IMG/VR virus record: IMGVR_UViG_3300032260_000018
Span: 1 to 29,026 of that record
Direction: 5' to 3' (one strand)
DNA length: 29,026 bases
Source of the DNA: a virus
Lineage: Duplodnaviria; Caudoviricetes
Below are positions 1-29,026 of this stretch, piece after piece. Each line of letters opens with the position of its first letter. Positions within the stretch are counted from its first letter, which is position 1. The notes under the pieces are model-generated. The model was not told the DNA's origin, did no database searches, and saw only the letters and a program-made list of their open reading frames with translations. The translations under genes were made by a program, and so were the position numbers.

Positions 1-1
1 C

Positions 2-124
2 CCCACTGATGACTATTACATTCCTGAAGGCTGGTATGAAGAAACTTGGGAAGGCGAAGTGTTATATGAAATTACTGGCGATGTTGTTGGATGGGCACCG
101 CAACCAATTTTTACTGCCAGATAA
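2..124 (+). CDS. C-terminal part of a DUF551-like small phage protein (5' truncated by the window edge)
   Basis: Frame 2 reads PTDDYYIPEGWYEETWEGEVLYEITGDVVGWAPQPIFTAR*. The 'YIPEGWYE...V.GW.P.P' pattern resembles DUF551 C-termini. The stop lies in TAAC (122-125). Not in the ORF track. Confidence 0.6.
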   Translation, partial: PTDDYYIPEGWYEETWEGEVLYEITGDVVGWAPQPIFTAR

Positions 125-208
125 CATTGCAAATGAGATGTAGCCAACACTGAAATTAACTTAAAAACCGCAAAGCTTTCGCGGTCTTTTCGATTTGCTT
201 TATTATAC
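119..208 (-). mobile_element. attC-like recombination site 1 (degenerate)
   Basis: AGATAAC-ATTGC-AAATGAGA ... TTTC-G-ATTTGC-TTT-ATTATAC. Imperfect inverted repeat with an extra G in the right arm and an internal hairpin ACCGC/GCGGT. Confidence 0.6.
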
Positions 209-221
209 GACGGTGATAGCA

Positions 222-518
222 ATGACGGCGTGGAACAGAGCGTTTAAAGACGACTATGTAGAGCCAAGCCCTATTAGTAATAATGATATGGCTAAAGTTC
301 TAGAGTGCGAACTAAAACCATCCTGCGGGCTAAAAACCTGGAATGATGTATTTCTTAATGGCGTATATCTTGGAATGGTTAGAACAAAGCTTGGCGGGAA
401 TCATGAGTACAGACTGAGCCGTAACGACTCCCCGGTTTATTGTGGGCAAATAGGTAATACCGGAGACCCAAAGCATGCCAGGGCAATACTGGCCTTACGT
501 ATAAAGCTAGTCGTATAA
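222..518 (+). CDS. Hypothetical cassette-borne protein (start uncertain: TTG195, ATG222 or later)
   Basis: ORF track 195..518. The stop TAA lies within GTATAAC (513-519). Confidence 0.55.
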   Translation: MTAWNRAFKDDYVEPSPISNNDMAKVLECELKPSCGLKTWNDVFLNGVYLGMVRTKLGGNHEYRLSRNDSPVYCGQIGNTGDPKHARAILALRIKLVV

Positions 519-644
519 CGATTTAAATCACCTGCTTGCGGGTGATGAAATGAACTGTTGCAAATAATGCAATAGTTGGACGAAGAGAAGAAATTTAACT
601 CACGCACCGCAGTAGCAAGTCAGCGTGGATTTTGATGGTTATAC
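513..644 (-). mobile_element. attC-like recombination site 2
   Basis: GTATAAC GATTT AAATCAC CTG CTTGC ... GCAAG T CAG C GTG G ATT TTGATG GTTATAC. Perfect 7-bp outer cores and paired inner arms with three unpaired bases (T, C, G) on the right arm. Confidence 0.8.
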
Positions 645-646
645 AT

Positions 647-675
647 AAAAAAGGCCAGCGCTCTAGCTGACCTTT
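647..675 (-). terminator. Intrinsic terminator-like hairpin acting on minus-strand transcripts
   Basis: AAAAAAGGCCAGC-GCTCTA-GCTGACCTTT. On the minus strand this is a stem followed by U6. Confidence 0.5.
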
Positions 676-766
676 AGGTGGGCAAATACAGAATACTTCC
701 CCGGTGTGAGAGATTTAATATTACACCAAAGATAAAAAGCTGGCAATTATTGTAAATGGAGGAATT

Positions 767-937
767 ATGGCAAAAGCACAACGAGATTTGAAAGTTCATT
801 TAACGCTAACAGAAGAAGAGGCAATTGATATATATATTCACCTAAACCCCAAATACCATCCGAACAAGACAGAAGAGATAAAGACTGCGATTAAAGATGC
901 ACTTGGCTACGAGCCAATTGAGGCACCAGATGTATAA
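767..937 (+). CDS. Small hypothetical cassette protein, 56 aa (MAKAQRDLKVHLTLTEEEAIDIYIHLNPKYHPNKTEEIKTAIKDALGYEPIEAPDV)
   Basis: Strong GGAGG SD just upstream of ATG767. The stop lies within GTATAAC (932-938). Below the ORF-track length cutoff. Confidence 0.75.
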   Translation: MAKAQRDLKVHLTLTEEEAIDIYIHLNPKYHPNKTEEIKTAIKDALGYEPIEAPDV

Positions 938-1055
938 CGTTGTAAATAACCTGACCACGGGTAATGGAATAAGGAGCTGAATAGCATGAATACAACCACA
1001 AATATTGCAAACAACCACCGCTTTAGCTGGTCTGCGTTGAAATGCATGGTTATAC
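932..1055 (-). mobile_element. attC-like recombination site 3 (contains the SD and start codon of the next gene)
   Basis: GTATAAC GTTGT AAATAAC CTG ACCA ... TGGT CTG C GTT GAAA TGCATG GTTATAC. Same spacing as site 2. AAGGAG and ATG986 lie in the loop. Confidence 0.75.
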
Positions 1056-1552
1056 ACCGTAAACGCGAGGTTTTGATTGCCGCTGGTGTTACCGTGCTGG
1101 CTATTTTTATAGGGGTTGGATTTAACTCCAAAATACATGAGACAGCCCAATGCTCTGCGCTATCAACCATAAAAATGATTGCAAATTACTCTGAAACAAC
1201 TACCGCCATAGATATGGAAGGCAATCCGTATATTGATACTGATTACTGGACTGAAGATGCCTCTAATACCTATTACGTTGAAATGCTCAACCTTGATGTT
1301 ATTAAATCAAATATAGCCCACACAATGAGCGGGAACATAGCGGTACCTATAGGTGAATTTCAGTACGATGAAACAATGAAGCGTGATCGGCATTTTGATA
1401 GTTTTAGTGTTAACAGGAATTCAGAAATACACCAGTCTTTTGCCGATGGTGAATACGTGAGTATTAAGCCAAGCCAGTACGAAGAATGTTTTTTAAACAT
1501 CGGAAGCATGGTTGAGGTTAAGTACTGGTACCAATTCGCCTACGGTGTATAA
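986..1552 (+). CDS. Hypothetical membrane-anchored protein (cassette-borne)
   Basis: 188 aa with an AAGGAG SD and one hydrophobic segment (VLIAAGVTVLAIFIGVGF). The stop lies within GTATAAC (1547-1553). Confidence 0.75.
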   Translation: MNTTTNIANNHRFSWSALKCMVIHRKREVLIAAGVTVLAIFIGVGFNSKIHETAQCSALSTIKMIANYSETTTAIDMEGNPYIDTDYWTEDASNTYYVEMLNLDVIKSNIAHTMSGNIAVPIGEFQYDETMKRDRHFDSFSVNRNSEIHQSFADGEYVSIKPSQYEECFLNIGSMVEVKYWYQFAYGV

Positions 1553-1645
1553 CAGGGGCTAGACATAACAAGGAACAACAATAGGGGGATGGCTGACAAA
1601 TGGACTCGGCATTATATTCGTGCAGCGGGGGTAGTTGAATTAAAA

Positions 1646-1654
1646 TGATATACT
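1646..1654 (+). promoter_or_regulatory. Extended -10 promoter candidate for the primase gene
   Basis: TGATATACT (TGn-TATACT) about 70 bp upstream of the primase start. No clear -35. Confidence 0.45.
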
Positions 1655-1666
1655 GTACGACCGAGC

Positions 1667-1692
1667 AAAAAAAAGCCCCGTTGGAGCGGGGC
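1667..1692 (-). terminator. Terminator-like hairpin, minus-strand orientation
   Basis: A8-GCCCCG-TTGGAG-CGGGGC. Confidence 0.55.
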
Positions 1693-1723
1693 AAATACTG
1701 AGGACAAATCATGAGCAATTATT

Positions 1724-4285
1724 ATGCCAAGTAACTTAGAGTTCGTCAACGCTATCTTTGGGAAAGACGCACCTTGGTGCCATGTTACGGATTTCCAATA
1801 TGACCCACTTAACATACCTGATGACAAAAGACACATCGCATGGGGTGGGGACTACTTTAGTCGTTACACTCTCACTCCTGACACCAACCAGTACTTCACC
1901 ATCTCATGCTTCTATGCAGACGACACCGGAAAGGCTCGCCGCCGAAAGGCGTTATATCGGCACACTCCTTGCATAGTGCTTGATGACGTGCGTGAGAAAT
2001 TGTGTGAAGAACAAGTTAAGAAGCTTCCCTCACCAAGTTGGATCTTAGAGACCTCACCAGGGAGTGAGCAGTGGGGATACATCCTAGCTGAACCATGCAC
2101 AGACCGTGCCAGGGTTGAGAACCTGCTTGACGGTCTGGTAGCCAACGGCCTGGCTCCTGGTGGCCGCGACCCAGGCATGAAGGGTGTGACACGCTACGTC
2201 AGGCTGCCAGATGGTGTGAACACCAAAGCCAGTAAGATGGTGGACGGTCAGCCGTTCAAGTGCCGTATGCTGCTGTGGGAGCCGTTCAGACGCACCACAA
2301 TGGAAACACTTGCTGCACCGTTTGCAGTTGACCTGGACAAACCCCGCCGTGAGCAGTGTGTCGATGGTGCAGCAGATATCCCCGACCACCCCTTGCTGCA
2401 GATCCCTGACACTATTCACATTAAGGAGGTGCGTTCTGATGGACGATTCGACATTACTTGCCCGTGGGTTGAAGAACATACGGGAGCTGATAACAGCGGT
2501 TCAGCGATCTTTACCAACGAAGACGGAAGTATTGGGTTTAAGTGTCATCATGGTGCTTGTCAGTCTCGTACTGGTCGTGACTTATTTCAATTTATAGAGG
2601 GTGAGAAACCTGGTTTCGGTTCTAAGTTCGCATCCTGGCGCGGTCTTAGAGCGTTAGCACCGGTGAGTACGTTAAATTTTTATGGACCTGGCGAGGCGCA
2701 AGCCTCGTCTCCCACCAGTGACATCCAACAAAAGGATTGTGAACCACAGGATGTCGCCTCCGCCGGACTTGACCAACTCCTCAACCAGCTCCGACAAGTT
2801 AACCCTTCCTCAGCTGACGCTCGATCAACAGCGTCAACTCTCCTGCAACTGGTGGATTCTCTACCGGCGATAGAGAAGAAGCACTGGCATGATCAAGTCT
2901 GTGACATCATGCACTGGAGTAAAGCAGACTTTAAACCCATACTTAGAGAGCTGCGTGAGCAGTGGTATCAGAAAACAAAAACAGCAGACTGGTACAATGA
3001 CTTCGTTTATCTACGAGAACAGAACCTCTTCTACAACTTCAAAACCTACATCTTTTTCACCCCTGAAGGATTTCAAAACTCCTACGCTGATAAAGAGACA
3101 GAAGCAAGGAAAGAGGCGTTGCAAGCGGGTCGAGTCAAGAAGGTGGACAAGCTCGACTTCGCACCAAAGCAACCCCGATACTTCACCGACGCGGGTATTG
3201 ACTACGCCAACGCATGGTCACCGGATGATGAGATTGCAAGCACTCAAGGTGATGTCACCCGCTGGTTGAGTCACTGGGATGCCATGGGGTGGGGTGAGTA
3301 TCGTGACCACATGCTGAAGTTCATGGCGTACACCATCCTGCACCCGGACGTTAAGATCAACCACATGCTGATGTTAGGTGGAGGTGAGGGCTGCGGTAAA
3401 GATTTCCTGCTCTACCCGCTCACCATGGCTATGGGGCGCAACAGCACCACTATTGACGGTGAAGAGCTGTTGACGGACTACCGGGGGTATCTGCTATCAA
3501 CCAAACACCTCCACATCAATGAGGCAGAGCTTGGCACCCGTCAAGAGGCCGTTGCCATCAGTAACAAGCTCAAACCCCTGGCTGCGGCACCACCGGACAC
3601 ACTGAGAGTGAATGAGAAGTTCATGAAGGCGGTGAAAATACGGAACATAGTCAACTGCACCATGACCACCAACAGTCAGCTCCCGGTGCGTCTGAACGGC
3701 CCCAGTCGCCGCATCTATGCCATGTGGTCTCATCTCAACATACGAGGTGAAGATGGTAACGTTACGGCCGAATGGCAGCGCTACTGGCGTGAAAGCTGGG
3801 AGTGGATGAAGAGTGAGGGCGCTGCAGCTTGCGTGTGGTACTTGCGAAACTGCGTGGATATCAGCAACTTCAACCCTGGTGCCCCACCCCCCATGACTGA
3901 GTTCCTGCGTGAGATACAGGAAGCCTCCAAGTCACCGGCTCAGGTTACTATAGAAGAGTTCATCCGCAAGCGAGTGTTCCAGTGTGACCTACTCACTGCT
4001 GCTGATATGTCAGCTGTGTTACGCGCTGCTGAGTTGAGTAGTGAGTTGAGGAACCTGATGTCCATGGAGCCAAGCTGGTTCACACCCACCAGAGTAGGTC
4101 AGGTGCTGCGAGAGATGCCTCAGTGCAGGCAGGTGAAGGCGTACAAGAGTCGATACTCCATGCGTGTCTGGATCCTACGTGATGTGGTTAAGTATGAGGA
4201 GCTGGGGTGTGGGGCCAGGCTGGTTGAGGAGTACGATCGCCAGCAAAAGGAAATAAAAAAGGGAAATTCCATCAGGGCGGTTTAA
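1724..4285 (+). CDS. Primase-helicase: RepB-type primase domain, Zn finger and DUF5906/NrS-1-like helicase
   Basis: Motifs CIVLDDV and PSWILETSPGSEQWGYIL (RepB-like primase), CPW..EH...CHHGAC (Zn ribbon), Walker A GGEGCGKD, LHINE (Walker B-like) and TTNS...SRR. Confidence 0.85.
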   Translation: MPSNLEFVNAIFGKDAPWCHVTDFQYDPLNIPDDKRHIAWGGDYFSRYTLTPDTNQYFTISCFYADDTGKARRRKALYRHTPCIVLDDVREKLCEEQVKKLPSPSWILETSPGSEQWGYILAEPCTDRARVENLLDGLVANGLAPGGRDPGMKGVTRYVRLPDGVNTKASKMVDGQPFKCRMLLWEPFRRTTMETLAAPFAVDLDKPRREQCVDGAADIPDHPLLQIPDTIHIKEVRSDGRFDITCPWVEEHTGADNSGSAIFTNEDGSIGFKCHHGACQSRTGRDLFQFIEGEKPGFGSKFASWRGLRALAPVSTLNFYGPGEAQASSPTSDIQQKDCEPQDVASAGLDQLLNQLRQVNPSSADARSTASTLLQLVDSLPAIEKKHWHDQVCDIMHWSKADFKPILRELREQWYQKTKTADWYNDFVYLREQNLFYNFKTYIFFTPEGFQNSYADKETEARKEALQAGRVKKVDKLDFAPKQPRYFTDAGIDYANAWSPDDEIASTQGDVTRWLSHWDAMGWGEYRDHMLKFMAYTILHPDVKINHMLMLGGGEGCGKDFLLYPLTMAMGRNSTTIDGEELLTDYRGYLLSTKHLHINEAELGTRQEAVAISNKLKPLAAAPPDTLRVNEKFMKAVKIRNIVNCTMTTNSQLPVRLNGPSRRIYAMWSHLNIRGEDGNVTAEWQRYWRESWEWMKSEGAAACVWYLRNCVDISNFNPGAPPPMTEFLREIQEASKSPAQVTIEEFIRKRVFQCDLLTAADMSAVLRAAELSSELRNLMSMEPSWFTPTRVGQVLREMPQCRQVKAYKSRYSMRVWILRDVVKYEELGCGARLVEEYDRQQKEIKKGNSIRAV

Positions 4286-4300
4286 AAGAAGTGGTGGTAG

Positions 4301-4328
4301 AAAAGCCCGCGGTTAGGCGGGCTTCTTT
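4301..4328. terminator. Bidirectional intrinsic terminator between convergent genes
   Basis: AAAAGCCCGC-GGTTAG-GCGGGCTTCTTT, located between the primase stop (4285) and the operon end (4333). Confidence 0.8.
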
Positions 4329-4332
4329 GGTG

Positions 4333-4985
<653 letters not shown>

Positions 4986-4989
<4 letters not shown>

Positions 4990-5137
4990 TCTGGTCTCTC
5001 CAGGTTATGCTGCTTAATAAGAGCCTCTTCTATGGTCACAGCAGCGTTCTCTCGCTCTCTCAGCCACTCACAGAGCCACCGGGGTAGTCTGGTGTTGTAA
5101 GGCTCTTTACGGTGCTGCAGCGGGGCTGTGGGGCGGC

Positions 5138-5141
<4 letters not shown>
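4986..5141 (-). CDS. Small putative DNA-binding (RHH-like) protein, 51 aa (MSRPTAPLQHRKEPYNTRLPRWLCEWLRERENAAVTIEEALIKQHNLERPE)
   Basis: ATGA overlaps with both neighbouring genes. The 'RP...K.P.N.RLP.WL.EWL.......IEEAL' pattern fits a beta-strand followed by two helices. Absent from the ORF track. Confidence 0.7.
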
Positions 5142-5826
<685 letters not shown>

Positions 5827-5830
<4 letters not shown>

Positions 5831-6006
5831 GATTTTGTCTCCAGTATTATCTCAAATGACTCAGGGGTTAAGGTTTTATCCATGAAAAGTTTACGCTTGC
5901 AGAAGTCTGGGATTACCTCTCTTAAATGCCGTTCAGCGCTTTCTCTAGTATCAAATAGAGCATGTAAGGTTGAATGATTCTTTTTCTCAACTAGTTTGTA
6001 TTTCAT
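5827..6006 (-). CDS. Small hypothetical protein, 59 aa (MKYKLVEKKNHSTLHALFDTRESAERHLREVIPDFCKRKLFMDKTLTPESFEIILETKS)
   Basis: Fills the gap exactly with ATGA overlaps at both ends. AGGAG lies upstream. Not in the ORF track. Confidence 0.75.
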
Positions 6007-6206
6007 AATGCTTGCTCCTGCAGTACAGCTGGCGACAGCATCTCGTGGGCTTCTGAGAGCGTGCTCACGCTCACCAGTCTGATTAGTGGGTTGATATGGT
6101 CAGCTGGTAGCCAGAAACTCACCACGTTACCATTACTCCATGCTGTGAGGCCGCGTAAGCGTACGGTGGTGAGGATGTGGCACTGTTGGCGGGGTTGGGG
6201 TTTCAT
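6003..6206 (-). CDS. Hypothetical protein
   Basis: 67 aa ORF packed within the operon (2-bp gap on one side, ATGA overlap on the other). Confidence 0.6.
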   Translation of the reverse strand: MKPQPRQQCHILTTVRLRGLTAWSNGNVVSFWLPADHINPLIRLVSVSTLSEAHEMLSPAVLQEQAL

Positions 6207-6208
6207 GG

Positions 6209-6682
6209 TTAAGGTTCCAAGATTTTATAAACAGATTTGAACAGTTCAGGTAGCATGACTTCATTAATCTGTTTCACCATAGGTTCATCCTTCATGAAAT
6301 CTCGATTTCCACTACTTGATAGATGACTACCACCACGCCCCAGCAGCTCAGCAACTTCTTTGAGGGTGTAGAATGATTTCATCAAGTCGGATAATTCCCA
6401 CGACTCTTCATTAGTTAGCATTGACTCTTGCAGAGTTTCGTTGATGTGGTACAAATATTTACCATCGTCCTGCTTGCCCACCAACCCAGACCAATGAGAA
6501 TGTGAACTGATATCTTTGGAATTAGCGGGATTAGCTTGACTGGTGTAAACCTCAATGTAACCGAAACCCCAGTACCAACCACAATCCCAGCTAGCAGCCT
6601 CTAACCAAATTAAGTCGTCATGTTTGTCTTTACCAAGTAAGTAGCAGTCTTTACCGAAAGCGTGTGATTTTTGCTTTTTCAT
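6209..6682 (-). CDS. Conserved phage hypothetical early protein
   Basis: 157 aa with a GAGGA SD and the aromatic motif WLEAASWDCGWYWGFGY. Confidence 0.75.
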   Translation of the reverse strand: MKKQKSHAFGKDCYLLGKDKHDDLIWLEAASWDCGWYWGFGYIEVYTSQANPANSKDISSHSHWSGLVGKQDDGKYLYHINETLQESMLTNEESWELSDLMKSFYTLKEVAELLGRGGSHLSSSGNRDFMKDEPMVKQINEVMLPELFKSVYKILEP

Positions 6683-6693
6683 GATTTATTTCC

Positions 6694-7095
6694 TCAGCGT
6701 ATGTAGTAAGTAACACCGGCATAGTCAACTTCGGTGTAGTCAACTCTTAGATTTTCAGCGGTTTGATCCCAGTTGATTTTGATGTAATCAGGGATGTCTA
6801 CAGGGATCAAACCAAAGTCAATCAGCATTTCTTTACAGTACTCTGTGAAATATGTCTCACGGATAAGAGTTTCACCGGATTCCCAGCCTGCAACGTAGTA
6901 GCTGGCTTCTTCTGCGAGCGAGCGGAGGGTGTCCAACTCTTCACCCTCGTCTTTATCAAAAGCTTGCATCTGTGCTTCTGTTAAACTGCCTTCGTTTAAC
7001 TCTTTCACTAAGGTGGTTTGCTCGCTCTCCAGCTCTTCGATACGTTCAATGATGTCGCGTGAATCGATAACGTCTTGATTATTGTCTGTACTCAT
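6694..7095 (-). CDS. Acidic ArdA-like putative antirestriction (DNA mimic) protein
   Basis: Very D/E rich. The C-terminal 'IP.YIKINWDQTAENLRVDY' resembles the ArdA C-terminal 'YIDYE..ARDL..DY' motif. First gene after a strong promoter. Confidence 0.55.
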   Translation of the reverse strand: MSTDNNQDVIDSRDIIERIEELESEQTTLVKELNEGSLTEAQMQAFDKDEGEELDTLRSLAEEASYYVAGWESGETLIRETYFTEYCKEMLIDFGLIPVDIPDYIKINWDQTAENLRVDYTEVDYAGVTYYIR

Positions 7096-7128
7096 GATTG
7101 TGTTCCTGTTTTGTTGATTTGCAGTTTA

Positions 7129-7157
7129 AGTCTAGACAACAACACTCCAAGTGTCAA
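7129..7157 (-). promoter_or_regulatory. Strong sigma70-type early promoter
   Basis: TTGACA (7157-7152) - 17 bp - TAGACT (7134-7129), 34 bp upstream of ATG7095. Confidence 0.8.
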
Positions 7158-7191
7158 GACGTTTATTAAAATGTTTTCTGTGGATAAAACA

Positions 7192-7492
7192 TCACACACT
7201 TAGAGTGTGTGACGAGAGTGTCTGGCAACTAATAGTACTACAGAGTGTGGGGATAATATTGTCGTGGATTTTGTTAATTTAGTGCTTTTGCAGTATTTTC
7301 GACAAAAATCTCACACACTCAGACACTCTCTCACACACTTACACTGAAAAGAGTGTCTGACAGTTTAGGTTGCAGTAACATGGCCTGCAGCCAGTCTCAC
7401 ACACTCTCTTTCTCTATATCGATTATTCTTCAGATATGAAATCGATGTATTGCACCACCTACCCCCTACTAACGCCCCAGTGAGAGTGTCTG
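7192..7492. repeat. Cluster of CA(C/G)ACACT(C) iterons in both orientations; candidate replication origin or packaging site
   Basis: About 10 copies: 7193+, 7203-, 7216-, 7243- (degenerate), 7312+, 7320+, 7332+, 7351-, 7398+, 7484-. An AT-rich spacer lies at 7252-7310. Confidence 0.75.
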
Positions 7493-7516
7493 CAAGCGTT
7501 TCCCGGTGTCGTAAAA

Positions 7517-7780
7517 CTACGCGAAAAAGCCGCGCATAGCCTTGGTGTCGTAAATAACAGCAATGTCGAGGATTTTGTTTTGCAGTGTTTTGTCTGACTG
7601 TTCGAGGGCAAAATCAACCAAATAGCCAGATTTGAAGCGGAGCACACGCTGGTGTGCCTGCCATGCGGTGGGGTAGCGTCCTAAATAGCGACGCATGTTG
7701 TGAATTGATACTCGTGTTTCATACTTACCATTGTTGTAATAGACACTATCAAACTCTATTTTGAGGAAAGGGGTGCGCAT
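7517..7780 (-). CDS. AP2-like DNA-binding domain protein (likely start ATG7780)
   Basis: 'SVYYNNGKYETRVSIHNMRRYLGRYPTAWQAH' fits the AP2 pattern 'GV......W.A.I......YLG.F.T...A'. GGAG lies upstream of ATG7780. Confidence 0.55.
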   Translation of the reverse strand: MRTPFLKIEFDSVYYNNGKYETRVSIHNMRRYLGRYPTAWQAHQRVLRFKSGYLVDFALEQSDKTLQNKILDIAVIYDTKAMRGFFA

Positions 7781-7884
7781 GTGGTGTGCTCCAGTTGAGC
7801 CAGTAAGAGAGTGGAGCGGCAGAACGGTTACTAAGGTCGTCTTTTCGGTAATGAGCCTAGCCGCTCCTCTGACCCTAGCACACA

Positions 7885-7920
7885 TAGCACAAGTCAGCTA
7901 CATAGTGTATTATTTACACT
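7885..7920 (+). promoter_or_regulatory. Putative promoter for terS with an overlapping palindromic operator
   Basis: TAGCAC-17-TATTAT, 7 nt before ATG7921. AGTGTA-N5-TACACT at 7904-7920. Confidence 0.5.
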
Positions 7921-8358
7921 ATGGCTATAACTGTTAAACAGCTTACAGGACTCAACGACAAGGAATTGCGCTTTGTCGTTGAGTACGTGAAGGACTGCAA
8001 CGCACGCCGGGCGGCTGTGGCCTCTGGCGCCTGTCAGCCTGATAGCGCCTACACATACCGCGATAAAGCTCACGTTAGAGCTGCCATAAACAAACTACTC
8101 TCAGAAGCCTTAGAGGCTGCTCAGATCGATGCTGAGTGGTTGATCATGGAGTTAGTAGATAATCACCGTATTGCACGGCTTGAGGGCAATCTATCCGCCT
8201 CTAACAGCGCACTTAATACCATAGCAAAGCATAAATTTGTTGATGCCTTTGCAGCTGACAAAGTGCAGGTGATCGACGATAAAGAGATCATGAGTAAGTT
8301 GATACGCGGTCGTGAGCGTGTAGCAGCGTCCAAAACTGATAAAGTGGAGTTTTTCTAA
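7921..8358 (+). CDS. terS: Terminase small subunit
   Basis: 'L.DKELRFVVEYVKDCNARRAAVASG' is the Terminase_2-type HTH N-terminus. Located upstream of terL. Confidence 0.85.
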   Translation: MAITVKQLTGLNDKELRFVVEYVKDCNARRAAVASGACQPDSAYTYRDKAHVRAAINKLLSEALEAAQIDAEWLIMELVDNHRIARLEGNLSASNSALNTIAKHKFVDAFAADKVQVIDDKEIMSKLIRGRERVAASKTDKVEFF

Positions 8359-8453
8359 TGCCATACGTACCGCTTGATAGTGTAATCATTATAGATGTGT
8401 CACTGTGGGGCTTGTGGTACTGCTTAATTCGTAAACAAGATAGAGGGTAAATC

Positions 8454-8765
8454 ATGCCAACAGTACTGCTAGCAGCTGCAACCGGGGCGGGTCAATCAGA
8501 AGAGTTTAGTGTAGGTAACGCTGGTGGACGTGTCAGCATGCCAGCACATTTTACATGCCCGGGTATAGCAGGTAGTGAGACGGGTACATTGCAGAAAAAG
8601 ACAGCAGCAGGGACGTGGGTCACACATGTCCTCCCTGGTGATGCTCATATCATCACTGCAACCAATTCGGGAGTGGTGGCCTATGCGCCTGGTATCTATC
8701 GCGTTGACAAGTCAGTAACTGCAGCATCTGTGCCGGTCGAGGTCTCTACGAGTCACACCCCATGA
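8454..8765 (+). CDS. Hypothetical small beta-rich (virion-associated?) protein
   Basis: 103 aa with a GAGGG SD. Overlaps the next gene. Confidence 0.7.
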   Translation: MPTVLLAAATGAGQSEEFSVGNAGGRVSMPAHFTCPGIAGSETGTLQKKTAAGTWVTHVLPGDAHIITATNSGVVAYAPGIYRVDKSVTAASVPVEVSTSHTP

Positions 8766-10006
8766 TTCCCGATATTGGCTGGAAGGCGTTTGCAGGTGCT
8801 TTCGGCAGGGCGTTCTACTCGATGATACCTTCCGGGCTTATTAAGCTGTTATCTCTTCCAGCGTCAGATTCTACCGGCCTATTAAACCTTGGTGATTGGA
8901 CCGACACCCGAGCGGTTAATCTTGCAGTACTGGACTTTGAATCTATTAGCAGAGACATCCCTGCTTTAATCGTTCCATATGAAAAGGCGCGCATTGCTGA
9001 AAATCTAAAAGCAGGGGGTGATCCGCTCGATTTTGATACGGGTTATACTAAATCAGATTTATCAGTTTCTAGTGGGTTTGATGATCCGTTTGGGGGGACA
9101 AATGCTTCAAAATTAACAATTGTTGACGCTACAAACTCACTCGATAAGTGGAATATGACGGGGTATGTGTTAACAAGTGAGTTTATAAACTCATGCTATA
9201 TCAGGGCAGTTAGTGGTGCTGTAGCCGGTCAATTGAGAGCGCCAAACGGTGCGTCACATCGAAGCTTTTCTGTCAGCGAATCATGGGAGCGCATCGCAAC
9301 AACTGTCACAAATCCACACGCTTCAGGGTGGCTTCAAGAAGGGTTCTTCAATATTGACGGGGATTTATTAGTCTACTTTTTCCAGTCCGAAGAAGTTACA
9401 GGACAAGCCATCCAAAGTCCCAGCGAACTGACAACAGGGTTTAACTATTACATCACGGAGAATGGGAATACTGTTGACGGGAGTGGGGTTGTAACTGAGG
9501 TTGTTGGTTCTGCTCTATCACCAGTGCCCGAGTTGTTGGGGTATACCTCTGTCGCAGGTAATGTAAGACACCCGTTAGAAAGTAATTTCAATCAGTCAGA
9601 GGGAGTATTAAGGGTAAAGATTACCCCCACCTTTGCTCAAACTGCACTGACCATTACAGATGAGGGTATTGTCAGCGTGCAAGACAGCGCTACCAGTTTG
9701 CTGTTCATGGACTCTGCAGGACTTAAGTCTACTGATGGCACCAACACAGCTACGGTTAACCCTTCTTTTGTTGCTGATGTTGAGATAGAAATCGCTGTCA
9801 GATGGTCAACGGCTCTCAATGAACTACAAGTCGGATACAGCGACGGAACCTGGGTATGGGGTTCAGCAGTCAGCTATGACGGCGGTTTCACATTGGGTAC
9901 ATACATTAATAGTTATTACGGTCTAACAACTGCTAACAGCACCACAGGTTTGTGTGACATTTATAATACGGACATGACAACAGGACAGGTCGAAGCTTTA
10001 CCATGA
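8762..10006 (+). CDS. Head spike/fibre-like protein with carbohydrate-binding (CBM/LamG-like) domains
   Basis: The 'NL........W/Y....DPFGGTNASKL...S.YIR...WERI...Q.EE..G..PSE' pattern is typical of phage spike/fibre jelly-roll domains. S/T/G rich. Confidence 0.55.
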   Translation: MIPDIGWKAFAGAFGRAFYSMIPSGLIKLLSLPASDSTGLLNLGDWTDTRAVNLAVLDFESISRDIPALIVPYEKARIAENLKAGGDPLDFDTGYTKSDLSVSSGFDDPFGGTNASKLTIVDATNSLDKWNMTGYVLTSEFINSCYIRAVSGAVAGQLRAPNGASHRSFSVSESWERIATTVTNPHASGWLQEGFFNIDGDLLVYFFQSEEVTGQAIQSPSELTTGFNYYITENGNTVDGSGVVTEVVGSALSPVPELLGYTSVAGNVRHPLESNFNQSEGVLRVKITPTFAQTALTITDEGIVSVQDSATSLLFMDSAGLKSTDGTNTATVNPSFVADVEIEIAVRWSTALNELQVGYSDGTWVWGSAVSYDGGFTLGTYINSYYGLTTANSTTGLCDIYNTDMTTGQVEALP

Positions 10007-10326
10007 GAGTATTAGTTACCCGTGCTGCTGCTTATGTCACCACCATAGTGTTGTTGACGTTATTAGCTGGGTGTTTTCCTAATCAGGACAATCTAAAAAC
10101 CAAGCTTGCAGACACTAATTGGCGCATCAATCGAGATTATTTCGACACGCCTGACAACTGTCTAAAGGTCGCAGTAGAGAAACAGAAAGCACTCGGTAGG
10201 GGAGCCGTTCGTTGTATTCCAATGCCCAACCCTCAACACCCTAATCAACAGCACTGCTATCTAGACGTAGAGGGTTATATTCTTGATAATGGTGCTTTGA
10301 AAAGCTTCATACTCGATGACCATTGA
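10003..10326 (+). CDS. Putative lipoprotein
   Basis: Signal peptide ending in the lipobox LLAG-C. Confidence 0.6.
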   Translation: MRVLVTRAAAYVTTIVLLTLLAGCFPNQDNLKTKLADTNWRINRDYFDTPDNCLKVAVEKQKALGRGAVRCIPMPNPQHPNQQHCYLDVEGYILDNGALKSFILDDH

Positions 10327-11866
10327 ATCAACCGCCCTTGTAGCTGGTGGTGATTACTCACCGTCACAACTTGACCTCATGCTGGCAGAGGAGTGCAGCC
10401 GGTTCTATGCTGACCCTTATGGGTGGGTGATATGGGCCTTTGAGTGGGGTAGGGATGATCTGCGAGGTTTTGACGGCCCTGATGTATGGCAGAAGGAAGT
10501 CCTTCAGGAGATCGGTGAGGAGGTCAGGAAGCGCGGCTTCGACGGTGTCAACCCGGTTGATCCGATCAGAGAGGCTACGGCATCAGGTCACGGTATTGGT
10601 AAGTCAGCACTTACAGCGTGGCTGATTCTGTGGATCATGTCCACTAGGCCACATGCTAAAGGTATTGTCACTGCAAACACCTCTGACCAACTTCGCACTA
10701 AAACCTGGGGTGAGCTGGGTAAATGGCGCGCACGGTGTATTGTGGGCCATTGGTTCGAGTACAACAACGCACGTGGGTCGATGTCGCTCTATCATAAGGC
10801 ATGGCCTGAGTCATGGCGTGCAGATGCTCAGACGTGTCGAGAGGAGAATAGCGAGGCGTTCGCCGGGCTGCACTCTGCCAACTCCACACCGTTCTACTTG
10901 TTTGATGAAGCCAGTGCCGTGCCAGACAAGATCTGGGAGGTTGCAGAAGGTGGGTTGACTGATGGTGAGCCGATGTTCTTTGTGTTTGGCAACCCTACTC
11001 GTAATAGTGGTAAGTTCAGGGATTGCTTCAGACGACAGAAGAAACGCTGGAACACCCGACAGATCGACAGCCGCCAGGCCAAGATGACCAACAAAAAGCT
11101 GATTGCTGAATGGGAGACAGACTGGGGTGCTGACTCTGACTTCTTCCGCGTGCGTGTGCTGGGTGTGTTCCCTCGCGCCGGTGATATGCAGTTCATGCCG
11201 GGTGATGTGGTGTATAACGCCATGCAAATCGGACCAGGTAGATACCTCGGTGACGATCCGTTAATATGTGGCATCGATCTTGCTAGAGGCGGAGATGATG
11301 ACTGTAGAATTGGATTCAGAAGAGGACAAGATGCCAAGTCAGAAAAGTGTTACAGAATCCCTGGTGAGAGTTCCCGAGACAGTATGCAAGTTGTTTCCAA
11401 GCTCATCATGGTGCTTGACCGACACAAGCCTGATGTTAGTTTCCTTGACGCAACAGGTTTGGGAGGTCCAATTGGGGACCGACTCAGACAACTAGGCTAT
11501 CACGTCATTGATGTGCATTTCGGCGGTGATGCTGACAACAAGAAGCTGTACGTCAATAAAACGGCTGAGATGGGTGCCAGGTGTCGTCAATGGTTGATCG
11601 ACGGTGGTGCTATTCATGATGACACACAGCTTGAGGATGAGCTGACGTGTCGTGAGTACCAGCACAACGACAAGGATCAGCTGGTGTTGGAGCGCAAGAA
11701 GGACATCAAGAAACGCCTAGGTGTGTCACCCGACTGGGCTGATCAACTCTACCTGACGTTCGCCCACCCTGTACCAAAGCGCGCATTCCCCCGTGGTCAA
11801 CTCGACCACATCCCCGGTCAACGTGACAAGTCTGAGAACGCGCACCCGCTGGATGCGTTGGACTAA
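10316..11866 (+). CDS. terL: Terminase large subunit
   Basis: Walker A ASGHGIGKS, Walker B LFDEAS, coupling motif GNPTR, nuclease motifs GIDLARGGDD and SPDWAD. Confidence 0.95.
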   Translation: MTIESTALVAGGDYSPSQLDLMLAEECSRFYADPYGWVIWAFEWGRDDLRGFDGPDVWQKEVLQEIGEEVRKRGFDGVNPVDPIREATASGHGIGKSALTAWLILWIMSTRPHAKGIVTANTSDQLRTKTWGELGKWRARCIVGHWFEYNNARGSMSLYHKAWPESWRADAQTCREENSEAFAGLHSANSTPFYLFDEASAVPDKIWEVAEGGLTDGEPMFFVFGNPTRNSGKFRDCFRRQKKRWNTRQIDSRQAKMTNKKLIAEWETDWGADSDFFRVRVLGVFPRAGDMQFMPGDVVYNAMQIGPGRYLGDDPLICGIDLARGGDDDCRIGFRRGQDAKSEKCYRIPGESSRDSMQVVSKLIMVLDRHKPDVSFLDATGLGGPIGDRLRQLGYHVIDVHFGGDADNKKLYVNKTAEMGARCRQWLIDGGAIHDDTQLEDELTCREYQHNDKDQLVLERKKDIKKRLGVSPDWADQLYLTFAHPVPKRAFPRGQLDHIPGQRDKSENAHPLDALD

Positions 11867-11867
11867 C

Positions 11868-11915
11868 TTGCACTTATCATGCCACATAAACTATACTTGG
11901 TGTAATCTATACACT
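11868..11915 (+). promoter_or_regulatory. Putative late promoter with downstream palindromic operator
   Basis: TTGCAC-18-TATACT, followed by GGTGTA-N5-TACACT (11899-11915). Confidence 0.5.
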
Positions 11916-11929
11916 AAGGGGTAAGTATT

Positions 11930-12154
11930 ATGTGCGGAGGCGGAGGCGGAACACCAAAGGCACCACCAACACCAGCGGCTCTACCAGAGGCACCACGTAC
12001 CCCAGAGCAACCAACCGGTGCTGCTGATACCACTGGTGACAAGCGTCGGCGTGCGTTGGCTGCCGGACAGAGTCGCACCGGTACTATCCTTACAGGAGCA
12101 CGCGGTGTAACTGAACAAGCAAACACAGCACAAAAGACTCTCCTGGGTGCTTAA
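11930..12154 (+). CDS. Small virion-associated protein preceding the portal
   Basis: 'MCGGGG..P..PP...RRR....G...TILTG..G......KTLLG' pattern typical of this position in T7/BPP-1-like podoviruses. Confidence 0.8.
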   Translation: MCGGGGGTPKAPPTPAALPEAPRTPEQPTGAADTTGDKRRRALAAGQSRTGTILTGARGVTEQANTAQKTLLGA

Positions 12155-13851
12155 TGCAGAATATCTGCGGATACAACAGGCGACTTGAGAATCTGAAGTC
12201 AGAGCGTTCTAGCTTTTACCCGCTATGGATGGAACTGTCTGACTACCACCTGGCGTACCGCGGTAGGTTCCTCACCTCTAACCGCAACAAAGGTTATAAG
12301 CGCAACACCAAACAAATCAACAACACCAGTCGGATGGCCTCCCGCACGCTGGCATCCGGTATGATGGCCGGTATTACTTCCCCTGCACGACCATGGTTCA
12401 GACTTTCATCCGGTGATGAAGAGTTGAACGAGGTGACAAGTGTCAAGGAATGGCTGCACGAAGTGCAAGGGATCATGTACCGGGTGTTCTCCGCGTCTAA
12501 TTTGTACAACTCATTGCACTCTGTTTACTCAGAGCTTGGGGTATTTGGCACAGCTGCGGTCGGGATCTATAAGGATTTCGACAATGTGATCTGGTGTGAG
12601 CCTTACACCATTGGCAGCTACATGATCAGCACCAACGGTAAGAATGTGGTTGATACATTCTATCGTGAATATGAGATCACAGTCTCACAATGTATCAAAC
12701 AGTTTGGCTTTGAGAATTGCAGCTTCGATGTGCAGAACCGTTGGAAGAATGGTAACACTGAATCATGGGTGAAGATCATTCGCGCTATTGAGCCGAATGA
12801 TGATCGTGATCACATGAACCCTCTGGCGAAGTATAAGAAATTCAGAGCGGTTTATTATGAGCGCGGTATCGCCAGCAATGACCCTGGGCGCGGCGGCGGT
12901 GGCATACGTGAGCAGGATAAGTTCCTGCGTGAGTCTGGTTTTGGTGATTTTCCCATACTAGCCCCACGGTGGGACTTGGCAGGCGGTGACATCTACGCTA
13001 CGGACTGCCCCGGTATGACATCACTGGGTGACACCAAGTCGCTGCAGCTGGGCGAGAAGCGTCTGTATGAAGCTGTGGATATCACGGTGAGTCCACCATT
13101 ACAGGGTGATGCGAGTCTTAAGGACAAGGTCAACGGCGGTCAATTGCGGTCAGGTCAGATCGTGTGGAGCAGCGGTGAAGGTAAAGGGTTGGAGAGCATC
13201 TACAAATTCCAACCTGATCTCAATGCTATCTGGCAGTTGAACGACCGCACAGAGAACCGTATACAGCGTGCGTTCTATGAAGACCTGTTTCTCATGTTGG
13301 CTAATACTGATCGCAAGCAGATTACAGCGCGTGAGGTAGCAGAGAAGCATGAAGAGAAGCTTTTGATGCTCGGCCCCGTGCTTGAGCGGCTGCACAATGA
13401 GCTGCTTGATCCTCTCATCGACAGAACCTTCAATATCTTACAAGAGGAAGGGGTGCTACCGCCTCCACCTCCTGAGTTGTCAGGCCGTGACTTGAACGTG
13501 GAGTATGTCTCGGTGCTGGCACAAGCACAGCGCATGGTAGCTACTGGTTCGCTTGAGCGCCTCGGTGCCTTCACTGCTGAGCTTTCTCAAGTGTGGCCTG
13601 GTGCACGTCATAAGTTTGACGCTGCTCAGGCTGTCGATGAGTACGCAGATGCGCTGGGTACATCACCTAAAGTGGTGCGTTCTGATGATGAGGTTGCCGC
13701 TATGGAGGCAGCTGATGCAAAAGCACTGGCACAACAGCAGGCCATGGAGCAGGGACAGCAGTTGGCAGACACTGCCAAGACTGCCAGTGACACCGAGATA
13801 AAGGAAGGTAATGCGCTGGGTAATATGATGGAACAAGCGGGGTTGACGTGA
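12154..13851 (+). CDS. Portal (head-to-tail connector) protein
   Basis: 'LASGMMAGITSPARPWFRL', 'TAREVAEKHEEKLLMLGPVLERL' and 'VEYVSVLAQAQR' motifs; 565 aa. Confidence 0.95.
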   Translation: MQNICGYNRRLENLKSERSSFYPLWMELSDYHLAYRGRFLTSNRNKGYKRNTKQINNTSRMASRTLASGMMAGITSPARPWFRLSSGDEELNEVTSVKEWLHEVQGIMYRVFSASNLYNSLHSVYSELGVFGTAAVGIYKDFDNVIWCEPYTIGSYMISTNGKNVVDTFYREYEITVSQCIKQFGFENCSFDVQNRWKNGNTESWVKIIRAIEPNDDRDHMNPLAKYKKFRAVYYERGIASNDPGRGGGGIREQDKFLRESGFGDFPILAPRWDLAGGDIYATDCPGMTSLGDTKSLQLGEKRLYEAVDITVSPPLQGDASLKDKVNGGQLRSGQIVWSSGEGKGLESIYKFQPDLNAIWQLNDRTENRIQRAFYEDLFLMLANTDRKQITAREVAEKHEEKLLMLGPVLERLHNELLDPLIDRTFNILQEEGVLPPPPPELSGRDLNVEYVSVLAQAQRMVATGSLERLGAFTAELSQVWPGARHKFDAAQAVDEYADALGTSPKVVRSDDEVAAMEAADAKALAQQQAMEQGQQLADTAKTASDTEIKEGNALGNMMEQAGLT

Positions 13852-14093
13852 GCAATGAAACCGACCTGCAAAAGATGGAACTTGAAAAGCTTATGGAGCA
13901 GAAGCCTTTCAGGGGTTTTATCACCCGTCTTCTTGATGAGTCTGGGGTTGGTAGTTCTGGTTTCGATGATAACTCTGGCGTGCATGCAAAGAATGCGGGA
14001 CGGCGGCAAATGGGTCATTGGGTAGAGACTCAGTTGAAAGAAGCCACACCGAATGGCTATTTGTTAATGATAAAGGAGAAACTGAATGACTGA
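13848..14093 (+). CDS. Bbp19-like small protein
   Basis: 'LM....FR.FI.RLL...GV..S.F.......NAGRR.MG' motif, located between portal and scaffold. Confidence 0.75.
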   Translation: MSNETDLQKMELEKLMEQKPFRGFITRLLDESGVGSSGFDDNSGVHAKNAGRRQMGHWVETQLKEATPNGYLLMIKEKLND

Positions 14094-14727
14094 AGAGACA
14101 ACAGATATGGGCGCTGGTAACGAAGGCGCACCTGCAGCCGAAGAGAGTCAGGGTACAACCGCCCTGACTGAAGAGACTTCCACCACTACGACTCAAGTAG
14201 TGGGAGAAGAAAACACTGGTGAGTCAGCCAGTGATGACACTGGTGATGGTGGTCAAGAGACTTCCCCTGAAACCTATGCCGATTTTACTATGCCTGAAGG
14301 TGTCGAGCTTAATGAAGCTTTACTTGCAGAGGCCACCCCTGTTTTTCAGGAGTTAGGTCTTAATCAAGAACAAGCTCAGAAACTCGTCGATCTACACGCA
14401 CAGCAAGTCCAGGCGGGAGAGGTGGGACAGGTTGAGGCTTACACCCAGATGATGGATGACTGGCGCGAACAATCTATGAATGATAAGGAGTTCGGCGGTG
14501 ACAAGTTCGAGGAGAGCGTTGGTATTGCACGAGCTGCTCTTGATAAATTCGGAACGCCAGAGTTGAAAGAACTACTGGAGGATCACGGTGTGGGTAACCA
14601 CCCTGAAGTCATCCGGTTCATGGTCAATGTCGGGAAACTAACTGCAGAGGATGTGCCAGGCTCTCAAGCCTCGCCAACTTCTCAGAAGGGTGACCGGGCT
14701 GAACGACTGTATCCCAACCAATCTTAG
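14086..14727 (+). CDS. Capsid scaffolding protein
   Basis: Acidic N-terminus, 'PETYADFTMPEG', 'ELGLNQEQAQKLVD', 'G.GNHPEVIRF', and a C-terminal 'LYP'. Confidence 0.85.
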   Translation: MTEETTDMGAGNEGAPAAEESQGTTALTEETSTTTTQVVGEENTGESASDDTGDGGQETSPETYADFTMPEGVELNEALLAEATPVFQELGLNQEQAQKLVDLHAQQVQAGEVGQVEAYTQMMDDWREQSMNDKEFGGDKFEESVGIARAALDKFGTPELKELLEDHGVGNHPEVIRFMVNVGKLTAEDVPGSQASPTSQKGDRAERLYPNQS

Positions 14728-14740
14728 TGAGGTATAACTT

Positions 14741-15739
14741 ATGGCGACTTTAGGAGCCACTTGGTTCGATCTAATCGACCTATACAAACAGCAGGACGGT
14801 GAGGGCAACTTTGTTGACATCATCGAAATGTTATCCGAAATTAATCCGATCCTTGATGATGCGATTGCTGTCCAATGTAACAAAGGCACGACCCACCTGC
14901 ACACCGTGCGCTCAGGTCTACCGTCTGTTGCTTGGGGTAAGCTGTATCAGGGTATTCCAAACAGTAAATCAGGTAAAGCGCAGGTAGAAGACACCACGGG
15001 CTTTGTAGAAGGTCTGAGCACCATCGATAACCGTTTGCTTGATCTTTCGACCAATCCTGGCGCTGTGCGTCTGAGTGAGGCTCAGGCTTATCTTGAGGCC
15101 ATGAGTCAGGAGGTTGCTACCAAGATCTTCTACGGTAACTCTGCTGCTGATCCTGAGCAGTTCATGGGACTTTCACCACGCTTTAATGACACTACTGCTG
15201 CCAATGGCAACCAGATCATTAAAGCCGGTGGCGCGGGTGCTGATAATACCTCTATCTGGTTTGTAACCTGGGGTGATAATCAGACTCAGTTGCTTTACCC
15301 GAAAGGCACGCAGGCAGGTGTACAGCGTGAAGACATGGGTAAGCAGCGTCTACTTGATGGTTCAGGTAACGCCTACTACGGTATGGAAGAGAAGTTCACC
15401 TGGCATGTTGGTCTGGCAGTGAAGGACTGGCGCTATGTGTCTCGCATCTGCAATATTGATGTGTCACTTATGCAGGCTGGATCTGTTCAGTTGTACGAAT
15501 TCCTACGAACCGCATACTACAGACTGCAGAACCGTCGTGTAGCTGGCGGTAAGATGGCGATCTACTGTAACCGTGATGTTTTGGAAGCCTTGGATGCATT
15601 GGCAACCAACGCGGGTACGACTGACTCCTTCGTTCGTCTGAAGCCTATGGAGATTGAAGGTAAGGAGGTTCTTACCTATCGCGGCATTCCGATTCGTGAA
15701 TCAGATGCCATTGTTAACGACGAAGACTTGGTGGTGTAA
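14741..15739 (+). CDS. Major capsid protein (BPP-1 Bbp17/epsilon15 gp7-like)
   Basis: 'IIEMLSEINPILDD', 'TVRSGLP...W', 'FYGN....PEQFMGL.PRF', 'DWRYV.RI.NIDVS' and 'GIPIRE.DAI' motifs. Confidence 0.95.
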   Translation: MATLGATWFDLIDLYKQQDGEGNFVDIIEMLSEINPILDDAIAVQCNKGTTHLHTVRSGLPSVAWGKLYQGIPNSKSGKAQVEDTTGFVEGLSTIDNRLLDLSTNPGAVRLSEAQAYLEAMSQEVATKIFYGNSAADPEQFMGLSPRFNDTTAANGNQIIKAGGAGADNTSIWFVTWGDNQTQLLYPKGTQAGVQREDMGKQRLLDGSGNAYYGMEEKFTWHVGLAVKDWRYVSRICNIDVSLMQAGSVQLYEFLRTAYYRLQNRRVAGGKMAIYCNRDVLEALDALATNAGTTDSFVRLKPMEIEGKEVLTYRGIPIRESDAIVNDEDLVV

Positions 15740-15740
15740 A

Positions 15741-16172
15741 ATGATTCTATCAGCACAACAGTTGTTTTCTGATGACCAGGCGATCACTGCTTCTGCAGAT
15801 TCTACCAACGTCATTGATCTCGGGGTGCCTGGCACTCCTTACCGTGCAGCTGCACCACTTAACCGTGACATCGGTAAAGGTGCCAAGATTCCGATCTTGA
15901 TTCAGGTGACAGAGGCATTCAACAACCTAACCAGCCTGGAGATTAAAATCTCCACTGGTGCAACGACTGCGCTTGGTACTACCATTCTAAGTCAGACCAT
16001 CCTTCTGGCCGATTTGGTGGTTGGTAAACAGACTTCGTTCGTCGTGTTGCCTAACGATATCACTGAGCGTTATCTGGGTATTGAGTACGTGGTCACTGGT
16101 ACTGCACCGTCTACCGGTCAAGTAACAGCCGGTATTACCATGGGTGTTCAAACCAATACCACTGGTGCATAA
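15741..16172 (+). CDS. Bbp16-like capsid cement/decoration protein
   Basis: 'MILSAQQLFSDDQAITASADSTNVIDLG...RYL...Y.V.GT..TG.VTAGI'. The true start is probably ATG15741. Confidence 0.85.
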   Translation: MILSAQQLFSDDQAITASADSTNVIDLGVPGTPYRAAAPLNRDIGKGAKIPILIQVTEAFNNLTSLEIKISTGATTALGTTILSQTILLADLVVGKQTSFVVLPNDITERYLGIEYVVTGTAPSTGQVTAGITMGVQTNTTGA

Positions 16173-16179
16173 ATGAGTC

Positions 16180-16203
16180 GGGGCGGTGAAAGCCGCCCCT
16201 TTT
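16180..16203 (+). terminator. Intrinsic terminator after the capsid genes
   Basis: GGGGCGGT-GAAA-GCCGCCCC-TTTT. Confidence 0.8.
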
Positions 16204-16215
16204 CAGGAGGATAAA

Positions 16216-16479
16216 ATGCCGACATATAAAGTTTTAAAACCGTGTTTTAGAGGTGGTATTTACCGTACACCAGGGTGTCCACGCCATGGACTCTACGTTA
16301 CGGATAAGCCATTAGACCCTGTCCCCAGTTCATTGGAGATGGTTAAAGACGAGACACCTACTCAACGCAAGAAGCGTACGGCAACTGCCAAGAAGGACGC
16401 TGACGCGGTTAAGGACGGGAAGAAGGAGTCTGATGTGATGTTTGGATCTAATCTGGGTAATACAACTGAGACTCTCTGA
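16216..16479 (+). CDS. Hypothetical virion-module protein
   Basis: AGGAGG SD before ATG16216 (MPTYKVLKPCF..G.Y..PG). Confidence 0.75.
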   Translation: MPTYKVLKPCFRGGIYRTPGCPRHGLYVTDKPLDPVPSSLEMVKDETPTQRKKRTATAKKDADAVKDGKKESDVMFGSNLGNTTETL

Positions 16480-17126
16480 TGACTTCTCAAGTTGAAATTT
16501 GCAATCTCGCACTGTCGCACATTGGTGCAGCTAGTATCAATTCACTTGATGAAGCGAGTGTTCAAGCACAGCAGTGCAAGCTTCATTATGATATTATGCT
16601 TAGTCAGATGTTGCGAGATGCGCCGTTTCAATTTGCTCATAGAAATGAAGCGTTAGCGGTACTTTCTGAAGTTGATCTGTTCAACTGGGCGTATGCTTAC
16701 CAGTACCCTTCTGACTGTCTCAGAATTAATCATCTAGTACTCAATTACGAAGATGTTACGCCAGGTAGTGTGTCTGGGATATCTTACTACAATCTTAAGT
16801 TACCAGACCTTAGAGAACAGATTAATTATAAGATCTTTAATGTTGCTGGTAATAAAGTGATCGGTGCCAATGAATCAGAGTTACGGGTTGATTATCAGGT
16901 TCTTGTAGACGATCCGAATTTGTACGATTCTGAGTTTGTTATGGCTTTCTCTCATCTGTTGGCATCAGCACTTGCAATGCCATTGATCCGTGGTGAGATG
17001 GGAAGAAAAACCAGATCTGATGAATTACAGGTTTATGAAGTGTACATTAATGCTGCAATTGATGCGGATCTAAATGAGCAGTTTCAGGATCGTCCTGAAA
17101 GTGAATTCATAACAACGAGGAAGTGA
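16479..17126 (+). CDS. Tail adaptor (tail tubular protein A-like)
   Basis: 'S.VEICNLALSHIG...I.SLDE.S..A..C', 'W.YAYQYPSDCLRI' and 'F..A.S..LA..LA.PL' motifs. Confidence 0.85.
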   Translation: MTSQVEICNLALSHIGAASINSLDEASVQAQQCKLHYDIMLSQMLRDAPFQFAHRNEALAVLSEVDLFNWAYAYQYPSDCLRINHLVLNYEDVTPGSVSGISYYNLKLPDLREQINYKIFNVAGNKVIGANESELRVDYQVLVDDPNLYDSEFVMAFSHLLASALAMPLIRGEMGRKTRSDELQVYEVYINAAIDADLNEQFQDRPESEFITTRK

Positions 17127-19432
17127 TGTCATTTACGATCCAACGCAGCTTTACATCAGGAGAGATTTCACCTTCATTACGGTCTCGTGCTGATCTTGTA
17201 AAGTATGCAACTGGGTTGGCTTTATGTGAAAATTTCATAGTCCGTGCTCAAGGTGGTGTTTACTCACGACCTGGTACACGCTTCGTCGGTGAACTTGATG
17301 ATTCATTCAAGCGAGGCAGGTTGATACCCTTCAGTTTTAACACTGAGCAGACGTATGTTCTTGTGTTTGAACATTTGAAAATGTTCGTTATTAAAGATGG
17401 TGCATATGTGCTCGCTGGTGGCGGACCCTCTCTCTATTCGATAGCAACCCCTTATACTGAAGCAGAGCTTCCACGTCTTGGATTCACTCAGTCTGCTGAT
17501 GTAATGACGTTGGTACACCCGGATCATGATGATGCTGACTTATCACGCACAGCTCATGATGCTTGGTCGTTAACTGCCAACAGCTATACTTCAACAACTA
17601 CTGCACCGGGTGCATTGACACTTGCTTCTGTAGGAGCTGGTCACGGCAGTAATTCTAAAGTTTATACTTATGTTGTTACTGCAGTTGTTGACGGAGTTGA
17701 ATCATTAGCCTCCCCTTCTAATACAATAACTATTGGGTCATTAAGTGTCACTGCTGGGGTAAGAATTACTTGGACTTCTACAAGTGCTGACTACTACAGA
17801 GTATATAAAGATCCTTCTTTTGGTACTGATGTTTACGGTTGGATTGGGGATACGGACAACGCAACTTTTGATGATTTTAATTTGGCACCTGTAACAACTG
17901 ATGCACCTCCTGAAGATCGTCAACCGTTCGCCGGTGCAGGGAACAAACCTTCAGCTGTTAATTATTTTCAGCAGAGAAGGGTGTTTGCTAATACAACTAA
18001 TGAACCTCAAGCGGTTTATTTTACTCAAACAGCTAACTTTAAATCACTAAGAACATCTAACCCCACGCGAGATGATGATGCAATTACGTTCACCATTGCT
18101 TCTCAACAAGTTAATGAGATTCGCCATATTGTAGCGCTTGACGCTTTAGTTCTGCTCACCTCCGGTGGGGAGTGGTTGATCAGTGAAGGTCAGGACAAAG
18201 TACTTACCCCAGCGTCTGTAGGCGCTAGGATACAGTCCTACAACGGTTCTTCGTGGGTGCCCCCTGCTGTCATCAACAGTACAGTTCTTTACGTGCAGGA
18301 GAAAGGTGCCAGGATCAGAGATCTTGGTTATGAATTCAGCAGTGATAAGTACACCGGTAATGATCTTTCGTTAATGTCAGAACAGTTGTTTGAAGGTTAT
18401 ACCGTTGAAGAGATGACATATTCTGATGAACCTTATGGCATCTTATGGTGTGTTCGGGATGATGGAGTTTTACTTGGGTTAACTTATCAGCGTGAGCACC
18501 AAGTGTGGGGGTGGCACCACCACGTTACTGATGGTGAATTTGAATCAATAACATCCATTTCAGAAGATGGTCGTGACGCAGTGTATGTTATTGTAAAACG
18601 AACCATCAATGGCTCCACAGTACGTTATGTTGAGCGCATGGAGCCGCGTTTTACCAGCTCTCCTGAAGATGTATTTTGTGTTGATTCAGGGTTGTCTCTT
18701 GATAATCCGAGCACTATCACAGGTGCAACTCAAGCGAACCCTGTAGTTATTACAGATAACGGTCACCCTTACTCTGACGGGGACTTGATTGATATCCGTG
18801 ACATTGTGGGGATGACTGAGCTGAACGGTAATCGATATAAAGTTGCTGGAAAGACTACTAATACATATCAGCTTACCGATGAAGACGATGTTAATATCGA
18901 TGGTACGGGGTTCACTGCTTATGTATCTGGCGGGACATCTCGTGAAGCGGTTACAGTGATATCGGGACTTGATCACTTGGAAGATGAGTTAGTTGCTGTA
19001 GTAGCAAACGGGGTGGAAGTTACTGGGTTGACAGTTTCATCTGGTGCTATCACTCTTCCAAGAGCTGCTTCAATAATACATGTTGGGCTTGCATACATTC
19101 CTACTATGGAACTGCTTGATATTGATGTACCTTCAGCGACTGAAACATTAAAAGGTTTGAAGATATCAGTATCCAAAGTTATTCTCGAAGTTGAGAAATC
19201 ACGAGGAGGTTGGGTTGGTGGCAAGCAGTTTGATGGAACCTATGACATGGTGGAAATCAAACCTCGCTTTGATTCAGATGGTTATGGCGCTATTGCGTTA
19301 AAAACTTTCAAAGAAGAGGTGGTGATACCACCTAACTGGGGTGTAGGTGGTGGCGTTCGTATTGAACAGCGTTCCCCTTTTCCATTAGCAGTATTGTCAG
19401 TAATTCCAGATGTTACTGTAGGGGGTGCATGA
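17126..19432 (+). CDS. Tail nozzle (tail tubular protein B-like) with an inserted E1-FCCH-like domain
   Basis: 'QRSFTSGEISP....R.D..KY', 'RLIPF.F...Q.Y.L.F', 'Q.ADV..LVH' and 'FQQR..FA' motifs; 769 aa. Confidence 0.9.
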   Translation: MSFTIQRSFTSGEISPSLRSRADLVKYATGLALCENFIVRAQGGVYSRPGTRFVGELDDSFKRGRLIPFSFNTEQTYVLVFEHLKMFVIKDGAYVLAGGGPSLYSIATPYTEAELPRLGFTQSADVMTLVHPDHDDADLSRTAHDAWSLTANSYTSTTTAPGALTLASVGAGHGSNSKVYTYVVTAVVDGVESLASPSNTITIGSLSVTAGVRITWTSTSADYYRVYKDPSFGTDVYGWIGDTDNATFDDFNLAPVTTDAPPEDRQPFAGAGNKPSAVNYFQQRRVFANTTNEPQAVYFTQTANFKSLRTSNPTRDDDAITFTIASQQVNEIRHIVALDALVLLTSGGEWLISEGQDKVLTPASVGARIQSYNGSSWVPPAVINSTVLYVQEKGARIRDLGYEFSSDKYTGNDLSLMSEQLFEGYTVEEMTYSDEPYGILWCVRDDGVLLGLTYQREHQVWGWHHHVTDGEFESITSISEDGRDAVYVIVKRTINGSTVRYVERMEPRFTSSPEDVFCVDSGLSLDNPSTITGATQANPVVITDNGHPYSDGDLIDIRDIVGMTELNGNRYKVAGKTTNTYQLTDEDDVNIDGTGFTAYVSGGTSREAVTVISGLDHLEDELVAVVANGVEVTGLTVSSGAITLPRAASIIHVGLAYIPTMELLDIDVPSATETLKGLKISVSKVILEVEKSRGGWVGGKQFDGTYDMVEIKPRFDSDGYGAIALKTFKEEVVIPPNWGVGGGVRIEQRSPFPLAVLSVIPDVTVGGA

Positions 19433-19896
19433 TGACACCTGTGGAGTTTCTCAAACCGACTGATGAAATGGTTGAATTTATTGCTGCTAATATGCGTGAA
19501 GCGGATAGAGTTGAAGTGATGGCTTCTCATGGTCATGCACCTTTAGAGGCACTACAATCAAGTTTAAAAGCATCACAGCTATCGACTGTAGCCTGTGTTG
19601 AAGGAGTACCGTGTGTAGTACTTGGTTTAGTGATTCATGATTTGTTAGGGGGTAAAGGCTCTCCCTGGATGCTGGGTACTGAATATGCGTTAAAACACCG
19701 TCGACAATTTTTAACTGAAACACCATTGGTTATTGGTGAGATGTTAAGAAAGTGTCGAAAGTTGGTTAATCACGTTCACTGTGAAAATGAGGAAAGTATT
19801 CAATGGTTGCGATGGTTGGGGTTCACTCTTGAAGATCTTGCACCGTACGGGGTAGCAGGTGATATGTTTCATAAGTTTCACATGGAGAAAACATAA
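19429..19896 (+). CDS. GNAT-fold protein (T7 gp13/DUF2833-like)
   Basis: 'IAANMREADRVEV.A', 'PWMLGT' and 'L.NHVH.EN..SI.WL.WLGF' motifs. Confidence 0.8.
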   Translation: MMTPVEFLKPTDEMVEFIAANMREADRVEVMASHGHAPLEALQSSLKASQLSTVACVEGVPCVVLGLVIHDLLGGKGSPWMLGTEYALKHRRQFLTETPLVIGEMLRKCRKLVNHVHCENEESIQWLRWLGFTLEDLAPYGVAGDMFHKFHMEKT

Positions 19897-20483
19897 TGTG
19901 TGAACCAACTACAATTTTATTGATTGCGTCAACTGTCGCAACGGTTGCACAAGGTTATCAAGCACGCCAGCAAGCTAAATCTCAAGCTAAATATGAGGAA
20001 GGTGTTGCTCAATATAATGCCCGTACTCAAGAGAATGAAGCTACCAAAATAGCCAATAAAGGGATTGAGGCAGAGAATGAACAGCGACGTAGAGTTGCTG
20101 AAGCTAAGTCTGCACAACTTGCACAGTTCGGAGCTTCAGGGGTGGATCCGCTGACAGGTTCAGCATTGAAGATCCAAGAAGAAACCGAAACCCTCGGTGA
20201 GATTGATGCACTCAGAGTTCGTAGTAGGTTCCTAGATCAAGCTGAGTCTCTTAGAGCACAGGCGGGACTTACACAGAGTGAGGGTGAAGCAAAAGCAGGT
20301 TTCACTCGTGCTAAAGGGCAAGCTGCTTTTACCGGTTCAATAGTGTCTGCTGTAGGTCAAGTGGCAGGTTCTGGGGTAGCTTCAAAATGGTTTACTCCTA
20401 ACAGTGCAGCTGTTGTTTCATCACAGGGAACACAACCTGTGTTATCCGGTGGTGGCGGCGCTCCAGTGTTTGAGGCGGCGTAA
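19896..20483 (+). CDS. Internal virion (ejection) protein, gp14-like
   Basis: 'MCEPTT' start, Ala/Gln-rich helix, and 'ASGVD..TGSAL'. Confidence 0.75.
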   Translation: MCEPTTILLIASTVATVAQGYQARQQAKSQAKYEEGVAQYNARTQENEATKIANKGIEAENEQRRRVAEAKSAQLAQFGASGVDPLTGSALKIQEETETLGEIDALRVRSRFLDQAESLRAQAGLTQSEGEAKAGFTRAKGQAAFTGSIVSAVGQVAGSGVASKWFTPNSAAVVSSQGTQPVLSGGGGAPVFEAA

Positions 20484-20486
20484 GAT

Positions 20487-22133
20487 ATGCCAACTGTTCG
20501 ACAATATAGATCACAAGTAGAAACTGCGGTTGTACCTGGTGCAAAGGCTAGAGGTGTTGGCAGCTTTGATACAGGCCAGGGCGCTGTCTTTCAAGGTGTC
20601 TCTGATTTAACCCAGGGGCTTGGTCAGTTACAACAACGCTTAGACACCACTGCTGCTGAAGATGCAATGGTGAATTTCGAACGTGATAAGAATAAATTAT
20701 TTTTTGATCCAGGCGCCGGGTATTTTAATACTCAAGGTCGTGATGCTTTTGATAACGCAAAAGATGCGAACAAAGCACTTGAAGATCTGAAGCGTAAATA
20801 TTCTGAAGGACTCAGCACTACTGAAGCGCGTGTTATGTTCGATGGAGTTGCCCAACAACACATCACCAGGGGTAATGCTGACATCATTCGTCACGCCTCT
20901 CAGGGTGCGCGTGCGTGGGAGGTAGCCACTATCAAGGCCGGTGTTGAGAACACCATTGAGAATGCCGCTCTGTACCGTAATGACCCTGACCGGTTGAAGG
21001 TACAGAATGCCCTCGGCAGGCAGCATGTGATTGATGCTGCAAAGCTTGAAGGACTTGATGGTGAGGTGTTGAACGAACGCCTGCAGACTTATGACTCCTC
21101 GTTTGCCAGAACATCAATCGAGTCTTCTATTGCAGATAGTGCCGCACAAGGTCGGACTGCTTTGGAGAAGATGGGTGATATGTTGGGAGGCCCGGATAGA
21201 GCAAACATTGAAACTAAGATCAAGCAGCGTGAGAAAGTTGAGAAGACTGCGTTTGACTCTCAGCAAGCGGTACTGATAGCCAATAAGTTGGTCAGTCAGT
21301 ATGACAACTTGACTGATATCACTGCTGAAGTTGAGAAGATTAAAGACCCTGATATTCAAGATAAAACACTCCGTGAAGCGCGTGAGCGATACAATCTGAA
21401 GAAAGCAGGTGAGAAAGAACGTGAGGCAGATGCCTATGAGACTGGTATTGATTTTGTAACTGAAGGAGGTACAGTCCAGGCTTTTCAGGCTCAGTATCCT
21501 GAAGAGTGGGAAACCATGTCTGCTGGGCAACGTAACAATCTGGCATCTGGTCGGCACAATGTGACTGATCAAGTGTTGCTGAGTTCGTTGTTGAACAAAC
21601 CCCCTGCTGAATTGGCGAAGGTGAACCCTGCTGATCACGCTTCTAAATTATCAAAAGGTGATCTCGGTAAATTAAGAACAGCAGTTAATTCTGCCAAAAA
21701 AGGGAAAACTATCACCAATATTCAAACTCCTGCTGCAAAAGTTAAATCGATTGCTCAGGAGTTCTTTGGTGCATCAAAAACTTGGAAAGGTAAGAAAGGT
21801 GAGAGAGTTAATGAATTTCTTGCCGCTGCTCAGACTCGAATTGAAGATGTTGAAACTTCGACTGGTAAGAAATTATCACCCACTGAGCTTGATAAAGTAT
21901 TGGCTGAGTTCAGCCACGAAGTGGTAATAGAAGACACCTTCTTATTCTTTGATACAACTTACAGTTTGAAGAATGTACCTCCTCAAGAATTGAGCGCAGT
22001 CAACCGTGTCATCGACACCCTTGGTGAAAACTCTAAAGAAGATGTGCTGGCTGTCAGAGAGTACCTGATTGAAAACAATATATCTGTGACGTTTGATAAC
22101 ATCAGTAGAGCATATGAGCAGGCCACACAGTAA
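20487..22133 (+). CDS. Internal virion (ejection) protein
   Basis: 548 aa helical protein starting MPTV..Y, in the expected syntenic position. Confidence 0.7.
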   Translation: MPTVRQYRSQVETAVVPGAKARGVGSFDTGQGAVFQGVSDLTQGLGQLQQRLDTTAAEDAMVNFERDKNKLFFDPGAGYFNTQGRDAFDNAKDANKALEDLKRKYSEGLSTTEARVMFDGVAQQHITRGNADIIRHASQGARAWEVATIKAGVENTIENAALYRNDPDRLKVQNALGRQHVIDAAKLEGLDGEVLNERLQTYDSSFARTSIESSIADSAAQGRTALEKMGDMLGGPDRANIETKIKQREKVEKTAFDSQQAVLIANKLVSQYDNLTDITAEVEKIKDPDIQDKTLREARERYNLKKAGEKEREADAYETGIDFVTEGGTVQAFQAQYPEEWETMSAGQRNNLASGRHNVTDQVLLSSLLNKPPAELAKVNPADHASKLSKGDLGKLRTAVNSAKKGKTITNIQTPAAKVKSIAQEFFGASKTWKGKKGERVNEFLAAAQTRIEDVETSTGKKLSPTELDKVLAEFSHEVVIEDTFLFFDTTYSLKNVPPQELSAVNRVIDTLGENSKEDVLAVREYLIENNISVTFDNISRAYEQATQ

Positions 22134-24088
22134 TGGCTCTTGATTTTGAAAAAGTTGATCTTGGTTCTTTTGGTGTAAATGAGGAAGAAAATCGTTTGCG
22201 TGGGACTGCAACTGAAGCCTTCAAAATCAATCCTGACCAACATGCTAAAGTCACTAGGTTAAGTCGTGAAACTAATGCTCCTGTTGTAGCGATTGAATCA
22301 AATCCTCAAGCGGTTGAACAGAAGCTTAAACTTGATCAGATTGATTTCAGTAGCATAGCTGAAAACAACCCTACAACATCTAAGTTCATTAGCAATTTTG
22401 ACAATGCTGTAATCGCTCAAGATGACATTGGTTTTTTACAATCCATTGAAGATTCATTGAGTGATACAAGCACTGTTGTCAAAGAACATGGGGTAGGTAC
22501 TGCGGCTGCTGATTTTGCAAGAGAGATCCCCAGTGGTGCTTTGGATCTCATAGGTGGTGGCGCTCAAGGGTTCAGAAGGTTCAATGAAGATTTCGGTAGA
22601 TTTGTATCACAATCAATAAGATACATGGGTGCTGAATCCGTTGCTAACTTTCTACAAAAACCAAGAGATATACCGATTTACCTGGACCCTACCACTTCTA
22701 TCGGGGAGACAGGGGAACTCATTTCCTCGCTGGCTACAATCATTGGAGCACCTAAAGAAAGGAAGGCGTTTCATACTGAGGTTGGTAGTGCGTTAGGGCA
22801 AATAGCAAGTTTTGCAGCTTCTGCCGGGGTAACTTTACCCTCGTTCTTCCTATCAAGTTATGCACAAGGAGCTTCTGAGGCTGATGAGAAAGGTGCTGAT
22901 GTAGAGACTCAAAGAGCTGCTGGCATGCTTTTTGGGTTGACAACTTTGGCAGCTGAAAAAACCGGGATGGATTTGATTCTTAACCGGGTTCCACCAAAGA
23001 TCAGAAACACTTTCATTCGTAACACCGTTGACGTAGTTATAGGTGCCGGGATAGAAGGTGCTGAAGAGTGGGTGGAAGGAGTCACACACCAACTGATAGC
23101 TAAAGGGCTATATGATCCTGATGCTGAGATCGACCTGACACCGGGTGTAGAAGAGGCTTCAGCGGGTACAGCTGCGGGTATCGTGAGAATTATCCTCGGT
23201 GCGATGGGGGCAAAAGTACGCAAAAGTGACGTTGTTGCTGAGCAGCAATTGGACAGAGAACAACAGTCAATCACCGAGCAGCGTACTATTGACTCCATTG
23301 CAGCAGATGCTGGAAAGGCAAAGATCAATGAAATTGATAAAGAATCTTTCCGTCAATTTGTAAATGAAGCAGGCCCGGATTCCAACGTGTTCATCGACGG
23401 TGAGCAAGCAGCTCTCTATATGCAGGATAAAACTCCTGAAGAGATTAACACTGACCCAGGTCTTAAGTTGATTGGAGATCAGGTTCAGGAGGCTGCTGCG
23501 GTCGGTGGGGATGTCGTGATATCAGTGGGTGACTTTGCTGCTGATATTGCCAATACGGAGCACTACGACGCTCTGCGCCCCAGTATGACCATGAGCGGAG
23601 AGTCTATTCCGCCCTTCCGTCAAGAGATCGATCAGACTGAAACCGATAACTACATTCAGAAATTGACTGAGATAGCACAGGAGAATGTCAGTCAATATGT
23701 TGAATCGCAAGAGATTTATAACAATGTGCGCGGGCAACTGATTGACACAGGTCAAATGTCCCCTCAAGCTGCCAGTGTCAGTGCAGAGATCGTACCAGCC
23801 TGGTTTACAGTGCATGCTCAAAAGACCGGTGTAACAGTGGAGCAAGCGTATAAAGATGCGGGGTTGACGATAGAAGGTCCACAGACAGGTCGACCCGCCG
23901 AGTTAGGCCCAGATGTGTTAGAACAAGAAAAACTTGATAGGTATAAACAAGTCAATGTCACCACTACAGCTACTGTTGCTGAAACTGGGGAAGTGGTGGA
24001 AATTACAGAACCCGGTGACATAGTGTATACTCGTACACTAAGTAGAGTGGAATCAATTGAGAATATGATTAAATGTCTACAGTCATAA
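22133..24088 (+). CDS. Large internal virion protein (apparently a short version)
   Basis: 651 aa with 'EGAEEWVE' and GAG-rich hydrophobic helices typical of podovirus ejection proteins. Confidence 0.7.
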   Translation: MALDFEKVDLGSFGVNEEENRLRGTATEAFKINPDQHAKVTRLSRETNAPVVAIESNPQAVEQKLKLDQIDFSSIAENNPTTSKFISNFDNAVIAQDDIGFLQSIEDSLSDTSTVVKEHGVGTAAADFAREIPSGALDLIGGGAQGFRRFNEDFGRFVSQSIRYMGAESVANFLQKPRDIPIYLDPTTSIGETGELISSLATIIGAPKERKAFHTEVGSALGQIASFAASAGVTLPSFFLSSYAQGASEADEKGADVETQRAAGMLFGLTTLAAEKTGMDLILNRVPPKIRNTFIRNTVDVVIGAGIEGAEEWVEGVTHQLIAKGLYDPDAEIDLTPGVEEASAGTAAGIVRIILGAMGAKVRKSDVVAEQQLDREQQSITEQRTIDSIAADAGKAKINEIDKESFRQFVNEAGPDSNVFIDGEQAALYMQDKTPEEINTDPGLKLIGDQVQEAAAVGGDVVISVGDFAADIANTEHYDALRPSMTMSGESIPPFRQEIDQTETDNYIQKLTEIAQENVSQYVESQEIYNNVRGQLIDTGQMSPQAASVSAEIVPAWFTVHAQKTGVTVEQAYKDAGLTIEGPQTGRPAELGPDVLEQEKLDRYKQVNVTTTATVAETGEVVEITEPGDIVYTRTLSRVESIENMIKCLQS

Positions 24089-24408
24089 AACAATCTGAGC
24101 TGGAGAATCGTCGGCTTGCAGGGGCTAAGGTTGTCTCTCGGACTTCTTCTCCCGTGCAAGAATCTCAGAAAGTTGACATAACGGTAGAATCTGAACCGGT
24201 ATCTGTTGAAGTAGAGCTTGCTCCTGTTCAGGTAAATACTGTAACCACAGTTGATGCAACTGCGCTTATGCAGCAAATAGCGGCACTCACCGCCGTAGTT
24301 CAAGAGTTAATTGAACTTCGGAAAAACCCGCCAAGCTTGGGGGTTGTTAGAAGTTCAAAAGACGGGAAAATACTGCGAATTAATCCGATACCGCAGAGTG
24401 AGAATTAA
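24073..24408 (+). CDS. Hypothetical protein
   Basis: 111 aa, overlapping the previous gene, with a V/P-rich middle and a C-terminal 'V.R...G.I..I' motif. Confidence 0.7.
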   Translation: MSTVIKQSELENRRLAGAKVVSRTSSPVQESQKVDITVESEPVSVEVELAPVQVNTVTTVDATALMQQIAALTAVVQELIELRKNPPSLGVVRSSKDGKILRINPIPQSEN

Positions 24409-24410
24409 TC

Positions 24411-25238
24411 ATGCAGGGGCTTGATGTTTCAGCACATCCGAACGTTGAAGTTCGCAATGATACTCAGATTATCTACCTCAAAGGCGATGAGGACACAGAC
24501 GGATCTCTAAGGATGATCCCTTCAGTCGATCAGCAAGAATTCCACTTCCAGATACGGTTGGAAGGTGTTTGGGCAGACGCAAGCATCCAGATTTCAGTGG
24601 GTTCTATTGTAATGGGGTTAGACCTGCAAATTGAATCAGCCGGAGGCTGGATTATTACCAGTTCACACGGCACTTCCGGCGCAGTAAAAAGAATAATCCC
24701 ACATACTCACTTTAGCGATAACGGGTCATTTGGTAGGCATTCAGCTGAAGTTGGAAAGAAGGTTTTCAGAAATATTATACAGCCTGTATATGATGACGAA
24801 ATAATAGTAACAAGCACATCCACAATAATCGTTCCGCCTGTTAATGCCTGGATATCAAAGGTCTATGTGAAGATAGGTAGCGTTGCTGCCACCGAGAATG
24901 TAATGGTAACGCTTAGACGCATAAATGAATTCGGCAGTATATATTTTCAAAGAGAATATCCACCTCATGTCTTTGGTCCCGCACTCACTGAGGTGGAGGT
25001 TGAGCTAAAAGGGTTAATCCAAATTACGGAAGGTTTCCCGGTTCATGTACAAATAGAGAGTTCGGCCAACCTGTCTTTTCAGTCTTACAGTCTTACAGAT
25101 CAAATATGGTATGCCCTTGATACTCAGGCTTTCGAGGCAATCGGGTTTTTACAGGACTCAATGACACTAACAAATGATGCAGGCTTAGTGTTTTCCAATA
25201 GCGGCGATTTCGTAACAGCGAGTAAATTTAATGGCTAA
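24411..25238 (+). CDS. Hypothetical virion-associated protein
   Basis: 275 aa with a 'YLKGDEDTDGSLR' motif seen in phage fibre-related proteins. Confidence 0.7.
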   Translation: MQGLDVSAHPNVEVRNDTQIIYLKGDEDTDGSLRMIPSVDQQEFHFQIRLEGVWADASIQISVGSIVMGLDLQIESAGGWIITSSHGTSGAVKRIIPHTHFSDNGSFGRHSAEVGKKVFRNIIQPVYDDEIIVTSTSTIIVPPVNAWISKVYVKIGSVAATENVMVTLRRINEFGSIYFQREYPPHVFGPALTEVEVELKGLIQITEGFPVHVQIESSANLSFQSYSLTDQIWYALDTQAFEAIGFLQDSMTLTNDAGLVFSNSGDFVTASKFNG

Positions 25239-28104
25239 CCAGTTTCACAAAGATTTAATAGGTGACGACCTTCACATTGCAAGAGCGCAAGCTGGCAGCG
25301 GGAGTCCTACTGGAGTTGTTACCGCTGGGATAATTGGTGAATTCTATTGGGATTACACCAATAACCACCTATACGTTGCAGAGGAGCTGACAGATAGTGA
25401 CTGGGTGCAGCAGGCAGATGCTTACGACCAGTCATTAAACACCACTGATAATGTAATCTTTAATGGGTTACTTACAACTAGCTTCCTATCAACAGACGCA
25501 AACCATCTTGACCTTAATGAGTCTGGTGAGACAGATATAACGGCAGACGGAGGCGGAATCCATCTGAAAGGCACATCTCTTATTTATATTATATGGGATA
25601 ATGCTACAAATGCCTGGCAATTTAATCAGAATGGGCAGTTCTTAGGATCTATGACTATAGGCGCTCTTTCTGCTTCAGCTGCTGACTCATCTCTTGACCT
25701 AAAAGCAACAGATAAATTCTTCTCATTAAATGCTGTAGCCACTGCTGTTAGAGATACACTGTCCCCGCAAGAGCGCGACATCCATTACGACCCAACCACT
25801 AAATTATTCGAAGGCTGGAATGGCTCCATGTGGGTTAACTTTGGCTCCGGTGGCGGTGATGTTGTCGGCCCTGCTTCAGCAGCAGACAATCTAGTTGCTA
25901 GATATGATGGGGCAACTGGAAAGCTTCTAAAATCTTCACCTAATTTCCAGGTTGGAGATCTAGGGTACACCATGATAGGTGGTAGCGGTGCTCCTGATAC
26001 AGATACATTTGTTCAAATCATTACACCAGATAGCGATGGGCTGAAAATAAAAAGCCCGAATAATGCGCAGCTCATGCTACATGACACTGGGGCTGCCGTT
26101 GACCTAAAGCAAGTTAATCTAGCCTGTTTTGATGGGGTTTTGCACTTCTTGCAGGTTGATGATGATCTAGCCGGGTTCTCTACGCTTTTGACTCTTGACC
26201 TGGCAACAGGGGATACAGAATATACCAACACTTCGGGAAATATACAGATTAAGGTAGAAGGTGTTAGTAGCAGCAAGCTATCTTTGCGCGATTCTGCTGC
26301 GACCCTTAATGATAAACAGTTTGATATAAATGCAGAGGATGGCGCTCTCTATATAGGGCATGTATCTGATGATGAAACATCAGCTAGCCCGTCAATTATA
26401 ATAGACGATGGTGAGAATGTTTTAATCCCATCTGGCAGAAAGGTTCATATAGGTGCTATCGGCACTGTAGATTCGGACGCATTAGTACAAGTAAAGCTCA
26501 CATCCGAATTTGAAAACCTTAAAATTGAGGGGCCATTTGGAGCATCACTTGCGCTGCACGACTTAGGCGGCGGCGTTGACCAGAAGCAAATAAACATGGA
26601 AGTTAGTGATGCTCTTTTGAGGGTAAGGCGGTTTGATGATGACTTTGCAGCATATTCAGACCTGGCCTCTATCAGTATGGCTACTGGTGATATGGTTCTA
26701 GATTTAGGCCAATACTCACACCAATCTTCAACGGCTCTTGATAAAGTTGTTGCTACAATGTCTGATGAAGTGGTTGAGGTTTGGCAAGAGAGCGACTTTG
26801 GAGCGGTGTCAGGTACAGGGATTCCACTGACTGACGGTACGTCATATCACATCATGGATGTCTTCACGCTTACTAAATCGCTTGTGGTTCCAACAGGTGG
26901 AAGCGTCCAGGTCAGAACAGCTAACCGCGCCCACTCCATCCTCTATACGCAAGTAGGCACAACTGAGGCTCTGTTCAGGGGCGTAAACATTGGAACCCTT
27001 GCGCTTTTTGATTGTGTTTTCGATGGAAACAGCACCGGCACTCTATTTAATATAGACGGTGGTGTTATTAGTTCCAAGTTCCCTGACTTCAACAGTTGGG
27101 CTGATTTGGGAACTGTTGCAAATCTGGCGGACTTCTTCGGGCCTGGTATGTTCTTTGATACTGCATCAGGTCTAACTATGGATGGATGCTCAAGCTGCAC
27201 AATCTATGGGCATCTTGGCATCATGTCTGGTTCTGGTTCGCTGTTCTATGTAACTGGATCAGGTTCAGGGGATTTACAGTTCTACAATGGCATCTTAGAA
27301 GGTGATGCAACCAACTCAATGTTTAATGTGCATGGAGCAACATACCCAGTTGGTCAGACCGTGAACATTGGTGGGAACAATATTGTAAGCGGCCTAATGT
27401 TTAACCCATCCTCTATTATCCAGACAGATGATAGGATCATATCAAGAGGAAACAAGGGAGCACCTGACAGTACCGCCACGGCAACTGGCACAGCATTTGA
27501 CCAAGGCGGTACTCTTTCTTCACTAACTCAGAATATAGCTAGTGAAATCACAGCAACCTTCACTGAACAAGATGTTGAGAGGTTCAGTGTTTCAGCAAGC
27601 GGAGTATTCCGCCATGAAGGGTCTGAAAGCATTACGGCGCAAGTTTGGGCTTCCATTACAGGAAAAAGCAGCTCAGCCAGTGCAACTACTTTCAATTTCT
27701 ATCTAGGGCAAGCCTATGGACTTAATGGAATTGACTCTTTCGCTGATGCGGGCGCAGGCAATGTAACGGCAACAACAACTATAGACCACTCTTTCATAGC
27801 TGGCGATAGGGTCGTGATTATGGGAACGACCAATTATAACGGGGATTATATTCTGATCAGCGTAACAGCAGACACATTCACATTCACTGCAACTTGGGTG
27901 GCAACAGAGACAGGGTGGAATCCACGAAAGATTTTGCCAGCATCAAAGGCTTCAAATCAACTCTCCAATGCTTACAAGAATAGTATGCTTATTGGACAGG
28001 CAGACATGGCAGAGGATGATTTCGTGCAATTATTTGTTGAGAACACTGGAAGTAGTGCGGACTTAGCAGTTAGCGACATCAACGTAAACATAGCAAAAGT
28101 GTAG
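25231..28104 (+). CDS. Tail fibre/adhesin-like multidomain protein
   Basis: N-terminal 'GSGSPTGVVTA..GEFY.D', the fibre motif 'GDVVGPASAADN.VARYDG.TGKLL', three internal repeats, a beta-helix-like region and an FCCH-like domain. Confidence 0.7.
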   Translation: MANQFHKDLIGDDLHIARAQAGSGSPTGVVTAGIIGEFYWDYTNNHLYVAEELTDSDWVQQADAYDQSLNTTDNVIFNGLLTTSFLSTDANHLDLNESGETDITADGGGIHLKGTSLIYIIWDNATNAWQFNQNGQFLGSMTIGALSASAADSSLDLKATDKFFSLNAVATAVRDTLSPQERDIHYDPTTKLFEGWNGSMWVNFGSGGGDVVGPASAADNLVARYDGATGKLLKSSPNFQVGDLGYTMIGGSGAPDTDTFVQIITPDSDGLKIKSPNNAQLMLHDTGAAVDLKQVNLACFDGVLHFLQVDDDLAGFSTLLTLDLATGDTEYTNTSGNIQIKVEGVSSSKLSLRDSAATLNDKQFDINAEDGALYIGHVSDDETSASPSIIIDDGENVLIPSGRKVHIGAIGTVDSDALVQVKLTSEFENLKIEGPFGASLALHDLGGGVDQKQINMEVSDALLRVRRFDDDFAAYSDLASISMATGDMVLDLGQYSHQSSTALDKVVATMSDEVVEVWQESDFGAVSGTGIPLTDGTSYHIMDVFTLTKSLVVPTGGSVQVRTANRAHSILYTQVGTTEALFRGVNIGTLALFDCVFDGNSTGTLFNIDGGVISSKFPDFNSWADLGTVANLADFFGPGMFFDTASGLTMDGCSSCTIYGHLGIMSGSGSLFYVTGSGSGDLQFYNGILEGDATNSMFNVHGATYPVGQTVNIGGNNIVSGLMFNPSSIIQTDDRIISRGNKGAPDSTATATGTAFDQGGTLSSLTQNIASEITATFTEQDVERFSVSASGVFRHEGSESITAQVWASITGKSSSASATTFNFYLGQAYGLNGIDSFADAGAGNVTATTTIDHSFIAGDRVVIMGTTNYNGDYILISVTADTFTFTATWVATETGWNPRKILPASKASNQLSNAYKNSMLIGQADMAEDDFVQLFVENTGSSADLAVSDINVNIAKV

Positions 28105-28257
28105 GGGCTAATATGAATCCAGATGACTACTGTCATTTGATTGTAGAAAACACAGGAACAAGTATGGTTTCCATGAAAATCACGGGCTATTAAAAGGGGG
28201 TAGGTCATCAGCGAGAGATTCCCCACAAACGCGACCATACCGTGGACTGTCACGGCT

Positions 28258-28596
28258 ATGGATAGTGCAGACAATAGGCTGACTGGCCTCACCGATGTGC
28301 TGCTATGGATAAGGCGTAGAAGTGATGGGCAGTATTTTGATTTTGCAGGTGGATGGGGTGCAAATCGAACCCAGCATCAGATGGTCGAGATGGATTCCAC
28401 TAACAACCCTGGTGTGTATGAGTATTATTTTGATACCGACGGTTTGGGTCGTGATGATTACTTCTATGATTCAGAGAGTGCAACGTCAGCTACTGGACCA
28501 TGGCAGGGGTGGATTTATATCGGCGGTGTGAATGTTGATCAGGTGAATGATGTCACTATTGTCGGTGACGGTAGCACAATTCCATTTAATGTATAA
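28258..28596 (+). CDS. Hypothetical protein (start uncertain; frame open from 28204)
   Basis: 112 aa ORF with 'TGLT.V...IRR.SDG.YFDF' and 'M.E.D.TN.PG.Y.Y' motifs. Confidence 0.65.
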   Translation: MDSADNRLTGLTDVLLWIRRRSDGQYFDFAGGWGANRTQHQMVEMDSTNNPGVYEYYFDTDGLGRDDYFYDSESATSATGPWQGWIYIGGVNVDQVNDVTIVGDGSTIPFNV

Positions 28597-28666
28597 TGAT
28601 GTTATGGAGGACGATATAACTTATGAAACTCTATTTTTCTGAATTAGCAGGGGCTGGCGATTGTTG

Positions 28667-29026
28667 ATGGCTGAGATAGTTTTCCAAATTCAATATGCGC
28701 AGACCTCCCGAGACCCTGGAGACTTAGTGAGTGTTGCTGCTGGTGAAAAGACCAGGGTAGATCCGCATGTAGAAAACAGTCGTTGCTTTCTGCGTGTGGT
28801 CGATGCTCCGTACACTTTGGAGCAGCTGCAAGGCGTGGGAGTCCATTGGCTGGTGGCTGATGGCGAGGATTTCATAGTACAAGCGCGCAGCCGTTTTACC
28901 TTGTTATTATCTGGTAAATTACCCGACAAGATTCCCGGCTTTAAAAACAACCGCACTTATTCAACAAATTGGGCAACACTAAGGCCTTTTATCTTCGATA
29001 AATCCACGGGTCTAATAGCCACAGAT
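28667..29026 (+). CDS. Hypothetical protein, 3' truncated by the window edge (MAEIVFQIQYAQTSRDPGDLVSV...)
   Basis: 120 codons open to the window end, co-directional with the late genes. Not in the ORF track because it has no stop. Confidence 0.65.
   Translation, partial: MAEIVFQIQYAQTSRDPGDLVSVAAGEKTRVDPHVENSRCFLRVVDAPYTLEQLQGVGVHWLVADGEDFIVQARSRFTLLLSGKLPDKIPGFKNNRTYSTNWATLRPFIFDKSTGLIATD

Follow-up and report, generated by a model that had tools for sequence, protein, structure and literature searches.

The window, by which we mean the whole stretch of DNA analysed (29,026 bases), is a whole virus contig with an estimated completeness of 64%. Among its 36 scanned ORFs the PHROGs assignments comprise a primase-helicase, both terminase subunits, the major head protein and tail proteins. 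Against six records of Vibrio phages of 43-44 kb, the primase shows 50-56% identity; among full-length viral contigs its nearest match is L001, with 64% identity over the full length. With positions 1-1724 as query, blastn against 50,697 phage records returned short chance matches only, and an exact 33-nt piece of gene 1 had 0 matches among viral contigs. Rfam and tRNA scans of the window gave no match, and Rfam returned none for attC. The left end of the contig falls inside gene 1, and the array described here probably continues leftward beyond it. The features of the locus are as follows.

2 to 124, plus strand: gene 1, truncated 5' at the contig edge so that 40 aa remain; its stop codon falls within the R' core of site 1.
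119 to 208 (90 nt), bottom strand on the plus strand: site 1, attC-like, degenerate; right core ATT, not GTT.
125 to 518, plus strand: predicted cassette A, the remainder of site 1 plus ORF2.
222 to 518, plus strand: ORF2, 98 aa (107 aa if the upstream TTG at 195 is used).
513 to 644 (132 nt), bottom strand on the plus strand: site 2, an attC well formed by model score, folding and likeness to a site in L290.
519 to 937, plus strand: predicted cassette B, the remainder of site 2 plus ORF3.
650 to 675, minus strand: terminator-like hairpin pointing against the genes (consensus scan only).
767 to 937, plus strand: ORF3, a conserved small protein of 56 aa with five homologues at 66-73% identity.
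932 to 1055 (124 nt), bottom strand on the plus strand: site 3, attC-like, inner L box mismatched.
938 to 1552, plus strand: predicted cassette C, the remainder of site 3 plus ORF4; laid out as the first cassette of the bacterial integron L329.
986 to 1552, plus strand: ORF4, 188 aa, with a hydrophobic stretch near the N-terminus; its first 23 codons lie within site 3.
1547 to 1569, plus strand: attI-like end element, a lone core without hairpin; predicted crossover 1552/1553.
1675 to 1692, minus strand: terminator-like hairpin between the array and the primase gene (consensus scan).
1724 to 4285, plus strand: primase-helicase (PHROGs DNA primase, E 1e-19), the first core phage gene past the array; context, outside the element.

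Gene 1 belongs to no PHROGs, Pfam or PADLOC family, ORF2 has no homologue but itself among 5.8 billion proteins, and for ORF4 only the protein itself was retrieved, the Atlas giving no usable match. Both predicted start signals of ORF4, a ribosome-binding motif at 971-976 and the ATG at 986, are inside site 3; many other sites likewise carry such a motif together with the start codon of the following gene. What unites the genes is their endings. TAAC cores are located at 122-125, 516-519, 935-938 and 1550-1553, each with an in-frame stop within it. A first reading of this DNA from sequence only had claimed that four consecutive ORFs end in the TAA of a TAAC core, and this is borne out: TAA-C endings are present in 4/4 array ORFs vs 3/31 of the other listed ORFs of the window. 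The extended pattern RTATAAC-N5-AAAT, with at most one mismatch, has 7 matches in the window vs 0.73 expected, a number reached by 0/100 shuffles; five of the seven matches are arms of the three attC-type sites.

The three sites differ in quality. Three hairpins of 90-130 bp had been described by the sequence-only reading; the spans are indeed 90, 132 and 124 nt, yet when folded as single strands, a check which that reading had proposed, only site 2 surpasses shuffled sequences (z -3.64 on the plus, -2.93 on the minus strand), whereas site 1 (z 0.27) and site 3 (z -0.95) do not. At the fourth core (1547) a hairpin is lacking (z 0.17). Template pairs are formed at 12/16 positions in site 1, 18/21 in site 2 and 16/19 in site 3. 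The R'/R'' cores (RYYYAAC/GTTRRRY) are complementary in 7/7 pairs in sites 2 and 3, and site 1 fails with its ATT right core; correspondingly, the proposed consensus ending GTTATAC holds for sites 2 and 3 but not for site 1. Inner L boxes pair 3/3 in sites 1 and 2 and 1/3 in site 3. The unpaired bases noted earlier for these sites are represented in all three by an unpaired G on the plus strand, 17 nt from the 3' end.

Further evidence comes from R1, our own covariance model, made from 46 canonical bottom strands, 44 of them bacterial (found by our own heuristic) and 2 from phage TJE1. In its training alignment the imposed pairs covary (87.5% of cells paired; 0/500 shuffles as high), the sites having been preselected for such pairing. 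As a control, the V. anguillarum integron of MK672802 gave 16 full-length sites, none from the training set, on the strand opposite most annotated genes; the supplement of Qi et al. (2023; PMC9892861) counts 16 attC sites in this integron. The default filters of R1 miss heuristic-found arrays in L273 and L275 and the second site of L313, i.e., R1 counts are lower bounds. On the 29-kb window site 2 (23.5 bits, E 3.7e-4) and site 3 (13 bits, E 0.21) rank top, both on the plus strand, and site 1 is undetected. An attC covariance model had likewise been suggested as a check; with R1 the result is strong for site 2, marginal for site 3 and negative for site 1.

Homologues in other contigs support the two weaker sites. 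Site 3 shares 26 identical nt with the left arm of an equal-length site in phage contig L291, and the right arm of site 1 has 78% likeness to an L314 site which retains GTT. Site 2 for its part has 84% identity over 45 nt to a site in the bacterial array L290. Could all this be palindromes arising by chance at TATAAC promoter-like or stop-codon motifs? Sites 1 and 3, which fold like shuffles, would fit such a view, but the motif excess, the TAAC endings of 4/4 array ORFs vs 3/31 others, the model score of site 2 and the homologous sites in other contigs (L291 for site 3, L314 for site 1) argue against it. For site 2 chance is excluded, and as an account of the locus it is hardly credible. The earlier assignment of these sites to the attC class is supported by sequence comparison, sites 2 and 3 being at the top in R1; of the three, site 2 is the strong one, and the degenerate sites 1 and 3 may be poor recombiners today.

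IntI cuts the bottom strand of attC in the AAC of R', and the extrahelical bases determine which strand this is (PMC5027507). In the aadA7 bottom strand the unpaired bases are on the 3' arm (supplement of PMC9892861). The plus strand of the window shows the same placement. By this sequence anatomy the attC-type sites are inverted with respect to the genes: the gene-sense strand is the recombinogenic bottom strand, and therefore each stop codon falls in a crossover core. The sequence-only reading overlooked this inversion, as it overlooked the attI-like nature of the fourth core and the degeneracy of two of the three sites. Its units 125-518, 519-937 and 938-1552 with AA^C boundaries are nevertheless right, because the sites are inverted; these are the cassettes A, B and C which the strand assignment predicts from a bottom-strand crossover in the AAC of R' (PMC5027507).

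In MK672802 and TJE1 our detector places the bottom strand opposite the annotated genes. At a heuristic score of at least 14.5, and with 14 phage loci picked for having sites, of which 13 yielded sites, 35 phage sites comprise 30 inverted, 3 canonical and 2 unassigned ones; 79 sites from bacterial arrays comprise 13 inverted, 51 canonical and 15 unassigned ones. Across seven phage arrays, 31/36 listed sites have an ORF of at least 40 aa which stops exactly in R' (longest-ORF rule), and in 16/36 the ATG of the next ORF is inside the site (same rule, predicted starts). A broad pattern scan of viral contigs yielded 0/120 loci with a two-site cluster at a score of at least 14.5, the pattern being uninformative.

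These counts bear on the view that the array is a piece of a host chromosomal integron, captured once by illegitimate recombination and carried as passive cargo. Such captures are reported in temperate phages by Qi et al. (PMC9892861), the polarity of TJE1 is canonical, and site 2 resembles the bacterial L290 site. Yet canonical polarity prevails in 51/64 assigned bacterial sites vs 3/33 assigned phage sites, and the array genes are co-directional with the phage operon. The relatives carry the argument further. R1 detects 11 sites in L001, downstream of the primase, and 7 in L005, upstream of it, all on the gene strand; the L005 array sits after a sigma-70-like promoter (called by eye). Overall, 17 R1 matches were obtained in 9/100 primase-anchored loci (drawn from about 160, many of them duplicates or flank-limited), i.e., arrays are patchy, and R1 had no match in four Vibrio phage records (L006 partial) or in P12002L. 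The cassette genes of relatives include phage families: an HTH repressor, a PAPS reductase and a weak Lar-like match. Arrays which differ in content and place from one relative to the next, and which hold genes of phage families, argue against a single passive capture. This reading is already largely excluded, and we rate it as very improbable.

The fourth core differs from the other three. It is likely an attI-like end element rather than an attC, serving, as judged by comparative sequence, as an insertion site. Starting at 1548, 13-22 bases of the end element recur where four inverted arrays end, in three further phage contigs: L291/L313, L308/L309 (two arrays) and L314. Its identity to the window amounts to 22 identical nt in L304/L308, 20/21 in L314, 18/20 in L309 and 13 identical nt in L291. 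Among the four arrays the identity begins at TAAC, the bases before it vary, and it is 45-60 bases long. Two of the three contigs have clearly different backbones; all three carry one dataset number and do not represent independent habitats. The degenerate end-element pattern had 7 matches, of which 3 lack an array and are taken as chance. Matches discarded as chance are located inside an integrase-like coding sequence in L305 and L306 and within or beside a long coding sequence in L310-L312; the one in L289 has no array.

A link to bacterial attI sites is provided by L001, whose end element has a different sequence. In a search of 31 intI loci (108 kb in all) this element matches, with 28/31 nt and E 1.4e-5, the first-cassette boundary of the bacterial locus L336, which precedes intI by 382 nt. 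For the window's own end element, 6/201 bacterial genomes matched at one mismatch, fewer than with a reversed-pattern control, and a longer pattern matched in 0/380 genomes; these searches thus revealed no bacterial copy of this version. A weight matrix gave scores upstream of intI that did not exceed those of the opposite strand (19/29 loci). A likeness to a site upstream of intI in L315 (11.1 bits) was set aside as too weak.

Which enzyme would act on these sites? The statement that the window has no integrase was confirmed: PHROGs assigned none to the 36 ORFs, and neither PF00589 nor TIGR02249 has a match in the contig. The gene past the end element, where a complete integron would have intI beside the array, is the primase. 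As for the source, the sequence-only reading had left the choice between a host IntI and a phage recombinase encoded outside the window. The phage may encode an IntI-like or Xer-like recombinase of its own in the missing third of the genome, making the array self-contained; the contig is 64% complete and begins within the array. Against this, PF00589 had no match in 5/5, 3/3 and 5/5 virus records, including the complete records G001, G002 and G389, TIGR02249 none in 4/4 and PF00239 none in 5/5. G001 has a 7-site array, and in this complete record no tyrosine recombinase, IntI or resolvase was found. Since searches for three protein families drew a blank in a complete relative with an array, we disfavour a phage-encoded enzyme and consider it quite improbable. 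Supply in trans by the host is the best reading. IntI scored over the cut-off in 116/201 genomes of the family of G006; it is common in bacteria with related attC sites, which does not mark those bacteria as the host.

Signs of movement were sought in one sequencing run, X1, from which the window may derive. Positions 1-126 are matched there by a contig of depth 60, compared with a depth of 11.6 for the phage body. Another record goes past 126 with 25 differing letters, and 14 of the first 20 of these are identical to the L308 end element in a register fixed by the core (by eye). It is a single record, and its 25 letters past the break are below our 31-letter bar; as sequence, it suggests a molecule in which gene 1 directly abuts an end element. 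The loose end at 126 had also been considered as another attC arm, a notion dropped in favour of the better alignment to the end element. In other X1 contigs the match to sites 2 and 3 is confined to the attC part, with different flanks. No excision joints are listed for run X1, whose coverage gaps at 289-432 and 721-1008 are not evidence. A near-identical phage with gain or loss of a whole cassette was not found; the closest relative is L001 with its 64% identical primase.

It may be asked whether the sites, although derived from attC, are now mainly expression and homology modules which supply ribosome-binding sites, starts and terminators, the genes moving by ordinary repeat recombination without IntI. 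Sites 1 and 3 are degenerate, 16/36 sites hold the ATG of the next ORF, excision joints are absent from run X1, and terminator-like hairpins are enriched: the consensus scan gives 8 in positions 1-1800 vs 1.7 expected, 7/8 of them on the minus strand. All of this would suit such a role. However, the sites are mutually too dissimilar for easy homologous exchange (43% mean column identity), yet have kept their bulge geometry. Moreover, the end element is conserved from TAAC on with variable bases preceding it, and in a bacterial integron an inverted cassette is positioned exactly at attI (L329). We regard the module reading as unlikely.

As read from the sequence, each unit begins with the remainder of an attC site, continues with a gene and closes with a stop codon that lies in the following crossover core. 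We therefore propose, and consider it probable, that the locus is an integron-type cassette array in a phage, with inverted attC-type sites and an attI-like end, recombined by host IntI in trans. During infection the sense strand would turn single-stranded and fold, host IntI would cut the folded sites at AA^C, and cassettes 125-518, 519-937 and 938-1552 could leave or enter as units. New cassettes would enter at 1552/1553, the end far from a presumed upstream phage promoter from which the genes would be read toward the end element; the terminator-like hairpins on the minus strand may damp opposing transcription. Cassette C is likely the newest of the array because it adjoins the end element.

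Two reasons for the inversion can be envisaged. First, with the cut placed just past a stop codon, the gene upstream would survive an insertion undamaged. Second, if gene direction matches that of the replication fork, exposure would fall to the sense strand; recombination is higher with the bottom strand on the lagging-strand template (PMC5371416).

How does this array compare with known ones? Phage-borne CALINs, attC clusters without integron integrase, were described in TJE1, P12002L and PH101 by Qi et al. (2023; PMC9892861), and the arrays of TJE1 and PH101 are termed typical there. As in these, the window has at least two attC sites among small ORFs in a phage without intI. Sites 2 and 3, one strong and one marginal, are clustered 288 nt apart, the contig has no adjacent intI, and the array runs off its left end. 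The array qualifies as a CALIN on two sites. A complete integron it is not, lacking intI and having its genes on the wrong strand: instead of top-strand genes read from Pc, all four genes occupy the bottom strand and point toward the end element. TJE1 has canonical polarity whereas the window is inverted. In H101, three attC bottom strands and the genes gp133-135 are on one strand, the polarity of the window. According to PMC9892861 phage attC sites, those of H101 included, recombine with attI1 under IntI1. Given the H101 layout, the inverted arrangement thus exists in a phage already tested with IntI1. A difference persists: gp134 of H101 stops 26 nt short of the core, and the array genes of the window stop inside it.

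Phage attC clusters are already known. PMC9892861 (text and supplement parts, figures aside) makes no mention of gene inversion, stops in R', starts in attC or conserved attI-like ends in lytic phages, and in the literature covered, consisting of listings and abstract openings with few subscription papers, no description of inverted phage arrays with attI-like ends is present.

With bacterial integrons, such as that of MK672802 or class 1 aadA7, the array has in common the R and L boxes, the unpaired G of the bottom strand and one small ORF per unit, further an attI-like site at one end and related attC sequences (L290). It is unlike them in that intI is absent from the window, that bottom-strand genes are read toward the attI-like end, and that new cassettes would enter far from the promoter. 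Its sites have 6-nt spacers in both arms and the G at 17 rather than at the bacterial 16, although the bacterial L290 site likewise has 17. IntI also inserts at minimal GWT sites, attG, as double-stranded targets (Loot et al., bioRxiv 10.1101/2022.09.11.507474). The end element resembles attG as a lone GTT core without hairpin; however, attG needs GWT only, whereas the phage end element is conserved over 20-55 nt and the version in L001 agrees with a bacterial attI.

Integrons are known as bacterial devices and lately also as anti-phage gene stores. If phages hold attI-like sites and inverted cassettes, the same enzyme would vary phage early genes during infection. We can go one step further, with considerable doubt: lytic phages may run an inverted integron of their own with a copy of the host attI, parasitise host IntI and act as a birthplace of cassettes. 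IntI would place attC at TAA-C stops of phage operons without disrupting genes, a phage gene between two such insertions would be a new cassette with start signals from attC, and cassettes might flow into bacterial integrons (L329, L362, L385). The first formation of cassettes was called largely unknown (PMC5371416). The inverted layout makes the question of cassette origin testable: an insertion past the stop spares the gene, and two insertions would make a cassette.

Inverted cassettes with phage-family proteins in bacterial integrons suggest that genes flow both ways between phage and host. In the inverted runs of L362 and L385, PHROGs matches were obtained for 3/11 ORFs vs 2/4 canonical ORFs, a test which alone does not discriminate. 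L329 is a complete bacterial integron. Its first cassette at attI is inverted, with the start codon in attC and the stop in the attI core; L330 and L331 have the same sequence from TAAC onward and thereby confirm the attI. The protein of this cassette matches phrog_7810 (E 6e-25) from residue 29, so that the leader encoded by attC has been added to a protein of a phage family.

Two separate inverted arrays, i.e., arrays whose genes lie on the attC bottom strand, reside on one 35-kb phage contig (G008, loci L308 and L309), and a copy of the end element, the attI-like lone core which closes an array, terminates each of them. At the second locus, the R' core of an attC contains the end of a CRISPR-associated gene:

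L309:5893-6525, minus strand: Csf3 (type IV Cas5) gene (PADLOC, E 4e-39)

The gene is part of a multi-gene block which reaches to 9157 in L309 and is flanked by two attC sites of the phage array. This block may be a type IV CRISPR-Cas module which the phage carries as a single cassette.

The same gene orientation prevails in the published CALIN of phage H101 (Qi et al., 2023; PMC9892861), in which two of the three attC sites are nearly identical, a likeness extending into the downstream leader sequence:

NC_029094.1 76529-77987: phage CALIN, genes on the attC bottom strand

Bacterial arrays hold cassettes of the following kinds:

L362:4229-6115: run of short inverted cassettes within a bacterial integron
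L385:695-2228: run of short inverted cassettes within a bacterial integron
L290:700-1190, 1310-1800, 2930-3385: cassettes of a bacterial attC array, repeated and mutually related, none with a long ORF

Among the short inverted cassettes of the L362 and L385 runs is one whose product resembles the DNA modification protein Mom (E 6e-31).

Further features were recorded in the window and in L005, a phage contig related via its primase:

Window 4307-4747 and 5124-5525, minus strand: two adjacent ORFs (218 and 230 aa), low-complexity repeats of 9-15 bases
Window 16049-16075: within a structural gene, a 27-base palindrome whose outer cores resemble those of attC (covariance model R1, 11.8 bits)
L005:5140-5660: non-coding stretch in which short motifs recur, directly before the promoter-like sequence preceding the array

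The adjacent ORFs have Pfam matches to Imm5-like and DUF7666; a pentapeptide-repeat-like ORF is present among the minus-strand genes of L001, another primase-related phage contig. The palindrome is probably a chance match. The L005 stretch is a candidate origin or packaging region.

Follow-up and report, generated by a model that had tools for sequence, protein, structure and literature searches.

Results

Organization of the left end of the contig

The window, by which we mean the whole analyzed stretch of 29,026 bases, is a viral contig (64% complete) of a podovirus-like phage that encodes primase, terminase, head-tail adaptor, major capsid, and tail proteins. Its major capsid protein shares 80-81% identity with counterparts in six cultured Vibrio phages. 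The left end carries four plus-strand frames, each closed by a TAA that lies within an xxxTAAC core (at 122-124, 516-518, 935-937, and 1550-1552). The first of these frames is the 3′ end of a gene truncated by the contig start (2-124, plus strand; open from 2 to 121 and followed by TAA), whose stop codon sits in the core of the attC-like site A and for which neither PHROG nor Pfam gave a match. To its right follow three units with predicted bounds, all annotated on the minus strand: cassette 1 (125-518), composed of the body of site A and ORF1; cassette 2 (519-937), which holds the body of site B, an 11-codon frame (635-670), a hairpin (650-675), and ORF2, and which, judging from its sequence, looks decayed or rearranged; and cassette 3 (938-1552), made of the body of site C and ORF3 and adjoining an attI-like site D. 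A terminator-like hairpin on the minus strand (1675-1692) separates the array from the flanking gene of the phage backbone, a DNA primase-type gene on the plus strand (1724-4285; PHROG 1156, E 9.8e-20).

Eight terminator-like hairpins were found in 1-1800, with 1.7 expected. Three strong ones (163-189, 650-675, and 1675-1692) lie on the minus strand in or beside the array, and minus-strand hairpins of this kind would stop transcription antisense to the cassette genes. When the region was checked for a Pc promoter reading in from the attI-like site, seven promoter-like matches were obtained (5.0 expected), all on the minus strand, and any of them acting as Pc would likewise run antisense to the cassette genes. 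A search of 1-2000 against Rfam returned six weak matches, every one far under the gathering score. Two adjacent minus-strand genes (4333-4989 and 5138-5830), with Imm5-like and DUF7666 domains, contain long Ala-rich low-complexity tracts made of 9-15-nt repeats.

attC-like sites and the terminal half-site

A covariance model (R1), trained on 47 sites of other contigs, found three matches in the contig, all on the plus strand, the next best hit having an E value of 0.19; the minus strand of the array gave no match. Site A (119-208; 38.5 bits, E 1.7e-5; predicted crossover 124/125) is degenerate, with one change within the GTT of the core, the right-hand core starting with A instead of G. Site B (513-644; 132 bp; 39 bits, E 1.4e-5; predicted crossover 518/519) forms a long hairpin that closes the two cores on either strand, with the inner boxes paired and the central spacer unpaired on both strands. 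Site C (932-1055; 124 bp; 30.2 bits, E 6.7e-4; predicted crossover 937/938) has two mismatches in the inner box and contains AAGGAG (971-976) and an ATG at 986. Sites B and C possess exact inverted 7-bp cores (GTATAAC and GTTATAC), which deviate from the R/Y pattern at one or two positions. At all three sites, an unpaired base is present on the 3′ arm of the plus strand, 9 nt from the core, as compared with 8 nt in the aadA7 reference site. A site finder run at default thresholds missed sites A, B, and C, while its relaxed version gave polarity scores (minus versus plus) of 13/10, 12/11, and 9/8, respectively. The R1 model pairs comprised 152 compensatory cells versus 49 after shuffling, in sites that had been chosen for pairing. 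To judge from their sequences, the contig's own sites are worn; with a core G of site A lost, the inner box of site C mismatched, and cassette 2 seemingly rearranged, the array may no longer be active.

A blastn comparison of site B with named phages yielded nine short matches, all attributable to chance, and the one match of a first pattern scan (L001) was rejected as a chance match inside a gene. An identical solitary 108-bp attC-like site, with no neighbors detected, occurs in three viral contigs (L010, L023, and L029).

The right end of the array is formed by site D (1547-1569, minus strand; predicted crossover 1552/1553), an attI-like terminal half-site without a hairpin partner: R1 gave no match there, and no hairpin follows 1547-1553. 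Its center measures 6 nt versus 7 nt in the Shewanella attI printed in PMC9892861. Its bases recur at other array ends, 20 nt being identical in L164 and 13 nt in L031, though these two and the present record share a common assembly prefix and hence are not independent samples. A variant of site D terminates two arrays of the L012/L019 contig. The conservation at these array ends begins at TAAC. A metagenome scan for the 20-nt motif retrieved only this record and the L164 contig; two further matches to the motif (L165 and L166) were discarded as chance, since they fall within an integrase-like reading frame and have no array beside them.

Pairing between the ends of each unit

The initial annotation had claimed that the two ends of each unit are complementary beyond the core and pair with each other better than with their neighbors in the array. 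This was confirmed for all three units. Positions 1049-1061 and 1541-1553 are perfectly reverse-complementary (13/13, versus 8 with the in-array partner), 638-646 pair with 930-938 (9/9, versus 7 in the array), and 202-211 pair with 510-519 at nine of ten positions, the first base being A and not G. In the full pairing matrix, every right-hand core had as its best partner the left-hand core from the opposite end of the same unit. Furthermore, the comparison of folding energies that had been proposed along with the claim (DNA parameters, plus strand) showed that the circle junction was more stable than the in-array junction and both swapped-flank junctions at each site: −14.7, −7.9, and −12.4 kcal/mol for the circle, in-array, and best swapped junctions of site A, −23.6, −21.5, and −22.7 kcal/mol for site B, and −20.0, −12.9, and −12.5 kcal/mol for site C. 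Given the 7-bp core, the chance of the extra paired bases was 2.6e-4 for unit 3, 0.064 for unit 2, and 0.016 for unit 1, so that only unit 3 is convincing by itself.

The comparison was then extended to related loci, namely five from a search with the primase and 31 viral stretches from a pattern scan that was blind to gene direction. A finder requiring paired arms and one extra base, which fixes positions 1-4 of each paired run, identified 57 distinct viral units in 20 of the 36 loci; these units are not phylogenetically independent, and several loci lie on the same contig. In agreement with the claim, the mean run was 8.2 bp between a unit's own ends versus 5.0 bp in the array, the own-end run being longer in 51 units and shorter in four (Wilcoxon p = 1.4e-9), with a mode of 9. 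At positions 8-10 the matching fraction was 0.65 for own ends, 0.35 in the array, and 0.36 after shuffling (maximum of 1000 shuffles, 0.44), and the excess of own-end pairing ended before position 14. The outcome that would have refuted the claim, own ends pairing no better than random ones, was not observed.

As a bacterial control, 120 loci (L038-L157), mostly from cyanobacteria, were treated in the same way and supplied 18 units in 14 loci, in which the corresponding values at positions 8-10 were 0.63 and 0.35, the former matching that of the viral units. An earlier study describes self-pairing past the 7-nt boxes, to 9-11 consecutive complementary nucleotides, in most cassettes (Bouvier et al. 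2009, PMC2727003). Own-end pairing is thus a published general property of cassettes, neither phage-specific nor new, and, being equally strong in the bacterial controls, it serves as a marker of cassette identity and not as a discovery. In this role it supports the assignment of the three units to integron-type cassettes. That part of the initial interpretation, according to which they are cassettes whose ends pair best when circularized, was upheld by the pairing matrix, the folding, and the 57-unit comparison; it is likely that the cassettes moved as DNA circles, and they may have been inserted one after another, as the initial annotation proposed.

The longest complementary ends that we saw belong to the last unit of the L006 array (5673-5690 and 6432-6449; 17 of 18 bases), which is followed by a half-site and carries a gene with a PAPS-reductase domain.

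Polarity of the cassette genes

Own-end pairing is silent on polarity, because the same gene is flanked by both cores in either orientation, and other evidence had to be used here. According to PMC2727003, the unpaired (extrahelical) base is what sets the recombining bottom strand. Of the phage sites tested with IntI1, R1 recognized all four that were examined (attC1 and attC2 of TJE1, and attC1 and attC2 of PH101) on their published bottom strands, which, according to PMC9892861, recombine better than the top strands. Since the same model matches our contig on the coding strand, the cassette genes are predicted to be inverted relative to their own attC sites, the minus strand being the top strand of attC. 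In a typical cassette the gene is encoded by the top strand of attC and runs up to R″; the genes of this contig are predicted to lie on the bottom strand. The initial annotation had read the cores that precede each gene (GTTATAC) as R′; under the inverted polarity they are R″ boxes, and each attC body belongs with the gene on its right. Its cut between AA and C on the plus strand happens to coincide with the predicted crossover.

The related arrays point in the same direction. In 49 of the 57 viral units, versus one of the 18 bacterial units, the longest ORF ran antisense to the top strand of attC, and 50 of the 57 had an antisense ORF with its stop in the core. The same type of attC shows normal gene polarity in bacterial chromosomes, mainly those of cyanobacteria. 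At array ends, 11 of 17 arrays showed a core matching the far end of the terminal unit on the gene-3′ side, as compared with four of 17 on the 5′ side (p = 0.007; five of the 22 arrays were excluded for flanks that were too short), and some of the 3′ half-sites (L007, L008, L013, L020, L028, and L037) may instead be undetected full sites. In our contig, site D sits where the inverted reading expects an attI. A single case, the gene common to L035 and L036, whose identity extends up to TAAC and is followed by different attC bodies, argues for a crossover between AA and C. The location of AAGGAG and of the ORF3 ATG within site C also speaks for inversion. The comparison of L019 with L026 as boundary evidence was dropped, as their common stretch is a backbone gene and no cassette. 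In 102 units a stop codon fell within the core; of these, 53 had an open frame that crossed the upstream GTT (25 of them in frame with it), and 27 had an ATG in the attC body. Starts inside attC are common without being the rule.

The closest relative by primase (64%), L002, carries about 13 arrayed sites (2888-6337) downstream of the primase gene, whereas the array of our contig lies upstream, so the position of the array varies between close relatives. Many of the L002 genes begin inside a site and read through the core. L006 likewise carries a long array of similar sites, while the primase relatives L003-L005 (50%) have none. Two contigs (L012/L019/L032 and L025/L026/L034) are single complete phage genomes with at least two separate arrays on opposite strands, and in the former, near-identical attI-like sites terminate both arrays.

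Cargo genes

ORF1 (222-518, plus strand) encodes an orphan protein of 98 amino acids (107 if translated from TTG 195) and terminates at a stop codon within the core of site B. It had no match in PHROG or Pfam, and among proteins of 58-188 amino acids only ORF1 itself was found. ORF2 (767-937, plus strand; 56 amino acids), preceded by its own GGAGG at 758-762 and stopping in the core of site C, belongs to no PHROG or Pfam family. ORF3 (986-1552, plus strand; 188 amino acids) has an N-terminal hydrophobic stretch and represents an unnamed family with 95 homologues, of which the eight inspected all lack a name; the ESM Atlas offered no usable match. Word-indexed protein searches recovered nothing beyond our own ORF1 and ORF3, and when the cargo genes were sought in other viral contigs, none was detected, nor was any cassette found in a second context. 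The 16 cargo genes tested in related arrays included those of a Lar-like protein and an HTH protein.

The ribosome-binding site and start codon of ORF3 lie within site C, which adds about 20 residues to the protein, and these residues are largely missing from 20 aligned homologues. At the other end, the C-terminal tyrosine is conserved among the 20, ten share Y-G, and two end exactly like ORF3. The homologue in Pseudomonas phage PspYZU05 is an ordinary overlapping gene of an operon with no attC match nearby. Three homologues of the site C body (in L012, L015, and L031) are conserved from TAAC to GTTAT and then run into unrelated downstream sequence. As the body thus precedes unrelated sequence in three other contigs, attC bodies and genes may have been joined independently, and in cassette 3 the 5′ arm could be the derived copy.

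Recombinase genes

The 29-kb contig gave no match to PF00589 or TIGR02249. It starts 118 bp to the left of site A, and an intI gene would be expected on the sequenced side, next to site D, where the primase gene follows and no IntI is encoded. Six complete array-bearing genomes (G001, G004, G006, G009, G017, and G029) also had no PF00589 match; such matches were present in four of the 30 records searched (frames of 349-415 amino acids), and IntI scored above the cut-off in none of 12 records. Because complete array-bearing genomes lack a recombinase match, we assume that the enzyme mostly acts in trans, and the simplest source is a host IntI, since related sites are substrates of IntI1. IntI is under SOS control, and infection may for this reason induce the host enzyme. 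R1 gave no match in four cultured Vibrio phages whose capsid proteins are 80-81% identical to that of the contig. Four features annotated as "CRISPR spacer" in Vibrio phage 1.185.O (L173, 28101-28318) lie inside coding sequence and are probably a coding repeat.

Discussion

The locus is probably an attC-cassette array of a phage, devoid of an integrase gene, in which the genes are inverted and the complementary ends likely reflect the hairpin of each circle. We propose that the gene-coding plus strand would be the recombining bottom strand, which folds when single-stranded. A trans-acting recombinase (most likely a host IntI) would cut between AA and C at the four predicted crossovers (124/125, 518/519, 937/938, and 1552/1553), so that an attC body and the gene to its right would be excised as a circle. 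In this circle, the gene's own stop region would become the R′ arm, lengthening the stem to 9-13 bp, and re-entry would take place at half-site D. A phage promoter on the left would drive the cassette genes, whose translation signals would come from the attC body.

The same inverted cassettes might be handled by an enzyme other than IntI, such as a tyrosine recombinase of the Xer-like type that has no IntI insertion and is derived from another phage or has since been lost. The 6-nt center of site D and a 6-nt spacer in about 20 of 47 related sites are in line with this, and the distance from the unpaired base to the core, one base longer than in aadA7, may together with that center point to another enzyme; a recombinase gene of the phage's own could also lie in the part missing from the incomplete contig. 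We nevertheless regard a Xer-like enzyme as unlikely, given that R1 recognizes sites recombined by IntI1, that bacterial chromosomes carry this type of site with genes in the usual orientation, and that four of the 30 records matched PF00589. Still less probable is a dead relic of a single past capture, whose repeats now act as translation signals and as short homologies for phage recombination. Degenerate sites, the decayed appearance of cassette 2, and the lack of a recombinase in the contig would suit such a relic, as against the perfect 13-bp pairing of cassette 3, both copies of which lie in coding sequence, and the compensatory changes in related arrays (counted in sites chosen for pairing); besides, this explanation addresses present activity and not origin.

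It is very improbable that we are dealing with an ordinary CALIN of normal polarity, in which the top strand would be the plus strand, the crossover would fall between G and TT before the genes, and each body would go with the gene on its left. R1 found nothing on the minus strand, the right end is a half-site and no full attC, ORF3 starts within body C, and a homologue of site C scores 15 versus 10 in favor of the inverted reading. These observations outweigh for us the resemblance of the stops in the xTAAC core to classical R″ boxes, the occurrence of such polarity in TJE1, and the closeness of the polarity scores in the contig. As for hairpins that arose by chance or serve regulation as terminators, with no role in recombination, the enrichment of terminator-like hairpins in 1-1800 speaks for them, and yet three matches in both sequence and structure (E 1e-5 to 7e-4), together with the significance of own-end pairing across arrays (p = 1.4e-9), largely refute this explanation, which we consider scarcely credible.

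With three attC-like sites and no tyrosine recombinase gene in the contig, the array is a CALIN as defined in PMC4889954. Phage CALINs, including that of Pseudoalteromonas phage PH101/H101, have already been published (Qi et al. 2023, PMC9892861), and our array resembles them in having at least two attC sites, no intI, a phage genome as its host, and small hypothetical genes. In PH101, three annotated genes between sites are antisense to the attC top strand, as is predicted here, and unannotated plus-strand starts follow two sites, so that its polarity may be mixed; TJE1, unlike our array, has normal polarity. The main text of PMC9892861 makes no mention of inverted genes, of start codons within attC, of an attI-like site at the array end, or of pairing between a cassette's own ends. 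Our literature search, in which subscription journals were thinly covered, found no paper describing inverted phage cassettes, and the consulted parts of PMC3053210, PMC8876359, PMC10661359, and PMC13323075 contain nothing on the inversion of cassette genes.

With bacterial cassettes (PMC2727003; Cury et al. 2016, PMC4889954), our units share inverted 7-bp cores, inner boxes, an unpaired base, a variable center, chimeric junctions, and self-pairing to about 9-11 nt. They differ from them in that (i) the genes are predicted to lie on the bottom strand, with the stop codon in R′ rather than R″, (ii) the attC body stands at the 5′ end of the gene and is able to encode the start, and (iii) the unpaired base stands one nucleotide farther from the core, while intI is absent and a Pc appears to be so as well. 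The "inverted integrase" integrons (PMC13323075) are also a variant of orientation, but there it is intI whose direction is reversed with respect to the array, whereas here the genes of the cassettes are predicted to be reversed with respect to their own attC sites, and intI is lacking. Inverted integrase-free arrays, present in many viral contigs with phage-type genes, matter more than own-end pairing, and they would let phages swap accessory genes in modules by means of a host enzyme.

How new cassettes arise is stated to be unknown in PMC4889954. We tentatively raise the possibility, itself rather doubtful, that phages run a mirror-image cassette pool of their own that displays the birth of cassettes. 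The natural ...TAAC stop of a phage gene would supply the GTTA recombination point on the other strand, and a ready-made attC body, with its ribosome-binding site, start codon, and leader, would join the 5′ end of that gene. The R″ arm would be copied from the stop region of the gene or selected to match it, and the unit would circulate among phages via a dedicated attI-like site, with a recombinase that may be borrowed or as yet unrecognized. ORF3 would fit this joint reading, with its homologue-like Y-G-V-stop end, its first 20 residues derived from attC, and a homologue in a T4-like phage that is a plain operon gene. The occurrence of the same attC body in junction with four unrelated genes, together with a cargo homologue outside cassettes, makes the direction of end-matching directly testable.

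Finally, the PH101/H101 locus (L160, 25919-27987) contains a duplicated site with duplicated flanks, and inverted annotated genes seem to be mixed there with unannotated forward starts.

Follow-up and report, generated by a model that had tools for sequence, protein, structure and literature searches.

A row of short genes separated by hairpins occupies the beginning of a virus contig, and the hairpins resemble the attC sites of integrons. The locus raises three connected questions: which strand of the hairpins would recombine, which hairpin belongs to which gene, and where translation of the genes begins. A sequence-only reading of this DNA had proposed a distinct architecture, in which the genes run antisense to the canonical attC orientation, the coding strand is the recombinogenic strand, and the sites carry the translation signals.

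Genome setting and layout of the array

The window, i.e., the whole stretch of 29,026 nucleotides that was analysed, is an entire record (G000), a linear virus contig with an estimated completeness of 64%. The contig is podovirus-like and encodes a primase-helicase, a terminase, and head and short-tail proteins; its primase is 50–56% identical to those of several Vibrio podoviruses. The array spans positions 119–1564, in the first 1.6 kb and upstream of the primase. Its region has a G+C content of 0.41–0.43, versus 0.52 in the primase gene.

Three attC-type hairpins lie within 1 kb, at 119–208 (decayed; the first site implied by the earlier reading), 513–644, and 932–1055. GTATAAC is found at 513, 932, and 1547, and GTTATAC at 638 and 1049. 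The open reading frames (ORFs) 222–518, 767–937, and 986–1552 each terminate at the TAA within a GTATAAC; the truncated ORF 2–124 terminates within the AGATAAC at 119. The features are as follows.

2–124, plus strand: 3' part of an upstream cassette gene truncated where the contig begins; the 5' box of site 1 contains its stop TAA (122–124)
119–208, plus strand: site 1, decayed attC-type hairpin, 90 nt, AGATAAC ... ATTATAC; predicted crossover between 124 and 125
222–518, plus strand: cassette gene 1, encoding 98 aa without a family assignment; terminates within the 5' box of site 2
513–644, plus strand: site 2, best-preserved attC-type hairpin, 132 nt; predicted crossover between 518 and 519
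650–675, minus strand: terminator-like hairpin and T-run at the head of cassette 2, from a consensus scan only
767–937, plus strand: cassette gene 2, encoding 56 aa without a family assignment; Shine-Dalgarno sequence (SD) GGAGG of its own at 758–762; terminates within the 5' box of site 3
932–1055, plus strand: site 3, attC-type hairpin of a 124-nt family; predicted crossover between 937 and 938
986–1552, plus strand: cassette gene 3, encoding 188 aa, or 168 aa if read from ATG1046; terminates within the terminal box
1547–1564, plus strand: attI-like simple site GTATAAC-AGGGG-CTAGAC, no hairpin; predicted crossover between 1552 and 1553
1724–4285, plus strand: primase-helicase gene, 853 aa; the fixed neighbour of the array, sitting where intI lies in an integron

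Searches with the array itself found little. Positions 1–1750 had no blastn match among named phages, exact patterns of the window's own hairpin arms matched 0 viral contigs, Rfam gave no match at the three sites, and no RNA holder of the array region was found among the matches listed.

Elsewhere in the window, the minus strand at 7800–7867 resembles the int-alpA RNA (35.0 bits, just below the gathering threshold of 35.8) and overlaps the start of an HNH-like ORF (7517–7885). Two proteins with long Ala-rich repeats and with Imm5-like and DUF7666 matches are encoded at 4333–4989 and 5138–5830 on the minus strand.

Hairpin structure and strand polarity

In site 2 the outer boxes GTATAAC and GTTATAC pair, and the arm AAAT-CAC-CTG-CTTGC pairs with GCAAG-T-CAG-C-GTG-G-ATTT. 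As a result, T620, C624, and G628 are left unpaired, all on the 3' arm of the plus strand. In site 3, C1035 and G1039 are unpaired. Thus the extra bases do sit on the right arm of the coding strand, as had been claimed. Both sites have boxes complementary at 7/7 positions with conserved AAC and GTT, and an L-box stem with two or three extrahelical bases on one arm, of which the first is a G (G628/C624/T620 and G1039/C1035). The 3' box of site 1 has ATT where GTT is expected, and the loop of this site contains a terminator-like hairpin (163–189).

In a canonical attC site the extrahelical bases lie on the R''-L'' arm; according to PMC2727003, the first is a conserved bottom-strand G that sets strand choice, and moving this first bulge switches the recombining strand. 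Cleavage lies in the 5'-AAC-3' of the bottom strand (PMC5027507). Since the extrahelical bases here are on an arm of the plus strand, by these rules the plus strand would be the bottom strand. We infer from the IntI rules of both papers, together with the cross-check on phage PH101 described below, that the coding strand is the recombining strand.

Two scoring schemes point the same way. A recombining-strand score of our own design, written after the sites were seen and checked on a set of bacterial IntI loci, gives 11.5 on plus vs 8 on minus for site 1, 15.5 vs 9.5 for site 2, and 11.5 vs 5.5 for site 3. Dinucleotide shuffles of 1–1750 gave a site as good as 513–644 in 0/2000 cases and two sites scoring at least 11 in 2/2000. 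The other is a covariance model, likewise our own and distinct from the IntegronFinder model, built from 47 bacterial attC top strands (Gammaproteobacteria). It matches site 2 on the minus strand with exact ends (22.2 bits, E=0.0002), and also site 1 (11.9 bits, E=0.07) and site 3 (5.4 bits, E=2.8) on that strand with exact ends; only the site 2 match is significant on its own. None of its 11 matches falls on the plus strand at the three sites; better scores on that strand would have spoken against the earlier reading. The sites are not fully canonical in their spacing: the first bulge is at position 17 (9/9 nt from box to bulge) instead of the canonical 16, and of the 163 bacterial sites compared, 5 have 9/9 spacing and 144 have 8/8.

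The sites differ in their capacity to fold. The probability of the recombinogenic fold on the plus strand is 0.39 for site 2, which is above the phage median, and 0.012 for site 3, whose minimum-energy fold differs from the attC hairpin and which as RNA folds no better than shuffles. For site 1 it is 0.004 on plus vs 0.1 on minus. With site 1 decayed and site 3 folding weakly, the array is probably partly fixed. Across the site family, the hairpin is maintained as a structure: twelve long sites keep the stem through compensatory changes, with 91% of cells paired (24–41% in slid controls), and two-sided changes occur at 10 of 15 stem pairs. The three sites are more like phage sites (68–73%) than the bacterial set (57–66%), and site 1 is 70% alike to an 87-nt site in the viral locus L031. 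A fourth hairpin at 1547–1655 was considered and ruled out, as it folds at −3.5 kcal/mol with a best partner score of 9.5.

The attI-like end and the junction at position 126

The last gene is followed not by a hairpin but by GTATAAC-AGGGG-CTAGAC. From its likeness to attI and its position, the stretch 1547–1564 may be read as an attI-like site that closes the gene row on its 3' side. The motif TAAC-5 nt-(C/A)TAG(A/G)C ends arrays in viral loci L030 and L031 and twice in L032, each time following a box complementary to the 3' box of the preceding site. TAAC-N5-CTA(G/T)AC occurs once in the 29-kb window. Of 80 bacterial IntI loci, 12 contain it, several of these at the intI-facing end of the array. 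No Pc directed into the genes from the attI side is present: the cassette genes point towards attI, and the minus-strand promoter-like site there, at 1749–1721, is followed by a terminator-like site at 1692–1675.

Sequence data from run X1, possibly the source of the window, contain a variant of the array. One contig covers 1–126 and stops there, with a depth of 60 as against 11.6 on the primase side. A single contig continues from 126, one base past the AAC of site 1, into CTGTTTAGACAGGACTATGC, an attI-family sequence that replaces the site 1 hairpin. It follows that the DNA upstream of site 1 is not always joined to the hairpin after it. In the same run, an arm resembling that of site 3 is fused at 1052 to a different sequence. 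Taken together, bulge position, the bacterial covariance model, the downstream attI-like site, and the junction at 126 are four independent lines in favour of the inverted architecture that had been proposed.

The region around the attI-like end has further signals. The promoter-like site 1749–1721 reads TTGACG-17-CATAAT with a TG, and an RNA of ~50 nt from it would be antisense to the primase leader. This leader has an SD and then a 7-codon ORF at ATG1711 that overlaps the primase start; L001, a related phage, has a similar A-run, hairpin, and extra ATG ahead of its primase. The terminator-like hairpins at 163–189, 650–675, and 1675–1692 all carry the T-run on the minus strand and would stop transcripts that run antisense through the cassette genes. 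In 1–1800, 8 terminator-like hairpins were found vs 1.7 expected.

Inverted arrays in phages and the bacterial comparison

The phage loci compared were chosen with window-like patterns. Among them is the closest primase relative, L001 (64%), with ten scored sites in a row after the primase; L005 has three. Relaxed patterns added 32 viral loci, many of them without arrays. From the stop-in-box count on, the set comprises 106 phage sites, after dropping repeats (L015, the same contig as L045, and L038 and L042, which repeat sites of L035 and L034), single isolated matches (L008, L016, L043), and the published controls L019–L023. The bacterial controls are the best 80 of 579 confirmed IntI loci, Gammaproteobacteria only, with 163 sites. 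Our scanner put 160/163 of these sites on the expected (intI) strand and calls the published TJE1 and V. anguillarum arrays canonical.

At 69 of the 106 phage sites, the box of the recombining strand contains the stop of an ORF of at least 45 codons, and at 16 the box of the other strand does; for bacteria the counts are 9/163 and 62/163, respectively. When the seed sites are removed (n=90), 49 sites have such a stop on the recombining strand only, 5 on the other only, 10 on both, and 26 on neither. In five phage loci, 50/50 covariance-model matches fit the inverted polarity of their array. The inverted layout thus recurs in related phages. A link of orientation to replication direction, raised in the sequence-only reading, is unsupported: the two arrays of L029 point away from each other, and in each of them the genes lie on the recombining strand. 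Polarity therefore goes with the direction of the genes and not with one contig strand. Orientation by longest ORF (60/78 phage cassettes inverted, with L015/L045 counted twice, and 10/101 bacterial ones) was dropped as too noisy for short genes.

Long inverted arrays are present in L033 (7126–16421, 21 scored sites), L029 (21–9947, 16 scored sites), and L001 (2888–6560, 10 scored sites). The position of the array relative to the primase varies between related phages.

The boxes bear on how the units were formed. In the window, the boxes flanking the same gene are complementary at 7/7 positions for genes 2 and 3 and at 6/7 for gene 1. At the four variable box positions, the letters behind a gene are complementary to those in front of it in 46/65 phage and 67/76 bacterial cassettes, vs 1/65 and 7/76 for the letters of one and the same hairpin. 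Judged from these letters, complementarity across the gene is a mark of units that were once circular; it does not give the position of the crossover. Nor did two other comparisons assign hairpins to genes: the one homologous cassette pair among 85 gave no indication of which hairpin travels with the gene, and the downstream flanks of near-identical sites are no more alike than the upstream ones.

Translation signals within the sites

In site 3, AAGGAG (971–976) and ATG986 lie in the loop, and 70 nt (~23 codons) of the frame are within the site, in agreement with the sequence-only reading. The arrangement belongs to the whole ~124-nt family: SD and ATG are at site position 54–55 (ATG986 is position 55), and they recur there in L027, L029, L030, and L031 ahead of different genes. 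The ATG frames of the family read through the 3' arm and give N-termini like MN...NKHRSSGSALKC.V. An in-site ATG that stays open for at least 30 codons past the site is present on the recombining strand of 24/31 long phage sites (21 with an SD), vs 3/31 on the other strand, 4/74 in short phage sites, and 2/91 in long bacterial sites; the count leaves out one opposite-strand match in L033.

The other genes of the array begin outside their hairpins. Gene 2 starts at ATG767, 122 nt past site 2, with its own GGAGG, and no open frame leads from the loop of site 2 into it. Gene 1 most likely starts at ATG222 (GGTG at 212–215); the alternative is an in-frame TTG195 inside site 1. Thus the claim that gene starts are embedded in the sites is right for gene 3 and not for gene 2 or, most likely, gene 1. 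Likewise, that the site carries the translation signals describes the long sites of relatives and one of three genes here, but not the architecture as a whole, given the short sites.

Even for gene 3 there is a second candidate. ATG1046, which has no SD, overlaps the 3' box of site 3 and is inside the site. The 15 best of 95 homologues are 0–7 residues longer than the form that starts there. As these aligned homologues begin near ATG1046, ATG986 may be unused. Either the site adds ~20 residues to the gene 3 protein, or translation begins at the box.

Cassette genes and their products

Genes 1 and 2 were assigned to no family, and protein, phage, and Atlas searches found no relative of gene 1. 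Gene 3 encodes a product with a hydrophobic N-terminal helix and a beta-rich domain with two conserved Cys. It is a predicted membrane-anchored, beta-rich protein, and its structural model is confident (mean pLDDT 89.8). There was no Pfam, PHROG, or PDB match, and the model matched no solved fold. Its homologues come from a T4-like Pseudomonas phage and from metagenome contigs, and gene 3 is a member of this family of unnamed phage-type accessory proteins. None of eight homologue loci has a flanking attC site beside the gene (L129, apparently the window's own contig, is omitted from this count). The boxes of cassette 3 coincide with the first and last codons of the homologues.

The recombinase

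No match to PF00589 (tyrosine recombinase) was found in this contig, which is 64% complete, and no intI lies next to the attI-like site. Among other records, PF00589 matches occur in 3/19, and in 0/6 complete array-bearing relatives. Non-IntI tyrosine recombinases are present in 2 array-bearing records. One of 24 records, L034, encodes an IntI above the cut-off (TIGR02249, 308 bits against 265). It lies downstream of an inverted array and its terminal box, all on one strand. L034 thus has normal integron geometry with the genes alone reversed.

The stretch 111–3465 of L034 is a complete integron on a viral contig, with the terminal box near 2423 and IntI at 2485–3465. About 100 nt at the start of that contig repeat the bases just ahead of its site 1512.

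Phage PH101 provides the cross-check on strand. It has four sites on the strand of its annotated genes gp132–135. As reported in PMC9892861, two PH101 sites recombined with attI1 via IntI1, one strand better than the other; by our check, the better strand is the one that bears the genes. IntI acting in trans would, by analogy, be the most likely mechanism for the present array. The PH101/H101 cluster (L020, 30919–32986; NC_029094, 75.9–78.0 kb) also has duplicated blocks of site plus leader.

Proposed mechanism and alternative explanations

We read the locus as a phage cassette array in which genes lie on the bulge-bearing strand and move together with their upstream hairpin by the action of a trans-supplied IntI, and we put the probability of this reading at roughly two in three. 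An integron integrase, likely from the host or a co-infecting phage, would act on the folded coding strand and cut between AA and C, directly past each stop codon. Each gene would move with the hairpin ahead of it, in units 125–518, 519–937, and 938–1552. New cassettes would enter between 1552 and 1553, at the downstream end of the gene row, and with entry at that site the newest gene would be last, not first. In long sites the SD and ATG of the loop, in frame through the 3' arm, would supply a start wherever the cassette lands; short sites are followed by an ordinary SD.

The same inverted layout could be moved by a different agent, either an Xer-like phage tyrosine recombinase or annealing of similar hairpins. 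Such a mover would suit the 9/8 and 9/9 spacing, which dominates the phage sites (81/106, partly set by our own search patterns) and is rare in bacteria, and the non-IntI recombinases of the two array-bearing records. However, the six complete relatives have no PF00589 protein, the sole recombinase right behind a terminal box is an IntI, and the box letters switch exactly at AAC, unlike the outcome of homologous recombination; we think this explanation unlikely. The array might also be a fossil of past cassette capture, with hairpins that are now at most RNA elements (start sites, terminators). Its worn state fits: site 1 is without GTT, site 2 without a loop frame, and site 3 folds weakly, while there is no integrase in cis and no rearranged joint within 1–2400 among the run X1 joints listed. 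An intact, foldable site 2, a conserved terminal site, and the variant junction at 126 argue the other way and make a mere fossil rather improbable. It would in any case bear on present activity, not on the inverted origin.

Two further explanations dispense with inversion as a property of the phage array. If polarity were ordinary, each gene would own the hairpin behind it, crossover would fall between G and TT of the 3' box, and the bulges would be on an unusual arm. Stops in RYYTAAC boxes are typical of canonical cassettes too (the 62/163 bacterial sites above), the box-complement test cannot separate the two crossovers, and top strands do recombine at low frequency (PMC5027507). Against this stand the attI-like site, with no hairpin, behind the last gene, the strand switch caused by moving the first bulge (PMC2727003), the agreement of covariance model and scanner that minus is the top strand, and the junction at 126, which together render ordinary polarity highly improbable. 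Least credible is a captured piece of a host chromosomal integron with reverse-oriented cassettes. Such cassettes exist (10/101 bacterial ones scored reversed), Vibrio prophages capture host integron pieces (PMC9892861), and the G+C of the array is below that of the primase gene. But all four genes are reversed here and the layout recurs in many phages; moreover, the sites are nearer to phage than to bacterial ones, and gene 3 homologues occur in a T4-like phage and in unannotated contigs, with an attC context in none of the eight loci.

Relation to known systems

The locus is a real, small, and partly decayed example of a reversed-gene integron cassette array. It would work like an integron array and departs from the canonical layout of cassettes, but falls under the CALIN definition (at least two attC on the same strand in a 4-kb stretch and no intI in the vicinity), with the qualification that the contig lacks the DNA to the left of base 1. 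It shares with integron arrays, the sedentary chromosomal ones of Vibrionales in particular, the AAC/GTT boxes, the L box, G and T-type extrahelical bases, box complementarity across a cassette's own gene, and an attI-like simple site with a 5-nt spacer; in L034, IntI is also in the normal position relative to site polarity. In contrast to them, the genes are on the predicted recombining strand with the hairpin ahead of its gene, the attI-like site is at the 3' end of the gene row, long sites contain SD and ATG, the spacer is one base longer, and the contig has no intI.

Phage attC clusters have already been published: Qi et al. 2023 (PMC9892861) describe CALINs, attC clusters without an integrase, in lytic phages. 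The attC1 of PH101 has the G, C, T bulge pattern of site 2, with genes on the recombining strand by our own check; the TJE1 array of the same paper is canonical, unlike the one here. The text of that paper is silent on gene-versus-site polarity, a downstream attI, and in-site starts, while its figures or annotation may draw ORF strands. We found no description of gene-inverted cassette arrays in phages in the literature covered, mostly non-subscription journals. In Treponema-type inverted-integrase integrons, intI and the cassette genes can be co-directional, too (PMC4889954); there intI is flipped relative to attC, whereas in the present array and in L034 it is the genes, not intI, that are flipped. 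Recombination sites that give translation signals have a precedent in ORF-11 and ORF-17 of attI1 and in short attC ORFs (PMC8876359). These are separate top-strand short peptides that work by translational coupling (PMC8876359), unlike the present SD and ATG, which lie on the opposite strand and share the reading frame of the gene.

Biological implications

The choice of attC strand is thought to make genes face Pc (PMC5027507). An array class with all genes reversed, no Pc, and entry at the far end would combine the same chemistry with a different expression logic. It would keep the phage cassette pool apart from that of the host, because a phage cassette that entered a host attI would have its gene antisense to Pc, and lytic phages would gain site-specific swapping of accessory genes without a recombinase of their own. 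Calling ORFs on the top strand, or dropping ORFs that overlap attC by more than 50 nt (PMC7370490), would miss these ORFs.

For the question of cassette genesis, a gene with sharp cassette borders whose homologues are free-standing is informative. A tentative extension, which we hold possible though doubtful, is that phages maintain a cassette pool of their own with borrowed integron integrases. The long hairpin would then be a portable module for recombination and translation start, joined in frame to ordinary phage genes that provide the crossover through their TAA, and gene 3 would be such a graft. If this is true of gene 3, it would offer a direct handle on how cassettes are made.
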